Shown here: positions 1-64,000 of the stretch, piece by piece
Layout of the letters: every line of letters starts with the position of its first letter
How positions within the stretch are numbered: position 1 is the stretch's first letter
Assembly: GCA_963839025.1 (NCBI GenBank)
Contig: CAWITT010000014.1
Coordinates: forward strand, 134,175 to 198,174
Direction of reading: 5' to 3'
DNA length: 64,000 bases
DNA from: an uncultured Acidobacteriaceae bacterium
GTDB lineage: Bacteria > Acidobacteriota > Terriglobia > Terriglobales > Acidobacteriaceae
Notes under the pieces: model-generated
The model's input: only the letters and a program-made list of their open reading frames with translations
Told to the model about the DNA's origin: nothing
The model's database searches: none
Translations under genes and position numbers: made by a program

Positions 1-1
1 C

Positions 2-697
2 TTTGGCCTGCGGCTCAACGGTTCGGCCACCTGCATGGCGCCCCGGCGGCTCTTCCTGGTGGGTGGTCATCCGGGGCTCTTGCCTGCGTTGCTCGATCGG
101 TTAAAAGATCTGCCGCCGATTCCATTGCCTGGCCGCGTCCGGGCGCATCTTGCGGATCTGCTCGACGATGCCCGCCGCCTGGGCGGGACGGTGTTGGAAG
201 AGGGATCGGCCGTCCTGATCGGCCAGGCGACTCCAGAGATGCAAATCGCGCGCAGCGACATCTTCGCGCCGGTATTGTGCATTTTTGACGTGCATGACAC
301 GGAGGCCGCGGTCGCCGCTCACGCGCCTTGTCCTTATGCTCTGACCGCGGCCATCTTTGGGCCCGAGAGCGAAGCCCAAGCGTTGGCGTCACGACTCCCG
401 GTCGGCACCGTGTTGATTAACGACCTGATCGTTGCCGCCGCCGATCCGCGAGTAAGTTTCGGCGGTCGCAAGTCGAGCGGGTTTGGTGTGAGTCGTGGCC
501 GCGAAGGCTTGCTGGAGATGACTACGCTTAAGACCATCGTCACTCAGCGCGGCCGCGACCGTCGCGCCTATCAGCCCACAACGGCCGATCACCAGGCGTT
601 CTTTGCCGCTTATCTCGAAGTTGCTCACAGCGGTGGCTGGCTCACTCGCTGGCGTGGCCTGCGCAAATTTGTGCGGGCCGCCGCCCGGCTCGGCTGA
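2..697 (+). CDS. Aldehyde dehydrogenase family protein, C-terminal part (5' end outside window)
   Basis: The frame is open from base 2. It reads NGSATCMAPRRLF (catalytic-Cys block) at the window edge and the C-terminal ALDH block SFGGRKSSGFG. Track ORF 35..697 is the same frame. Confidence 0.8.
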   Translation, partial: FGLRLNGSATCMAPRRLFLVGGHPGLLPALLDRLKDLPPIPLPGRVRAHLADLLDDARRLGGTVLEEGSAVLIGQATPEMQIARSDIFAPVLCIFDVHDTEAAVAAHAPCPYALTAAIFGPESEAQALASRLPVGTVLINDLIVAAADPRVSFGGRKSSGFGVSRGREGLLEMTTLKTIVTQRGRDRRAYQPTTADHQAFFAAYLEVAHSGGWLTRWRGLRKFVRAAARLG

Positions 698-713
698 AGG
701 AGAAAAAGACACT

Positions 714-2264
714 ATGCGGGTTGCAGTTATCGGCTCAGGATTAGGCGGACTTAGCGCGGCGTGCACTCTGGCTGCGCGCGGCTACGAGGTGGAGGTATTC
801 GAGAAGAATCCCTGGCTAGGCGGTAAGGCCGCGGTCTTGGAGGAGGGCGGCTTCCGCTTCGATATGGGGCCCACGATTCTGATCCAGCCTTCGGTGTTGC
901 GCCGTATCTTCTGCGAGGCCGGCCGCACCATGAGCGACTATCTCGATATGGTGCGGCTCGATCCGCAGTGGCGCTGCTTCTTCGATGACGGCACGGTGCT
1001 GGACCTGAAAGATGACGTCCGCGAAATGGCGGCATCGCTCGAGGGCACGGAACCGGGACTGGGCGCCCGCTTTACCGCGTTCATGGAACTCTCCCAAAGA
1101 TTGCACACAATTTCCGACAAGTTTTTCTTTTGGAAGTCAGTGGGTTCGATGCGCGACACCTTCGACATAGGTGGAAGCTTCCAGGTTTCAGTGCTCAAGG
1201 ATGTGCTGAGCATGCGGCTGGGGCAAAGTGTCTCCGGAACCATTCGCAGTTTCATCAAGGACCCGCGCGTGGCGCAGATGCTCGATCACTACGTGCAGTA
1301 CGTAGGGTCATCTCCTGATAACTCTCCGGCGATTCTCTGTTCCATTGGCCACATGCAGGCGGAGCAGGGTATCTGGTATCCGAAAGGGGGCACGCGCGCC
1401 GTTCCCCAGGCGCTGGTTCGTTTGGGCAGCGAGTTGGGCGTGCGCTATCACACCTCCGTCGAAGTTACGCGCCTGATCACCGCAGGCGGGGCCGTTGCCG
1501 GCCTCGAGACAGCCGGGGGCGAGAAGCATCCCTTCGACGCTGTCGTTTCCAACGAGGATTCCGTGCGCACCTATCGAGAATTGCTCGGCGGAGCGGCCGC
1601 TGAAAGCTTTGACAAGCGGAGAGACTACGAACCTGCGTGTTCCGGCGTGGTGCTTTACCTGGGCCTCAAGCAGCGCTACGAGCATCTGGCGCACCATGAC
1701 TTTGTTTTTTCTCGCGATCCGCAGGAAGAGTTTCATCACATTTACGATCTTGCGACTCCGGCGCCCGACCCCACCTGCTATTTAGCTTCTACCTCGGTTA
1801 CAGATCCAACGACGGCGCCCGCAGGGGGCGACGCGCTGTACGTGCTGGTGCACACTCCGTTTCTACGGCGCAAGCATGATTGGTCGAAGATGTTCCCGGA
1901 GTACCGCCAGGTGATTCTCAACAAACTCAAGCGCACCGCCGGCCTCACGGACATCGAGGAGCGGATCGTGTTTGAGCGCTCACTCACGCCGGTCGATATA
2001 CACGAGAGATACCGCGTGCTGAATGGAGCGATTTACGGCATATCGAGCCACGGACGGTGGACTGGCGCGTTTAAGCCGGCCAACGCCAGCCCGGATCTGG
2101 AGGGTTTGTATCTGGCGGGAGGAGCGGCGCATCCGGGACCTGGGATGCCGATGGTGATGATGAGTGGCTGGATCGCCGCCGACGCTCTCGATCAGCGCTA
2201 TCGCGGCGAAGAAGCCGCCGTTTCTTCGCGCAAGCTGGCGGAGCAGCTCCTCGCGCATGCTTGA
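714..2264 (+). CDS. FAD-dependent CrtI/CrtN/CrtP-family carotenoid desaturase/oxygenase
   Basis: Rossmann motif MRVAVIGSGLGGLSAACTLAARGYEVEVFEKNPWLGGKA at the N-terminus and C-terminal family block LYLAGGAAHPGPGMPMVMMSG. ATG 714 follows AAGGAG (697-702). The 603 start in the track overlaps the ALDH gene. Confidence 0.85.
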   Translation: MRVAVIGSGLGGLSAACTLAARGYEVEVFEKNPWLGGKAAVLEEGGFRFDMGPTILIQPSVLRRIFCEAGRTMSDYLDMVRLDPQWRCFFDDGTVLDLKDDVREMAASLEGTEPGLGARFTAFMELSQRLHTISDKFFFWKSVGSMRDTFDIGGSFQVSVLKDVLSMRLGQSVSGTIRSFIKDPRVAQMLDHYVQYVGSSPDNSPAILCSIGHMQAEQGIWYPKGGTRAVPQALVRLGSELGVRYHTSVEVTRLITAGGAVAGLETAGGEKHPFDAVVSNEDSVRTYRELLGGAAAESFDKRRDYEPACSGVVLYLGLKQRYEHLAHHDFVFSRDPQEEFHHIYDLATPAPDPTCYLASTSVTDPTTAPAGGDALYVLVHTPFLRRKHDWSKMFPEYRQVILNKLKRTAGLTDIEERIVFERSLTPVDIHERYRVLNGAIYGISSHGRWTGAFKPANASPDLEGLYLAGGAAHPGPGMPMVMMSGWIAADALDQRYRGEEAAVSSRKLAEQLLAHA

Positions 2265-3078
2265 CTATAATGTTCTGGAGAGGGCGCCGATGCACGAGGA
2301 GAGCTCGGAATTGGTCCCTCCCTCGCGCCGCCTGCTCTCTCTCTTTTCTATTTATTTGCATTGGTATTTAGGCCGGCACTTCCGCGCAGTTCGGCTCGCG
2401 AACTCCAGTCGCTTTCCCCGCAAGGCCGGACCGCTGATCGTCTTTGCCAATCATGCTTCCTGGTGGGATCCGCTCGCGTGCATCGTGACTTCGCGGTATT
2501 TTCTCCCCAACGCTTCCCACTACGGGGCGATGGACGCAGCGGCCCTGAAGCACTACGGATTCCTCCGCAAGCTGGGTCTGTTTCCGCTGCAAACTGGAAC
2601 ACGGCGAGGTGCGGCTCAATTCTTGAAAGACGCGAAAGAAATAGTCTCCACGCCTGACTCGGTTTTGTGGATCACGCCCGAGGGGCGCTTTACCGATGTG
2701 CGTACCCGTCCGATTATTTTTCGTCCCGGCCTGGCAGCCGTAGTGGCGCGGCTCGGCGCGTGCACACTGGTGCCTCTGGCTTTCGAATACACATTCTGGG
2801 ATGAGCGCTTGCCCGAGATCCTTGTCTCTTGCGGCCAGCCGATCGAAGTTGCGGAAGGACGAAGTACCGAGGAGTGGAGCGAGCACCTGGCGACCGCGTT
2901 AGCCGACACCTCGGATGAACTCGCTGCCTTGTCTATGCTTCGCGACCCGGAGCGATTCGAAACGATTCTGAGTGGCCGCATCGGTATCAGCGGCATCTAC
3001 GAGGGCTGGAAGCGCTTCACCGCTTTCATGACCGGTCGTGACTATCAAGGCAGTCACGGGGGTATCCATCGCCTATGA
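2257..3078 (+). CDS. PlsC/LPLAT-type acyltransferase
   Basis: HX4D block FANHASWWDP and block WITPEGRFTD. ATG 2257 overlaps the upstream stop by 8 nt (translational coupling). The 2164 start in the track lies inside the upstream gene. Confidence 0.75.
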   Translation: MLDYNVLERAPMHEESSELVPPSRRLLSLFSIYLHWYLGRHFRAVRLANSSRFPRKAGPLIVFANHASWWDPLACIVTSRYFLPNASHYGAMDAAALKHYGFLRKLGLFPLQTGTRRGAAQFLKDAKEIVSTPDSVLWITPEGRFTDVRTRPIIFRPGLAAVVARLGACTLVPLAFEYTFWDERLPEILVSCGQPIEVAEGRSTEEWSEHLATALADTSDELAALSMLRDPERFETILSGRIGISGIYEGWKRFTAFMTGRDYQGSHGGIHRL

Positions 3079-4214
3079 TCGCCTTAATAGCGCTGGCCTT
3101 CTGCTGCTCCACCATCCCGGCGGTGTTGTGGGTCTGGAACATGCTGCTATACCGCGAGCCTGAGGCCGGTGGTTGCGGGGAGACTGGCGTTTGTGTTTTG
3201 CCGGGTTCTGTGTCGGTTCTCATTCCTGCCCGCAATGAAGAGGCTGCCATTGGCCAGTCGATCGCCAGCCTGCTTGCCTCCCGTGGAGTCGCGATCGAGA
3301 TCACGGTGCTTGACGACGGATCGACGGATCGAACCGCGGAAATAGTCCGCGGCTTTGCGGCCCAGGATGCGCGCGTGCATCTCAGGTCTTCGCGTCCGCT
3401 GCCGCGCGGCTGGAACGGTAAGCAGCACGCCTGCTATGAACTCGCAGCGCTGGCCGGCGGGGAGGTCCTCTGTTTTCTTGATGCCGATGTGCGTCTGGAG
3501 CCTGATGCGCTTGCCCGTATGGCCGCGTTTTTGGTCCGTTCCGGCTCTGATCTGGTGAGCGGATTTCCCCGCCAGGAAACGGAGACCACACTGGAGTGGC
3601 TGCTATTGCCGATGATTCACTTTGTGCTGCTGTCGTATCTGCCGCTAGCCGGGATGCGCGCGTTGTCTACGCCGGGGCTCGCGGCGGGCTGTGGCCAGTT
3701 CCTCATGGTGCGCCGCGATGCTTACCGCAAGTGCGGCGGGCACGGGCAGATCCGCACCACCATGCACGATGGGCTGTTGCTGCCGCAACTCTTCCGCCGC
3801 CACGGTCTGCGCACGGATATTGCCGACCTGACTCATCTGGCCACGTGCCGCATGTATCACAACGCGGCGGAGGTTTGGCGCGGCTTGGCGAAGAATGCCA
3901 CGGAGGGTATGGCTGCGCCGGCCCGGATCCTGCCTTTTACGCTGCTGCTGTTTTGTGGCCAGGTGCTTCCGTTGCTGCTGTTGGTGGCGCCTGTGGCGTA
4001 CAGCACGCGGGAACGGTCATTTATCCTGGCCGCGGTCGCGGCGTCTTTTTTGCCTCGACTTTTTTCGGTCTGGAAATATCGCCAGCCTCTCATGAGCGCT
4101 CTGCTGCATCCGTTGGGCGTCACTCTCTTGCTCATGCTTCAGTGGTATGCCTTGGTGGGCAAAATTGCGGGCCAGCGCGTCACCTGGAAAGAACGTGCCT
4201 ATCGCATGGGTTGA
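3075..4214 (+). CDS. Family 2 glycosyltransferase with membrane-spanning C-terminal half
   Basis: GT-A blocks VSVLIPARNEE, VLDDGSTDRT and FLDADV (DxD). The C-terminal half is hydrophobic. The ATGA start/stop overlaps the acyltransferase gene. Confidence 0.8.
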   Translation: MIALIALAFCCSTIPAVLWVWNMLLYREPEAGGCGETGVCVLPGSVSVLIPARNEEAAIGQSIASLLASRGVAIEITVLDDGSTDRTAEIVRGFAAQDARVHLRSSRPLPRGWNGKQHACYELAALAGGEVLCFLDADVRLEPDALARMAAFLVRSGSDLVSGFPRQETETTLEWLLLPMIHFVLLSYLPLAGMRALSTPGLAAGCGQFLMVRRDAYRKCGGHGQIRTTMHDGLLLPQLFRRHGLRTDIADLTHLATCRMYHNAAEVWRGLAKNATEGMAAPARILPFTLLLFCGQVLPLLLLVAPVAYSTRERSFILAAVAASFLPRLFSVWKYRQPLMSALLHPLGVTLLLMLQWYALVGKIAGQRVTWKERAYRMG

Positions 4215-4250
4215 TGCAACCGTTGCTTTCGGGGGAGCATTTCAATTTCT

Positions 4251-4862
4251 ATGGGCCAGTTTTGTCTTTTCATCTTGCTTGCCGTCCCAATGATTTCTGC
4301 CGCAGAATCCGGTAGCTTCGCGCAACGCCTCGCTGAGGCGCGCAAGGATTATTTTTCCGATTTGCAGGGAGATCGAGCCGCCGGGGTCAAGGCTCGCGCA
4401 AGCTTTGCGGCACTGTCGAGCGATTACCCGGGGAACCCGGTGGTCGATGCCTACAGCGGCAGCCTGCAGCTTCTCGATGCTGCCCGCAGCTGGGCGGTGT
4501 GGGAAAAGGGCAGGCTCGCCAATGAAGGTCTGAGCAAGATGGATGAGGCGGTCAATCGTGCCCCGGACGATTTGGAAGCGCGTTTCATTCGCGCTGCGTC
4601 CACTTGGCATTTGCCGTTTTTCTACAAGCGCCGGGACCAGTCCGCGAGCGACTTTGCCTTGATCGCGCCGCGGGCGGAGGAAGCAGTGGCGAAGGGGACC
4701 CTCCCGCCGGAGCTGGCTGCGGCCGCCCTTGATTATTACGGCCAGGTACTGATCGGTCAAAGTGACAGTCACGGTGCCAAACAAGCCTTCGAGGCCGCCG
4801 TGCGCATTGACGAGACGAGTCCGGGCGGCCGTGATGCATTGAAGCGCCTGCGCACCGAGTAG
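4251..4862 (+). CDS. Exported helical protein of unknown function
   Basis: 203-aa ORF with a signal-like N-terminus MGQFCLFILLAVPMISAAES and an Ala/Leu/Arg-rich helical composition. No family recognised. Confidence 0.55.
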   Translation: MGQFCLFILLAVPMISAAESGSFAQRLAEARKDYFSDLQGDRAAGVKARASFAALSSDYPGNPVVDAYSGSLQLLDAARSWAVWEKGRLANEGLSKMDEAVNRAPDDLEARFIRAASTWHLPFFYKRRDQSASDFALIAPRAEEAVAKGTLPPELAAAALDYYGQVLIGQSDSHGAKQAFEAAVRIDETSPGGRDALKRLRTE

Positions 4863-4870
4863 CAGACCGT

Positions 4871-5049
4871 CTGACCAACCGCGATCTCGACGGGTGCCCT
4901 ATGTTCGCACCAGCGTACGTGGGCCGATTATGAATTCTTCGAATGCTTTTACTCAACGTGCAGAAGCGTTCGATGGGCTTCGCCCGTCTTTTTCAGCCCA
5001 CGTACGCTGGTGCGAACATAGGGCACCCGTCAAGATCGCGGTTGGTCAG
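4871..5049 (+). repeat. Family-1 long-stem palindromic intergenic element, copy A
   Basis: Left arm CTGACCAACCGCGATCTCGACGGGTGCCCTATGTTCGCACCAGCGTACGTGGGCCGA pairs with right arm 4993-5049. The asymmetric core TTATGAATTCTTCGAATGC...GATGGGCTTCGCCCGTCTTTTTC sets the orientation. Confidence 0.9.
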
Positions 5050-5082
5050 CGGCCGTTCCCGCCATTTTGATTTGCTCAGTTC

Positions 5083-7239
5083 TTACTCCAGCGGCTTGCG
5101 GGCGAAGTAGTACAGTGACCCGGCCAGCAGCACAAACATCAGCACCGAAACCCCGTCATGGTGCAGGGGATTACTCGCCGGCAACAACAACACATCCTCT
5201 TTACCGGTCGCGGTTTCATAAAGTTTCAGCGCGACACCCATCAGCCCTACAATGCCGCCGGCCGCGATGAGCCCGCTGGCATAGAGCGACCCCGGACTCA
5301 CTTCGCTGTCCGCTTTCTCGACGGCACGATCGATCATCCACCGCACGATGCCCCCGGCGAAGATCGCCAGTGTGGTGGCGATCGAGAGGTAGGCGCCGAC
5401 CGCAAACGACAGCGAGCGAACACCCAGGATCTCCACCGCAATCACTAGAAACACGCCCAGCAGCACTAATCCCCAGGGCAGCTTGCGGCCCAGGATCCCA
5501 TTCACCACCGTAGCCATCAGGCGCGCCTGCGGGGCCGCCGCCTTTTCACTGCCAATACCCTGGATCCACTGCACCTCAATTTGCTGTGTTTGCGGGTTGT
5601 AGAGATATTTGCCATCCGCCAATTCCGCCGAATTCAGCGCGTTGAGCAAAACCAGACCACCACCCGCGCGAGTCTCGACGGTCTTGTCCGCGTGGATGAC
5701 GCGAATCTGCGGCTGGTGAAAATGCTGCTCCTCGACCTGCACCCCGCTGTGAGCGGCAGTCATATCCCATGGCCGCGCGGTCTGGCGGAACTCCGCCAAA
5801 CCCTGGTTCATCAACTGCAGCGTGGCCCCAATGGCCAAAGTCGAGACACAGGCGCCGATGACCAGCGCGATCTGCTGCTTGCGCGGAGTGGCGCCGATCA
5901 AATAGCCGGTCTTGAGATCTTGCGAGGTATCGCCGGCATTGGCCGACGCGATGCATACCACGCCGCCGATGGTGATGGCCAAAGCGCCAAACGCAGGCGC
6001 GGTCCATCCTTCGACCAGGAAAATCGCCGACGTTGCCATGAGCGTGGCGATCGTCATACCGGAGACGGGATTCGAGGAACTGCCGATCAATCCCACGATG
6101 CGCGAGGACACGGTGACAAAAAGAAATCCGAAGAGAGCTACCAGCAGCGAAGCCGCCAGGTTTGCCAGCCCGCTCACCTGCGCCCCGGGTACGGGTTTAA
6201 AGGTCAGGAAAACCCACATCAAAAACACCAGGACCACCGATCCGCCGACCACGACGCCGAACGGAAGATCGTCCTCCGTGCGCAGGGGAGCGCTCTTGAC
6301 GCCGCCGGCTAGGCGCAAATTCCCCATCGCAGCGCGCAATGCACTGAAGATCGTGGGCAGAGTCTTGATCAACGTGATCAGTCCGGATGCCGCCACCGCG
6401 CCCGCTCCCATAGGGCGAATGTAGGAAGCCCACAGATCGCTGGGAGACATCTGGGCAATCGGCTTGGTCCCGGGATAAATTGCCTCGGGGAAGTGAGAAC
6501 CGAAAAAATAAATGGCCGGCATGAGGACCAGCCAGGAGAAGATACCGCCGGCAAAGAGCAACCCGGCAATCTTGGGCCCGATGATGTAGCCCACACCCAA
6601 ATATTCAGGAGTAACATCCGCCCGAATTGCGGAACCCTTCAGCCATTGCGGCTGATAATCCGGTGTCCCCGGCCATGCGCCCAACAGGTTTTCATTCTGG
6701 AACAGGGTGTAGATGCCGCCTAAGCCGAGACCCAGAAAAACGCGGCCAGCGAAAGAACCGCCCCGCTCCCCCGCCAGCAGGACATCGGCGCAGGCGGTCC
6801 CCTCCGGGTAAGTGAGCCGGCCGTGCTCCTTGACGATCAGCTGTTGCCGCAGCGGAATCATGAACAGCACGCCCAGCAACCCACCCAGGAGCGCCAACAC
6901 AAAAATGCGCGAGTACTCGAGATCGAAGCCGAGAAAGATCAAAGCCGGCAAGGTGAAGATCACTCCGGAGGCAATGGACTGCCCCGAATTACCCGTCGTC
7001 TGAACAATGTTGTTTTCCAGAATGGAGGCCCGTCCAAATGCGCGCAGTACGCTGATGGAAAGCACGGCGATGGGTATGGAAGCCCCTACCGTCAGCCCCG
7101 CGCGCAAGCCGACATAGACCGTCACGGCCCCGAAGAGCAGCCCGAAGATACAGCCGAGCACCAGGGCGCGGGTTGTCAGTTCAGGGCGATTCTCGGTGGC
7201 CGAGACGAATGGCTGAAAAGTCGGGGGCGTGTTTTGCAT
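5083..7239 (-). CDS. OPT-family oligopeptide transporter
   Basis: 718-aa polytopic membrane ORF. The N-terminal region RPELTTRALVLGCIFGLLFGAVTVYVGLRAGLTVGASIPIAVLSISVL and the overall architecture are typical of bacterial OPT transporters. Confidence 0.85.
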   Translation of the reverse strand: MQNTPPTFQPFVSATENRPELTTRALVLGCIFGLLFGAVTVYVGLRAGLTVGASIPIAVLSISVLRAFGRASILENNIVQTTGNSGQSIASGVIFTLPALIFLGFDLEYSRIFVLALLGGLLGVLFMIPLRQQLIVKEHGRLTYPEGTACADVLLAGERGGSFAGRVFLGLGLGGIYTLFQNENLLGAWPGTPDYQPQWLKGSAIRADVTPEYLGVGYIIGPKIAGLLFAGGIFSWLVLMPAIYFFGSHFPEAIYPGTKPIAQMSPSDLWASYIRPMGAGAVAASGLITLIKTLPTIFSALRAAMGNLRLAGGVKSAPLRTEDDLPFGVVVGGSVVLVFLMWVFLTFKPVPGAQVSGLANLAASLLVALFGFLFVTVSSRIVGLIGSSSNPVSGMTIATLMATSAIFLVEGWTAPAFGALAITIGGVVCIASANAGDTSQDLKTGYLIGATPRKQQIALVIGACVSTLAIGATLQLMNQGLAEFRQTARPWDMTAAHSGVQVEEQHFHQPQIRVIHADKTVETRAGGGLVLLNALNSAELADGKYLYNPQTQQIEVQWIQGIGSEKAAAPQARLMATVVNGILGRKLPWGLVLLGVFLVIAVEILGVRSLSFAVGAYLSIATTLAIFAGGIVRWMIDRAVEKADSEVSPGSLYASGLIAAGGIVGLMGVALKLYETATGKEDVLLLPASNPLHHDGVSVLMFVLLAGSLYYFARKPLE

Positions 7240-7260
7240 GCGACAAATGTATCTTGAAAC

Positions 7261-8139
7261 ATGCGCAAGCTTCTTGCTTATGCCGCAATCTACCTGTTCT
7301 GGGGCGCATCGTTCCTGGCCATACGGGAGGTGGTTGCGGTCGCTCCTCCCTTTTTCGCCGCTGGGTTCCGCTTCCTGTCCGCGGGGGCCATTCTCTATGG
7401 TTACAGCTGCTGGAAGGGCATACCTCAGCCCGGCAAGCGGCAGTTACTAAGTACCGCGGTGATGGGTCTGGTGATGTTCGCCGTAGACTACGGCTGCCTC
7501 TTCTGGGCGGAGAAGGAAATCCCCTCAGGGCTGGCGGCGGTCATCGCAGCCACCATTCCGGTTTGGGTGTTGCTGGCGGAGTTGTGCGTTGCCGGCTCGA
7601 AGCGGCCAACCGCGAAGTCCCTCGCCGGCATCGTGCTCGGTGTCGCAGGGGTAGTTTTGCTGATGCTTCCCGCTGGACTGCATAGCAGCAAATTCAGTAC
7701 TTCCGCGTTGGTGCTTCTGTTGGGCTGTTTGTTCTGGGCAGTAGGAACGGTCGCCAGCCGCCACCTTTCTTTGCCGCGGCAACTGAGCATGAGTTCCGGC
7801 CTGCAGATGACCTGGGGTGGCGGATTCCTCTTCCTGCTCTCTGCGACTACCGGCGAACTGGGCAGGTTGCCGGCCTTATCCCACAGGTGGGACTGGCATT
7901 TTGGCTTAGCGATGGCTTATCTCATCCTCTTTGCGTCGATCATCGCGTTTAGCGCCTATGTGTGGCTGATTGCCCGGGAGCCAACCACTCGGGTGGCTAG
8001 CTATGCCTACGTCAACCCGCTGATCGCCTTATTCCTTGGGGCGCTGTTGGTCCATGAGCGTCCCACTTCGGTGCAATATGGGGGAGCCGCCCTGGTGCTG
8101 GCGGGGGTGGCGTCCACCATCGCCGGCAAGCGTGCCTAA
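7261..8139 (+). CDS. EamA/DMT-family transporter
   Basis: 292 aa with about 10 hydrophobic segments in two similar halves. N-terminus AAIYLFWGASFLAIREVV is typical of EamA domains. Confidence 0.8.
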   Translation: MRKLLAYAAIYLFWGASFLAIREVVAVAPPFFAAGFRFLSAGAILYGYSCWKGIPQPGKRQLLSTAVMGLVMFAVDYGCLFWAEKEIPSGLAAVIAATIPVWVLLAELCVAGSKRPTAKSLAGIVLGVAGVVLLMLPAGLHSSKFSTSALVLLLGCLFWAVGTVASRHLSLPRQLSMSSGLQMTWGGGFLFLLSATTGELGRLPALSHRWDWHFGLAMAYLILFASIIAFSAYVWLIAREPTTRVASYAYVNPLIALFLGALLVHERPTSVQYGGAALVLAGVASTIAGKRA

Positions 8140-8220
8140 AGGTTTACTGGCTTTCCGCATCGACTTACCCTTATACTCACCACATCGGCGGCAGGGTAGC
8201 TGCACAGGCTTGCCCCGGCT

Positions 8221-9123
8221 GTGAGGTGCGTCTTTCCCGGTCAGACGGTTCCCCTGACTCCCGACGTCCCGCTTTCGCAAACTTCGGTTTGGCGTGCTGT
8301 TGTGCGTGTCCTGCGAAGTCCCGCGGATGGCCTCTGTTGTGCCTTGTTTCCCTGTGCCTGCGCCGTTTGCGGCGGTTCTGTCCTGCGTTTTACCCGCGTT
8401 CCCATCTGCGATTTCTGCTGCGCGCAACTCCCTCCTCAATCAGGTATTCTCTGCGCTTGTTGCGGGGAAGATCTCGGCGTCGCCACTCTCTCCGTCAGCC
8501 GGTCGCCGGAGCCGGACATTGAGCTATGCCAGCCCTGCCGATTAGCCCCGCCTGCGTTTGTCAAAGCGGTGGCTTATGGCGTTTACCAGGGGCAACTTCG
8601 CTCCCTGGTGCATTTGCTCAAATACGAAGGCATGCAGCCGATTGCCGGGAGGCTGGGTCCACTCCTGGCGGACAGTGTGGAATCCTTTGCCGGCTGCTCG
8701 CCGATGTTGGTGATCCCGGTGCCCATGCACCCGCACAAGCAGCGTCAGCGAGGCTTTAACCATGCCGAACTGCTGGCCCGGACCGCCATGGCGGAGATGC
8801 ACCGCCGACATCCCCAATGGCGTTTGCAGTTGGATACGCGCCTGCTCAAACGCGTGCGCGTTACGGTGAGTCAGGCAGGCCTGACCACCCACCAGCGCCG
8901 GCAGAATCTGCGCGGCGCTTTTTTTGTGCCTGAACCCGCTCGCGTGGCGGGACGGGACGTTTTGTTGATGGACGACATTTACACCACGGGGGCCACGGCA
9001 CGGGCTTGCAGCCGGGTGCTGCGGAATGCCGGCGCCGCGTCAGTTCGGGTGGCGACCGTTGCTCGTGCGCAGCGCGAGGGAACGGCTTCGTGGGATAGCG
9101 GGTTTTTGAAAACAGTGAACTGA
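8221..9123 (+). CDS. comF: ComF-family phosphoribosyltransferase-domain protein
   Basis: N-terminal Cys pairs (CACAVCGG, CDFCC, CACCG, CQPC) and the C-terminal PRTase block VLLMDDIYTTGATARAC. The start is uncertain (GTG 8221 or GTG 8302). Confidence 0.8.
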   Translation: MRCVFPGQTVPLTPDVPLSQTSVWRAVVRVLRSPADGLCCALFPCACAVCGGSVLRFTRVPICDFCCAQLPPQSGILCACCGEDLGVATLSVSRSPEPDIELCQPCRLAPPAFVKAVAYGVYQGQLRSLVHLLKYEGMQPIAGRLGPLLADSVESFAGCSPMLVIPVPMHPHKQRQRGFNHAELLARTAMAEMHRRHPQWRLQLDTRLLKRVRVTVSQAGLTTHQRRQNLRGAFFVPEPARVAGRDVLLMDDIYTTGATARACSRVLRNAGAASVRVATVARAQREGTASWDSGFLKTVN

Positions 9124-9138
9124 GACCGGAGGATCAAC

Positions 9139-9780
9139 ATGTCTTTGGGGAAAGCCATGATCCACGCACGCAAACCGAAATCCACGGCACACGGCCGCGC
9201 GGTGGCGCAGGAATCTCCTGAGCCCCATGAAGGGTGGCCGGGCCAGCGGGTTTCCTCTGCCTACACCATGCAAAAGCCGGTGCTGGTACTGAACGCTTCG
9301 TACGAGCCGATCAACATTTGCGGTGCTCGCCGGGCGCTGATCCTGGTTCTCAAGGGTGTAGCCAAGACGGAAGAGGAGCAAGGCGCGATTTTGCATGCGG
9401 CGTTGCTGCGCATCCCCATGCCTTCAGTCATCCGCCTGCTTGAATACCGCCGCATCCCCCACCAGACGCGCGCCCTCTCGCGCAAAAATATCCTGCTGCG
9501 CGACCGCAACAGCTGCCAGTATTGCGGCGTAGTTCTTCCTGCAGGGGAGCTTACGCTTGACCATGTGGTGCCCCGTTCGCGCGGTGGCCTCTCCACCTGG
9601 GAGAACCTGGTAGCCTGCTGCCACTCCTGCAACCGCAGAAAGGGGAATCAGCTGCTCAGCGAGCTGAGTGACATCAAGTTATTGCGCGAACCGCGTCCCT
9701 TCTCTCTGCACACCAGCCGGCACATCATGCGCATGATCGGCCACTCCGACCACAAGTGGCGGAAGTATTTGTACTACTGA
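9139..9780 (+). CDS. HNH endonuclease
   Basis: HNH block [33 protein letters not shown] 9139 has GGAGGA 7 nt upstream. The conserved body starts at [17 protein letters not shown] (ATG 9268), so there is either a 43-aa basic N-terminal extension or an alternative start. Confidence 0.8.
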
Positions 9781-9786
9781 GGATCG

Positions 9787-9868
9787 GGTGGTAAAGCAAG
9801 AAAACCGCAGATCTCTCCACTCCGCTTCGACTCCGAGTCGAGAGTCTGCGGTTTCTTGCTTTACCACC
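9787..9868. repeat. 82-bp hairpin-forming inverted repeat between convergent genes (possible bidirectional terminator)
   Basis: GGTGGTAAAGCAAGAAAACCGCAGATCTC ... GAGAGTCTGCGGTTTCTTGCTTTACCACC forms a stem of about 28 bp with one bulge. The right arm contains the addA stop codon (9861-9863). There is no U-tract on either side. Confidence 0.7.
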
Positions 9869-12800
9869 ACACTAACCTGGTGAGCAGAGGATAGTAGAGG
9901 GCGAGGCGTAGAGGCGTGTCCTCGCCGTGAATCTTGCGCATCACCGCGGCATACGCTTCCAGTTGCCCTAGATACTTTTGCTTCTCCGTTTCAAGAAAAG
10001 CGTCGAGACCCGACTCACCGTGGCGCGCAGTCTTATAGTCGACAATCCACAGATGAGTCTCTACCGTGGAGCACGGTACCGCTCCGGCGCGAAAGATGCG
10101 ATCGCCGCGCAGCGTGCGAACGACATCCTCGGCCGCCCAGGTCGACCAGGAAGCCTCGGTCTGCGCACTTGCGCGCGCACCCAAAATCCAACGGCCATTT
10201 GCGTCGTTGAGTACGGCGAGCAGAGCCCGCACCACTTCGGCCGATTGCCCCTCCGCCTCCGTTCGCGGCAGACCCGCGGCACGAAGCAAAGCGGTGGCGC
10301 GTGGCCGCCACCCCTTCACCTCGCTAGCCGCATCCAATCCGTCGCGGCCAGCCAAGTCCTCCAGCAGCGCGTGAACCACTGTACCGAACGCGCGCGCGCC
10401 CAAGCCGGCACGCGGCCGTTCTATCCGCTCGACGGTCGGTTCTATAACTCCAGTGGCAAGGGCAACTTCACGCGGCTTCCAGTCCGCGGGCAGACGACGC
10501 AAGCGGATCGACGGCGCCGACCGTTCAAAATCAAACGCGGTCTGCTGCGGTATCGTCTCCGTTGCAAAATCAAACTCGGTCTGTTGCTTCGCCGGCTCTA
10601 ATTCACTGTACGCACGGTCGAAATCATTCTTGAGCGCCGGCCAGGCGATGCCCAGCAGGCTTCGGCTAGAGCCGGACCCTAGCTCCCCGTTGTTTTTCAC
10701 CGTTGCCGTGCCCAGCAAATGTAGGTCGGTACGGGCGCGGGTTGCCGCCACATACAGCAGGCGCTTGGCCTCATCGTCTTCCCTGCGGCCTTGCAGCTTG
10801 CCGATCCACTCGTAGATGCCACCCTGTTTTCCGCTGCGGCCGATGGGCGCGACCACGAACTCGTGTTGTTCCTCCTCCTCCGGTCCGACTAACTTGGTCT
10901 GCCCCAGCCAGCGAAGCAGCGGTTGTGATTCGGTCCGGGTGCTACGTTCGAGGCCAGGCACAATCACGATGTCGAAGCCCAATCCCTTAGCCTTGTGGAT
11001 GGTCATCAACTGCACCCCGCAGCGTTCGTTGGCCGCCGGGTCGGGCTGGGCGCACAACTCGCCAAGCTGATCCTCCAGGCCCGTCGCTTCAGGACCCAAT
11101 TGCTCGAGCATGGCGAAGAACGTAAGGACATTCGCATAACCCGCGGCGTCGATGCATGCCCGGCCCCCCAGAGTCGTCCAGGTCCGTTCTACCCACTGCG
11201 CCAGAGAAACCTGGCGATGCCTTCCGCGCAGCGCCTCTTCCAGGACCGCAAGGGCACGCGTCGCGCGCTGCTTTCCGTCGCCACTGAGCAAAGGTATCCG
11301 TTCCCGAAGCAGGGTCAATATCGCTGGTTGGGAATAGTTCTTCATGTCGCTCCCGGCAAGCGTATGGAGATCCCTTAACGTAAGGCCGCACCATGGCGCG
11401 CGCAGCACACTGAGCCACGCGATTCGGTCCATAGGATGCATGAGGGCACGAGTCAGTGCGGTGAGGTCTTTGACCTCCTGGCGCTCACCCAGTTGCTCGA
11501 TCTCAACCGCGCGGAAGGGAATACCTGCGTGGCGCAGCGTTTGGGCGATTAGTTCCAAATGGGCACGGGCGCGAACCAGGACCGCGATCTTGAACTCGCC
11601 ACCTTCGCGTTGCGCCGCCTTCACCGCAGGCCAGTGTCCTGTGATGATGCTGACAACCCGCTTGGCTTCGGCCTCTTCCGCTACCCGCTTTGCCTCCGGA
11701 TCCGTCCCGGAGGGGCGAAAAAACGGCCAAACCGTTACCCCTGTTTTGCCCACCGGCGCCGGCGTTTGCGCCGTAGACGGGGCGAACGTCACCTGGTAGT
11801 CCTCTCCAGTCGCAGGTCCGAAGACCTGGGCGAAGACCTCGTTCAAGCGATCCACCAGTCCCGCATGGGAGCGGAAATTGGTCTGCAACTGTAATGGCGA
11901 CATGTGGACTGCGGCGGTTCCTTCGCCGAGCCCGTGGCGGCGGGTGCGTTCGAAAAGCTCGACCTCGGCTTGACGAAACATATAGATCGACTGCATGGGA
12001 TCGCCTACCAGGAAGCAACTCCCTCGCCCCTCGGACACCCAACCGCCGGCGAGCAAAGCAAACAACTCATACTGGCTGCGCGAAGTGTCTTGAAATTCGT
12101 CCACGAGCAGATGAGGCCATCGTGCGGCAAGATCGGCTGCCAGTTCCGTTGGGTTGCCTTCATCGTCGCGCAGCACCTGCCTGGCGGCCAGACCTAGTTC
12201 GACAAAGTCCACTATCTGACGCTCGGCAAACACCAGGCGCAGCTCCGCAATCGCGTAGCGCAGGATCACCACCGCGTGCTGCAACATTTGCCAGTCTTCT
12301 TCGTTGTACTCCTGGGGTGGAAGGTCATTCAGCCCACCGAGCACGTCGAGGAACGCAGGGTTTGCGTTGAGTCTATCAATGAGCGACTTATAGCGCAGCT
12401 TTGCGGGTTGGCCTATCTTGCCGGCTTCGAAGCCGATATCCGCATTGGCTTGCTTGCGCCACGTGCCGCCCTTGGTCAACAAAAAGTGACACAAGGCGCT
12501 CCAATGTGTCTGGTCGGCCAAGTGGTGAATGGCGCTGACATGTTGCAGCGCGTTCAATCGAGAGTCCGGATCTACGTTGCTGCACGCGTGGCTCAGGAGC
12601 GCCATCAGCTCCTGGGTCAGATCGGGTTCAGTCGAAAACAGTGATTGTGCTTTTTGGATGGCCTCCCGGTGGGTGTTACGCAACGGAGCTTCCAGTGCGG
12701 TGCGTATGGCCGGCCAATCGAGCGGAAGGAGGTCGCCCCACTGGTCTCGTTTGTCCAGCATTTCGGCGATCAGATTCTGGCAATCGCGTAAGTTGGTGCC

Positions 12801-13340
12801 GCGCAATTGCAATAGAGCTCGCAGGGCGGTGTTAAGCGGCTCTTTGGCGCCCAGGCAAGCCAGGGTGCGCCGGGCCGCGAGCGTATAGAGCGGCTGAGGC
12901 TTGTCAGTGGGCGAGAGAGAGCCACCCAGACGGGACAGTAGGGGAGTTTGGTGGGCAATCGTCAGGCAAACGGAATCGATGGTTTGTATGTTAAGTCGCT
13001 CTGGCTGTTGCAGAAGGTTCCATTGCTGCTTGCTGTCGTGGGCCAGGGCCCTGCGCGCGAGTTTGATTTTGAGCGATTCGTCGGCTGTTTCTGCCGTGCT
13101 CTGCGCCTCGTGGAGTGCACCGATCACGCGCTCCCGCATCTCGGCCGTGGCCGCGAGCGTGAAGGTGATGGCCAGGATCTGTTCCGGTTCGTCCACTTCG
13201 GCCAGCAGCTTGAGCAGCCGGCTGGTCAGCAGTTCCGTCTTGCCTGACCCGGCCGGCGCTTGCACCAGAAACGATCGGCCGGTTTCGAGGGTCTGCTGAC
13301 GCTGGCTTTCATCGATCGGCAGCACGAGCAGATCACGCAT
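9861..13340 (-). CDS. addA: AddA-like UvrD-family helicase / PD-(D/E)XK nuclease
   Basis: Walker A QAPAGSGKT, helicase block LLVDEFQDTS and C-terminal nuclease block LWIVDYKT. 1159 aa, with an 8-nt overlap with the upstream addB-like gene. Confidence 0.85.
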   Translation of the reverse strand: MRDLLVLPIDESQRQQTLETGRSFLVQAPAGSGKTELLTSRLLKLLAEVDEPEQILAITFTLAATAEMRERVIGALHEAQSTAETADESLKIKLARRALAHDSKQQWNLLQQPERLNIQTIDSVCLTIAHQTPLLSRLGGSLSPTDKPQPLYTLAARRTLACLGAKEPLNTALRALLQLRGTNLRDCQNLIAEMLDKRDQWGDLLPLDWPAIRTALEAPLRNTHREAIQKAQSLFSTEPDLTQELMALLSHACSNVDPDSRLNALQHVSAIHHLADQTHWSALCHFLLTKGGTWRKQANADIGFEAGKIGQPAKLRYKSLIDRLNANPAFLDVLGGLNDLPPQEYNEEDWQMLQHAVVILRYAIAELRLVFAERQIVDFVELGLAARQVLRDDEGNPTELAADLAARWPHLLVDEFQDTSRSQYELFALLAGGWVSEGRGSCFLVGDPMQSIYMFRQAEVELFERTRRHGLGEGTAAVHMSPLQLQTNFRSHAGLVDRLNEVFAQVFGPATGEDYQVTFAPSTAQTPAPVGKTGVTVWPFFRPSGTDPEAKRVAEEAEAKRVVSIITGHWPAVKAAQREGGEFKIAVLVRARAHLELIAQTLRHAGIPFRAVEIEQLGERQEVKDLTALTRALMHPMDRIAWLSVLRAPWCGLTLRDLHTLAGSDMKNYSQPAILTLLRERIPLLSGDGKQRATRALAVLEEALRGRHRQVSLAQWVERTWTTLGGRACIDAAGYANVLTFFAMLEQLGPEATGLEDQLGELCAQPDPAANERCGVQLMTIHKAKGLGFDIVIVPGLERSTRTESQPLLRWLGQTKLVGPEEEEQHEFVVAPIGRSGKQGGIYEWIGKLQGRREDDEAKRLLYVAATRARTDLHLLGTATVKNNGELGSGSSRSLLGIAWPALKNDFDRAYSELEPAKQQTEFDFATETIPQQTAFDFERSAPSIRLRRLPADWKPREVALATGVIEPTVERIERPRAGLGARAFGTVVHALLEDLAGRDGLDAASEVKGWRPRATALLRAAGLPRTEAEGQSAEVVRALLAVLNDANGRWILGARASAQTEASWSTWAAEDVVRTLRGDRIFRAGAVPCSTVETHLWIVDYKTARHGESGLDAFLETEKQKYLGQLEAYAAVMRKIHGEDTPLRLALYYPLLTRLVWW

Positions 13341-16023
13341 CTGTTTCGTCCGCCTCGTCGCCGCTGCTGACGGGATCGTTCTCGGCGATCCGGCAGAGCG
13401 GGGAGAGATCGCAAAACTCGCAGGTTTTGGGATACTGTTTGGGATTCACCTGCGCTTCTCCGCGCAGGAACTGCTGCCCAAGATCGAGCAAGGCATTCCG
13501 CCAGGATTCCAACATGGCGGCGTCGTAGGGCGGTTTGATGAGCTTCGAATCCCCCGGCATCACGGCTTGAGCATCATCCACGCGGCCGAGGAACTTCATC
13601 ATGTCGTCGCGCACCCGCGCCAGCAGCACGCCCTTGAGGTTATCGATCTGGCCGAAGCCGGCATAGAGCGGTAGCTGCGGCTCATCCGGTCGTGGCCCAT
13701 CCCAGGAAATATTAGCCAACATGCCGGTCTTGTAATCGATGATCACCCGCCCGCCCGCGACGGCGTCGATGCGATCGACGCGCACCTGGAGCTTCAGTTC
13801 TCCAACCGCCGCCGGCAGTTTCTTTTCGCCCGCTTCCACGGTGAAGGGCGTCCGGCCGGCTTCAAACTCCAGCCAATCCTCCATGAGGAAAATGATTCGT
13901 TCTTGTTCGGCGTCGAGATACGCCTGGCTCCAGCTATGGTCCAGCGTGCCGTCCCTATATTTCTTCAGTCCCATCGCGACGTGTTCTTGCACCAGAGCGT
14001 GCAGGCTTTGGTCCGCGCGCGCCGCCAGCAGAGCGTCGCGAGTCTTCAACGCATCCCACAGGTTGGCCAGGATAACGTGCACCACGGAACCGCGGTCGCG
14101 GGGTTCCAGGCCCCAGTCCATCGCATCCATGGGACGGGCGCCGAGCCGGCGCGTGGCGAACGACTGAAACGCGCAGGCTGCTTGTCGCTTGAGGATTTCC
14201 GCGCCGCCGGCGTCGAGTTCCACCGGCCAAGGGAGAATCGTCGCTGGCTCGTCGTCGTTCCGCAAAACAGACGATTCTTCGCCTGCAGCCGGATTTTCTT
14301 CAGCGCCAATCGATGTGCGCAGTTCTTTTGCCTTTATCCTTCGCGCTTCTAAGGTCACCAAGGTGGATGGACGGCACACCCCTTCCGCATTCTGCGCGGA
14401 AAAGCTGAAGACGCATTTGGCCGCGCTCCTCTCCAGACGCGAGGTCACCTGCTGGGCAAGCTTCCAATCCGTTGTGCTGTCGGCGTGGGGCATATCGTGA
14501 GCGCGCTGCAGCCGCTGCGGCAGAAAAGGGTGAGGCCGCGCCACGGGTGGCCAGCTGGCGTCATCCGCGCCTAAGAGCCACAACGCATCGAAGGTGAGAC
14601 CAGCCGCTTCGAACGGTCCCAGGATCTGGACCGGCGCATCCCGCGATTCAGCCGCGAAGATGGTCTGCCCCGCTTGGTGCTCGAGTACCTCAACGAACTC
14701 CTTGTAGCTGACCATGCGTCCGTCGAACGCCAATGCGGCCACGCTGTCCAGCAATTGTGTCCATCGGGCCTGCACCTGAAAGTCGTCGCTCTCGAGCACG
14801 TGCGCGCCGGGCCAGTGGACGGCCTCCAGAATTTGCTCCGCTACCTGAACCCATTGGGCAAAATTCAAAGAGTCCTTCTGAGGAAGGAGGCGGCGCCCGT
14901 GCCGCAGCCTGCGGCTAAGCTTGTCCGGCGACGCAGATTGGAGAAAGGTCTCCAGATCCTGTTCCGGTTGGCGCATGGATCGGCCGCGCATCTTGACGTC
15001 GAATTCCGCCATGGGCAGCAGCTCATCCTGGTCTTCGCAAAGAAAGCCTGACAGCACGAGCCAGCTGACCTGGTCAGGCGAGAGCGGCTTTATCATCCAA
15101 CGCAACAGCAGCAGAGCGCTTCTCGCCATGGGCACTGCGGCCAGGGGAACTCCGAGGGAGAATTCGTAGGGAAGTAGCCGCGAGCCAGCGCCAATGGCCA
15201 CCGCCCCGGGTGCGAGTACCTGGCGAAAGACTCTTTCGATCTCGGCACGCACACTGGCGACGGCAGGCACCACGACCGCGATGCGCGCCGTCTGACCCAG
15301 AGCCGTCAGCTCACGCCGAACCCAAAGCGCACACGTGAGGATCTCGTCCCGCTTGTCGATCGCTTCGACCAGCAGCTTCTCCTCCGCGGAAGTGACTTCG
15401 GCGGTCTGATCCATTTCCAGCTCATGGCCGTGCTCGCGAAACGCTTCGATCAGGGATTGCTGTGCGGGTGTGACGCGATCAAAGCCAATGAGCAGCAGTT
15501 TCGGTGGCGCTTCCAGCTGGCCGGCCGGCACGGCTTCGCTCAATGCGAGCGCCAGCCCGCTGCGGCTCAGCCAGCCTTCATTACGGCAGGCACCCTCAAA
15601 GCCGCGAGCCCAAGCCCGGTAGCTTTCGACGTCGGGACCATCCGCTTGGCCGGGGCGGAGGAACTCGAAGGCGCGATAGGCGTACAGAAGAGCGTAGGCC
15701 TCCTGGGCAAGGTCCGCGACGCCGGCCGGGGAAATGAGCCGGAGTCCCTCGATCGCGGGCTTGACCAGGCGGACCCAGACCTGCTGTTCTTGCAGCGGCG
15801 TGAGCAGGAGGCGGCCCTCGGAGCCCGACCGCAGCTTCTTCTGCCACAAACGGCTCAGCCAGCTATCCCAGTCCAGAATGTCAGCGGAGCGCCAGGCTTC
15901 CAACCCCTGCTTGCGCTGTCCTTCGGCATGCATCCGCCGCAGGGCGCGTGCGGCGCGAGCACTCGATGCAACCACCGTGCCGCCGGCCTCGATTGCCGCC
16001 GCGATGGAAGGGGGTAACTGCAT
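13333..16023 (-). CDS. addB: AddB-like PD-(D/E)XK nuclease subunit with iron-staple cysteines
   Basis: RecB-family nuclease block VIIDYKTG. Cys in QAACAFQSF plus the C-terminal CEFCDLSPLC (CX2CX5C) match the AddB Fe-S pattern. Confidence 0.8.
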   Translation of the reverse strand: MQLPPSIAAAIEAGGTVVASSARAARALRRMHAEGQRKQGLEAWRSADILDWDSWLSRLWQKKLRSGSEGRLLLTPLQEQQVWVRLVKPAIEGLRLISPAGVADLAQEAYALLYAYRAFEFLRPGQADGPDVESYRAWARGFEGACRNEGWLSRSGLALALSEAVPAGQLEAPPKLLLIGFDRVTPAQQSLIEAFREHGHELEMDQTAEVTSAEEKLLVEAIDKRDEILTCALWVRRELTALGQTARIAVVVPAVASVRAEIERVFRQVLAPGAVAIGAGSRLLPYEFSLGVPLAAVPMARSALLLLRWMIKPLSPDQVSWLVLSGFLCEDQDELLPMAEFDVKMRGRSMRQPEQDLETFLQSASPDKLSRRLRHGRRLLPQKDSLNFAQWVQVAEQILEAVHWPGAHVLESDDFQVQARWTQLLDSVAALAFDGRMVSYKEFVEVLEHQAGQTIFAAESRDAPVQILGPFEAAGLTFDALWLLGADDASWPPVARPHPFLPQRLQRAHDMPHADSTTDWKLAQQVTSRLERSAAKCVFSFSAQNAEGVCRPSTLVTLEARRIKAKELRTSIGAEENPAAGEESSVLRNDDEPATILPWPVELDAGGAEILKRQAACAFQSFATRRLGARPMDAMDWGLEPRDRGSVVHVILANLWDALKTRDALLAARADQSLHALVQEHVAMGLKKYRDGTLDHSWSQAYLDAEQERIIFLMEDWLEFEAGRTPFTVEAGEKKLPAAVGELKLQVRVDRIDAVAGGRVIIDYKTGMLANISWDGPRPDEPQLPLYAGFGQIDNLKGVLLARVRDDMMKFLGRVDDAQAVMPGDSKLIKPPYDAAMLESWRNALLDLGQQFLRGEAQVNPKQYPKTCEFCDLSPLCRIAENDPVSSGDEADETDA

Positions 16024-16071
16024 CCTTAAGTTTTATACCTCACCCAGACTAGGATAAGGAGAGGGAGGAAC

Positions 16072-16938
16072 ATGCAGCGATTCTGCTATATCGCCATTCT
16101 GCTGGTTTGCGCTCTCGGCGGCTGCCGAAGTGGGAAGCCGGCCCCTGAGCCTGTTGCTGAGCAGACCTATCAACTAAAAGGAATTGTGGTTGCATCCGAT
16201 GCAGCGACGGGGAAAGTGTCCATCGACGGAGAAGAGATCCCCGGCTTTATGGGCGCCATGATCATGCCCTACAAGCTCGCCCAGCCCGCCATTGCCGGCG
16301 AGCTTCATCCCGGTGACCACATCGTTGCCCGGCTGCGGGTTTCAGACTCTGCCAGCGTGATAGACCAGGTCGACGTGACCGCGCAGTCCAAACCGGACTA
16401 CAAGCCCACCAAAACCTACAACGTTCCCGCGAAGGGGCAGAGCGTACCCAATTTCAAGTTTCTCAATCAAAACGGGAAGAGCATCGCGATCGACCAGTTT
16501 CGCGGCAAGGTCCTGCTGGTCACCTTCATCTACACCCGCTGCCCGCTGCCGGACTACTGCATCCGCATGAGCCGGAACTTTGCCACCATCCAACAGCAGT
16601 TGGCCGCCGACCCCCAGGTCTTCAACCAGATCCACCTGCTCAGCATCAGCTTCGATCCTGCGTATGACACGCCCAAAGTCCTACGCAGCTACGGCAGTAT
16701 GTACACCGGGAGCAACTCCTTTTCTCATTGGGACTTCGCCGTGCCGGCAGCTGCGGAACTGGACGCCGTAGACCAGTTTTTTGACGTGGGGGTGAGCCCA
16801 GGCGGCAACAACACGTTGACCCACAGCCTCTCCACCGCCATCATCTCCCCTGACGGAAAAATCTTTCGCTGGTACCCCAACAATGACTGGACCCCCGCTT
16901 CGGTCGTTGACGACGTTAAGCAGGCCATGGCTCAATAG
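16072..16938 (+). CDS. SCO/SenC-family thioredoxin-fold protein with extra N-terminal beta domain
   Basis: Lipoprotein-like signal ILLVCALGGC and an N-terminal Met-rich domain (IPGFMGAMIMPY). The SCO core is LLVTFIYTRCPLPDYC ... LTHSLSTAIISPDGKI. Confidence 0.8.
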   Translation: MQRFCYIAILLVCALGGCRSGKPAPEPVAEQTYQLKGIVVASDAATGKVSIDGEEIPGFMGAMIMPYKLAQPAIAGELHPGDHIVARLRVSDSASVIDQVDVTAQSKPDYKPTKTYNVPAKGQSVPNFKFLNQNGKSIAIDQFRGKVLLVTFIYTRCPLPDYCIRMSRNFATIQQQLAADPQVFNQIHLLSISFDPAYDTPKVLRSYGSMYTGSNSFSHWDFAVPAAAELDAVDQFFDVGVSPGGNNTLTHSLSTAIISPDGKIFRWYPNNDWTPASVVDDVKQAMAQ

Positions 16939-16976
16939 CCATTGCGCCACCACATGCGCTGGGTTAAAAGAAAGCT

Positions 16977-17489
16977 ATGATTCTAGTGCTCATGGGCGTG
17001 ACCGGGTCCGGCAAGACCACAATCGGCAAACTCCTGGCTGCGGAGACCGGCTGGCGGTTCGCCGACGCCGACGACTACCACTCTGAAGCCAACAAGGCTA
17101 AGATGCATGCCAGCATCCCGCTGACCGATGAGGATCGCAGGCCCTGGCTGGCCACCCTGCATCAGCTGCTGCTGGGTTGGTATGAATCGGGAATCAGCGG
17201 CATACTGGGCTGCTCCGCATTGAAGCAAACCTACCGGGATGCGCTCACACCGCAAATTCCGTCGGTCAACCTCCGGTTTATCCTGCTCGAGGTTTCGCGC
17301 CCGGTGCTCGAAGAGCGGCTCAGGAAGCGCAAGAACCACTACATGAGCCCGGAGCTACTGCAGAGTCAACTCGATACGTTGGAAGTGACCCCCGATCTCT
17401 CGCGGGTCCGCGCCGAAGGCCCGCCCGCCCAGATTGTGCAGGAGATCCTGGACCAGCTACTGGTGGTCGAGGGCAAGATCGAGGTCTAG
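16977..17489 (+). CDS. gntK: Gluconokinase
   Basis: 170 aa. P-loop LMGVTGSGKTTIG followed by FADADDYHSEANKAKMHASIPLTDEDRRPWL, typical of GntK-type kinases. Confidence 0.8.
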   Translation: MILVLMGVTGSGKTTIGKLLAAETGWRFADADDYHSEANKAKMHASIPLTDEDRRPWLATLHQLLLGWYESGISGILGCSALKQTYRDALTPQIPSVNLRFILLEVSRPVLEERLRKRKNHYMSPELLQSQLDTLEVTPDLSRVRAEGPPAQIVQEILDQLLVVEGKIEV

Positions 17490-17508
17490 GCTGGTAAAAT
17501 CTGAGGAA

Positions 17509-18119
17509 GTGAGTACTCTTCTTCCCATCGACGTTACGACGCCGCGCACCGCGGTCCTCGATCCGCCGTTGACGGATGGTGAGTTGGAAGCGCTTGCGAT
17601 GGCCAGCGAGTTGTTCCGTCTCGAGCGCAATCGGGAAGGGGAAATTCTGATGCACCCACCCACAGGAGTTTCTTACGAGCGACGGAAACTCAGCAATCAG
17701 TTACTCAGCTCGCTCTTGGTGGAGAATCCATAGACGCGGAAGGGTAGTGGATCCCCATGCGACGTTTTTCCTCCCCGACGGTTCGATGCTGAGTCCGGAC
17801 GCCTCTTACGTGCTGCCAGCCAAACTGAAGGGGTTAACCAAGGATAAGCTCACCGGATTCCCATACCTCTGTCCCGACTTTGTGATCGAGTTGCTTTCGA
17901 AATCGGACAGCGTGCCCAAGGCAAAGCAAAAGATGGAGCGTTGGATCGAGAACGGCGCCGCGTTGGGGTGGCTTGATCGATCCGTATAAACAGAAGGTTT
18001 ACGTTTATGAGCCCGAAGCAGAAGCTACCGTCGTATCGGGAAATACTGTCCATGGGAAAGGACCTGTCGAAGGATTCATCCTCGACCTTGACGAGCTTTG
18101 GCGCCGCTATGAGATTTGA
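17509..18119 (+). pseudogene. Uma2-family (DUF820) endonuclease-like gene, disrupted by two frameshifts
   Basis: Three consecutive frames carry the family: LTDGELEALAMASELFRLERNREGEILMHPPTG (to 17733), FLPDGSMLSPDASYV...CPDFVIELLSKSD...ENGAALGWL (to 17989) and KQKVYVYEPEAE...FILDLDELW (to 18119). GWL-IDP is broken at about 17975. Confidence 0.7.
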
Positions 18120-18143
18120 GGGTCGCGGAGGCATCCACGCCTA

Positions 18144-18518
18144 ATGGCGAAAATTACGGTTCTGGTCGGTATTCTTCTCATTCTTCTCGGCGGGGTTAGC
18201 TACGTCCTCACCGGTCACAAATTCCCAACCTCGCTCATCCCTGTTGCATTTGGGATCCTCCTGGTTACCTTCGGCCGCATGGCCGAGACTCCGGTGCCGC
18301 GGCGGCGCATGCTCTTCATGCACATAGCGGTAACTGTCGGCCTGCTGGGCTTCCTCGCCACCGCTCCCGCTTTGTTTCAGGTGGTGGAGCTTTTCAAGGG
18401 AAAATTGTTTCCCTATCCCGCAGCGGTGGAAGAAAAAGCAGCGATGTCGGCCCTCCTGCTCATCTATGTAGTACTCTGCGTGCGCTCGTTTATTGCCGCG
18501 CGCCGCGCCAGAGTCTAG
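18144..18518 (+). CDS. Small membrane protein of unknown function
   Basis: 124 aa with four hydrophobic segments (VLVGILLILLGGVSYVL, LIPVAFGILLVTF, MHIAVTVGLLGFLATAPALF, SALLLIYVVLCV). No family recognised. Confidence 0.5.
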   Translation: MAKITVLVGILLILLGGVSYVLTGHKFPTSLIPVAFGILLVTFGRMAETPVPRRRMLFMHIAVTVGLLGFLATAPALFQVVELFKGKLFPYPAAVEEKAAMSALLLIYVVLCVRSFIAARRARV

Positions 18519-18561
18519 GGGTCCTTTTCGCTTGAGTTTGAGATCCAGCGCCGGAGGAGGA

Positions 18562-20427
18562 ATGTCTATCCGCGCCGAGCGTGCCAACCGTTCGCGCGGA
18601 GGCGCGCTTGGGGCGGCGGACGAGGTCAAGAAAAAAAGGCCGCCCCTGCGCAAGGTGGTGCCTGAGATATGGACCCTGATCAAGCCGCGCCGCTGGCTGC
18701 TCGCCTCCGGCTTCGTGCTCATGGTCATTAACCGGGTCTCGGGCCTGGTTCTTCCCGCATCGACCAAGTTCCTGGTCGACAGCGTGCTGGTGAAAAAGCA
18801 AGCCGACAAGCTTCCGCTGATTGTGGGCGCGGTTCTGTTGGCCACGACGATCCAGGCAATCACTTCGTTTTCCCTCACTCAGCTGCTCTCGAAGGCCGCG
18901 CAGCGGCTCATCGCGGATCTGCGCATGCAGGTGCAGCAGCATATCGGGCGTCTTTCCGTCAGCTTCTACGACGCCACGCGCACGGGTGTCCTGGTGTCGC
19001 GCATCATGACCGACGTGGAAGGTGTGCGCAACCTGATCGGCACCGGCCTGGTCGACTTTGTCGGCGGCCTGCTGACCGCGGTGCTGGCGTTCTTTATCCT
19101 GATGCGTATCAGCCCCAGCATCACGCTCATCTCCTTCACCTTCGTGCTGACCTTTGTTTTCATCCTGCGTAAAGCGTTTGCCGTAATCCGCCCGATTTTT
19201 CGCGAACGCGGCCGCATCAATGCCGAGGTCACCGGGCGGCTCACCGAGTCGCTTGGCGGCGTGCGCGTGGTCAAGGGCTATCACGCCGAGGAGCGGGAAG
19301 CCGGCGTGTTTGCCACCGGGGTAGAACGCCTTTTTCAAAACGTAGTTCACTCACTGACCGCAACCTCCCTGCTCTCGCTGGCGGCGACTGCGATTCTGGG
19401 CGTCGTCGGGGCCACCGTCATGTGGCTGGGCGCCCGGCAGGAGATGGCTCACAAAATCACCCTCGGTGACTACTTCACCTACACCATGTTTTTGGCCTTC
19501 ATGGTCGCGCCGGTGTTTCAGGTGGTGAATGTCGGCACACAGCTCACGGAGGCCATCGCGGGCCTGGACCGGACCAGCGAGATCCTGGCGGAAAAAGAAG
19601 AGGATGATGAGCCCGACCGCACCGTCAGCCTGGGAACGATTCACGGCGACGTGCAATTCGAAAACGTTAATTTTGCCTACGAGGTGGACAAGCCCGTTTT
19701 GCACGGCATTTCATTCCACGCCCGGCCGGGGACGGTCACTGCTCTCGTAGGCTCTTCGGGATCGGGCAAATCTACCATCATCAGCCTGGTCTGCGCTTTC
19801 CATAAGCCGACCTCGGGTCAGGTTCTGGTGGATGGTACCGATCTCTCCACTGTGCGCCTCAACAGCTATCGCAGCCAGTTGGGGGTGGTGTTGCAGGAGT
19901 CGTTCCTGTTCGACGGCACCATTCGTGAGAATGTTGTTTTCTCTCGCCCAGAGTCTACCGAGGAGCAGTTTCTCCACGCCTGCACGATTGCCCGTGTCGA
20001 TGAATTCGCGCAGCGCTTTCCTGAGGGTTACGACACGATTGTCGGGGAGCGGGGAGTCAAGCTATCCGGCGGCCAGCGCCAGCGTCTCTCGATTGCGCGG
20101 GCGATTCTGGCCGATCCGCGCATTCTCATTCTCGACGAGGCGACTTCTTCGCTCGACTCCGAATCGGAAGCCATGATTCAAAACGGCCTGAGTTATCTGA
20201 TGCAGGGGCGTACCACGTTTGTGATTGCCCACAGGCTCTCGACCATCCGCAGGGCCGATCAGATATTGGTGGTGGAGGGCGGCCTCATTCTCGAGCGCGG
20301 GACGCATGAGATCCTATATGCCCTCGAGGGCCGCTACTACGATTTGTACACGCGCCAGCATGGAGTTGAGTCCAACCGCTTCCTCGCCCCCGGCGAAGGT
20401 GAGAAGCTGTTCGAGGAATTAAAGTAG
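18562..20427 (+). CDS. ABC exporter, fused permease/ATPase (MsbA-like)
   Basis: Six-TM N-terminal domain, Walker A GSSGSGKST, signature LSGGQRQRLSIARA and Walker B ILILDEATSSLD. ATG 18562 follows GGAGGAGG. The 18493 start in the track overlaps the upstream gene. Confidence 0.9.
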   Translation: MSIRAERANRSRGGALGAADEVKKKRPPLRKVVPEIWTLIKPRRWLLASGFVLMVINRVSGLVLPASTKFLVDSVLVKKQADKLPLIVGAVLLATTIQAITSFSLTQLLSKAAQRLIADLRMQVQQHIGRLSVSFYDATRTGVLVSRIMTDVEGVRNLIGTGLVDFVGGLLTAVLAFFILMRISPSITLISFTFVLTFVFILRKAFAVIRPIFRERGRINAEVTGRLTESLGGVRVVKGYHAEEREAGVFATGVERLFQNVVHSLTATSLLSLAATAILGVVGATVMWLGARQEMAHKITLGDYFTYTMFLAFMVAPVFQVVNVGTQLTEAIAGLDRTSEILAEKEEDDEPDRTVSLGTIHGDVQFENVNFAYEVDKPVLHGISFHARPGTVTALVGSSGSGKSTIISLVCAFHKPTSGQVLVDGTDLSTVRLNSYRSQLGVVLQESFLFDGTIRENVVFSRPESTEEQFLHACTIARVDEFAQRFPEGYDTIVGERGVKLSGGQRQRLSIARAILADPRILILDEATSSLDSESEAMIQNGLSYLMQGRTTFVIAHRLSTIRRADQILVVEGGLILERGTHEILYALEGRYYDLYTRQHGVESNRFLAPGEGEKLFEELK

Positions 20428-20434
20428 GTTTAAA

Positions 20435-20468
20435 GGGCCAAACCACCCTCGACGGGTGCCCCATGTTC
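20435..20468. repeat. Family-1 element, solo (truncated) arm
   Basis: GGGCCAAACCACCCTCGACGGGTGCCCCATGTTC matches the outer plus inner left arm of copies C and D, then diverges. No core or partner arm is present. Confidence 0.75.
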
Positions 20469-20559
20469 CGTTGGTCGTGCAAGTCCGGTCCCGCGCGGAC
20501 TTCCAACCCCAGCATCAGCACTATCGTGGTAAGGATAGAAAGAGAGAGAAGGGAATCCT

Positions 20560-20979
20560 ATGGGAAAAGCACTGGGCATCACTTTAGAAGAAGCGCGGCA
20601 AATCATTGCCGCGGCCATCAAGAAGGCCAACGAGATCAACGTCATGATGAACATCGCCGTAGTCGACGAGGGCGCCAACCTGGTGGCTTTCGAGCGCATG
20701 GATGGAGCCTGGATCGGCAGTATCGACATCGCCCAGAAGAAGGCATTCACCTCGAAGGCTTTTGATCTAGACACCAAGACGCTTGGCGAGAACTCGCAGT
20801 CCGGCCAGCAATTCTTTGGGATTCACGCCTCCAACAACGGCAAAATCATGATCTTTGCCGGGGGCATTCCGATCAAGCGGGGCGGGGAAGTTGTCGGCGC
20901 CATCGGTGTCAGCGGGGGTTCCGGTAAAGACGATCACACCGTGGCCGAGGCGGGCGTAGCGGCAGCCAATATAAAATAG
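20560..20979 (+). CDS. glcG: GlcG/HbpS-like (DUF336) heme-binding family protein
   Basis: 139 aa. Blocks ITLEEARQIIAAAIKKA, IAVVDEGANLVAFERMDGA, SIDIAQKKAFTS and GGEVVGAIGVSGG are typical of DUF336. Confidence 0.8.
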   Translation: MGKALGITLEEARQIIAAAIKKANEINVMMNIAVVDEGANLVAFERMDGAWIGSIDIAQKKAFTSKAFDLDTKTLGENSQSGQQFFGIHASNNGKIMIFAGGIPIKRGGEVVGAIGVSGGSGKDDHTVAEAGVAAANIK

Positions 20980-20988
20980 AATCCAATC

Positions 20989-23217
20989 TTGGATTTCCGA
21001 AACTTGGCTGCTTATTTCGGTCGCGTGCTGATGCTTGCGGTGCTGCTCCTGTCTTTGCCCACTCGGGCACAGCAGGCCACCGTGACCGGCACCATTGTCG
21101 ACGCGCACAACCTGCCGGTAGCGGGGGCGCAGATCATCGGGAGCGGCGGCCAACTTCTCGGCACGACGGCTGCGGACGGTAGCTTCACCGTGCCGGCAGG
21201 CTCAGGCCGGGTGCAAATTACCGCCGCCCACTTTGAGCCCACATCCGTAAACATGGACGGCCCCTCACCGGTGCACGTGCTCTTGGACCACCCGATGGAG
21301 CGCGTGGTGGTCACCGCCTACCGGTCGCCCCTGGCATCGGCAGACAGTCCAGCCAGCACCCGCATCCTGAACACCGAGCATTTGCGCCAGGCGGCAGGAA
21401 TCTCGCTCGATGACAAGCTGCGCCAGGTGCCGGGCTTTGAGCTCTTCCGCCGTACCAGTTCCTTGGTGGCGAACCCCACCACCGAAGGCGTCTCTCTGCG
21501 TGGTCTTGGATCGACCGCTGCCAGCCGTTCGCTGGTGGTGTTCGACGACATACCCATCGCCGATCCCTTCGGAGGCTGGATCCACTGGGAGGAACTCCCC
21601 GCCCCAGCCATCCACTCGATCGAACTGGTGCGCGGCGGTGCTTCGGACCTTTATGGTTCGAGCGCCATCGGCGGGGTCATCAGCATTGTCCCGGTTAAGC
21701 CCGATACCAACCGCTTTCAGCTGACGACCAGCGGCGGTTCGGAATCCACTCTCGACAACTCGCTGCTGGGAGTCATGAAGCGGGGCAAGTGGTCAGGCCT
21801 GGGAAGCGCACAGATGATCGCCACGGACGGATATATATTGATTGCCCCGAACGTGCGCGGCCCGATCGATCAGCCCTACAACGTGCACGCGCAAAATGGG
21901 CTCACGGAATTCGATCGCGCCCTGAGCCACGACGGCCGGATTTTCATGCGCGGCAGCGTGTTGAATGAACAGCGGCACAACGGCACCCCGATCCAGATCA
22001 ACAGCACCCGCCTGTGGCGCTACGCCGCGGGCGCGGACTGGAGCAACCTGACCGTGCGTTTGTTCGGCGACAATGAGCACTACTCGCAGACGTTCTCCAC
22101 CATCGCTGCCTCGCGCCTCTCAGAGACCTTAACCCGCATCGGCAAAGATCCGGCCGATGAGTTGGGGGCCGCCGGACACTGGCATCAGCCCGTGGGCACG
22201 CATCTGCTTCTACTGGCCGGGGCTGATATTCATGACGTACGCGCCGCCGACTATGAGTTCATGTTTCCCACCTCGAAGGGCTATCTGAACACCACGGCCC
22301 GGCAGCGCCAGAGCGGCGTGTACGGCGAGGTTCTTTTCACCCCGCCCGCCTGGACCCTCAGCGCTTCGGGCAGGGTGGACCACTTTACCAACTTCAATGC
22401 CGCCCAGTACAAGACCGGCGCGGCCCCGACCCAGTTGCCGCAGCTGAACGAGACGGTGTTCGATCCCCGCGTCGGAGTGACGCGACGGCTGACCAACTCG
22501 CTTGCGCTTAGCGCCTCGGCTTTTCGCGCCTACCGCGCGCCCACGGAAAATGAGCTCTACCGCACCGGCCAGGTGGGTTCGCAAACCACCATGCCGAATC
22601 CCGATCTTGACTCCGAGCGGGCCACCGGATGGGAAGCGGGAGCCCATGCCGATCTGCCGTCCATCGGCTCCACGGTTCGGGTCAGCTACTTCTGGACGCA
22701 GATCAACCGGCCGATTACCGCGCAAACGCTGACGACAACGGCCACCAGCACCACACTGATGCGCGAGAACCTGGGTCAGATCGAGAGCCGCGGAATTTCG
22801 GTGGACTTCGCTTCCCGGCCGATGAGTTGGGTGGGTATCGAAGGCGGCTACCAATATGCGGATGCCACGGTGACCAAAAACCCGCGGCTGCCGAACTTGG
22901 TGGGCAATTGGATTCCCCAGGTAGCCCGCAACATGGCCACCACCCAGGTGAACCTCTCGCATCGGAGAATAGGCCTGCTCAGCGTGCAAGGGCGCGTCAG
23001 CGGACGCCAGTACGATGACGACGCCAATCAATTTTTGCTGCATAGCTATTTCCGCCTGGGCGCCTACGCCTCTCACGACTTCGGCCATCACCTGACCGCG
23101 TTTGCGGCCGGCGACAACTTGTTCGATCGCGCGATCGAAGCCGGTAAGACCCCTTCCCTTACCTTGGCCTCCCCGCGCGTAGCGCGCTTCGGACTGCGCA
23201 TCAACTTCGGAGAGTAG
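20989..23217 (+). CDS. TonB-dependent receptor with CarboxypepD_reg-like N-terminal domain
   Basis: Signal-like LMLAVLLLSLPTRAQQ, then ATVTGTIVDAHNLPVAGAQI and plug block VVVTAYRSPLASADSPASTRIL...LRQVPGFELFRR, followed by a long barrel-type sequence. The start codon is uncertain (TTG 20989 or a downstream GTG). Confidence 0.85.
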   Translation: MDFRNLAAYFGRVLMLAVLLLSLPTRAQQATVTGTIVDAHNLPVAGAQIIGSGGQLLGTTAADGSFTVPAGSGRVQITAAHFEPTSVNMDGPSPVHVLLDHPMERVVVTAYRSPLASADSPASTRILNTEHLRQAAGISLDDKLRQVPGFELFRRTSSLVANPTTEGVSLRGLGSTAASRSLVVFDDIPIADPFGGWIHWEELPAPAIHSIELVRGGASDLYGSSAIGGVISIVPVKPDTNRFQLTTSGGSESTLDNSLLGVMKRGKWSGLGSAQMIATDGYILIAPNVRGPIDQPYNVHAQNGLTEFDRALSHDGRIFMRGSVLNEQRHNGTPIQINSTRLWRYAAGADWSNLTVRLFGDNEHYSQTFSTIAASRLSETLTRIGKDPADELGAAGHWHQPVGTHLLLLAGADIHDVRAADYEFMFPTSKGYLNTTARQRQSGVYGEVLFTPPAWTLSASGRVDHFTNFNAAQYKTGAAPTQLPQLNETVFDPRVGVTRRLTNSLALSASAFRAYRAPTENELYRTGQVGSQTTMPNPDLDSERATGWEAGAHADLPSIGSTVRVSYFWTQINRPITAQTLTTTATSTTLMRENLGQIESRGISVDFASRPMSWVGIEGGYQYADATVTKNPRLPNLVGNWIPQVARNMATTQVNLSHRRIGLLSVQGRVSGRQYDDDANQFLLHSYFRLGAYASHDFGHHLTAFAAGDNLFDRAIEAGKTPSLTLASPRVARFGLRINFGE

Positions 23218-23226
23218 TACCGGGGA

Positions 23227-25272
23227 TCACCTGCTGAACCACTTGAGCAAGGGAAAGACACTGCTGTAGTTGTCAGTCCAAAGTTTTACGTCCGCGCGCA
23301 GGGGAGTGGCAAAGCCGTTGTTGACAATCTCCGGCTGGCGCAGCAGATTCTGGTTTGCGGTCACGAGAATCCAATCCGCATAGTAAAAGCCATTCTGCTC
23401 GTCAGCATGGGTGTGAATAGACCGGGCGGAAAGTCCGGCATTGGCGGCGATCGAGGCCACCACCGGCTCCAGGTCGATGTACTGGTTGGACACATGGAAG
23501 GCCACGACTCCGTCGGGTTTCATGTGCCGGCGATAGAGCGCGAGCGCCTCCCGGGTCAACAGATGAACCGGAATCGCATCGCCCGAAAAAGCATCCACCA
23601 CGATTACATTAAATCCCTGCGGGACCTCCGAGGCCAGGGACAAGCGCGCGTCCCCCAGCACCACGCGAATCTGGGCCGGGCTGTCGTGAAGGAAGGTGAA
23701 CCAACGCCTGGCGAGCGGTTCCACCAGGGGATTGATTTCATAAAATTGGACAGAGTCTCCGGTATTGCCGTAAGCCGCGACCGTTCCCGTACCCAGGCCA
23801 ATGACGCCCACCCGCTTGACACCCTGCCCACAACATAGGCGCATGGCCAAGCCCAGCCCGGAGTCGGGAGAATAGTAGGTCAACGGCTGCCCCAGAAACT
23901 GGGGAGCGAACCACTCTGCACCATGCTCGATGGTCCCGTTCAAGAGCTCGCGGTCGGTGTCAGATTGCGGCGGCACATGAGTCTCTCTCACCCGCAGGGT
24001 GCCGTAGAAATTGCGCTCCAGGGCCACGGCATCGTCGTCATATTGCCGCACCTGGACGTTCAGCACCACCACAGCGGCGATAGTTCCAGCTATCCAGAGC
24101 ATGCGTAATCCCCACCCGTCCTGCCAGGTCGCCGCTAAAGCAATCAACGCCACCACCAGCAGGGTGCAGGCCAGATCGTAATTAGCCCGGAAGATCAGCG
24201 GAGCGGCCACGCCCACCATCAGGGTTCCCGCCGCGCTGCCGGCGGACGCCACCAGGTAAAACCGGGTCAGATCCGCCGCCTGCGGACGCCGGGCATAAAG
24301 CTCGCCGTGAAGAAAGAAACAGATGACAAACAACCCAATTAGGAACAAGGGCAGGCTCACCGCGATCGGGAGCTGGGTGCGAATGTCACGCAACTCGTAC
24401 GCCATGGAGGCTACCGCCACGAGAACCAGGCGGAGCAGGGATTGACGTAACGGCGCCCATGCCCCTTGAAACGCCAGGATGAACGTCAGCAGATACAAGG
24501 CCAACGGGGGCAGCCACAACAGGGGAATGGCGGCGATGTTCGCGCTCATGTGGCTGGTGACCGCGGTCAACATCATGCCGCCACCCATGGCTAACAAGAA
24601 CCAGAAGGCGGCCGGCGCAGGGTTCTCGGCCACGACGGTCTGTTTGGGGGAAGGCGCTCGCCGTCTCCCCTGCCAGGCAATGGCCCCGCAGAGCACCGCA
24701 AAGAGCAGGAAGCCCCCACTCCACCATTGCGTCTGCCGGCTCATGGTGAGGCGAGGCTCAATCCACAGAGGATAAGCCCCCAACGCCAGCAGGGAAGCCA
24801 AATTGGACAGGGCAAAGAGACGATAGGGCGACCGATGCTCGAAGCTGTTGGCATACCAGGCCGTCAACAGCGGCGTCGTGGCCGAAAGCGCGAGGTAGGG
24901 CAAGCCGATAATCGTGGCCAAAATTCCGAAGACGATCAGGGCCGGATGGTAACTCACCGCGGCCGGATTGGGCCGCACCGGAGCCCCCAGCGACAGCAGA
25001 GCCGCCGTCAAGAGCACAATGTGGATCACCGCCTGTCGTTTGGGGTGGAACCTCGACGATAGCCAGTGCGCATAGAGGTAGCCGAGCAGGAGCTCCAAAG
25101 AGAAGAACACCAGGCAGGTGGTCCACACCGCAGACGACCCGCCCAGAATGGGCAGCAGCTGCTTCGCCGCCATCGGTTCCACGACAAAGAGCAGAAAGGC
25201 GCTTAGGAAGATCGTGACTGCATAGAGCCAGCGGAGGAGCGTCATTAGGTACCACAAGGGTTTATCACACAA
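23227..25272 (-). CDS. Fused polytopic membrane / spermidine-synthase-like methyltransferase-fold protein
   Basis: About 420 aa of TM segments, then VGVIGLGTGTVAAYG ... FNVIVVDAFSGDAIPVHLLTREALALY (spermidine/spermine synthase-like). Confidence 0.8.
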   Translation of the reverse strand: MCDKPLWYLMTLLRWLYAVTIFLSAFLLFVVEPMAAKQLLPILGGSSAVWTTCLVFFSLELLLGYLYAHWLSSRFHPKRQAVIHIVLLTAALLSLGAPVRPNPAAVSYHPALIVFGILATIIGLPYLALSATTPLLTAWYANSFEHRSPYRLFALSNLASLLALGAYPLWIEPRLTMSRQTQWWSGGFLLFAVLCGAIAWQGRRRAPSPKQTVVAENPAPAAFWFLLAMGGGMMLTAVTSHMSANIAAIPLLWLPPLALYLLTFILAFQGAWAPLRQSLLRLVLVAVASMAYELRDIRTQLPIAVSLPLFLIGLFVICFFLHGELYARRPQAADLTRFYLVASAGSAAGTLMVGVAAPLIFRANYDLACTLLVVALIALAATWQDGWGLRMLWIAGTIAAVVVLNVQVRQYDDDAVALERNFYGTLRVRETHVPPQSDTDRELLNGTIEHGAEWFAPQFLGQPLTYYSPDSGLGLAMRLCCGQGVKRVGVIGLGTGTVAAYGNTGDSVQFYEINPLVEPLARRWFTFLHDSPAQIRVVLGDARLSLASEVPQGFNVIVVDAFSGDAIPVHLLTREALALYRRHMKPDGVVAFHVSNQYIDLEPVVASIAANAGLSARSIHTHADEQNGFYYADWILVTANQNLLRQPEIVNNGFATPLRADVKLWTDNYSSVFPLLKWFSR

Positions 25273-25656
25273 TGGCCGCTGCTGGCAGAGAGGTAACCAG
25301 GCTTGCGATCACCTTCGGGGATCACGGCCGTGACGTAGCCAACGCTGGGGCCGGCCGGTATTGTCATCTTCGAGGATCAGTTCTGGGGGAGGGCTGCTCT
25401 TCAGCGCGCCCGTGGGCCAAAGCTCACGGGCGCTTGCTCTTTGCGCGCCTTTCTGGGACCGGCCCTGGCTCCCGGCCTCCCGATCGCGCTTCCGGCCAAG
25501 CCCTTTGCCGCGAATGTTGTATAGCCACCTACACACTTCGTCGATACCCTGAGCAGGGTCGATTCTCGCGTTACTGCCGGGTTACCTCCCAGCAACATAA
25601 AACCGGCGTCTGCGTTAATACATTCGAGCCGGACATCCACCGGCAGGAGCAAACCA

Positions 25657-26577
25657 ATGCGTTCGATCCGAGCCCTGCGAATTCTTTTTCTCGCATTTCT
25701 GGTCTCTCTCGTGCCGGCCTCATCTTTCGCCGGTGTCTTCCTTTCCATAACTATCGCCCCTCCCGTGCTGCCGGTATACGCACAACCGGTTTGTCCCGGT
25801 GACGGGTACTTGTGGACGCCCGGCTACTGGGCCTATGGAGAGTCCGGTTACTTCTGGGTACCGGGAACCTGGGTGCTGGCTCCGCGGCCGGGCTTTCTCT
25901 GGACGCCTGGATACTGGGGCTGGGGCGGCGGCTTCTACGCTTGGCACGCCGGGTATTGGGGCCCTCACGTCGGCTTTTACGGCGGGGTGAACTACGGCTA
26001 CGGCTACGGCGGTTCGGGCTTCTACGGCGGGCGTTGGGAAGGCGGTCATTTTGCCTACAACACCGCGGTGCTGCATGTGAACAACACTGTCGTGCACAAC
26101 ACGTACGTCGACAATACCGTGATTCGGAACACGACTGTGGTCAACCGCACCAGCTTCAACGGCCCAGGCGGGCTCCAAGCCCGGCCCGGTCCCCAGGAAG
26201 CCGCGGCCATGCGCGAACAGCATGTGCAGGCTACGTCGGAACAAATGTCCCACGAACACTTTGCCAGCACCAACCGGGCCAACTTCGCCACGGTCAACGG
26301 AGGCCGGCCGGCCAACGCCGCTGTGAGCCGTCCGATGACTTCCAGCAACGTTGCCGCGCATACTGCGTATAACAACAACAGCCGGCCGGCCTACAACAAC
26401 AACAGCCGCCCGGAATATAACAACGCCAATCGGGCCCCTGCCGCCAACCAAGCGCATTATTCGGCGCCGCCGGCTCACAACAACCCGCCTCCCGCTCCTC
26501 ATGTGAGTGGCGGACAACCGCACGAATCCCATCCCAACAATGGCGGCGGTGGGGAACACGAACACGAACACCGCTAA
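25657..26577 (+). CDS. Secreted YXWGXW-repeat protein
   Basis: Signal peptide MRSIRALRILFLAFLVSLVPASSFA. Repeats PGYWAYGESGYFWVPGTW and PGYWGWGGGFYAWHAGYW. Asn-rich tandem NNNSRPAYNNNSRPEYNN and tail GGGGEHEHEHR. Confidence 0.75.
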   Translation: MRSIRALRILFLAFLVSLVPASSFAGVFLSITIAPPVLPVYAQPVCPGDGYLWTPGYWAYGESGYFWVPGTWVLAPRPGFLWTPGYWGWGGGFYAWHAGYWGPHVGFYGGVNYGYGYGGSGFYGGRWEGGHFAYNTAVLHVNNTVVHNTYVDNTVIRNTTVVNRTSFNGPGGLQARPGPQEAAAMREQHVQATSEQMSHEHFASTNRANFATVNGGRPANAAVSRPMTSSNVAAHTAYNNNSRPAYNNNSRPEYNNANRAPAANQAHYSAPPAHNNPPPAPHVSGGQPHESHPNNGGGGEHEHEHR

Positions 26578-26633
26578 AGTACTCACCGGCAGGCGGCTTT
26601 GAGTTGAACCAGGCCGCCTGCCGTACGATTGAT

Positions 26634-27893
26634 ATGGAACCTCTTCCTGTCTTGCACGACCGGCCCATCGCGACGACAAAGATCGCCACCGTCGCTCTCC
26701 TCGGAGCATTCGGACCTCCCATTCTGACCGCGGCAAGATCGTTCCGTGATGCGGGTATCAGGGTGGTCGTCCTGTCGACCGCGTACGGTACGCCGTCCGC
26801 ATGGTCGAATGCCATCAGCGTCGCGGAGTGCATCCGGCCCGAGGACTTAGGGACACCCGCGGGTCTCGCGGTGATCATCGACTTTGTTCGCCGGACCGGC
26901 GCCCAGGCTTTGCTGCCGTTCTGGGATACGCAGATGGTATGGCTGGCGGCACACGAAACCTCATTGCCCCAGGGCTGTAAACTCCTCTCCTCGAGCCAGC
27001 AGGCGCTCGAAGTGTTGCTCTCGAAGGATGATCAACTGCGCGTTGCCGAGCGTTGCGGCTTCAACCTTCTGCCCACCTGGAAATTGTCGCAGCAACAGGA
27101 TGTGGGCATGCTCGATCCCGCTGCCTATCCCGTGTGCTTGCGCCCGTCGATCCCGCTCGAGGTGAACCCGACGTTCAAAGTGGAAGTGATGCGTTCGCCC
27201 GCCGAGTTGCATGCTTTCCTTGCAACGCGGACGTGGGGACCGGGTCCTCTGCTCGTGCAGCCTTTTTTGCCTCTTCCCACCGTGGTGATCCACGGGGTCA
27301 GGAGCGAATCGGGCGAGATGATTGCGCTCGAGGCCTTCATTGCCTCTACGAAATTTGAAGGGGTGACGCTGGAGTTGCGGCCATTTCCCATGGACGCCAA
27401 CCTCGCGCTTTGCTGCCGCAAATTTGCCGAAGAGACGGGGATTACCGGTCCATTCCATTTCGAATTGCTTTATTCCGCGGACACCGGAATCTTCTACTAC
27501 CTTGAGATCAACGTGCGTCTCGGAGGCACGACGGACAAGGTTTTCCGCTTGGGTTTTGACGAGCCGCTGCTGGCGCTGGCGGCCTATGGATTCGACGTTC
27601 CGGTAAGGCCTTACCGCGCGCAGGCCGGCCGCGCAGCGGTGAATCGGAGGGCGCTGCTGAAGCATGTATTCTCCGTGGCCAAGGGAAGGCTTTCACCGCT
27701 GGACTATCCGGTCGCCGGCAAGCTGCAACATCTTGGGTTGTCGCTACGGACTTTTCTGTTGGCCGCCGATTCCATCGCCTCGAGCCGCGATTTGCTCGGA
27801 ACGTGGTTCTTCTACGTGGCCCAGCGCCCGCCCGGAGAAGCCTCGCCCCAGACCGAGCCGAACTGGGTGATGCGTCTCCTGCACCATCCCTAG
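26634..27893 (+). CDS. ATP-grasp domain protein (COG3919-like predicted carboligase)
   Basis: Pre-ATP-grasp N-terminus VALLGAFGPPILTAARSFRDAGIRVVVLS and C-terminal block GPFHFELLYSADTGIFYYLEINVRLGG. ATG 26634 is preferred over 26604. Confidence 0.65.
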   Translation: MEPLPVLHDRPIATTKIATVALLGAFGPPILTAARSFRDAGIRVVVLSTAYGTPSAWSNAISVAECIRPEDLGTPAGLAVIIDFVRRTGAQALLPFWDTQMVWLAAHETSLPQGCKLLSSSQQALEVLLSKDDQLRVAERCGFNLLPTWKLSQQQDVGMLDPAAYPVCLRPSIPLEVNPTFKVEVMRSPAELHAFLATRTWGPGPLLVQPFLPLPTVVIHGVRSESGEMIALEAFIASTKFEGVTLELRPFPMDANLALCCRKFAEETGITGPFHFELLYSADTGIFYYLEINVRLGGTTDKVFRLGFDEPLLALAAYGFDVPVRPYRAQAGRAAVNRRALLKHVFSVAKGRLSPLDYPVAGKLQHLGLSLRTFLLAADSIASSRDLLGTWFFYVAQRPPGEASPQTEPNWVMRLLHHP

Positions 27894-27906
27894 CAGCAGT
27901 TTTGCG

Positions 27907-28130
27907 ATCTATCCCGGAAAACCACACCCGACCAGTAGCAACCTCGACGGGTGCCCCATGTTCGCACCAGCGTACGTGGGCCGAAAAAGACGGGCGAAGC
28001 CCATCAAACGCTGTTAATCATTTCAGTGAAAGCATTTGAAGAATTCATAATCGGCCCACGTACGCTGGTGCGAACATGGGGCACCCATCGAGATTTGCTA
28101 CGAGGTCGGGGGCGGTTCTCCGGGATAGAT
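27907..28130 (-). repeat. Family-1 long-stem palindromic intergenic element, copy B (inverted core)
   Basis: Left arm ATCTATCCCGGAAAACCACACCCGACCAGTAGCAACCTCGACGGGTGCCCC... pairs with right arm ...GGGGCACCCATCGAGATTTGCTACGAGGTCGGGGGCGGTTCTCCGGGATAGAT. The core is the reverse complement of the core in copies A, C and D. Confidence 0.9.
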
Positions 28131-28136
28131 GCTGGG

Positions 28137-30212
28137 TTATTTGGCAGGAACCGACAACTCCTGCAGCAGGAAGGCGTAGTCGAGGGCAATTTCCTTTAGA
28201 TAATCGTAGCGGCCGGAGGCGCCCCCATGCCCCGCGCTCATGTTGGTCTCGAGCAGCAACAGGTTGTCGCCGGTTTTAAGCGTTCGCAGCTTGGCTACAT
28301 ACTTGGCCGGCTCCCAGTACATCACCTGGCTGTCATTGAGCGAGGTCTTCACCAACATGGCTGGATAGGCCTTTGCCTCCAGGTTGTCATAGGGCGAGTA
28401 CTGCAGCATGTAAGCGAATGCCTCTGCCTGGTTGGGATCACCCCACTCCTCGTACTCGGCGATGGTGAGGGGAAGGGTAGCGTCGAGCATGGTGTTCATC
28501 ACATCGACGAAGGGCACATGCGATACGACAGCCCGGTACAGATCGGGCCGCAGGTTGGCCACCGCACCCATCAAAAGTCCGCCGGCGCTCCCGCCTTCCA
28601 TGGCTACGCGGTGTGGGTCTCCGTAGCCCTGGCCCGTGAGGTATTCGGTCACAGCAATAAAATCCGTGAAGGTATTCATCTTGTTCATCAGCCGTCCCGC
28701 ATCGTGCCACGGCTTGCCCATATCGCCTCCCCCGCGAATATGGGCGTAGGCGAGGACAAATCCACGATCGAGCAGGCTCAGCCGATTGGAATTGAAGCCC
28801 ACCGGAAGGGAATACCCATAGGACCCATACCCATACACAAAGAGCGGGTTTGTGCCCGATCCCTTCAGGTCCTTGCGATAGACCAGCGAAACCGGGACCG
28901 CGGTCCCGTCGGGGGCGGTGGCAAACAAACGCTCCGAGCCATAGAGGGAGCGATCGAACCCGCCCGGCACCTCCAGCTCTTTCAACAGCATCGATTGTTC
29001 CGTCGCCACGTCGTATTCGTAGACCGAGGTAGGCGAAACCAGCGATTGGTAGCCATAGCGAAACACCTCGGTTACGAATTGACGGTTGACGTGAGGATGG
29101 GCACTATACGTGGGCTCAGGAAATGCAATCTGCCGCGATGTCTCCTGAAAGCCGCCCTCAGCGTCGAAGAACATCACCCGCAGGTGGGGCAGACCGTTGG
29201 ACCGCTCCACTAACACTGCGAAGGACTGAAAGAGATCCAGCTCCTCCAGCATCACACCCTCGCGATGGGGGATCACCTCGCGCCAAAAAGCGCGGCCCGG
29301 AGTCGCCACGGGGGCAGTCACCACGCGGAAGGTTCTTGCGGTGTCGTTCACCCTCAAGTACCACAGCCCCTCCCGGTGGTCGGCATAGTACTCGATGTTC
29401 TCGCGCCGCGGTTCGATTAACGTCCAGCTCCCCTGGGGGTCGTCCGCGGGTAGAAACTGCTCTTCGCTGGTGGTGTGGCTGGCGCTTTCGAGCACGATGT
29501 ATTGGTCGTCGCGGGTGCGGCCGGCGCCAATATTGAAGCGCTCATCTGCCTCCTCATAAACCAGGACGTCCTCCGCCTGCGAAGCCCCCAGGAAGTGGCG
29601 AAAGAACTGAAACTGGCGCTTGGTGGCCTCATCTTCCACGGTGTAGAAAATCGTCCGGTTATCGGCCGCCCAAACCACGGAGCCAACCCTCTGGGCCTCG
29701 TCCGCCAGCACTTCGCCCGTACGGAGGTCTTTGATGTGCAAGGTATATTGGCGGAACCCTGTGGTGTCAGTGGAATAGGCCAGCAAGTTGCCATCATCCG
29801 AGACGGTGAGCGCGCCCAACGCCAGGAATTCATGCCCCGCCGCCATTTGATTCATGTCGAGCATGATCTCTTCGCCGGCATCGAGAGAGCCGCGTTTGCG
29901 ACAGTAGATGGGATACTGCGCCCCCTGCTCGGTGCGCGAGTAGTAGAAATAGTCCCCGTCGCGAAAGGGCACCGAGATGTCGGTCTCTTTGATGTGGCTG
30001 ATCATTTCGGCGTAGAGCTTGGCTTGAAGCTCTTCCGTAGGCTTCATGACAGCCCGCGTGTAGGCATTCTCCTGTTCCAGGAACGCAATTACCTCCGGGC
30101 TATCCTTTTCCCGCAGCCACGCGTAGTCGTCGATCAAGCGCTGACCGTGGATGGTGTTGACAGTTTCGTGACGGCGGGCAATCGGAGGTTGTACAACCAC
30201 GGGCGAAGTCAT
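28137..30212 (-). CDS. ptrB: Oligopeptidase B (S9A prolyl-oligopeptidase family)
   Basis: 691 aa. N-terminus HGQRLIDDYAWLREKDSPEV, a propeller region, and catalytic Ser block AMEGGSAGGLLMG followed by SPYDN. Confidence 0.9.
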   Translation of the reverse strand: MTSPVVVQPPIARRHETVNTIHGQRLIDDYAWLREKDSPEVIAFLEQENAYTRAVMKPTEELQAKLYAEMISHIKETDISVPFRDGDYFYYSRTEQGAQYPIYCRKRGSLDAGEEIMLDMNQMAAGHEFLALGALTVSDDGNLLAYSTDTTGFRQYTLHIKDLRTGEVLADEAQRVGSVVWAADNRTIFYTVEDEATKRQFQFFRHFLGASQAEDVLVYEEADERFNIGAGRTRDDQYIVLESASHTTSEEQFLPADDPQGSWTLIEPRRENIEYYADHREGLWYLRVNDTARTFRVVTAPVATPGRAFWREVIPHREGVMLEELDLFQSFAVLVERSNGLPHLRVMFFDAEGGFQETSRQIAFPEPTYSAHPHVNRQFVTEVFRYGYQSLVSPTSVYEYDVATEQSMLLKELEVPGGFDRSLYGSERLFATAPDGTAVPVSLVYRKDLKGSGTNPLFVYGYGSYGYSLPVGFNSNRLSLLDRGFVLAYAHIRGGGDMGKPWHDAGRLMNKMNTFTDFIAVTEYLTGQGYGDPHRVAMEGGSAGGLLMGAVANLRPDLYRAVVSHVPFVDVMNTMLDATLPLTIAEYEEWGDPNQAEAFAYMLQYSPYDNLEAKAYPAMLVKTSLNDSQVMYWEPAKYVAKLRTLKTGDNLLLLETNMSAGHGGASGRYDYLKEIALDYAFLLQELSVPAK

Positions 30213-30309
30213 ATATGAATCAAGGATATAGGAAGTGGTTGCGCGAGCTCAAAAGCCGGTGCTGCCGGGAGGACGTTCCCTGGCATCCTACTATTCGAGG
30301 AGCAAATAC

Positions 30310-30945
30310 ATGAATCATCTCCAAAACTATGGCAAGAAAACGTTGGCCGTGGCCGGAACCATGCTGCTGTGTGGAAGCATGGGTTTGGCGCAGATGAGTC
30401 AGCAGCCCTCGAGCCCCGGGGCACAGAGTACTCCAGGTCAAAATCCCAGTATGGATTCGCAGATGAACGGCATGCAGCAGCAAGCCGGACAGCCTTCGCC
30501 GCTGGACAGGATGTTCGTCAAAAACGCGATGCAGGGCGGAATCGCGGAGGTGCAGCTAGCCCAGCTGACGCTGCAGAAGAGCAGTAACGAGCAAGTGAAG
30601 CAGTTCGCCCAACGGATGGTCACCGACCATACCAAGTTGAACGAGCAGATGAAACCGGTCGCCCAGCAGTTGGGATTGGCTGTTCCGACCGAAGTCTCGA
30701 AGAAAGACAAGAAGACCTTGGCCGAGCTGCAGGGGCTCTCCGGACCTGCCTACGACCAAGCTTATATCAAGGACATGGTGAAGGACCACAAGAAGGACCT
30801 GAGCGACTTCCAGATGGAAGCCTCTTCGGGTCAGGACCCAACGGTGAAGGACGCGGCTAATCAAGGCAGCCAGGTCATCGCGCAGCATCTGCAGATGATC
30901 CAGCAGCTTGCCAAGGACCAGAACATCGTCGTAGCGAGTAAATAA
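30310..30945 (+). CDS. DUF4142 domain protein (exported)
   Basis: Signal-like KKTLAVAGTMLLCGSMGLAQ. Duplicated blocks DRMFVKNAMQGGIAEVQLAQL...FAQRMVTDH and DQAYIKDMVKDHKKDL. ATG 30310 is preferred over 30235. Confidence 0.8.
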   Translation: MNHLQNYGKKTLAVAGTMLLCGSMGLAQMSQQPSSPGAQSTPGQNPSMDSQMNGMQQQAGQPSPLDRMFVKNAMQGGIAEVQLAQLTLQKSSNEQVKQFAQRMVTDHTKLNEQMKPVAQQLGLAVPTEVSKKDKKTLAELQGLSGPAYDQAYIKDMVKDHKKDLSDFQMEASSGQDPTVKDAANQGSQVIAQHLQMIQQLAKDQNIVVASK

Positions 30946-30962
30946 ATCGCCGTCTATGCTCA

Positions 30963-31005
30963 ATGCCCGCCAGCCGGCCTCCCGGCGGCGGGCATAACTT
31001 TGTCT
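30963..31005 (+). terminator. Intrinsic terminator after the DUF4142 gene
   Basis: ATGCCCGCCAGCCGG-CCTC-CCGGCGGCGGGCAT forms a GC stem of about 14 bp with one bulge, followed by AACTTTGTCT. Confidence 0.7.
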
Positions 31006-31020
31006 CGGTACAATGAGGCA

Positions 31021-31797
31021 ATGCGCAAAAGCCTGCTTGCACTGCTGGTGCTTTTTCTTGCCTGGCCCGGACTACTGTTGGCCGAGCGAGTGCAGGACCT
31101 TCCCGCACCCACAAATTATGTAAACGATTTTGCCGGGGTGCTGTCTCCGCAGACGTTGGCTTCGCTGAACGGTTTGTGCTTGCAAGTCGACCGCCAGGCC
31201 CACGCGCAGATCGCCGTTGTCACCATCAAGTCCCTGGATGGGGAACCGATCGAGAACTTTGCTACCGCCCTCGAAGACAAATGGAAGGTTGGGAAGAAGG
31301 GGACAGATCGCGGCCTGCTTCTGATATTCGCTACCCAGGACCGGAAATACCGCATCGAGGTGGGGTATGGCCTGGAAGGCATTCTGCCTGATGGGCGTGT
31401 GGGTGATATTGGCCGGGCGATGGTGCCCTATCTTCGGCAAAATGACTTTGATGGTGCGGTCACCCTCGCGGTGCGTCAGATCGCTGGAGTGATCGCGGCT
31501 GACGCCGGGGTCACCCTGAATCTTGGATCGCGGCCTACCCGTGCGCCGCCCCCTCCGGCCAAGCCTATGACGCTGGGCCAGTTGTTGGTACTGGGCGTTG
31601 TGCTGCTGGTGGTGATCTTTTTGCTGGCGCGCCTGGGTGGATCCGGACTGCTGGGCTTCCTGATCGGAATGTTTCTTGGAGGCGGTGGTGGCGGAGGCTG
31701 GGGCGGACGCGGAGGCGGCGGTGGCGGAGACGGCGGGGGATTTGGCGGTTTCGGTGGTGGAAGCTCCGGTGGCGGTGGAGCCTCAGGGGATTGGTAG
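31021..31797 (+). CDS. TPM (YgcG-like) domain protein with TM segment and Gly-rich tail
   Basis: Signal peptide, TPM blocks VNDFAGVLSPQT, IAVVTIKSLDG and RGLLLIFATQDRKYRIEVGYGLEG, TM segment LLVLGVVLLVVIFLLA, then a GGGGGGWGGRGGGGGGDGGGFGGFGGG tail. ATG 31021 lies after the upstream terminator. Confidence 0.8.
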   Translation: MRKSLLALLVLFLAWPGLLLAERVQDLPAPTNYVNDFAGVLSPQTLASLNGLCLQVDRQAHAQIAVVTIKSLDGEPIENFATALEDKWKVGKKGTDRGLLLIFATQDRKYRIEVGYGLEGILPDGRVGDIGRAMVPYLRQNDFDGAVTLAVRQIAGVIAADAGVTLNLGSRPTRAPPPPAKPMTLGQLLVLGVVLLVVIFLLARLGGSGLLGFLIGMFLGGGGGGGWGGRGGGGGGDGGGFGGFGGGSSGGGGASGDW

Positions 31798-31829
31798 TCT
31801 GTTAGAAGCAAGAGAAGGAGAAATTTGAA

Positions 31830-32411
31830 ATGAGACGCGGGCTTTGGATAGCGGTCGCGGCATTAGTGGTGGTCTTTTTGGCGGTGCTGCTGGTTTTTGG
31901 CAGCTATGTAAGCGCAAGGAATCAGATGGTGACCAAGCGAGAGGCGATCCAGGCCTCCTGGAGTGAGGTCAGCAATCAAATGCAGCGGCGTGCCGACCTG
32001 ATCCCCAACCTGGTGGAGACCGTGAAGGGGTATGCCAAGCAGGAAACTACGGTGTTCGGTGATATCGCTAATGCGCGGGCTGGCCTGTTGAATGCACATG
32101 GTGATCCGAAGGCCTCGATCCAGGCCAACGGGCAGCTGGATGGCGCATTGGGACGGCTGCTGGCGTTATCGGAGAATTATCCCGACCTGAAGTCGAATGG
32201 AAATTTCCAGCGGCTTTCCGACGAGTTGGCCGGCACGGAGAACCGGATCGCTGTGGCCAGGATGCGCTACAACCAGCACATCTTTGACTACAACGCATTC
32301 ATCCAGCAATTTCCCAACAGCGTGTGGGCCGGCATAGGCGGCTTCCAACGCAACAACGACTACTTCCAAGCCAGCGCCGACGCGCAGAAGGTGCCTAAGG
32401 TCCAGTTCTAG
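31830..32411 (+). CDS. lemA: LemA family protein
   Basis: N-terminal TM, then LemA blocks RADLIPNLVETVKGYAKQE, ENYPDLKSN and AVARMRYN. 193 aa. Confidence 0.85.
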   Translation: MRRGLWIAVAALVVVFLAVLLVFGSYVSARNQMVTKREAIQASWSEVSNQMQRRADLIPNLVETVKGYAKQETTVFGDIANARAGLLNAHGDPKASIQANGQLDGALGRLLALSENYPDLKSNGNFQRLSDELAGTENRIAVARMRYNQHIFDYNAFIQQFPNSVWAGIGGFQRNNDYFQASADAQKVPKVQF

Positions 32412-32427
32412 GTTGTTGATGGAGGAT

Positions 32428-32453
32428 CCACATCCCGCGAAATCGGGATGTGG
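32428..32453 (+). terminator. Stem-loop after lemA (weak terminator candidate)
   Basis: CCACATCCCG-CGAAAT-CGGGATGTGG is a perfect 10-bp stem. The downstream sequence has only a short T run (GACGCTTT). Confidence 0.4.
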
Positions 32454-32480
32454 GCTCCCGACGCTTTAGTCAAGACAATC

Positions 32481-32533
32481 CCCTCAATAAACAAGGGTTC
32501 CCCTCATCGCTGGAAGGCGAGTGTGGGGAACCG
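32481..32533 (-). terminator. Intrinsic terminator after the STAS gene
   Basis: On the minus strand GGTTCCCC...GGGGAACC forms a stem followed by CTTGTTTATTG. Confidence 0.6.
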
Positions 32534-32558
32534 CTGAAGTAGAAAAGGAAAGTCGGGC

Positions 32559-32909
32559 CTAGGCGCGCGCAAAGGAAGCTACTGCACTCGCCTCGTCGTC
32601 CTTGACGTCGAAAACGGTGTAGAGCTTGGTGATCTGCAGCAGGTCGTGAACCTTTTTGGTGAGGTTCAGGAGCTTAAGGTCTCCGCCCTGGTTGCGGACC
32701 GTCGTGAAGGCGCTCACTAATTCGCCAATCCCCGAGCTGTCGATGTAAGTCACATCACCCAGATTGAGCAGAATCTGCTTGGAGCCTTTGCTGAGCAGAT
32801 CCCGCACCGCGTCGCGCAGCTGCACGCTGCCTTCGCCCAACGTTATGCGACCGCTGCAATCCATTATGGTGATCCCGTCCACCTGACGGGTCTTGATTTT
32901 CATGCTCAC
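32559..32909 (-). CDS. STAS-domain anti-sigma-factor antagonist (SpoIIAA/RsbV-like)
   Basis: 116 aa: [15 protein letters not shown] ... [19 protein letters not shown] (phosphorylatable Ser in DSSG). Confidence 0.85.
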
Positions 32910-32921
32910 GAATACTCCTCC

Positions 32922-33362
32922 TTAGATAGCGGAACGGGCCGTTCCTAGATGTTTGATGAGGGTCAGTTCAGTGCCGGGCTGCAATTGTCGAAAGTGTACC
33001 TCATCCATGAACGAGCGGATAAGAAAGATGCCCCTCCCGGAGCCGCGTAACAGATTCTCCGGCGCTAACGGGTCAGGTAGCGAATCCGGATTCAAGCCTT
33101 TTCCCTGGTCTGCAATGCGAATCACCAGCGATTCGTTCGTTTGTTCAAAGGACGCCGTCATCCGCTTTTCGGGGTCGTAGGCGTTCCCATGCAACACGGC
33201 ATTGACTGCGGCCTCACGGACCGCCATGGCGACCCGGTAAACCTCTTCATCTTCGAGCCCGGCCTTCCTGGCCATCTCTTCTGCGGTTTGCTCCACGCGA
33301 TTGACACTGTCAAGCGAGGACTCAAGTGTGTACGTCACCGTGCTCGGCTGTGATCCGCCCAA
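32922..33362 (-). CDS. Anti-sigma regulatory Ser/Thr kinase (RsbW/SpoIIAB-like, HATPase_c)
   Basis: N-box EAAVNAVLHGN, G1 ADQGKGL and G2 GSGRGIFLIRSFMDEV. 146 aa, 12 nt upstream of the STAS gene. Confidence 0.8.
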   Translation of the reverse strand: MGGSQPSTVTYTLESSLDSVNRVEQTAEEMARKAGLEDEEVYRVAMAVREAAVNAVLHGNAYDPEKRMTASFEQTNESLVIRIADQGKGLNPDSLPDPLAPENLLRGSGRGIFLIRSFMDEVHFRQLQPGTELTLIKHLGTARSAI

Positions 33363-33500
33363 TTGCCTGACCTCGTATGAAGCACTGGGCTTATCGACGG
33401 AAGGCCCATGTGCGCAAGTTTGCTTGGCCCCGCGACCTCATGTCAAGGCACATTGAGAGCTTAGCAGCCTTCGCCCAATTGTCCAGAGCGGCCGTGTCAA

Positions 33501-34634
33501 TCATTTGGACCTGCCTTGCTCAAGACGAGACATCTGGGAAGCGACATCGCCCTCCGCTTTCTGATGCAGGGCGCGTACCTTGGCGAATTCCTTCTGCGCG
33601 GCCTCCGGATTTTTTTCGCCCTGGTAAACGCGACCCAACCAGTAGTGCGCATCGGGTTGGGTGGGGTCCAGTTCGACGGCACGCTGCAGCGCCGCGGTGG
33701 CTTCGGGATAGCGGCGTCGCTCCGCCAGAATGGCGCCGATGTCCAGGTAGGCGATGCGCAGGCTCTTGCTCGACTGCACCGCCCGCTGCAGCAGAGATAA
33801 GGCCTGTTCCTTGTCGCCTCGCTTGAATGCGATGTCTCCGAGGTAGGCCAAGGCTTGAGGATGGTCGGGATCGATCGCCAGCTCCTGCTCGAACTCTTCT
33901 TTTGCGCTATCGAGTTGCAGCAGCTTCCAGTGCAGGTAACCCAGCCCAAAATGCACTTCCGGTTGTTGGGGTGAAACCTTGGCGGCAGCCTCGAACTCCG
34001 CGATAGCCTCGGGGGTTCGATCCAGGCCGTCCAGTGCCTCCCCGGAGAGAATGTGCGCGGCTGCGGAATCGGGCTCCTTCTGCAAAATGAGACGGAACTC
34101 CTCCAACGCGCAGTCGTACTTCTTGGCCGAAAGGCAGCTTTGGGCCAGGACATGATGCAACTCCAGGTTTTCCGGGTCTGCCTTCACTGCCGCGGAGAGG
34201 TAGCGTGCTGCCGGATTGAATTGCCCCGCGCCGTAGTAGCTCATGCCCAGGATGGTCTCCACCTGTGTGCTGGTGGGGTCTGCGTGGAGCGCCATCGTGA
34301 GCGGGTTGATCGCCGCGCTGAAATGCCCTTGCTTGAATTCAGCCAAACCCAGGTTCAACGGCACCCCGCGCAAGTTAGGATCGAGGGCCAGCGCCTTTCG
34401 GTACGCAGGCACAGCTTGGTCGTATTGGGTCTGCTCGGAAAGAACGAAGCCCAGACTGGCAAAAGCCGCGGCGTCCCTGGGATTTGCCGCAACAATCGCC
34501 CGCCACGCGGCCGCTGCTTCGACAAGTTTGCCTTGCTGCTCCAGTGCCGCCGCATCCGAAGGACGCGGTGTCTGGGCTCTTCCCACGTGGGTTGCAAGCA
34601 GCGCGAGAAGAGCCAGACCTAGCTTCCAATTCAT
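33501..34634 (-). CDS. Exported TPR-repeat protein
   Basis: Signal peptide MNWKLGLALLALLATHVGRAQ and repeated 34-aa TPR-like units (for example YDQAVPAYRKALALDPN and AIAEFEAAAKVSPQQPEVHFGLGYL). Confidence 0.8.
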   Translation of the reverse strand: MNWKLGLALLALLATHVGRAQTPRPSDAAALEQQGKLVEAAAAWRAIVAANPRDAAAFASLGFVLSEQTQYDQAVPAYRKALALDPNLRGVPLNLGLAEFKQGHFSAAINPLTMALHADPTSTQVETILGMSYYGAGQFNPAARYLSAAVKADPENLELHHVLAQSCLSAKKYDCALEEFRLILQKEPDSAAAHILSGEALDGLDRTPEAIAEFEAAAKVSPQQPEVHFGLGYLHWKLLQLDSAKEEFEQELAIDPDHPQALAYLGDIAFKRGDKEQALSLLQRAVQSSKSLRIAYLDIGAILAERRRYPEATAALQRAVELDPTQPDAHYWLGRVYQGEKNPEAAQKEFAKVRALHQKAEGDVASQMSRLEQGRSK

Positions 34635-34655
34635 CCTGACTTGGATCTTAATTTG

Positions 34656-37600
34656 TTACCAGATGATCTTGGCTCCAAATTGGAAGACCCGCGGGTCGTA
34701 GGCGGAACTGAATTTGCCGAAGTCAGTTCCGTTTAATGAGTTGCCAATACCATTGCTGGCCCCGCCGCCAACGGTATTCGCGCTGAATTGGGTGTGGTTC
34801 CAGACGTTGTAACTTTCTGCCCGGAGCTCAATGCGGCTTTGCTCGTAGAGAGCGAAGTTTTTGAAGAGCGCCAGGTTCCAGTTGTCGCGCCCCGGGCCGC
34901 GGAGAGCGTCGTGGCCGAGGTTGCCAAAGGTCGCAACCGAGGAGCCGGCGCTTACCGGAGCAACAGAAAATACGCTCGGGTTGAACCACAGTTTGCTGTT
35001 GTTACCGCTCGACAGCGTGGTTCTCGACTTGGGATAGGAGATATTCCCGGTCAAGTTCGGCCGCACCGCGCAATTGGGAACAAAGCTGCAGACCGTCGAT
35101 CCGGAAACCCCTAGGTTGACAGGGGCTCCCGATTCCGCAGTGACGATGCCGGAAGCTTGCCACCCGCCCAGGGTTGACTTCATGAAACGGTTCTGGCTGT
35201 TGCGGAACAGAGGCACGTCGTAGATGAAGTTCACAAAGGCAACGTGGGTGCGGTCAAACACCGACGGCCCCCGGTCGTAGGTCCATCCAACGTAGGGATT
35301 GGAGACACTGTCGAGATCGAATCCATCTCCACCAGTCCCGGTGGAGGTGTCAATCGCCCGCGAGAAGGTATAAGCAGCCTGCAGTTGGAGACCATTCCGC
35401 AGGTTGGAGTGAAGCTCGATCTGCAGCGAGTTATAGCTGCCGTTGGCCTCGTCCTGATCGGTGAGAATGGCATGGTAACCAGGATAGGGAAGCAGCGTGT
35501 TGTAGGGGCCGCCGTTGACCGAGAGGGACGCCAATTGGCTATACGGTGGAAGGTTGGTATTCACCGCATCGCTCTGGAAGTGCTGCACGTTGCCTACATA
35601 AGCGAGAGAGAGGACAGACCGGCTTGCCAATGCCCGTTGGAAGCCCAGGCTGTATTGGTAGCTCACCGGCAGTTGATACCTGTTGGAGTTGAGTTGCGTG
35701 ATGGTGGGCACCACGATCGGCAAAGGTGGCGCAGTGATGAGGGTGCCGTTTTGCACGTTTAGTTTGGGATTCGACAAAGAAACATTGTTGAGCGTGGCCG
35801 AGGAACTGAAGGGGACGTTGGCGCCGGCCTGGTACATGTCATTACCCTGGATGCGCTCATACATAATCCCAAATCCGCCCCGAACGATATTTTTCCCGCC
35901 ACCGGTCAGATCGTAAGCAAAGCCAACCCGCGGCCCGAACGCAAGCCAGTGGTTCGCGACTAGCCCCTTGCCGACCCCGGGAGTTATGCCCGGTATCCCG
36001 ATGCCATTAAGGTAAAACTGATAACCGGCGAGGATGGGGTTAGGACTGGTGCCCAGCCCGGCGCTGGTCGGCGCGATTTGGCCGTTGCCCGCGGCGAAGG
36101 TGGGCGTCGCACCCGGGTTGTAAAGGTTGGGATAGAAGTTGGACATTTGACCATTGGCTTCATAGGTATGTGGAACTCCATCCCATCGCAGGCCCAGATT
36201 CAATGTGAGCCGCGGCGTAGCCCGCCAGTCATCCTGCACAAACAGCGCGTAGGACTTGCTATTCCAGTGGCGCGTATCCTTCAACGCTGCCTCGGAGTAG
36301 GTTTGGGCATAACCGAGTAGAAAATCGGCAAAGTCATAACCGGTGAAGCTGCCATTGAACCCGAAATTTCCCTGGGTGCTCACCTGCAACGGTTGCGCCT
36401 TCAGGAAGTAGAGCCAACTTCCGCCGACCTTGATCTGGTGCGAACCCTTGGTCCAGGCAATGCTGTCGGTGATCCCGTAAGAATCCGCTTTGTTGATCCA
36501 GGGATTCCAGTTGTTGCTGAAGGTCGCGCCGGTCAACTGGGTAAGACCGATGATCGGGATAATGTTCGTCTGGCCGTTGAATATCCGGTTGGAGTTGAAT
36601 CCTGAAGGAAGCGTGCTCAGGCCGATGGGAACCATGTTGATGCGGTTGCCGCCATAAGTGAAGCGGGTCTCGTTGAGTAGGTTCCGGCTGATGGCATAAG
36701 TGGCCCCGATGACCGCGCTATAAGACGGGTTGCCGAAGGTGTCACCGACCGTGGGCACGTTCGAGCTGCTCCACCGGGTTGGCAGGTCAGTTTGAGAAAC
36801 CTGCTCCGAGATCCAGTGGCCAAAGATGGAGAACTTGTCACTGAAGGTGTGGTCGATGCGGACCAGTTCTTCGCGGACATTTGTGGGAGCGTTGGCCGGG
36901 CCGACGAAACGCGCTCCGCTGTTAGGGGCGGGGAAAATGCCTGCCTTCAACAGATTCTGCGCGTTGGGATCGAGCAGGGTGGCAGGGATGGTGTTGTTGT
37001 TGAACGCGACCGCCTTGGTGGAATCCGGAGCCCCATTGGTGCAGCCGCTCAATGCCTGCCCGGCGCCGGCGAATTGGGCTACCACGGTAGCCGAGACCTG
37101 GCACGCATAGGGAGCATGCACTCCCCCGGCGGGCACGAAGCCCGAGCTCAGGGCTTGCGCCAGATTGCCGCCATAGGTGCTGGCGAATGGAACTCCCACG
37201 TTGAAGTTGTTGCCCTGGATCAGGCTGCGCCACTCCATGTTGTAAAAGAAGAAAGTCTTGGGATTGTCCACGTGCTTGAAGATGATCGGACCGCCTGCGT
37301 TGAATCCCCAGGTATTGAAGCGCAGCTTCGCAACTTTGTTGGTCGTGCCATTGGCGTTGTACTGGGGATTAAAGTAGTTGCGCGCGTCGAATGCATCGTT
37401 GCGTCCGAACCACCATCCTGACGCATGGAAATTGCGCGTGCCGGACTTGATCACCGAGCTGATCGTTGCCGCCGAAGAGAGTCCATATTCAGCGGTGTAG
37501 TTGGAAGTAAGTTGGCGAAACTCCGCGATCGCGTCCTCTGAAGGCATCACCACAGCGGTACCGCCGCCGCCGCGGTCATCGATTTCTCCACCATCCAGCA

Positions 37601-38216
37601 ACCACAGATTGTGGGCCGTGCGCATGCCGTTAAAGCTGATGTTCGCGTCGCCGCCCATCGGCGTGGGCACTTGAAAATCCGTCTGCAGGCTAGCCGCGCC
37701 TGGGGTAAGGTTCGCCAGCGAGTAGAGACTGCGGCCATTCGACTCCAACTGGGTGATCTGCTTGCCGGTGATCACATCGCTCACTTCACCCGACTCGGTT
37801 TGCAGCTTTACGTCGGGAATCGCCACGGTCACGGTTTCTTGCGCCTGCCCGACCTTGAGTGTGAAATCGATCCGCAGACGATCACCCACATTGAGCACCA
37901 GGCCATCCTTGTCCTCAACGCTGAACCCGCTGGACTGGGCTTTCAGGTTAAAGACACCGATGGGAAGGTCAGCCAACACATATTGGCCGGCATCATTGGT
38001 GGTGGCTGAGCGTGCTAAGCCGGTGGAGACAGCGATTGCGGTCACAGTTGCATTAGGAACTACCGCTCCGACCGGATCGGTAACGGTCCCGACAACTGTC
38101 GCCTGCTGCGCCGAAGCTGCAAAGGGGAAGGCGATCAACCCCAGGGTGAGAGTGATGAGGCGTGTTCTCAGCGTGTTTCCTGGGAAAAACGCACTTCTGG
38201 CCACCGAATTCTCCAT
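34656..38216 (-). CDS. Large TonB-dependent receptor with CarboxypepD_reg-like domain
   Basis: 1186 aa. Signal peptide, then ATVVGTVTDPVGAVVPNATVTAIAVSTGLARSATTNDAGQYVLADLPIGVF, plug and barrel sequence, and C-terminal FGAKIIW. Confidence 0.85.
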   Translation of the reverse strand: MENSVARSAFFPGNTLRTRLITLTLGLIAFPFAASAQQATVVGTVTDPVGAVVPNATVTAIAVSTGLARSATTNDAGQYVLADLPIGVFNLKAQSSGFSVEDKDGLVLNVGDRLRIDFTLKVGQAQETVTVAIPDVKLQTESGEVSDVITGKQITQLESNGRSLYSLANLTPGAASLQTDFQVPTPMGGDANISFNGMRTAHNLWLLDGGEIDDRGGGGTAVVMPSEDAIAEFRQLTSNYTAEYGLSSAATISSVIKSGTRNFHASGWWFGRNDAFDARNYFNPQYNANGTTNKVAKLRFNTWGFNAGGPIIFKHVDNPKTFFFYNMEWRSLIQGNNFNVGVPFASTYGGNLAQALSSGFVPAGGVHAPYACQVSATVVAQFAGAGQALSGCTNGAPDSTKAVAFNNNTIPATLLDPNAQNLLKAGIFPAPNSGARFVGPANAPTNVREELVRIDHTFSDKFSIFGHWISEQVSQTDLPTRWSSSNVPTVGDTFGNPSYSAVIGATYAISRNLLNETRFTYGGNRINMVPIGLSTLPSGFNSNRIFNGQTNIIPIIGLTQLTGATFSNNWNPWINKADSYGITDSIAWTKGSHQIKVGGSWLYFLKAQPLQVSTQGNFGFNGSFTGYDFADFLLGYAQTYSEAALKDTRHWNSKSYALFVQDDWRATPRLTLNLGLRWDGVPHTYEANGQMSNFYPNLYNPGATPTFAAGNGQIAPTSAGLGTSPNPILAGYQFYLNGIGIPGITPGVGKGLVANHWLAFGPRVGFAYDLTGGGKNIVRGGFGIMYERIQGNDMYQAGANVPFSSSATLNNVSLSNPKLNVQNGTLITAPPLPIVVPTITQLNSNRYQLPVSYQYSLGFQRALASRSVLSLAYVGNVQHFQSDAVNTNLPPYSQLASLSVNGGPYNTLLPYPGYHAILTDQDEANGSYNSLQIELHSNLRNGLQLQAAYTFSRAIDTSTGTGGDGFDLDSVSNPYVGWTYDRGPSVFDRTHVAFVNFIYDVPLFRNSQNRFMKSTLGGWQASGIVTAESGAPVNLGVSGSTVCSFVPNCAVRPNLTGNISYPKSRTTLSSGNNSKLWFNPSVFSVAPVSAGSSVATFGNLGHDALRGPGRDNWNLALFKNFALYEQSRIELRAESYNVWNHTQFSANTVGGGASNGIGNSLNGTDFGKFSSAYDPRVFQFGAKIIW

Positions 38217-38275
38217 AAGAATAGCTACCTCGCTGTATCGACCGTGAATTCGATTTTCCGGTTCGTGCAGAAAAT

Positions 38276-38289
38276 CGTTAACGTTAACG
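38276..38289. promoter_or_regulatory. Candidate LacI-family operator upstream of the TonB-dependent receptor
   Basis: Perfect 14-bp palindrome CGTTAACGTTAACG with a central CG, 60 nt upstream of the receptor start and just downstream of the lacI-family gene. It shares the core TAACGTTA with the site at 39542. Confidence 0.55.
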
Positions 38290-38365
38290 GTGCAAAAAGG
38301 GTTTTTACTTAGGGCACAGCACGATTGTCAAGAGGAAATTTGTTTTGCTGATAAATGCGGGCTTG

Positions 38366-39466
38366 TCAGGGAAGGGCAAGAGTCTTCAGAGCGGAGTCGT
38401 GCAATTTTGCATCAGCCAACCTGATTTCGCGGAAGAGACTGAGATTGGACGACATGACGACTCCCGGACTGAGCCGGACCGTAGGCGGCATGGGCGTCCC
38501 GCTGATGAGGTGATCGGATAGCTGGCGCACCGCGATCTGGCCTTGGCGATGCGGCTGTTGATAGATAGAGGCGGTAATGGTGCCCTTTTGAAAGTAAGGC
38601 GCCATTTCGGGGAAGAGATCCGTGGTGATCAGCTTGACCTTACCGGCCAGGCCATGCGCTCCGAGTGCGCGGCACACGGGAAGGCAGTTCACGGTGTTCA
38701 CATAGAGGCCGGCGAGCGTCGGCACGCGGCGAAGCAGCTCATAGGTTTTCTGAAAACTTTCGTCTTCGTCCTCATGGCCCTCGAGAACCTGCACGATTTT
38801 TCCTCCGGCGCAATGCTGGGGAAAGGCGGTAGAGAAACCATCGGTCTTGCGGAAATGATCTTCTGTTTCGAGCATGCCCGCGACCACGGCGACCTTGGCC
38901 CCCGGGGCGACAAACTTGCCCATCAACTCACCCGCCAGGCAGCCGTTCAACCTGGGCTCAACATAGACGACGCTCGAGCGCCGGCTTTCCGGAGCATCGG
39001 TAGAGACGCAGACCACGCGGACACCGCGCTCTTCCGCTTCGTCCACGAGAGGTTGCAGCCCCTTCGGATTGCCGGCGGTTAAGACAATACCCTTGACTCC
39101 GTTTTGGATGAGTTCCTGAAAGGCGTCGGTATCGTGCTCGCCCAGCACCCGAACAGGACGGCTGACGATGCGTACGCCCAGGTGGGCGGCCCGCTTGGCT
39201 TCGTCCAGTACCCCGCTCCACAGCTGGTCATAGAAGAAGTGGATTTCCCGGGGAATGCACACCCCGATGGAAACGTCTTCGCGGGTTCCCGATAACGCTC
39301 GTGCTGCCAGGTTCGGTGTGTAGCCGATTTGCCGGGCCACCTGCAGGATGCGGTGGCGGGTTTGATCGTTGATGCCGCCGCGCCCGTGGAGCGCCCGATC
39401 CACCGTGCCGATGGAGACGCCGGCCAACTCCGCGATCAAGCGAATTCCACCCCGTTCCTTCTTCAA
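38366..39466 (-). CDS. LacI-family transcriptional regulator
   Basis: HTH IRLIAELAGVSIGTVDRALHGRG at the N-terminus and a periplasmic-binding-protein-like sugar-binding core. 366 aa. Confidence 0.9.
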   Translation of the reverse strand: MKKERGGIRLIAELAGVSIGTVDRALHGRGGINDQTRHRILQVARQIGYTPNLAARALSGTREDVSIGVCIPREIHFFYDQLWSGVLDEAKRAAHLGVRIVSRPVRVLGEHDTDAFQELIQNGVKGIVLTAGNPKGLQPLVDEAEERGVRVVCVSTDAPESRRSSVVYVEPRLNGCLAGELMGKFVAPGAKVAVVAGMLETEDHFRKTDGFSTAFPQHCAGGKIVQVLEGHEDEDESFQKTYELLRRVPTLAGLYVNTVNCLPVCRALGAHGLAGKVKLITTDLFPEMAPYFQKGTITASIYQQPHRQGQIAVRQLSDHLISGTPMPPTVRLSPGVVMSSNLSLFREIRLADAKLHDSALKTLALP

Positions 39467-39541
39467 ACGCGGGTCCTCAACGGTGGCAACGATCTTCGCT
39501 ATTATTTCACAATATGGAAAAGCAAAGTCTTTTCCGTGTAC

Positions 39542-39553
39542 GGTAACGTTACC
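39542..39553. promoter_or_regulatory. Candidate LacI-family operator upstream of the regulator gene (autoregulation)
   Basis: Perfect 12-bp palindrome GGTAACGTTACC with a central CG, 76 nt upstream of the lacI-family start codon. Confidence 0.5.
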
Positions 39554-39717
39554 CCCGAAACGCGATGTTCAAAAACAGCCTGGTGGTAATGCCCCTGAAA
39601 TATCAGGGCACGACTTTAGTCGGGCCGCAAATGTCTGAAAACATGATGGGCTTTACAGGGTGCGGAAAGACTCTTACTGGAAGGGACAGGGTTAGAGTCT
39701 GCTGAAAAACTCCGTGG

Positions 39718-39856
39718 GAGTCCCGAAGGGACGGTTGAACTTAGCCCAGGACGCAGTCCTGGGTAAATTCGAAAACATGATCCAGTCCCGCAGGGACTGG
39801 CTGAAAGGCGCCCAGGACGCTGTCTTAGGCAATTTTCAGCCATCCCTGCGGGACTC
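39718..39856 (+). repeat. Family-2 hairpin-rich intergenic repeat, copy 1
   Basis: GAGTCCCGAAGGGACGG...CCCAGGACGCAGTCCTGGG...AGTCCCGCAGGGACT...CCCTGCGGGACTC. The first 73 nt are identical to 48135-48207, and the ends are inverted repeats. Confidence 0.85.
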
Positions 39857-39931
39857 ATTTCCGCATCCTGTTTAGCCCCCGAGGCCGTTCTTCCACGTGT
39901 GGAATTTTCAATGAACTTCAGGGACGGCACA

Positions 39932-40345
39932 CTAGATCAGTTCGTAGCCGGCAAAAAAGTAACCGATCTCAAAAGCTGCCGTATCCTCCGCATCCGAGCC
40001 ATGCATCGCGTTCTCTTCGATCGAGGAGGCGAACTGCTTGCGAATGGTCCCCTCGTCCGCGTTGGCCGGATTCGTCGCGCCCATCAGCTTACGCAGATCG
40101 GCAATGGCATTTTCTTTTTCCAGCACCATGGCAATGATGGACCCGGATGACATGAAAGTGGTCAGCGAGTCGAAAAAGGGTCGCGCCGCATGGACCGCGT
40201 AGAAGCCCTGGGCCTGCGACTTGGACAGGAACATTTTCTTGACGGCCACGATCTTGAAGCCTGCTTTATCCAACTCCGCAAGTATGGCGGCGGAGTAGCC
40301 CTTGCGATACGCGTCGGGCTTGATGATGCTGAACGTACGTTGCAT
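39932..40345 (-). CDS. ndk: Nucleoside-diphosphate kinase
   Basis: 137 aa: [12 protein letters not shown] ... [14 protein letters not shown] ... NAMHGSD (active-site His). Confidence 0.95.
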
Positions 40346-40354
40346 TGCTGGCTC

Positions 40355-41227
40355 CTATTTCCCGATAACCTTGGCCAATGTTTCGCCGATCGCCGCGGGC
40401 GACTGCACCACGTGGATGCCGGCCTCGGTGAGGGCTTTCATCTTGTCCGCCGCCGTGCCCTGGCCGCCGGAAATGATCGCTCCGGCGTGCCCCATGCGCC
40501 GCCCGGGAGGGGCGGTCTGCCCGGCGATGAATCCGACGACAGGTTTCTTGACGTGTACTTTCACATAGGCTGCGGCAGTCTCTTCGGCCGTGCCTCCGAT
40601 TTCGCCGATCAGAATGATGGATTCGGTTCCAGGATCCTCGTTCAGCAACTTGAGCGCGTCGACGTGGGTGGTGCCGATGATGGGATCGCCACCGATGCCG
40701 ATTGCCGTGGACTGCCCGATGCCGCGCTGCGTGAGCTGATAAACGGCCTCGTACGTGAGAGTTCCGGAGCGGGAAACGATACCCACCGTGCCCTGTTTAT
40801 GGATGCGGCCCGGCATGATGCCGATCTTGGCCTTGCCAGGCGAGATAACTCCTGGGCAATTAGGCCCGATCAACCTTGACTTGGACTGGCTGAGCACGCT
40901 CCACACCTTGACCATGTCGTTGGTGGGGATGCCCTCGGTGATGCAGATGATCAGCGGAAGGCCCGCATCTTCGGCTTCCAGGATGGCATCGGCGGCAAAC
41001 GGCGGTGGCACAAAAATGACCGTTGCGTTGGCGCCGGTTTTCTCGACCGCGTGGGCCACGGTGTCGAACACCGGCCAACCTTCGTGGGTCGTACCCCCCT
41101 TGCCCGGCGTCACTCCGCCGACCACCTTGGTCCCATACTCAGCACAGCCCTTGGCGTGGAAGGTGCCTTCCTTGCCGGTAATGCCTTGCACGATGAGCCG
41201 TGTATTTTCGTCCACTAACACCGACAT
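40355..41227 (-). CDS. sucD: Succinyl-CoA synthetase alpha subunit
   Basis: [25 protein letters not shown] and phosphohistidine block [11 protein letters not shown]. 290 aa. Confidence 0.95.
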
Positions 41228-41240
41228 TGATTGCTCCGAT

Positions 41241-42428
<1,188 letters not shown>

Positions 42429-42489
42429 TCGTTTGGTCTTCGGACAGAACTTCCATACTAAAGGGGATTGGCGCGGAGGGCAAAAAACC

Positions 42490-42736
42490 GGCGCCAAAGT
42501 GTCCGTGCGAGAACCCGAATCGAAGGACCAAACCAACCTCGATGGGTGCCCCATGTTCGCACCAGCGTACGTGGGCCGAATATGAATTCTTCGAATGCTT
42601 TTACTCAAGGAATAGACGTATTGGAAGGGCTTCACCCGTCTTTTTCGGCCCACGTACGCTGGTGCGAACATGGGGCACCCGTCGAGGTTTGTTTGGCCTT
42701 CAGATGCGGTTCTCGCGCGGACTCTTTCGCCTCGCC
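42490..42736 (+). repeat. Family-1 long-stem palindromic intergenic element, copy C (longest)
   Basis: Core palindrome 42505-42717 (GTGCGAGAACCCGAATCGAAGGACCAAACCAACCTCGATGGGTGCCCC... / ...GGGGCACCCGTCGAGGTTTGTTTGGCCTTCAGATGCGGTTCTCGCGC). Complementarity continues imperfectly out to GGCGCCAAAGTGTCC / GGACTCTTTCGCCTCGCC. Confidence 0.85.
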
Positions 42737-42756
42737 AGACGATTTAGGATGAAAGA

Positions 42757-43773
42757 ATGTCCCAGCTGACAGCGCTGCTCAAGCATGTGGCCGAAGATCA
42801 TGGCACCCTTACGCAGCAACAGGGATGCTCCGCACTGCGGGAGATGCTGGAAGGCAACGCCACCGATATCGAAATTGCGGCGCTTCTGACTGCGATTGCG
42901 ACCCGCGGACCCACAGTCGAAGAGCTATCGGGATTTGTCCAAGCCATGCGAGCCATGAGCCGGCCGGTGCCCATGACCGACGCCGAGCGGGAACAGTTGG
43001 TGGACACCTGCGGCACCGGCGGCGACAGCCGGGGAACCTTCAACATCTCGACCGCAGCGGCCCTGGTGGCGGCAGCCGCGGGGGTCAAAGTAGCCAAGCA
43101 TGGCAACCGCGGCGTCACCTCCAAGTGCGGCTCCGCCGATGTGCTGGAGGCGCTCGGCGTTCCAGTGGAACTGGAGCCGGAGAAGGCGGTTGAATCCCTG
43201 CGCCAGACAGGCTTCATGTTTCTCTACGCTCCGGCCATGCACCCGGCCATGAAGCGGGTGCAGCCGGTGCGCCGGGCGCTCGGTTTTCGCACAATTTTCA
43301 ATCACGCCGGCCCACTGGCCAATCCTGCGGGAGCAAGGGCCCAAGTCGTGGGAGTGTTTGCCCGGCCGGATCTCGTGGCGCAGAGCTTGGCACGGCTAGG
43401 GGTCAGGCATGCATTCGTAGTCCACGGACGAGATGGCCTGGACGAACTGACTCTGAACGGAATGAGCGACGTGGCCGAGGTGCGGGAACACACCGTGCAT
43501 AACTTCACCGTGGAAGCCGGAGATGTTGGTCTGGCGGCAGCTCCCTTGAGCGCACTCGCCGGCGGGGACGCGCGGGACAACGCAGCGCTGATCGTGAAGA
43601 TTCTCGAGCGGGAGCCAGGACCCAGGCGCGATGTGGTTTTGCTGAATGCGGCCGCGGCCATTGTGATCGCCGGCCTCGCGTACGACCTCGCCGGCGGTGT
43701 GCGCCGTGCCGCCGATGCGATAGACTCAGGCGCCGGCCTGCATGTTTTGGAGCAGCTGCGTCAATTCCGATAG
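42757..43773 (+). CDS. trpD: Anthranilate phosphoribosyltransferase
   Basis: 338 aa: TCGTGGDSRGTFNISTAAALV, KHGNRGVTSKCGSADVLEALG and FMFLYAPAMHPAMK. Confidence 0.95.
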   Translation: MSQLTALLKHVAEDHGTLTQQQGCSALREMLEGNATDIEIAALLTAIATRGPTVEELSGFVQAMRAMSRPVPMTDAEREQLVDTCGTGGDSRGTFNISTAAALVAAAAGVKVAKHGNRGVTSKCGSADVLEALGVPVELEPEKAVESLRQTGFMFLYAPAMHPAMKRVQPVRRALGFRTIFNHAGPLANPAGARAQVVGVFARPDLVAQSLARLGVRHAFVVHGRDGLDELTLNGMSDVAEVREHTVHNFTVEAGDVGLAAAPLSALAGGDARDNAALIVKILEREPGPRRDVVLLNAAAAIVIAGLAYDLAGGVRRAADAIDSGAGLHVLEQLRQFR

Positions 43774-43792
43774 CCGTAAGGGAGCCTCCATT

Positions 43793-44528
43793 ATGCCAAC
43801 CCGAATGCAACTCACCGCTACTCTGTTTCTCACTGCCGTCACCCTATCCAGCCAAGCCCAGCAGATCGTGGTCAGCAAAGACAACCGGACAATCGCAGTC
43901 ACCACCAGCGCCGAGGCCAATGCCCCAGCGGACACGGCAACCGTCCAGATCGGCTTCATCGCCTACGGTGTCGACCAGGATTCGGCTTACGCCCTGGGTT
44001 CTAAAACCTCGAACGCCATCGCGGCTGCGTTGAAGGAAGCCGGGATTCCAGCGGGCTGCCATCGAGAGCGAATCGCAGAACATCGGCCCGGTCCAGCAAT
44101 ATGGCAACCAGGAGTGGACTCCAGAAGAAAGAGTCGCGCGCAAATTCCAGGTGACGCAAAGCTGGAGCGTGAAAACCGCGGCCGGGAACGGGGCCAAGGT
44201 CCTCGATATTGCGATCAAAGCAGGGGCAAACCAAAGCGGCCAGATGTCATGGAGCGTCGCGGACATGGACGGCCTGCAGGCCAAAGCCGCGAAGCTGGCC
44301 CTCGACCGCGCCCGGCAGATTGCACAGCAGATGGCTGGAGGCTTGAACGCTACCTTAGGAGCCCTGGTCTATGCCAGCAATGAGGCGCCGCCAAGGGGTC
44401 CGCAGCCGCTGATGGAGATGCGCGCCATGGCCGCGACACCGATGGCGCACAAGGTCGAGCCGCTCAGCGTCAGCGCCCCCAAGGTTACGGCCTCCGCAAC
44501 GGTCTATGCTGTGTTCAGTATTCAATAG
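43793..44528 (+). pseudogene. SIMPL-domain (DUF541) periplasmic protein gene with a +1 frameshift
   Basis: Frame 1 (from ATG 43793, RBS AAGGGAG) gives a signal peptide and ...AAALKEAGIPAG. Frame 0 continues AAIESESQNIGPVQQYGNQEW...VTQSWSVKT...KVTASATVYAVFSIQ to 44528. The switch lies within 44048-44057 at GCGGGC. Confidence 0.7.
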
Positions 44529-44543
44529 AAGGATTGCCCACTT

Positions 44544-45338
44544 ATGGCGAGATATCAATACCGCGATTTGAAACCGACCCCTGAAGCCGAAGAACTCTTC
44601 CGGCGATGGGTGTGCCACTTGGACGAAGAATTCACCCGCCATAAGGAATCGCGGCTGCGCGGAGAAATTGTCCGCGATGCCCTCTACCAGATCTACCTGG
44701 GCCGGCCACACGGCGGCAAACTGAACACGTCGCTCATCTCGGAATTGCCCGGCAACGTTTTGCAGCTCAGCCTCGACCCCGCCAACGTAACCCTCGAACC
44801 CGAGTACTACGGCGACATCGATGTCGAGAAATATTGCGAGCGTAAGCCGCTGATCTACTTCTGGCAGATGTTCGACAAATCCGCCCTGGGCCTGAACCAC
44901 TGGCTCGGCTTTCGTTTCCGCAAGATGCTGGCCAAACACATCTTCAAACACGTGGGCAAGAACGTGAAGATCTTCCACGGAGTCGAGTTCAGTTTCGGTT
45001 ACAACCTCACCGTTGAAGACGACTGCACCATCCACAAATTCGTGATGCTCGACGACCGCGGAGAACTCATCATCCGCAAAGGCACCTCCATTTCCGACTA
45101 CGCATCGATCTACTCTCACTGGCACAAGGCCACGGATCCTTACGACATTGAGAACCGCACCACGGAAATCGGCCCGGGCACGCGCCTGACCTATCACTCG
45201 TCTGTCATGGCAGGAGTGAAGATCGGCGAAGACGCGATGTTGGGCGCCATGGGCGTGGCCACCCATAACGTGCCGCCGCACTCCATCTGGGGAGGCGTGC
45301 CGGCACGCGAGATCAAAGCAAGCAAATCAGGCGACTAG
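44544..45338 (+). CDS. Left-handed beta-helix (hexapeptide-repeat) acyl/acetyltransferase
   Basis: Hexapeptide-type repeats IFHGVEFSFGYNLTVEDDCTI, IRKGTSISDYASI and VMAGVKIGEDAMLGAMGVATHNVPPHSIWGGVPAREI. Confidence 0.75.
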   Translation: MARYQYRDLKPTPEAEELFRRWVCHLDEEFTRHKESRLRGEIVRDALYQIYLGRPHGGKLNTSLISELPGNVLQLSLDPANVTLEPEYYGDIDVEKYCERKPLIYFWQMFDKSALGLNHWLGFRFRKMLAKHIFKHVGKNVKIFHGVEFSFGYNLTVEDDCTIHKFVMLDDRGELIIRKGTSISDYASIYSHWHKATDPYDIENRTTEIGPGTRLTYHSSVMAGVKIGEDAMLGAMGVATHNVPPHSIWGGVPAREIKASKSGD

Positions 45339-45451
45339 AGCATTTTCACTTCTGGTGCATACAGGGCAACCCGCTCCAAACGCGGCTTTTCCTCAAGAAA
45401 AGCCGCACGTAACCGCCCTTACCTGTGCAGAGTAGGAGTGAAAATGCTCTA
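45336..45451. other. 116-bp nested hairpin element (perfect 15-bp terminal inverted repeats plus inner 10-bp stem)
   Basis: TAGAGCATTTTCACT (45336-45350) pairs with AGTGAAAATGCTCTA (45437-45451). Inner stem GCGGCTTTTC-CTCAA-GAAAAGCCGC lies at 45382-45406. The left end overlaps the stop codon of the upstream gene. Confidence 0.7.
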
Positions 45452-45507
45452 ACTGAGTCACGGCAAAGATACTTAGCGGTCGGCGGCGTGCTACCATCAG
45501 GGTTCGA

Positions 45508-46212
45508 ATGGGAACACCTGATATCGTCCTGGGGATCTTTGAATTTGTGGTTTTGCTGTTCGCGCTCAGCCTTCACGAGTCAGCGCACGGATGGATGGCT
45601 TCGCGGCTGGGCGACCAGACGGCGCGCATGCTGGGCCGCATTACCCTGAACCCCCTCAAGCATATTGACCCGGTAGGCACCATCATGCTGCCCCTGGTGG
45701 CCCTGGTCACCCACATTCCGGTGATCGGCTGGGCCAAGCCGACCCCGGTGAACTCCCGCAACTTCAAAAACTACGTGCGCGACGACATTCTCACCACGCT
45801 GGCCGGTCCAGTTAGCAATGTAATTGCCTCCGTGGTATCGCTGCTGGTGTTGATCGTTCTCTCCAAGCTCTCACCGGTCGGCCAGGCTTCGGTGCGATCG
45901 GTGGCCATGCGCGGCATGGCCGGGCCCGATCCTCTGCTCATGGCGGTGAGCCCGGTGGCTTATCCCCTGGCGCTGATTTTCTACTTCGGCATGCTGCTGA
46001 ATTTGTTCCTGGCGGCCTTCAACTTGCTGCCTCTGCCGCCACTCGATGGAAGCCACATTTTCCGCCATCTGCTGCCCTATCGCTGGCTGCCCGTGTACGA
46101 CCGCCTGGGGATTCTAAGCCTCTTCCTGATGCTGTTTTTTGGCGGCGGAGTCACCATGGCCATGATCAATCCGGTGCTCCGGTTTTTCCGGATTTTACTG
46201 CTAAACATCTGA
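45508..46212 (+). CDS. M50-family (site-2 protease-like) membrane metalloprotease
   Basis: HExxH in a TM segment (LSLHESAHGWMASRLGD). Polytopic, with a second conserved block NLLPLPPLDGSH. Confidence 0.8.
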   Translation: MGTPDIVLGIFEFVVLLFALSLHESAHGWMASRLGDQTARMLGRITLNPLKHIDPVGTIMLPLVALVTHIPVIGWAKPTPVNSRNFKNYVRDDILTTLAGPVSNVIASVVSLLVLIVLSKLSPVGQASVRSVAMRGMAGPDPLLMAVSPVAYPLALIFYFGMLLNLFLAAFNLLPLPPLDGSHIFRHLLPYRWLPVYDRLGILSLFLMLFFGGGVTMAMINPVLRFFRILLLNI

Positions 46213-46217
46213 CAGGT

Positions 46218-47258
46218 ATGCATTCACACCAGAATCAACTCAAGCGCGTGCTCAGCGGCATGCGGCCCACCGGCAAGCTGCACCTCGGCAACTACATGGG
46301 CGCGCTCTACAACTGGGTCCGCCTGCAGCACGAGTACAACTGCTACTTTTTCGTCGCCGACTGGCACGCCCTCACCACCGATTACGCCGATCCCTCGAAC
46401 ATACGGCAGAACACAACCGATGTTGCGCTCGACTGGCTGGCGGCCGGGCTGGATCCCGAGCGTTGCGTGCTTTTTGTCCAGTCCCTGGTGCCCCAGCATG
46501 CGGAGCTGCACCTGCTGCTCTCCATGATCATGCCCCTCGGTTGGCTGGAGCGGGTACCAACTTACAAAGAGCAACAGTTACAAATGGGGGATAAGGATCT
46601 CGCCACCTACGGCTTTCTGGGATATCCCTTGCTCATGGCTACGGATATCCTGATCTATCAGGCCGACTTTGTACCCGTAGGCCAGGACCAGGTGGCGCAC
46701 GTGGAAGTGACCCGCGAAGTAGCCAGGCGATTCAACCACTTCTATCCGGGAGAGGCGGCGCCGATCCTGCCTGAGCCGCAGGTGTTGCTGACTCCTTCTC
46801 CCAAGCTGCCTGGCACCGATGGGCGCAAAATGTCGAAGAGCTACGGCAACACCATCATGCTCACGGATCCGGAACCGGTGGTGCGGAAGAAGATGAAGAC
46901 CATGGTGACCGATCCGGCGCGGGTCCGCCGCACCGACCCTGGCGATCCCGACGTTTGCCCGGTGGGTGACCTGCACAAGGTCTTTTCCTCCCCGGCAACA
47001 CTGGAAAAGGTCTATGCCGGGTGCCGGTCGGCCGGCATTGGGTGCATCGAGTGCAAGGGATGGGCGGCGGACGCGATTGTGGCGGAGCTGGCGCCGATGC
47101 AGGAGCGGCGCAGGCACTACGAGGAGCGGCCCGGGCTCGTGCATGACATCCTGCACACCGGTTCCACGCTGGCCAGGGCACGGGCGGAAGAAACCATGGG
47201 GCAGGTGAGGGAAGCCATGCACCTGGTGCACCCGGAGCCGGGAGAACGCGCGGTATGA
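46218..47258 (+). CDS. trpS: Tryptophan--tRNA ligase
   Basis: SGMRPTGKLHLGNYMGA (HIGH-type), GQDQVAHVEVTRE and GRKMSKSYGN (KMSKS). 346 aa. Confidence 0.95.
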   Translation: MHSHQNQLKRVLSGMRPTGKLHLGNYMGALYNWVRLQHEYNCYFFVADWHALTTDYADPSNIRQNTTDVALDWLAAGLDPERCVLFVQSLVPQHAELHLLLSMIMPLGWLERVPTYKEQQLQMGDKDLATYGFLGYPLLMATDILIYQADFVPVGQDQVAHVEVTREVARRFNHFYPGEAAPILPEPQVLLTPSPKLPGTDGRKMSKSYGNTIMLTDPEPVVRKKMKTMVTDPARVRRTDPGDPDVCPVGDLHKVFSSPATLEKVYAGCRSAGIGCIECKGWAADAIVAELAPMQERRRHYEERPGLVHDILHTGSTLARARAEETMGQVREAMHLVHPEPGERAV

Positions 47259-48088
47259 GTGAGCAAACGCCTGCGGAAAAACCGGCCAACAAGCGCGAAG
47301 CCGCGGAAAGCGCCTCGCCCTACAGCATCAGCGTGGGGGCGGTATACGACGGCCCACTGGACCTGCTGCTGGACCTTATCCGCAAGCAGGATATAGACAT
47401 TTACGACATTCCCATCGGCAGGATCACGGCCCAGTTCCTGTCCTACGTGGAGGGTTTGAAGCAAACCGAGGTGGATGCCGCCGCGGATTTCATTTACGTA
47501 GCCTCGCTGCTGATCCACATCAAGAGCCGCATGCTGCTGCCCCGCACCCCGGCGGATGGCGTCCAGGGGGACCAGGAAGATCCCCGGCGGGAACTGGTGG
47601 AGCGGCTGCTGGAGCACGAGCGATTCAAGAATGCGGCCCAGATGCTGCTGCAGAAGCAGCAGATAGAAGCTGCCACCTGGACCAATCCCGCGATACGGCA
47701 ATTCCGCCTCGAAGGCGGAGACGAGCCAGAGATCGCAGCCGACACCGTTGACTTGGTAAGGGTCTTCCGGGAGATTCTGGAGCGGGCGCGTCAGAGGCCG
47801 GTCCTGGACGTGGACGAGGACGCCGTAACCGTCTCCCAGATGCTTGATTTCGTACGTCGGCGGCTGACCATGGAAGATCGGCCGGTGTCTCTGAGCAGCC
47901 TGCTGAGGAATACCCGCTCGGAGCGCGCGCTCATCTGCATGTTTCTGGCTCTGCTGGAGTTAGTGCGCCTGCAGGCAGTACTGCTGCGTCAAGAGGCCAA
48001 TTTCGGCGAGGTCTACATCAAGAAGCACGCCTCGTTCGAGTCCGTCGTCAACCAGGGCCTGATCCAAGCAACAGACGACTGGCGTTAA
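47255..48088 (+). CDS. scpA: Segregation and condensation protein A
   Basis: VYDGPLDLLLDLIRKQDIDIYDIPIGRITAQFLSY and the C-terminal ALICMFLALLELVRLQAVLL. The ATGA start overlaps the trpS stop. Confidence 0.9.
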   Translation: MSEQTPAEKPANKREAAESASPYSISVGAVYDGPLDLLLDLIRKQDIDIYDIPIGRITAQFLSYVEGLKQTEVDAAADFIYVASLLIHIKSRMLLPRTPADGVQGDQEDPRRELVERLLEHERFKNAAQMLLQKQQIEAATWTNPAIRQFRLEGGDEPEIAADTVDLVRVFREILERARQRPVLDVDEDAVTVSQMLDFVRRRLTMEDRPVSLSSLLRNTRSERALICMFLALLELVRLQAVLLRQEANFGEVYIKKHASFESVVNQGLIQATDDWR

Positions 48089-48134
48089 CTTCTTCGGTCG
48101 AAGTACATGGGCGCCCGCTGTTGCGCTGCTACGA

Positions 48135-48268
48135 GAGTCCCGAAGGGACGGTTGAACTTAGCCCAGGACGCAGTCCTGGGTAAATTCGAAAACATGATCC
48201 AGTCCCGTAGGGTGGGATCACCCAGGACTGGCGTCCTGGGCTATTTTCAGGCCGTCCCTGCGGGACTC
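48135..48268 (+). repeat. Family-2 hairpin-rich intergenic repeat, copy 2
   Basis: Same 73-nt 5' part as copy 1, then a diverged second half ...CCCAGGACTGGCGTCCTGGGCTATTTTCAGGCCGTCCCTGCGGGACTC. The ends GAGTCCCGAAGGGACGG / CCGTCCCTGCGGGACTC are inverted. Confidence 0.85.
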
Positions 48269-48538
48269 GACGGAAACAGAGAAGGCCGATTCAGCAGCGC
48301 TCGGGGAGCGATCCAACTTTCTACGCCCATTTGAACAAAGACCCCGGCCGCCGCATGAGTCTCATCGAACCGGCCAAAATTCGCAGAATTTTAATATTCT
48401 GGGGTGCCGCAATTCATACTAACTGCCGATGTCCTTTGGTACCGTTCGGACACCTGCAATGTGGAGTGTGCGCACGTGAATGAAGGTAGCTCAGCGGTTC
48501 TGACCGCCCCTGGAAAAACTTCCGTCCTCGAACAGAAA

Positions 48539-50104
48539 ATGAACAAAAAGCAGGGCAAGATCCCGATGATCATCTTCGGGCTTGTTCTGGTCGGCGGCAT
48601 CGGCTGGGCTGCTTCTCAGCTTCTGGGCGACCTGTACGCGAACGGACGCACAGCGTCGGCAACCGCGTATTTCCTGCTGGCAGTGGCTCTGTTGATTGCC
48701 CTGGGGTTCGAGTTCGTGAATGGTTTCCACGATACGGCGAATGCGGTGGCCACCGTCATCTACACGCACTCGCTCGAACCGCACATTGCCGTGATGTGGT
48801 CCGGCACTTGGAATCTGATTGGGGTGCTGCTGTCCTCGGGCACGGTGGCCTTTGCCGTCGTCTCGTTGCTGCCGGTAGAGTTAATCCTCAAAGTCGGCTC
48901 AGGCGCCGGTTTTGCCATGGTCTTCGCGCTGCTGGTCTCGGCCATCCTGTGGAACCTGAGCACCTGGTGGTACGGACTGCCGGCCTCCAGCTCGCATACC
49001 CTCATCGGTTCCATCATCGGCGTCGGCTTGGCCAACCAGTTGATGGCCGGCGCAAGCGGAACCACCGGCGTGGATTGGTCGCAAGTAGGGAATGTTTTCC
49101 GCTCGCTGCTGATTTCACCCGTCGTCGGATTCGCCTTCTCCGCATTGTTGCTGCTGCTGTTCAAGGTTGTAATCAAAGACCCGCGCCTTTTCGAAGCGCC
49201 GAAAGGTGACGCCCCGCCACCGTTCTGGATTCGCGGTCTCCTGGTACTGACCTGCACCGGCGTAAGCTTTGCCCACGGCTCCAATGACGGGCAGAAGGGC
49301 ATGGGACTCATCATGCTGATCCTGATCGGCACCGTGCCCACGGCCTACGCTCTCAATCACGCAGTCGGCTACAGCCAGGTCCAGGACTTCGTTGCGGTAT
49401 CCGAACAGGCAGCCAAAGTGATGAGCGCCCACGTGGATTCAAACGCGGTTATCGACGACCCGCGCAAGGATCTCACGGAATACCTGCAGACCAAGACGGA
49501 AACTCCGACCACGATTTTGGCGGAGCGGCAGATGATCCTCGAGATCGAGCACGAGGTCGCCTTCTACAAAACCCTGAAAGGCGTGCCCGCCAAGCAGCAA
49601 TCGAACGTGCGCAATGACATGTACATCTCGAGCGAAGCATTGCGCCTTTTCGCCAAGTCAAAGAAGCCGGCCTTTACCGCGGACGAGGCTGCGGTGATGG
49701 TGAATTACAAGAAGAAGCTCGATCTTGCCACCAAGTTCATCCCTACCTGGGTCAAGGTCGCAGTCGCGATTGCCCTGGGATTGGGTACGATGATCGGCTG
49801 GAAGCGGATTGTGGTGACGGTCGGGGAGAAGATCGGGAAAACCCACCTGACTTACGCCCAGGGCGCCTCCGCTGAACTGGTGGCAATGTGCACCATTCTT
49901 GCTGCGGATAACTACGGATTACCGGTCAGTACTACCCACGTGCTCTCCTCCGGCGTGGCGGGAACCATGATGGCCAACAAGAGCGGACTGCAGTGGTCCA
50001 CCATCCGCAACATCGCGGCGGCATGGGTTTTCACCCTTCCCGTGGCTGCCTTGATGTCTGCCGGACTGTTCTGGATCTTTGTACAGTTTGCTCCGAAAGG
50101 CTGA
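48539..50104 (+). CDS. PiT-family inorganic phosphate transporter
   Basis: Signature GFEFVNGFHDTANAVAT and second-half block FAHGSNDGQKGMG. Polytopic. ATG 48539 (MNKKQGKIPMIIFGLVLV) is preferred over 48404. Confidence 0.85.
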   Translation: MNKKQGKIPMIIFGLVLVGGIGWAASQLLGDLYANGRTASATAYFLLAVALLIALGFEFVNGFHDTANAVATVIYTHSLEPHIAVMWSGTWNLIGVLLSSGTVAFAVVSLLPVELILKVGSGAGFAMVFALLVSAILWNLSTWWYGLPASSSHTLIGSIIGVGLANQLMAGASGTTGVDWSQVGNVFRSLLISPVVGFAFSALLLLLFKVVIKDPRLFEAPKGDAPPPFWIRGLLVLTCTGVSFAHGSNDGQKGMGLIMLILIGTVPTAYALNHAVGYSQVQDFVAVSEQAAKVMSAHVDSNAVIDDPRKDLTEYLQTKTETPTTILAERQMILEIEHEVAFYKTLKGVPAKQQSNVRNDMYISSEALRLFAKSKKPAFTADEAAVMVNYKKKLDLATKFIPTWVKVAVAIALGLGTMIGWKRIVVTVGEKIGKTHLTYAQGASAELVAMCTILAADNYGLPVSTTHVLSSGVAGTMMANKSGLQWSTIRNIAAAWVFTLPVAALMSAGLFWIFVQFAPKG

Positions 50105-50133
50105 TCAGGCCGCGCAAAGACGAGCGAAAAGAT

Positions 50134-50175
50134 AGGCGCTTCGATAGTATGAATCGAGGCGCCTTTTCCTTTTGG
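50134..50175 (+). terminator. Intrinsic terminator after the PiT gene
   Basis: AGGCGCTTCGAT-AGTATGA-ATCGAGGCGCCT (12-bp stem, one mismatch) followed by TTTCCTTTTGG. Confidence 0.7.
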
Positions 50176-50188
50176 CGCATGATTTTCC

Positions 50189-51100
50189 ATGAGCCTGAAG
50201 CCCAAGCTGGAAGCCGTGATCTACGCAGCAGAGGAGCCCGTAACCCTGGCCCAGCTGGCTGTTATTTTTGCCGACGAAGTCCTGCCGCCATCCAAACAGG
50301 TGTCTGAGCCGGAACAGATCGCCTTGGCCGGCCTGTCCCCCGAAACGGAAGCCCCCTCGGAAACTGCCCAGGAAGTCGCGCCTGCGCCGGCCGAGGACGC
50401 CGGTTCGGTTCCCCCCCAGGAAACCAGCCCCACGCTAGAGGAAGCCCCACCCGTAGCCGAGGCTCCCGCCACCGCGGAAGCGGCCGACGAAAAGAAAGCA
50501 GCCCGCCAGCGCGACCGCCAAGTCCGCCAGGTGCTGCAGGGAGTGCTGGATGAGCTGATGGGGGATTATGCCAACAGCGAGCGGGGTATGGAGATCCGGG
50601 AGATTGCCGGCGGCTACCGGATGGCGACCAAGCCCGAATATCACGACGCGGTCCGTGGTTTTGTCAAAAGCTTAAAGCCGCCGATGAAGCTCTCGCTGCA
50701 AGCCCTGGAGACGCTGGCAGTGATTGCGTACAAGCAGCCGGTGACCGCGCCCGAGGTCAGCGAGATCCGCGGGGTCGACTCAGGTGGGGTCCTAGGCAGC
50801 CTGGTGAGCCGCAAACTGATCACCACCGCGGGAAGAAAGCCGGTCATTGGCAGGCCCATTCTTTATAAGACCACCAAGGAGTTTCTGCTCCGCTTCGGGC
50901 TGAAAGACGTGAACGACCTGCCCAGCATGGAAGAGTTCGAAAAGATGGCAGGAGAACTGGCTGAGACCGAGGCCGAAGCTGAAGGGCAACCTCAAGAAGA
51001 AGTAGTTGTGAGCTCCGCCGATCCCGAACCCGAGGCAGAATCCCAGACCGGGGTCCAGGCAGAATCCCAAGCCGAGCCGGAACCCGAGCCGCAGCCATGA
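50189..51100 (+). CDS. scpB: Segregation and condensation protein B with a Pro/Ala/Glu-rich insertion and acidic tail
   Basis: LEAVIYAAEEPVTLAQLA ... GMEIREIAGGYRMATKPEY ... LSLQALETLAVIAYKQPVTAPEVSEIRGV ... GRPILYKTTKEFL. An insert of about 85 aa follows residue 28. Confidence 0.9.
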   Translation: MSLKPKLEAVIYAAEEPVTLAQLAVIFADEVLPPSKQVSEPEQIALAGLSPETEAPSETAQEVAPAPAEDAGSVPPQETSPTLEEAPPVAEAPATAEAADEKKAARQRDRQVRQVLQGVLDELMGDYANSERGMEIREIAGGYRMATKPEYHDAVRGFVKSLKPPMKLSLQALETLAVIAYKQPVTAPEVSEIRGVDSGGVLGSLVSRKLITTAGRKPVIGRPILYKTTKEFLLRFGLKDVNDLPSMEEFEKMAGELAETEAEAEGQPQEEVVVSSADPEPEAESQTGVQAESQAEPEPEPQP

Positions 51101-51924
51101 CCGAGGCGCCGAACCAGCAGCGCTTGCAAAAGATCGTGGCGGCTGCCGGCATCGCATCGCGCCGCAAGGCGGAGGAGTTGATCACCTCCGGCCGGGTGCA
51201 GGTCAATGGTCAGAAAGTAACCGAACTTGGCTCGAAGGCAGATCCCGAGCGCGACCATATCCGCGTCGACGGCAAGCTGCTCAAAAAACCGCAAGCCTTC
51301 CGCTACTTCATGCTGAACAAGCCGAAGGGAGTCGTCACCACCGTCTCCGATCCGGAAGGCAGGCCGACGGTGATGAAGTTTTTCTCCCGCGCCGGCGCCC
51401 GAGTCTTCCCGGTTGGCCGCCTGGACTACCAGAGCGAAGGCTTGCTGCTGATGACCAACGACGGTGAACTGGCCAACGTGCTGACCAGCGCGGCCTCCCA
51501 CGTAGAAAAGACCTACCTGGTGAAGGTGAGTGGCGTTCCTACGGAGCAGGCCTTGGAGCAGCTGCGCCACGGGGTGATGATCGAGCGCGGCCGCCGGGGA
51601 GAGCGCGAGGGCCGGGTGATGACCCAACCGGCAAAAATCAGCCTCGTGCGCGACACCGACAATCCCTGGTACGAAGTGGTGCTCACCGAAGGGAAAAACC
51701 GGGAAATTCGCAAGATGTTCGAAGAGGTAGGACATTTTGTGGAGAAGGTCAGGCGAGTCGGCTTTGGTCCCTTGATCCTTGATGTCCGCCCCGGGGAAAT
51801 GCGCGAGCTGAATGAAGAAGAAGTAAGTCAACTGAAGCGAGCGTCGCGCAAGAAGGCCGCTCCGCGCCCGAAATCCGGGCCGGCGGCGCTGCCTAAGCGG
51901 GTCCGCAAACGCGCCAAAAAGTAG
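51097..51924 (+). CDS. rluB: rRNA pseudouridine synthase (RluB/RsuA family)
   Basis: S4 domain RLQKIVAAAGIASRRKAEELITSGRVQVNG, catalytic block VGRLDYQSEGLLLMTNDG and a basic C-terminal tail. The ATGA start overlaps the scpB stop. Confidence 0.9.
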   Translation: MTEAPNQQRLQKIVAAAGIASRRKAEELITSGRVQVNGQKVTELGSKADPERDHIRVDGKLLKKPQAFRYFMLNKPKGVVTTVSDPEGRPTVMKFFSRAGARVFPVGRLDYQSEGLLLMTNDGELANVLTSAASHVEKTYLVKVSGVPTEQALEQLRHGVMIERGRRGEREGRVMTQPAKISLVRDTDNPWYEVVLTEGKNREIRKMFEEVGHFVEKVRRVGFGPLILDVRPGEMRELNEEEVSQLKRASRKKAAPRPKSGPAALPKRVRKRAKK

Positions 51925-51957
51925 GAGGCGACCCTCCTGCCTACTCTGACCACCGAT

Positions 51958-53115
51958 GTGGTAATTATCGGCGCCGGTGCGGCTGGCCTGTTTTGCGCCA
52001 TGCACGCGGCTGCCGGAGGCCGGCGCGTGCTGCTGCTCGATCATGCGAACCGCGTAGGGAGAAAGATCCTTATCTCCGGTGGGGGGCGCTGTAACTTCAC
52101 CAATCGGCACACTACGCCGGCGAATTTCCTTTCCGCGAATCCTCATTTTGCAAAGTCCGCGCTGGCCCGCTACACTCCGGCCGATTTCCTGGATCTGGTC
52201 GAGCGCCACCAAATCCCATGGCATGAGAAAACGCTGGGCCAGCTCTTTTGCGACCGTGCCGCCAGTGACATTGTTGCCATGCTGGAGCGCGAGTGCGTAA
52301 CTGCCGGAGTGACAATTTTGCTGAGCGCCCGGGTGGCGAACGTCACTTACGGTAAGGGATTTGAGCTGGAGACGGATCGCGGCAGAATCGAGGCGCAATC
52401 CCTGGTGATCGCCAGCGGTGGACTGTCTATTCCAAAGCTGGGAGCCACCCCGTTTGGCTACCAGGTCGCGCAGCAGTTTGGCCTGAAGATTCTCGCTTGC
52501 CGGCCCGCGCTGGTCCCGCTCACGTTCGCTCCTCAGGACCTTGCTCGCTACGACGGTTTGGCGGGAGTGTCGACCGAGGTAATGGCCTCCGCCGGCCTCG
52601 GAAGCTTTCGGGAAAAAATGCTTTTTACTCACCGCGGCCTCAGCGGACCGGCGGTCCTGCAAATTTCTTCCTACTGGCAGCCGGGTCAGGCGGTAGGGAT
52701 CGATCTGGCTCCAGGTCAGGAATGGACCGCTGCGCTTCGCTCGCCGAAAGCCCGGCGGGACTTGGCGACCGCACGAATCGCGCTCCGCACCGTCCTGCCG
52801 CACCGGCTCGCCGACCGCTGGCTGTCGCTACAGCCGCCTTCCGCATGGACGAACCGCGGCCTCGAAGAGGCGGAGACCGCGCTGCACTCGTGGGCCGTTT
52901 GTCCCTCCGGTACCGAAGGCTACGAAAAAGCGGAGGTCACGGCAGGAGGCGTGGATACGTCCGAGCTAAGCGCCCGGACGATGGAGAGCGGCAAAGTGCC
53001 CGGACTCTTCTTTATCGGCGAAGTGGTCGACGTGACCGGGCATCTGGGAGGCTTTAACTTCCAGTGGGCTTGGGCCTCCGGAGCGGCTGCGGGACGGGCG
53101 CTAGCAGGTAATTGA
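51958..53115 (+). CDS. HI0933/YhiN-like (BaiN-type) flavoprotein
   Basis: VVIIGAGAAGLFCA dinucleotide motif, family block SGGGRCNFTN and C-terminal FFIGEVVDVTGHLGGFNFQWAWASG. The start is GTG 51958 or slightly upstream. Confidence 0.85.
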   Translation: MVIIGAGAAGLFCAMHAAAGGRRVLLLDHANRVGRKILISGGGRCNFTNRHTTPANFLSANPHFAKSALARYTPADFLDLVERHQIPWHEKTLGQLFCDRAASDIVAMLERECVTAGVTILLSARVANVTYGKGFELETDRGRIEAQSLVIASGGLSIPKLGATPFGYQVAQQFGLKILACRPALVPLTFAPQDLARYDGLAGVSTEVMASAGLGSFREKMLFTHRGLSGPAVLQISSYWQPGQAVGIDLAPGQEWTAALRSPKARRDLATARIALRTVLPHRLADRWLSLQPPSAWTNRGLEEAETALHSWAVCPSGTEGYEKAEVTAGGVDTSELSARTMESGKVPGLFFIGEVVDVTGHLGGFNFQWAWASGAAAGRALAGN

Positions 53116-53118
53116 CGG

Positions 53119-54570
53119 CTACTGGATCCTGGCGATGGCCGCCTTCTCTTTCATGGAAATATCCGCTGGAAGAGGAAGGTACCCCAAAGCGGCGGCTTGT
53201 CGCTGGCCCGGTCCCAGCATCCAGCCTAAAAAGCCGGTGATGGCATTGCGTTTGGCGTCATCGGAACTGCGCGCCGGAACCACAATCCACGTAAACGAAC
53301 AGATGGGATAAACCCCTTCACCGGGTGTATCCACCATAGAGACTTTGAGGTCGTGCCCGCCCTTGGTGGCGTGGCTCACGGCAGCATCGATACTTTCCAG
53401 GCTGGCAGAGACGAACTTCCCATCGCGGTTTCGAACTCTTCCGTAGCTCAGGTGGTTCTGCAGGGCATAGATGAACTCCACATAGCCAATGGAGCCGGCG
53501 TGCTCCGCGACCATTTTGGAGACCCCATCATTTCCGGCGGCCTCCAAACCTACCGGCCATTTGGGAAGCAGGCTTGTACCCACCTGGGCCTTCCACTCCG
53601 GGCTGGTCTTTGCCAGATAGTCCGTCCAAACATAACTGCTTCCGCTGCCATCCGCACGATGAACGACGGTAATGTCGAGATCCGGAAGGTGCAAGCTGCG
53701 ATTCACACGAGTGAGGTTCGGATCGTTCCATTTCTTGATTTTGCCCAGGTAAATACCTGCCAGGGCTTCGGGCGTGAACGCAATGTCGCCGGGTAATCCG
53801 GGCAGGTTAACTACCGGAACGATTGCGCCGGCCACCGATGGAATGAACAGGTACTTCTCTTCGTCCGTTGGGGCGAGGTCGTGAATGACCTGCGGGCTAT
53901 CCGAGGCCGCGAAGTCGACGCTGCCGGCAAGCAGCCTGCGGACGCCCGCTTCGGACCCGATTGGTTCATACGTGATCTGCAACGACGGAACGGCACGCCG
54001 ATAGTTGGTGAACCATTTTGCATAGACTGGAGCAGGAAAGGTGGCTCCTGCTCCTTCCAGGATGATCGTCGGCCGGGAAGGAGGCGGGGCGCTCGATGGC
54101 GCCTCTGCTCCTTTCAGCGCTCCGGCAAGTTTATCCACGATCATCGTGGCCAGATCGTTCGTCACATCCTTGGACCCCGCCGGCGGGGTAGCCAGGTAGG
54201 ACCATAGCGATTGGCCGTCCTTATCTCGTAGCTCGATCGAAAGGAAGCCGGTGTAGATGGGAGAGCCATCAGCCGGGCCGCCGCCGAGTTGAGGGTTGTG
54301 GCTGCGATATCCCTTTATCCAAACCTCGCCACCGCCACCCAGAATGGCATCCGCGCTGGCCGCATCGTCTGCTAACGAGACAATGTGCGACGCGCGCAGT
54401 TCGCTGATGAGTTTGTCGCGAAACTTCTCCGCCCCCTCCCGGGTAGCGAACGGCTCGACATAGATCCGCCGGATCGTATTGGGGGCCGTCGCCTGCCAGC
54501 CAAATGCGGAGCCGAGCATCACCCATACGAGCGCCAAAGATACGGTCAACCAAAGCGGCGAGACCCTCAT
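53119..54570 (-). CDS. PstS-family phosphate-binding protein fused to an unknown N-terminal domain of about 165 aa
   Basis: Signal peptide, then an unrecognised domain (RRIYVEPFATREGAEKFRDKLISEL...), a Pro/Ser linker, and the PstS core LEGAGATFPAPVYAKWF...GSEAG...ASD...GSGSSYVWT. Confidence 0.8.
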   Translation of the reverse strand: MRVSPLWLTVSLALVWVMLGSAFGWQATAPNTIRRIYVEPFATREGAEKFRDKLISELRASHIVSLADDAASADAILGGGGEVWIKGYRSHNPQLGGGPADGSPIYTGFLSIELRDKDGQSLWSYLATPPAGSKDVTNDLATMIVDKLAGALKGAEAPSSAPPPSRPTIILEGAGATFPAPVYAKWFTNYRRAVPSLQITYEPIGSEAGVRRLLAGSVDFAASDSPQVIHDLAPTDEEKYLFIPSVAGAIVPVVNLPGLPGDIAFTPEALAGIYLGKIKKWNDPNLTRVNRSLHLPDLDITVVHRADGSGSSYVWTDYLAKTSPEWKAQVGTSLLPKWPVGLEAAGNDGVSKMVAEHAGSIGYVEFIYALQNHLSYGRVRNRDGKFVSASLESIDAAVSHATKGGHDLKVSMVDTPGEGVYPICSFTWIVVPARSSDDAKRNAITGFLGWMLGPGQRQAAALGYLPLPADISMKEKAAIARIQ

Positions 54571-54612
54571 GGCAGGAATTATCCTCCGAACTTCGTGGCG
54601 AACCCGTACCCC

Positions 54613-55575
54613 TTACTTGTGCCCGAACAGCTCCACACCAAACACAACACGCCATTGCGCTGCGCCGAAGCTTTGATCGAGAGCGTGGCCGACTCCCAGT
54701 TTTATCCGCATTTTCCGTCCGGCGCCAGTTTGCTCCAAGCGGCCGGTTAAAAGCGCCTCCGTTCCCGTCTCGCCGCTGAAGAACGAATGAAAAGCCGTCT
54801 GACCGAAAATCTCGGGCCCGGCCACCACCACCCAACCCGCAGGCCCGTCAAAGCTGCGCCCGCCGCTGATCCCATAGAGAAACTCGCTGCCGTTCGGGCT
54901 GCCTGGGACGGGAGCATCATTGAGCGGCCGGACATGAACACCCAGTTGGCCGGAATACCGGAAACGCCCGGAGTTCCCGGCAGCGAGGACGCGAAACATG
55001 GCGCGGTAGCGGGCATCGGATAGGTAATCAGCGCGGTCGCCTGAGGGAAAGATGAGCTGGGCCCCCGCGCCGAGACGAAGCCGGCTGCCCGGCATCCCCG
55101 ACAAACGAACATCTACGCCGATGCGTGGATCGGAAATGCTGTCAGGGGTTGTTCCCAGGCTGACGGACGGAGCGGTGAACTGATACGGACCCAGCGTCCC
55201 GCTCGTTCCGCTGAGCAGGAGGGGTGTGGGAAGGTTGATATAACCGCGAAAGCGGTTGTAGGTAACGGCGCCGCCGATATCGAAGAATGCCTCTTCTCTC
55301 ACCACTGCGAGTTTCTGCTTGCCATCCGGGCCCGTAATCACCAGCGGATTGCGCGCATAGCCCGAGGTAAGTGCGACGGCGCCCCCCAGCCCGCCACTTA
55401 TGTTGAGATCATCCATGACGAACCATCCGCTGCCCGGGGCCGACTGATACAAGCGCTCCACCGCGAAGCCCGCCGGCTGTTGCTGTGCGGTCGCGACCGG
55501 GCGCAACAAACTCAGCAGAACCAGTCCCGCAATCAGCGTCCCGGCGCGGCCCCGCAATGATTCAAAACTCGCCAT
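54613..55575 (-). CDS. Outer-membrane beta-barrel-like protein of unknown function
   Basis: Signal peptide LIAGLVLLSLLRPVATAQQ and alternating Gly/aromatic beta-strand-like pattern. The C-terminal end is VVFGVELFGHK. No family recognised. Confidence 0.5.
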   Translation of the reverse strand: MASFESLRGRAGTLIAGLVLLSLLRPVATAQQQPAGFAVERLYQSAPGSGWFVMDDLNISGGLGGAVALTSGYARNPLVITGPDGKQKLAVVREEAFFDIGGAVTYNRFRGYINLPTPLLLSGTSGTLGPYQFTAPSVSLGTTPDSISDPRIGVDVRLSGMPGSRLRLGAGAQLIFPSGDRADYLSDARYRAMFRVLAAGNSGRFRYSGQLGVHVRPLNDAPVPGSPNGSEFLYGISGGRSFDGPAGWVVVAGPEIFGQTAFHSFFSGETGTEALLTGRLEQTGAGRKMRIKLGVGHALDQSFGAAQWRVVFGVELFGHK

Positions 55576-57081
55576 GAATTCTCACAGTGAAGACATTGAC
55601 CGGCCCACGGGCAGCATTGAAGCCAGGATTCAAGATGTGCTGGTAGTCTCCTGAAAGCCAATACACCTTACCGAAAGCGGCGCTGTAGAACAGGTCCAGA
55701 GACTTTTCCGCCCGCGCCGTGATGGCCCCATCCCCGACGAATCCGTCCACGCCTCCCATGCCAAGATATTTCGCGTGTACGTTCGAGATCCAACCCAAGT
55801 TGCCTCCAAAGCCCACCAGGTCTTTGGGGCGCGACCACGCGGTACCCTTCGCCAAAACCCCGCCGTTGCCGAGCGATCCGTCGAGGTGTAGGCATACACC
55901 TCGGTCTTGCCATCGGAATACATGCCGCGGCCAAACAAGCCGATGTCATGCCCAATGTATTGCTCTGCGAAGGTGCCGATGCCCTTTTTTACATTCGGTT
56001 TTCGGGCCCAACAAAGATCCGGGGCAGTGGAATTCTGCGACCCGTAGTTGAACCCCGTACACGTGGTGGCGTTCTCTTCCGGGTTGGCCTCGAAGGCCGA
56101 GATGGCATCGCTGAAGCGTCCCATGTTTTCGTGGTTCCGATAACCGAGTACCCGGACCATGCCTTCCTGTCCACGGATCGTCTGTTTATGCTCGACTTCG
56201 AATTGGTCCCCATAGTATTTGAAGATCCTGAAGTCTATGGGGAGTTGGTTGGGTTGCTTAGGCGGGGTGATGCGCCCGAAGCGCACCGCCCACTCGTCCC
56301 AATAAAATTCCCCGATGCCTCCGTACGAGTAGCCGCGCGCGTCGGAGGCAAAGTCGTAAGCGGCGTAGGTCAGAAATCCCAGGCTGAGAAAGCCCTGGCG
56401 CGGGTCGACGTCGAAGGCGTTGGTGTCGAAGAAATCCAGGACGCTAAAGTTCCCGGCGGCAAAGACCAATCTTCTGCTGTCGTAGTGCGTTCCCAATTGC
56501 AGGGGGCCAGACTCCTCGACCAGGCTCTTGCCGCCGAGTCCAACTGTCTGCTTGACGAAGAGCCGGGAGCGATAAATCCCAGGTGTGGGGGAGCCCCCTT
56601 TTTGCAGCTCGAAATTTTGGATAGCTCCGCCCAGCCCCCTGAGCTGCGAGAGGGGACGTTCCGAGATCAGCTCAGGCACCACGTAGGCTTCTCCGCCTTT
56701 CCACAGCCGCACCCCGAGGTAGAGAGTCGCCGTCCCCGTGAAGCTTCTTTCCGCAGTGGGAAGCAGTGAATTGATGCTGCCGTTCAAATTGGTATAGGGG
56801 GCGGAGAAGGAAGGCTTCCAGCTGGAGATATACGTGAACTGTCCATACGCGTTCCAGCTTTCATTTTCGATATCGTGCAAGCCTTTGTCGGCCAGCATCT
56901 GCATGAAGCTGAAATCATCGTCCGGTCTGGGCGCTGGAGCGCCGTTCTGCGCGCTGGCGAGCGAGGACGCCAACATAAAACCCAACAGCAACCGGACGAC
57001 AACTCTTACGTGAGCGAACACCTTTGCGAAGGTTAAATTGATAGGACCGTAACAAATGTCACAGGCTCTTGAATTCTTCAA
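55562..57081 (-). pseudogene. OprB-like carbohydrate-selective porin gene with a frameshift near the 3' end
   Basis: The main frame (57081 down to about 55880) is porin-like (ENESWNAYGQFTYISSW..., GEAYVVPELISERPL). The true C-terminus LGNGGVLAKGTAWSRPKDLVGFGG...NVFTVRIHGEF is in another frame (to 55562). The switch is near 55865-55890. The likely real start is GTG 57021 (signal peptide). Confidence 0.7.
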
Positions 57082-57168
57082 TTTCCGGATCGAGATATGC
57101 CGTAAGCGGAAACATCCCCCGTCAGGTTCTGTTTGGTGCTGGAGATCCGGTTCGCACGTTTAGTCCCA

Positions 57169-58167
57169 TCAGGACGACAAGCGGTCCCGAATCCCCGACA
57201 ACGTTTTATGAATCGCGTCGAAGTAGGCTTTCACTGTCGTTGGGTCTTCTACCTCGTCGGAATACCAGTTGATGAGAAAGGCGAAAAACACCCACTGGCC
57301 CGCAAAGTAGATGCCACCGGCAATCGAACGGACATGAAAGCCGGGACTATCCGCATTGCCGCTCTTGGCATACGAACTCACTCCGAGCGGCAGAGGCACA
57401 AGATAGATGAAGTCGCACAGCGATAGAATCCGCCGGTACTCCTGCAGCGTCTCGGGATGCTGGAAAAACTTGCCTACCAACGCGCGTGAATAGTAGGAGA
57501 CGAAATCGTGCGCCGACGACGCCAGTGTCTCCACATCGTTGAGGAAAGGATGCACCGGCGGTCCCTGGGTAACCTGCAAAAGCTCTTCCCAAGTAATCGT
57601 CAAGTAGTTCGGTGCGCCAAACAAGTAGCCCGTGAGCGCACGGGTACTGTCCGGCACCAGGGTATTCTTCAGGCCTGCATCCGCAATAAACTTCCGCACA
57701 TTGTCCGCGCCCGCCAGCTTGAACATCATGTCTGTTGCGGTGTTATCGCTGTGGTTGATCATCGCGTCGAGAGTGGTGCGCTCCGAGACCTCGCCGATCA
57801 AATCGGGCGGGTTAAACGTCGGGCTGCCGAACGACCACACCGTGTCGTTGAGCGCCAGAAAATGATTTTCGACCTTGTGCACCACGTCCGCTGAATCCAA
57901 TTGGCGCAGCCTCTCGCACAGCACAAACGTCTTGATCGCGCTCGCCGCAAACAATTGCTTATTTGCATTGAGCTCAATCGCCAGGTCGCGTCTGCCTTTG
58001 CGCCCCGGAGCAAAGATCTTGATCGACTTATCCCCCGGAAGACTGTCGAACAAACAAACCACCTCGTCCGCGTATCCCGGTTCGACCTCCGCTTCGGTCG
58101 TTAATGGAACCGCGGCCAAGCTCGCACTTGCCGCAGCGGCAAGGAACTTCCGTCTTGAATGGAGCAT
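57169..58167 (-). CDS. Class A beta-lactamase-fold serine hydrolase with Tat signal
   Basis: Twin-arginine signal MLHSRRKFLAAAASASLAA. Motifs SAIK (SxxK), HSDNTA (SDN) and AKSG (KxG). Confidence 0.75.
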   Translation of the reverse strand: MLHSRRKFLAAAASASLAAVPLTTEAEVEPGYADEVVCLFDSLPGDKSIKIFAPGRKGRRDLAIELNANKQLFAASAIKTFVLCERLRQLDSADVVHKVENHFLALNDTVWSFGSPTFNPPDLIGEVSERTTLDAMINHSDNTATDMMFKLAGADNVRKFIADAGLKNTLVPDSTRALTGYLFGAPNYLTITWEELLQVTQGPPVHPFLNDVETLASSAHDFVSYYSRALVGKFFQHPETLQEYRRILSLCDFIYLVPLPLGVSSYAKSGNADSPGFHVRSIAGGIYFAGQWVFFAFLINWYSDEVEDPTTVKAYFDAIHKTLSGIRDRLSS

Positions 58168-58177
58168 CGTACCCTCT

Positions 58178-59380
58178 TTAAATTTTTCCGAAACGCTTGA
58201 GCGTCTCGTACAGCGTAGAGACCAGGACAGCAGCGAGGGTGTTCTCCTTGGCGGGGGCCTGGCTGTTGGTGAAGACGGTGATGATCACACCGGAATCGGG
58301 GAAGTACGAGTAGGCGGCACGGTAACCGAGCGTCGATCCCACGTAACCCCAGAAGAGACCAAGGGGTGGGTCGGTGATCTGAAACACGCCAAGCCCAAAG
58401 GCCTGGGGGTGCTTGGTCGAGGTTTCCTCGATGGACTCGCCCCCCGGAATGGCAACCAGGCTTTGAAGTTCCGCCTTTTGCTTTGCCGGCAAAACATCGC
58501 TTTCAAATAGGGCGCGCACCCAGGTGGTCAGATCCTCCGGCGTAGAGATGATGCCTCCTGCACCCTGCGTCCATCCAAGGCTGAAATTCTTGGTGTCCTC
58601 ACCCAATATTTTTGCCAACCCCGGGTCGTCGGTGTTGACGTAGTAGCCGGACACCTCCCGCCGCGTGACGGCAGCCGGATAGAAATTCGCCTCGTAGAAA
58701 GTGCTGTGAAGACAGTTTTCGGCAATCAGACGGTCGAGTTCCGATTTATAGCTATGCCACCAGCTCGCCTTATCGATAATCATCTGCGCAAGAATGTAAC
58801 CGGTGTTGGAGTACTCCCAGTGGCCTGGCTTTTTGTGCGCCGGGTAAACGTAGGCCACCAATTCCTCGGGCGTGGATTTAGCGTAAGGATCGTTGACCAC
58901 CTGATCTTCCCACGCGGATGTCCCATCGTACGTCGGGATGCCGCTGGTCATGTCAAGTAACTGGCGAATAGTAACTTCCTTCCACTCGGGGTACTGCGGT
59001 AACCATTTGCCCAGCGTGTCGTCGATCGAGAGCACACCTGCGGCTTCCAGCTTCAGGATGATCACAGAGGTAAACGCCTTGGTATTGCTGCCGATCTGAA
59101 AAACATTGGACGGAGTAACCTTGTCTCCACCACCGTACTGCGTAGTTCCCACCGCGATTTTGATGTCTTCAGGATCGCCCCGGAAGCTGACAGCCATCGA
59201 TAGCGTCGATATGTGCTCGATCGAAGACCGCGTCTTCAGGTAGTCCTTCAAATCGCTGCGAAGAGCGGCATCGAGAGCCTTATCTTGTGAGGGTGTCGCC
59301 GCCCATGAACTAGCGTAGGCTGCGCAGCCTAGCGTGAGGGCGAAAAGGTTTGTGGCATGACGAAAACGCAGGGAGAACAT
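58178..59380 (-). CDS. Class C beta-lactamase / DD-peptidase-family serine hydrolase
   Basis: Signal peptide. SxxK in FQIGSNTKAFTS and YxN in WEYSNTGY. 400 aa. Confidence 0.8.
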   Translation of the reverse strand: MFSLRFRHATNLFALTLGCAAYASSWAATPSQDKALDAALRSDLKDYLKTRSSIEHISTLSMAVSFRGDPEDIKIAVGTTQYGGGDKVTPSNVFQIGSNTKAFTSVIILKLEAAGVLSIDDTLGKWLPQYPEWKEVTIRQLLDMTSGIPTYDGTSAWEDQVVNDPYAKSTPEELVAYVYPAHKKPGHWEYSNTGYILAQMIIDKASWWHSYKSELDRLIAENCLHSTFYEANFYPAAVTRREVSGYYVNTDDPGLAKILGEDTKNFSLGWTQGAGGIISTPEDLTTWVRALFESDVLPAKQKAELQSLVAIPGGESIEETSTKHPQAFGLGVFQITDPPLGLFWGYVGSTLGYRAAYSYFPDSGVIITVFTNSQAPAKENTLAAVLVSTLYETLKRFGKI

Positions 59381-59856
59381 GAACCTTCCTCTTTCTTGGT
59401 GCTTGCCTGATGACCTGACGCGCGCGTCCGTTTTGCCTCGGGGGAGGATGGGTCAGAGAGTTCTACAGTTCTTTACAGAGTGAAGGAAAACTTTAACACA
59501 AGGCGGGGAACTCTTTACAAAAAGATAGAAAGCAGGCCGCCGGCTTCGGCTGGAGCATGCGTTGTCGTTTTTCCATTCCGCTTGCGGCGGCGTCATCCCA
59601 GGAAAGTCCCAATGCTCCACGATCTTCTCGTTTTTTCCGCGGTACAGGTCGACGTAGACGCAGGGCTTGCTTTCATGCGTGACGAGTCCGTCCTCATCCG
59701 CCAGCGTCCGGCTTTGGACACAACGGCTGTTATGAACGCGGGTCCGCTAACTTGAAATCGATAACTTATTGATAATTTCAATCGGCCAGTGCGGAATTCT
59801 GGTGGTATGTGACATCCTTTCTGTGTGCCTGAGGGGACGTGTACGGGGGTTAGGTA

Positions 59857-62409
59857 ATGAGAGTTCTGCTGCAGGATCTGGAGTACGCATTCCGTCAATT
59901 GCGCAAGACGCCGGGGTTCACCGTGACCGTGTTGCTCACACTCACGCTCGGCATCGGAGCGAACTCGGCCATCTTCACGCTGGTCAACGCCATCATGCTC
60001 CATAATCTGCCGGTAGTCGATCCCAAGACCCTCGTCCGCATCGGCGACAAAGACGACTGCTGCGTCAATGGCGGCTGGCATGACGATGGGGACTACTCGC
60101 TCTTTGCCACAGACACTTATTATGCGTTTAAGAAGAATCTGCCGGAGTTCGAAGAGTTAGCTGCGATGGAATCCGGCTACGCCTGGCGTCCCATTACCGT
60201 TCGCCGCGCTGGACCCCAGACCGTAGCGCGGTCCGTAGTCGGAACCTTCGTCTCTGGAAACTACTTCCGCGTCTTCGGCCTTTCGCCTGCGGCGGGCCGC
60301 CTCTTGATGGATGCCGACGACCAGAAGGGCGCACCGATTACCGCCGTGATGAGCTATGACGCGTGGCAGCAGGACTACGCCGGCGATCCGGCTATTGTGG
60401 GAAGCCAGTTTTACATCAATACCAGGCCGGCCACGGTTATCGGCATTGCGCCAAAGGGATTCTACGGGGACCGCATCGACACCAATCCTCCCAAGTACTT
60501 CCTTCCCATGAACTCGATGGATCAAGTCATGGGCGCACCGTACTTCACCAGTCCCGATGCCCAGTGGGCCTACATCATCGGCCGGGTGAAGCCGGGAACG
60601 TCGCTGCCGGCCCTCCAGGCTAAGGCCAGCGCGCTACTCAAGCAACAGTTCGCGCCGCTTAAGACATTCACCGATCAGCGCGCCAAGCACGCTCTTCCCC
60701 GCACCCACGTGGTGCTCACCCCCGGCGGCGGCGGTATCCAGAACATGCAGGACGGATACAAGGATCACCTGAAGCTCCTGCAATGGATTGCCGCGCTCGT
60801 CCTTCTCATCGCCTGCGCCAACATCGCGAACCTGCTGCTCGTGCGGGGCATGGGACGGCGTGCTGAGCTTTCCGTCCGCTTGGCCCTGGGCGCGCAACGT
60901 AGCCGCATCGTGCGCCAACTGCTTACGGAGAGCGTTCTTCTCTCGGGTATCGGAGGCCTGCTCGGTCTCGCCGTCTCCTATCTTGGGGCGCACGCGCTGC
61001 TGGCTCTCGCCTTTCCTGATTCGCACAACATGCCGGTCACCGCTTCGCCTTCGCCGATGGTCATCGGCTTTGCCATTGCGCTTTCGCTCGCCACCGGCGT
61101 CCTCTTCGGCCTTGCGCCGGCGCTGCTGGCCGCACGCACGCAGCCCTCCGAAGCGCTGCGCTCCAATGCGCGTACCACCGCGCAGGGTGCCTCTTTGCTG
61201 CAGCGCGGACTCGTTGTCATGCAGGCCGCGCTCTCTCTCGTGCTGCTGGTCGCCGCAGGCCTCTTCGCGCAAAGCCTCAACAAGGCACAGAGCGTAGACA
61301 TGAAACTGGATACGAAGAACCGTTACATCGCCCACATCAATCCGCAGGCGGCGGGCTACAAGAACACAGAAGTCGAACCTCTCTACCAGGTGATCGTCGA
61401 TCGCTTCCACGAAATTCCCGGTGTTCTCAAAGTCGGACTCGCCACCTACACTCCCATGGAGTCGAACAATTGGGGAACCGGTGTCAAGGTGCAGGGCGAT
61501 CCTGACATCAATAAAGGCGCCTCTTGGGTGAAAGGCACATCGGAATACTTCGACGCCGTTGGCACCCATGTCGTCATGGGCCGCGGCTTCACCGTGCAGG
61601 ACACATCGACTGCGCCGCCAGTGGCCGTCGTCAATCAAGAGTTCGTCAAGCTGTTCTTCGGCAATCGCAATCCCATCGGCCATCACTTTGGCGGTTCCGG
61701 ACCCGGCCAGGCCGGTAAGGATGCAGCCCATGAGATCGTCGGCGTGGTGGAAGACACCACCTACACCAGCGTCTACTGGAAGAACCACACCATGTATTTT
61801 CTGCCGCTCACGCAGCGCGCGGGCATGGCGAACGACCCTGACGACCCACTCGAAAAAGACCAATCCCTCTACGCCGGCGCCTTGGTGATCCAGACCGCAC
61901 AACCCGTCGCCGGGTTTGAGAAGATCGTCGCCGACACTCTGGCCAGCATCAATCCCAACCTCACTGTCGTAAAGTTCCAGACCTTCCAGCAGCAGATTGA
62001 CGACCGCTTCATCTCCGAGCGTCTCATCGCGCGTCTCACGTCCCTCTTTGGCCTACTTGCGTTATTGCTCGCTGCTATAGGCCTCTACGGGGTCACAGCG
62101 TACACGGTGGTTCGGCGCACGCCCGAGATCGGCATCCGTATGGCGCTAGGAGCGGCGCGCAGCCGCGTCATCGCATCGGTCCTGCGCGGCGCCATGACTC
62201 AGGCCGTCCTCGGCCTCGCCATCGGCGTTCCTGTGGCCATCTTCTGCGTACGCTACGTCAAGTCGCAGCTCTTTGAGATCACCAGTGTGAATGTGCCGGT
62301 CATGGCCATTGCGATTGGAGTGCTGGTGCTCACGGCTGCGATCGCCGGCATCATTCCGGCGCGGCGTGCCGCTTCCATCGACCCCGTTAAGGCCTTGCGC
62401 ATCGAATAA
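59857..62409 (+). CDS. ADOP-family duplicated permease (MacB-like periplasmic domain + FtsX, twice)
   Basis: Characteristic N-terminus LLQDLEYAFRQLRKTPGFTVTVLLTLTLGIGANSAIFTLVNAIML. Two FtsX-type 4-TM modules, with C-terminal IDPVKALRIE. Confidence 0.85.
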   Translation: MRVLLQDLEYAFRQLRKTPGFTVTVLLTLTLGIGANSAIFTLVNAIMLHNLPVVDPKTLVRIGDKDDCCVNGGWHDDGDYSLFATDTYYAFKKNLPEFEELAAMESGYAWRPITVRRAGPQTVARSVVGTFVSGNYFRVFGLSPAAGRLLMDADDQKGAPITAVMSYDAWQQDYAGDPAIVGSQFYINTRPATVIGIAPKGFYGDRIDTNPPKYFLPMNSMDQVMGAPYFTSPDAQWAYIIGRVKPGTSLPALQAKASALLKQQFAPLKTFTDQRAKHALPRTHVVLTPGGGGIQNMQDGYKDHLKLLQWIAALVLLIACANIANLLLVRGMGRRAELSVRLALGAQRSRIVRQLLTESVLLSGIGGLLGLAVSYLGAHALLALAFPDSHNMPVTASPSPMVIGFAIALSLATGVLFGLAPALLAARTQPSEALRSNARTTAQGASLLQRGLVVMQAALSLVLLVAAGLFAQSLNKAQSVDMKLDTKNRYIAHINPQAAGYKNTEVEPLYQVIVDRFHEIPGVLKVGLATYTPMESNNWGTGVKVQGDPDINKGASWVKGTSEYFDAVGTHVVMGRGFTVQDTSTAPPVAVVNQEFVKLFFGNRNPIGHHFGGSGPGQAGKDAAHEIVGVVEDTTYTSVYWKNHTMYFLPLTQRAGMANDPDDPLEKDQSLYAGALVIQTAQPVAGFEKIVADTLASINPNLTVVKFQTFQQQIDDRFISERLIARLTSLFGLLALLLAAIGLYGVTAYTVVRRTPEIGIRMALGAARSRVIASVLRGAMTQAVLGLAIGVPVAIFCVRYVKSQLFEITSVNVPVMAIAIGVLVLTAAIAGIIPARRAASIDPVKALRIE

Positions 62410-62523
62410 GCTTGCTTTCTAAAGACCAACACCCGATCCCGCTACTAAAAATTAGTCTTGATCAAACGCCCTTTGTCATCGAGCAGCAAGCGACTTACCG
62501 TTAAGTTAAGGGCGGAATGAACC

Positions 62524-62707
62524 TTGAGGACCAAACAAAACCTGACGGGTGTCCCATGTTCGCACCAGCGTACGTGGGCCGATCATGAGTCCTTCGAATG
62601 CTTTCACTCAAGGATTGAAATCGTTTGATGGGCTTCGCCCGTCTTTTTCGGCCCACGTACGCTGGTGCGAACATGGGGCACCCATCAAAATCGTGGTTTG
62701 GCTGAAG
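62524..62707 (+). repeat. Family-1 long-stem palindromic intergenic element, copy D
   Basis: Left arm CTTGAGGACCAAACAAAACCTGACGGGTGTCCCATGTTCGCACCAGCGTACGTGGGCCGA pairs with right arm ...TCGGCCCACGTACGCTGGTGCGAACATGGGGCACCCATCAAAATCGTGGTTTGGCTGAAG. The core is in the same orientation as in A and C. Confidence 0.9.
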
Positions 62708-62882
62708 AGATGATTATCGATTAGGAGCGATGTCGCGGGACTGCAATGCTCTCAATCAAAATCATTGCTATGAAACAACTGAAACTCTTTCGGCCTCGCA
62801 TGATTTCGACAAGCGCAATTCTTTCCCTTGTCGCCGAGGGACAAGATCCACTAATTTCCGGCGACCTCCTTCAATACAAAGC

Positions 62883-64000
62883 CTATTCCGTGCGAAGCAT
62901 TACCGATGGGTTAATGCGGGCCGCGCGGAGCACCGCCGGAACCGCGGCGAGCAGAGCAGCGGCTAGAAGGACGAGTGCCGGTGCGATGAGCATGGAAGGA
63001 GCCGTCCCTCTGACTCCGAAGAGAAGCGTTTGCACATAGCGAACGGAAACCATACCAAGGACGATGCCGGTAGCAGCGCCAATAAATACCGTAACGAAAA
63101 TTTGGGTGGTGACAAGTCGAGCAATACTGCCGATGCGCGCGCCGACAGCAATACGGATGCCGATTTCGCGTTCGCGCTGCAGAACGGAGTAATTCAGCAC
63201 ACCATAAAGGCCGATGGCGGCGAGCAGGAGGGCAACGGTGGCGAAGAACAACGCGAGCAGTGCAATAAGCCGTTCGCGGATCGACTGGCTGTCAACAAGT
63301 TCCTGCTGGGTTTGCACGTTGCTCACGCGGTAGGCGGGGTTGGTTTGCGCCACCAAGCGGCGCAGCGTAGGCGCGAGAGAGAGCGGGTGGATGCCGGTGG
63401 TGCGAAGAAGGAAGGTGCCACCCTCCGCTGGATTGATATTGCCATTGGCACTGAATTGGCGGAACGGCACGTAGGCGACCGGAAGGATGGGATCGTGGAG
63501 GCTGCTGTAGGCCGCATCGGCTACGACACCGATAACCCGGCAAAGTTGGCGAGAGCCGGAAGGATTTACTTTCTCGAACGTGCGGCCAATCGGGTCCGCA
63601 TCGTTGAAGAAAATTTTGACGAAGGTCTGATTGACGATGGCTTCGCCCGGGAAGGAATCTGTGGAGTTGAAGTCGCGGCCTTCGAGCAGCTGCACCTTCA
63701 TGGTGCCGAGCCATCCCGGCGAGATGCTGGAAAACCAGCCCCAGGTATCTTTGGGTGGCCCGGCGTTGATCGAGATGGAGCCATTCCAAGTGTGCCCCGG
63801 AGAAAGCAAAGGCCAGCTGGCGATCGCCACTTCGTTGACTCCAGGAACGCCGCGGAGGGTGTCTGCCATTTGCGACCACGACTCCGGCGACTGGCCGTGC
63901 GGGGTGTAGGTTTCCAGCAGCAGGAGATCTTTGGCGACAAAGCCGAGGGGCTGACTGGAAAGATGGTGAAAGGTGGCAACAAAAAGTCCGGCGAGGAAGA
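62883..64000 (-). CDS. Second ADOP-family permease, C-terminal part (5' end outside window)
   Basis: The frame stays open to base 64000 upstream of the track ORF (…FLAGLFVATFHHLSSQPLGFVAKDLLLLETY…). The second MacB-like domain and FtsX TM block end in INPSVMLRTE. Confidence 0.8.
   Translation of the reverse strand, partial: FLAGLFVATFHHLSSQPLGFVAKDLLLLETYTPHGQSPESWSQMADTLRGVPGVNEVAIASWPLLSPGHTWNGSISINAGPPKDTWGWFSSISPGWLGTMKVQLLEGRDFNSTDSFPGEAIVNQTFVKIFFNDADPIGRTFEKVNPSGSRQLCRVIGVVADAAYSSLHDPILPVAYVPFRQFSANGNINPAEGGTFLLRTTGIHPLSLAPTLRRLVAQTNPAYRVSNVQTQQELVDSQSIRERLIALLALFFATVALLLAAIGLYGVLNYSVLQREREIGIRIAVGARIGSIARLVTTQIFVTVFIGAATGIVLGMVSVRYVQTLLFGVRGTAPSMLIAPALVLLAAALLAAVPAVLRAARINPSVMLRTE

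Follow-up and report, generated by a model that had tools for sequence, protein, structure and literature searches.

Genomic Context and Anatomy of the Elements

The window analysed here is a stretch of 64 kb in which four long palindromic elements (copies A to D) and one truncated remnant are dispersed between genes. Copy B, the element from which this study starts, lies within a 243-bp gap separating two convergent stop codons, those of a 429-aa ORF and of a prolyl oligopeptidase gene. The coordinates, strands, and neighbours of the elements, and the parts into which copy B can be divided, are as follows.

27907–28130 (−): copy B, full REPIN-type element; fills the interval separating the convergent 429-aa ORF (left, 26604–27893, +) and prolyl oligopeptidase gene (right, 28137–30212, −)
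27907–27948 (strand not applicable): copy B, outer arm nearest the 429-aa gene
27949–27983 (+): copy B, inner arm, 35 nt, REP-like, 0 mismatches
27989–28005 (−): copy B, core, intrinsic-terminator-like hairpin GATGGGCTTCGCCCGTC, followed by TTTTT at 27984–27988
28022–28051 (−): copy B, core, L-part TTATGAATTCTTCAAATGCTTTCACT (letters of the minus strand)
28052–28086 (−): copy B, second inner arm, inverted, 0 mismatches
28087–28130 (strand not applicable): copy B, outer arm nearest the peptidase gene
4871–5049 (+): copy A; inner arms 4892–4926 and 4994–5028, terminator 4972–4988; between a 203-aa ORF (left) and an OPT transporter gene (right), convergent
42490–42736 (+): copy C; inner arms 42544–42578 and 42646–42680; between sucC (left) and trpD (right), divergent
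62524–62707 (+): copy D; inner arms 62547–62581 and 62649–62683, terminator 62627–62643; between a MacB/FtsX-type permease gene (left) and an FtsX-type permease gene (right), convergent
20433–20468 (+): solo remnant, consisting of an outer arm and the first 15 nt of an inner arm; between an ABC-transporter gene (left) and a TonB-dependent receptor gene (right), same direction; begins 6 nt past the stop codon of the ABC-transporter gene

The inner arm, GGGTGCCCCATGTTCGCACCAGCGTACGTGGGCCG, is 35 nt long and has eight matches in the window at no more than two mismatches, which form four inverted pairs. The number expected by chance, estimated from 100 dinucleotide-preserving shuffles of the window, is 0. 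Together with the truncated ninth arm of the solo remnant, nine arms are thus present in 64 kb, and all of them are extragenic. The first-pass annotation of this DNA, made from the letters alone, had reported near-identical inverted inner arms in dispersed, non-coding, strictly intergenic palindromes at five locations (four full copies and a solo arm). The sequences at these locations read as described, and the ORF coordinates agree with the placement of copy B between two convergent stop codons. The same annotation proposed a conserved core of about 67 bp. Its length is well founded, as the spacer between the inner arms measures 68–69 nt in all four copies; conservation, however, is confined to the L-part at one end and the terminator at the other, while the middle part of about 25 nt varies. 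In copy A, the arms reach 57 nt and are 96% complementary, and both inner arms carry the same CCCTATG/CATAGGG variant.

The terminator of copy B has the same direction as the peptidase gene, and the terminator stem of copy C is weakened (GGGCTTCACCC). The predicted folding energy of copy B is −176.3 kcal/mol on the core-sense strand (z = −23) and −160.2 kcal/mol on the opposite strand. No sigma-70-like site was found on copy B in a promoter scan. A weak outward TTGAGT-18-CATAAT, noticed by eye on copies A, C, and D, was dropped; its −35 part lies in the variable core. No Rfam family was assigned to the elements at the gathering score, and a search by E-value placed only sub-threshold eukaryotic miRNA and snoRNA models on them. 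Acido-Lenti-1 RNA matches were obtained with Rfam elsewhere in the window, which marks this DNA as acidobacterial. A blastn search against a plasmid collection gave zero matches to the elements.

These structural features raise the question of whether the elements are maintained by the host as RNA, acting as a terminator or insulator or as a structured small RNA, with their palindromic form preserved by selected RNA pairing. The terminator-like hairpin with its T-run, the extremely stable fold, and the position of three of the four copies between convergent genes all point in this direction, as does the better folding of copies B and C on the core-sense strand, where more G-U pairs are formed. 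This strand asymmetry, however, is absent in copies A and D, and nothing in Rfam beyond sub-threshold eukaryotic miRNA hairpins resembles the elements. Further evidence against such an RNA element comes from related genomes and is considered below.

Homology and Pairing of the Outer Arms

The outer arms had been described in the first-pass annotation as strongly different between copies, yet complementary to each other within every copy through copy-specific compensated changes. In our alignment, they turned out to be homologous. Those of different copies can be aligned on one backbone, ..CGAGAA-CCG...GGCCAAACC-AACCTCGAC, at 61–66% mean identity, and the outer sequence of the solo arm is homologous to those of the full copies. 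Within a copy, the identity of the two arms over the outer 20 nt is 0.95 in copy A, 0.75 in copy B, 0.80 in copy C, and 0.65 in copy D. Copy D is a mismatched heterodimer, with a left arm similar to that of copy C and a right arm similar to that of copy A, and its two arms pair no better than arms taken from different copies.

A count over the 45 outermost alignment columns gave 21 cells with a non-consensus state common to the two arms, 49 in which a single arm departs from the consensus, and 12 in which each arm departs from it in its own way, which indicates that the coupling between arms is real yet partial. The notion of copy-specific compensation proved too strong, as the outer arms represent a single sequence that has diverged and one copy is a heterodimer. 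Conservation peaks in the inner arms and declines outward, so that the ends of the elements are not sharp.

Short-term changes can be followed in a near-identical strain (L139), which shares 98.95% identity with the window over 15.5 kb. The aligned block contains 164 differences (1.06%), and 11 of them fall in the 252-bp copy C (4.4%), where the inner arms account for one, the core for four, and the outer arms for six. All six outer-arm changes are one-sided and none is compensated. This distribution shows that the inner arms are conserved, whereas the remainder of the element evolves fast and without immediate compensation.

Orthologous Sites and Inversion of the Core

The site of copy B is empty in relatives whose peptidase is 90% identical (L131–L133). 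In these genomes, the ends of the convergent genes overlap, and only AATGAT is present where the window has 260 bp, composed of the 224-bp palindrome and 18 bp on each side. The site is occupied in a relative with a 96% identical peptidase (L130), in which both genes end inside the outer arms, while in an 89% relative (L134), where the neighbouring gene is another one, no more than a short remnant, cccttgacGGGTGCC, is present. At the site of copy C, the same element is found in the near-identical strain L139. In an 89% relative (L140), the flanks of copy C enclose a long palindrome of an unrelated family, with the outer arms absent, and a 97% relative (L141) carries a REP of another type that shares the foot, that is, the tag described below.

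One genome (L033) is syntenic around copy A and has an element of another outer-arm subfamily at another distance from the gene end. In this genome, another repeat is located exactly in the loop of the element's terminator hairpin.

Site polymorphism was thus observed at copies B and C, in a form in which insertion and deletion are indistinguishable. No target-site duplication was detected at the four copies or in the comparison of the empty and filled sites of copy B. The empty or differently occupied sites indicate that the whole hairpin, including the outer arms, is present or absent as a unit. This result bears on the idea that only the inner element was inserted, into pre-existing local palindromes such as old terminators, and that the outer arms represent target DNA. 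REPs and some IS are known to insert into palindromes (PMC3733652), and the repeat in the terminator loop of L033 fits such a preference. The outer arms, however, are homologous across copies and to the solo arm, and their sequence is missing both from the empty copy B site of L131–L133 and from the copy C site of L140. Empty sites devoid of outer arms contradict the insertion of an inner element into older palindromes, which we regard as extremely improbable.

The occupied copy B site of L130 differs from that of the window in the orientation of its core. The outer arms are on the same sides (AAATCTCGAT on the peptidase side), and the core matches that of the window at 57 of 68 positions in reverse complement versus 31 of 68 in the same orientation, as read from one 4.8-kb metagenomic contig. 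Three mismatches distinguish the two arms of L130, so that an assembly flip is less probable. The simplest reading of the inverted core is that the arms recombine with each other, and such arm-to-arm recombination would tend to homogenise them, helping complementarity to persist.

For an element selected by the host as RNA, these observations are difficult to accommodate. Core orientation differs at the same site between 96%-identical relatives, close relatives have no element at all at the copy B site, and copy C, with its weakened terminator stem, lies in a divergent promoter region. Moreover, the divergence of copy C from L139 (4.4%, compared with 1.06% over 15.5 kb) falls in the core and outer arms and is uncompensated. 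We consider it unlikely that the elements are primarily kept by the host for an RNA function. A terminator or insulator role is possible as a side effect, although it leaves the orientation flip, the empty sites, and the promoter location of copy C unexplained.

The Inner Arm as a REP-like Unit in Other Genomes

The inner arm is composed of a conserved GGGTGCC tag and the hairpin CCCATGT-TCGC-ACCA-GCGT-ACGTGGG, with a 7+3-bp stem. As ssDNA, the arm alone is predicted to fold at −10.1 kcal/mol. One variable stem pair stays paired across the 22 distinct arms compared (TG in 9, CG in 8, TA in 4, and CC in 1).

When the 20-mer core of the arm was searched for with one genome per species, at least 48 loci were obtained. 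Among the matches listed, the 20-mer occurs only in Acidobacteriaceae MAGs, and the arm is mostly single in these genomes. Single arms are of two types. R-type arms are followed by AAAACGATGGGCGAAGCCC, the complement of the core terminator, while L-type arms are followed by AAnACGAAnTTCTTCGAATGCTTTCAC, the left part of the core; the L-part of the window elements thus corresponds to the conserved motif located 3' of L-type arms in other genomes. The window and these loci together contain at least 67 arms, with 11 head-out doublets and 3 tail-to-tail pairs among the matches listed by blastn-short.

The tetranucleotide preceding GGGTG is variable in the 54 arms compared (most often GGAC 8, GTAG 7, CGAC 5, TGAC 5, GTAC 5, and GTCG 5), and the canonical REP 5' tetranucleotide GTAG/GTGG is not conserved among them. 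In L017, L004, L027, and L028, stem pairing ends right beside the inner arm, which suggests that long outer stems are peculiar to some lineages. The arm is a short imperfect palindrome within the 20–40 nt range, repeated and extragenic, as expected of a REP. The window copies, in turn, consist of two inverted REPs with a short spacer and form a joint hairpin, which is the arrangement of a REPIN.

Association of the Arm with a RAYT Gene in Relatives

A tblastn search with E. coli RayT (K-12 record) against the arm loci (at least 48) matched two of them. In L025, the ORF at 1243–1716 encodes a 157-aa protein that scores 99.1 bits with the NCBIfam model REP_Tyr_transpos (NF047646; cutoff 80) and 29.6 bits with Pfam Y1_Tnp, and that carries HVH and YMHWNP motifs. 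After the stop codon of this RAYT gene come GGAGGGGCTTCGCCCCCGTCTTTTTC and, next to it, an arm, which is the same succession of terminator and right arm that closes the window elements. A second arm with an L-core is located about 116 nt beyond the first, and no arm is present upstream of the RAYT gene in the 8-kb L025 locus.

The orthologous locus L014 contains a frameshifted RAYT with about 74% identity over two aligned segments, and in L040 a decayed RAYT pseudogene is followed by an arm. A protein search returned many RAYTs 70–89% identical to the L025 protein. In the two of these that were looked up, L142 (84%) and L143–L149 (78%), the RAYT gene adjoins ilvD and has the terminator, an arm, and then an arm with an L-core downstream. 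An arm is therefore found directly downstream of RAYT at five loci (L025, L014, L142, L143–L149, and L040), and four of these five, all adjoining ilvD, have between RAYT and the arm the same terminator hairpin that makes up the right half of the core in the window elements. The adjacency of RAYT and ilvD extends over four RAYT lineages of about 74–100% identity, and the ilvD-linked RAYTs have the arm on the 3' side only, as a tail-to-tail pair.

In these relatives, RAYT is flanked by the same REP from which the window elements are built. A search for a RAYT or IS200/IS605-type gene with matching ends, as suggested in the first-pass annotation, thus led to such a gene in related Acidobacteriaceae, and its observation that the window carries no RAYT was confirmed by tblastn. 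Because the window also lacks ilvD, we infer the cognate transposase of the window genome from its relatives.

The only gene that repeatedly adjoins the arm is RAYT, which argues against a classical MITE, that is, an internally deleted IS of a DDE transposase, with the arms as terminal inverted repeats and movement by cut-and-paste of dsDNA. A MITE would account for a short non-coding core enclosed by long inverted repeats, for intergenic dispersal, and for occupied and empty sites among relatives. It agrees poorly with the absence of target-site duplication at the four copies and at the empty versus filled site, and with conservation that is highest in the inner arms and fades outward without sharp ends. 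In addition, the arm is mostly single in other genomes among the matches listed; all 11 doublets listed for the window and the other loci have a spacer of at most 201 nt, and zero enclosed transposases were seen in the 48 + 21 loci examined. We judge a MITE origin highly improbable.

A Hairpin-plus-Foot Rule across the Wider RAYT Family

A wider set of 80 metagenomic loci, with RAYTs 52–66% identical to the L025 protein, contains zero copies of the window arm. Hairpins were counted at 76 of these loci when they had at least 7 contiguous pairs and a GGGGCACCC foot with at most one mismatch, and lay no more than 260 nt downstream of RAYT. Such a hairpin with its foot was present at 50 of the 76 RAYT loci versus 6 of 569 control windows. 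The hairpins are lineage-specific and share the foot, for example CCCAGGTCTC..GAGACCTGGGGCACCC, CCCACATCTC..GAGATGTGGGGCACCC, and CCCACCCGAGC..GCTCGGGTGGGGCACCC. In a second scan, based on a CCC...GGG anchor, 22 different stem sequences were found to keep the anchor; as the first 8 stem positions are paired by the hairpin selection itself, the informative part of this result is how varied the stems are. The window arm, CCCACGTACGC..GCGAACATGGGGCACCC, belongs to this hairpin-plus-foot set, and the conserved tag of its family is GGGTGCC / GGGGCACCC, in place of GTAG.

Identity of the Elements and Proposed Mechanism

REPINs are small mobile repeats without coding function, which owe their spread to RAYT, a domesticated transposase of single-strand DNA. 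The arm located directly 3' of RAYT in relatives, together with the wider hairpin-foot rule, identifies the window elements as inverted REP doublets, that is, REPINs. We estimate a probability of about 0.8 that they are non-autonomous REPINs mobilised by a RAYT elsewhere in the genome by means of the folded REP hairpin. The elements constitute a new family within the known REP/REPIN-RAYT class and not a new type of element. The first-pass annotation had recognised no named element. It had also stated that a match to a catalogued MITE, REP, or IS end would speak against its proposal; the REPIN class provides such a match in spirit, though the family itself is uncatalogued in Rfam. No description of the window family was found in the literature searched by tag sequence and by RAYT together with Acidobacteria.

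Each element comprises two inverted 35-nt acidobacterial REPs, their diverged homologous outer extensions, and a 68-nt asymmetric core, whose right half is the terminator hairpin found between RAYT and the flanking REP in related genomes. The presumed agent is a single-copy, chromosomally fixed HUH/Y1 RAYT located elsewhere in the genome, which adjoins ilvD in relatives. If it acts as E. coli TnpA(REP) and the IS200/IS605 transposases do, this protein would recognise the folded REP hairpin and tag on ssDNA and would catalyse transfer through a single-stranded DNA intermediate.

The likeness of the two arms may have three reasons. The whole hairpin would be copied as a unit; poorly pairing copies would probably cease to propagate, which would amount to selection for foldability; and the two arms may recombine, as the core inversion suggests. 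The internal terminator and the stop codons donated by the arms would be consequences of insertion and not its purpose. There is little likelihood that the arms are kept alike mainly by copying or recombination, either in a fold-back RAYT step or in frequent arm-to-arm exchange, through the same process that flips the core, and not by selected double mutations. If this were true, each element would be a flip-flop unit, and the orientation of the one-way terminator between convergent genes could switch within populations.

Significance

To our knowledge, REPIN-RAYT systems have been studied almost solely in Proteobacteria. A large system of this type can now be placed in Acidobacteriaceae, abundant soil bacteria for which few genetic tools are available. 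Its transposase clade appears to read another tag (GGGTGCC / GGGGCACCC) beside a stem that varies between lineages, and this natural series of stems could be used for working out how HUH transposases recognise folded ssDNA. The elements provide neighbouring genes with stop codons and terminators and mark variable intergenic hot-spots, and their long stems can mislead assemblers and gene callers in acidobacterial MAGs. The core found inverted between close relatives helps to explain how long palindromes stay palindromic.

Comparison with Known Systems

Short non-coding intergenic palindromic repeats are also known among the MITEs Correia/NEMIS and ERIC, which can carry terminators or promoters. 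Those elements have defined TIR ends and no link to a Y1 transposase, and Correia elements are accompanied by a TA duplication, whereas neither duplication nor sharp ends were seen in the window family.

The window family also resembles E. coli BIMEs, which are mosaics of REP Y and Z units. In both cases, inverted REPs are combined with conserved extra motifs and located after genes, and the REPs can supply stop codons. In work of 2012 associated with the names of Ton-Hoang and Messing, the E. coli RAYT reportedly recognises the REP hairpin and a short conserved tag on ssDNA. The window family differs from BIMEs in its sequences, its far longer hairpins, and the lack of GTAG.

RAYT-like genes with non-GTAG flanking repeats were described in Acidobacteria as TIRtrons or TIRYT (Di Nocera et al. 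2013, PMC3733652), and class 3 TnpA-Y1 genes are associated with CnGA-footed REP-like structures (Quentin et al. 2018, PMC6006769). Both resemble the present system in having RAYT-like tyrosine transposases, in Terriglobus, Granulicella, Acidobacterium, and Koribacter, and non-GTAG flanking repeats, some of which form genomic repeat families. The TIR motif GGGGWSAS (PMC3733652), compared by description, does not match the arm GGGGCACC exactly, which has C where W is required. In TIRtrons, the gene is flanked by inverted repeats; the L025 RAYT has the repeat at a single flank. The Y-motif of class 3 TnpA-Y1 proteins (PMC6006769), likewise compared by description, is YV..EQ, in contrast to Y..NP (YMHWNP) in the L025 RAYT.

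In a REPIN, inverted REPs fold together with their spacer into a hairpin; compensatory changes are frequent, and singlets represent remnants (PMC3116915). Similarly to the GI–GIII REPINs of Pseudomonas fluorescens SBW25 (Bertels & Rainey 2011, PMC3116915), the window elements lie scattered outside genes, have singlets as their remnants, and show compensatory differences between copies. In SBW25, the cognate RAYT occurs once, at a constant chromosomal position, and has the same REP beside it (PMC3116915); in relatives of the window genome, RAYT likewise has the REP beside it and adjoins ilvD, probably as a single-copy gene. Five features set the window family apart from textbook REPINs. The tag is GGGTGCC(CC) and not GTAG, and the stems are much longer (55–95 bp), with fast-evolving outer extensions. 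Unlike Pseudomonas REPINs, whose spacers are largely palindromic, the window elements have an asymmetric core, much of it unpaired. Finally, the spacer of the window family, unlike that of SBW25 REPINs, holds the terminator of the RAYT 3' flank, the REP of its relatives lies only 3' of RAYT and as a tail-to-tail pair, and its core occurs inverted in a relative.

Rearrangement and Hairpin Types Around the Arm

The 35-nt inner arm of the element is also found beside RAYT genes in the ilvD-linked loci of relatives, and in one of these (L014; 6900-7000 and 6740-6775) the beginning of the gene that follows, ATGCAGCGTAGCTTCGC.., is duplicated within the spacer of the two RAYT-proximal arms, while in another (L143) the terminator and arm are partially duplicated in tandem. 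There is therefore local rearrangement of the DNA surrounding RAYT-proximal arms.

Another REP type, GGTGCCCCACATCTCGCTCGTTTTTCGCGAGATGTGGGATACC, carries the arm's tag. In the MAGs L002, L010, L021, L030, L031, L036, L038, and L044 it precedes the arm by about 45 nt, in head-to-tail arrangement, and L141 (40-82) has it upstream of trpD as well. Its position beside the arm, with the tag in common, means that one genome holds several hairpin types sharing a tag.

The element can also supply gene ends. In L130 (4395-4585), a relative with the copy B site occupied, the outer arms contain the ends of both convergent genes, and CCCGACGAGTAG, read on either strand, gives each a ...PDE* C-terminus.

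Other Repeats in the Window and in Relatives

Three matches to Acido-Lenti-1 RNA (RF01687) exceed the gathering score in the window:

39719-39763, minus strand, Acido-Lenti-1 RNA, above gathering score
48136-48180, minus strand, Acido-Lenti-1 RNA, above gathering score
48221-48267, plus strand, Acido-Lenti-1 RNA, above gathering score

Two of the three fall within a 78-nt direct repeat of 99% identity (39718-39795 and 48135-48212). Differences between the window and the near-identical strain L139 are concentrated in the neighbourhood of 38014-39513 and of 48014-48263.

A second long-palindrome family, unrelated to the element, occurs in relatives (..CTCTCCACTnCGCTGCGCTnCGGTCGAGATGACA...TGTCATCTCGACCG..AGTGGAGAG..):

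L136, about 5180-5290, second long-palindrome family
L140, about 2700-2960, second long-palindrome family

At the sucC-trpD site, L140 carries this family, whereas the window carries copy C.

A third repeat, CCCGAATTTCCTG..GCGGCTTTCCTCATAGAAAGCCGC..CAGGAAATTCGGG, was observed in L033 (2393-2503) and adjoins single arms in L005, L006, L015, L021, L030, and L048. Its insertion point is precisely the loop that belongs to the terminator hairpin of the element (junction GGGGCTTC|GCCC), and this exact placement suggests a repeat that targets the hairpin.

One arm, in the ilvD-linked locus L142, is broken off directly past GGGTGCCCC, where it adjoins a transposase gene:

L142, 3938-4975, minus strand, IS110-family transposase gene, within region 3560-4975

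The arrangement has the look of a REP into which an IS110-type element has inserted. IS110 elements that target REPs are known in Pseudomonas, and the L142 arrangement resembles what they produce.
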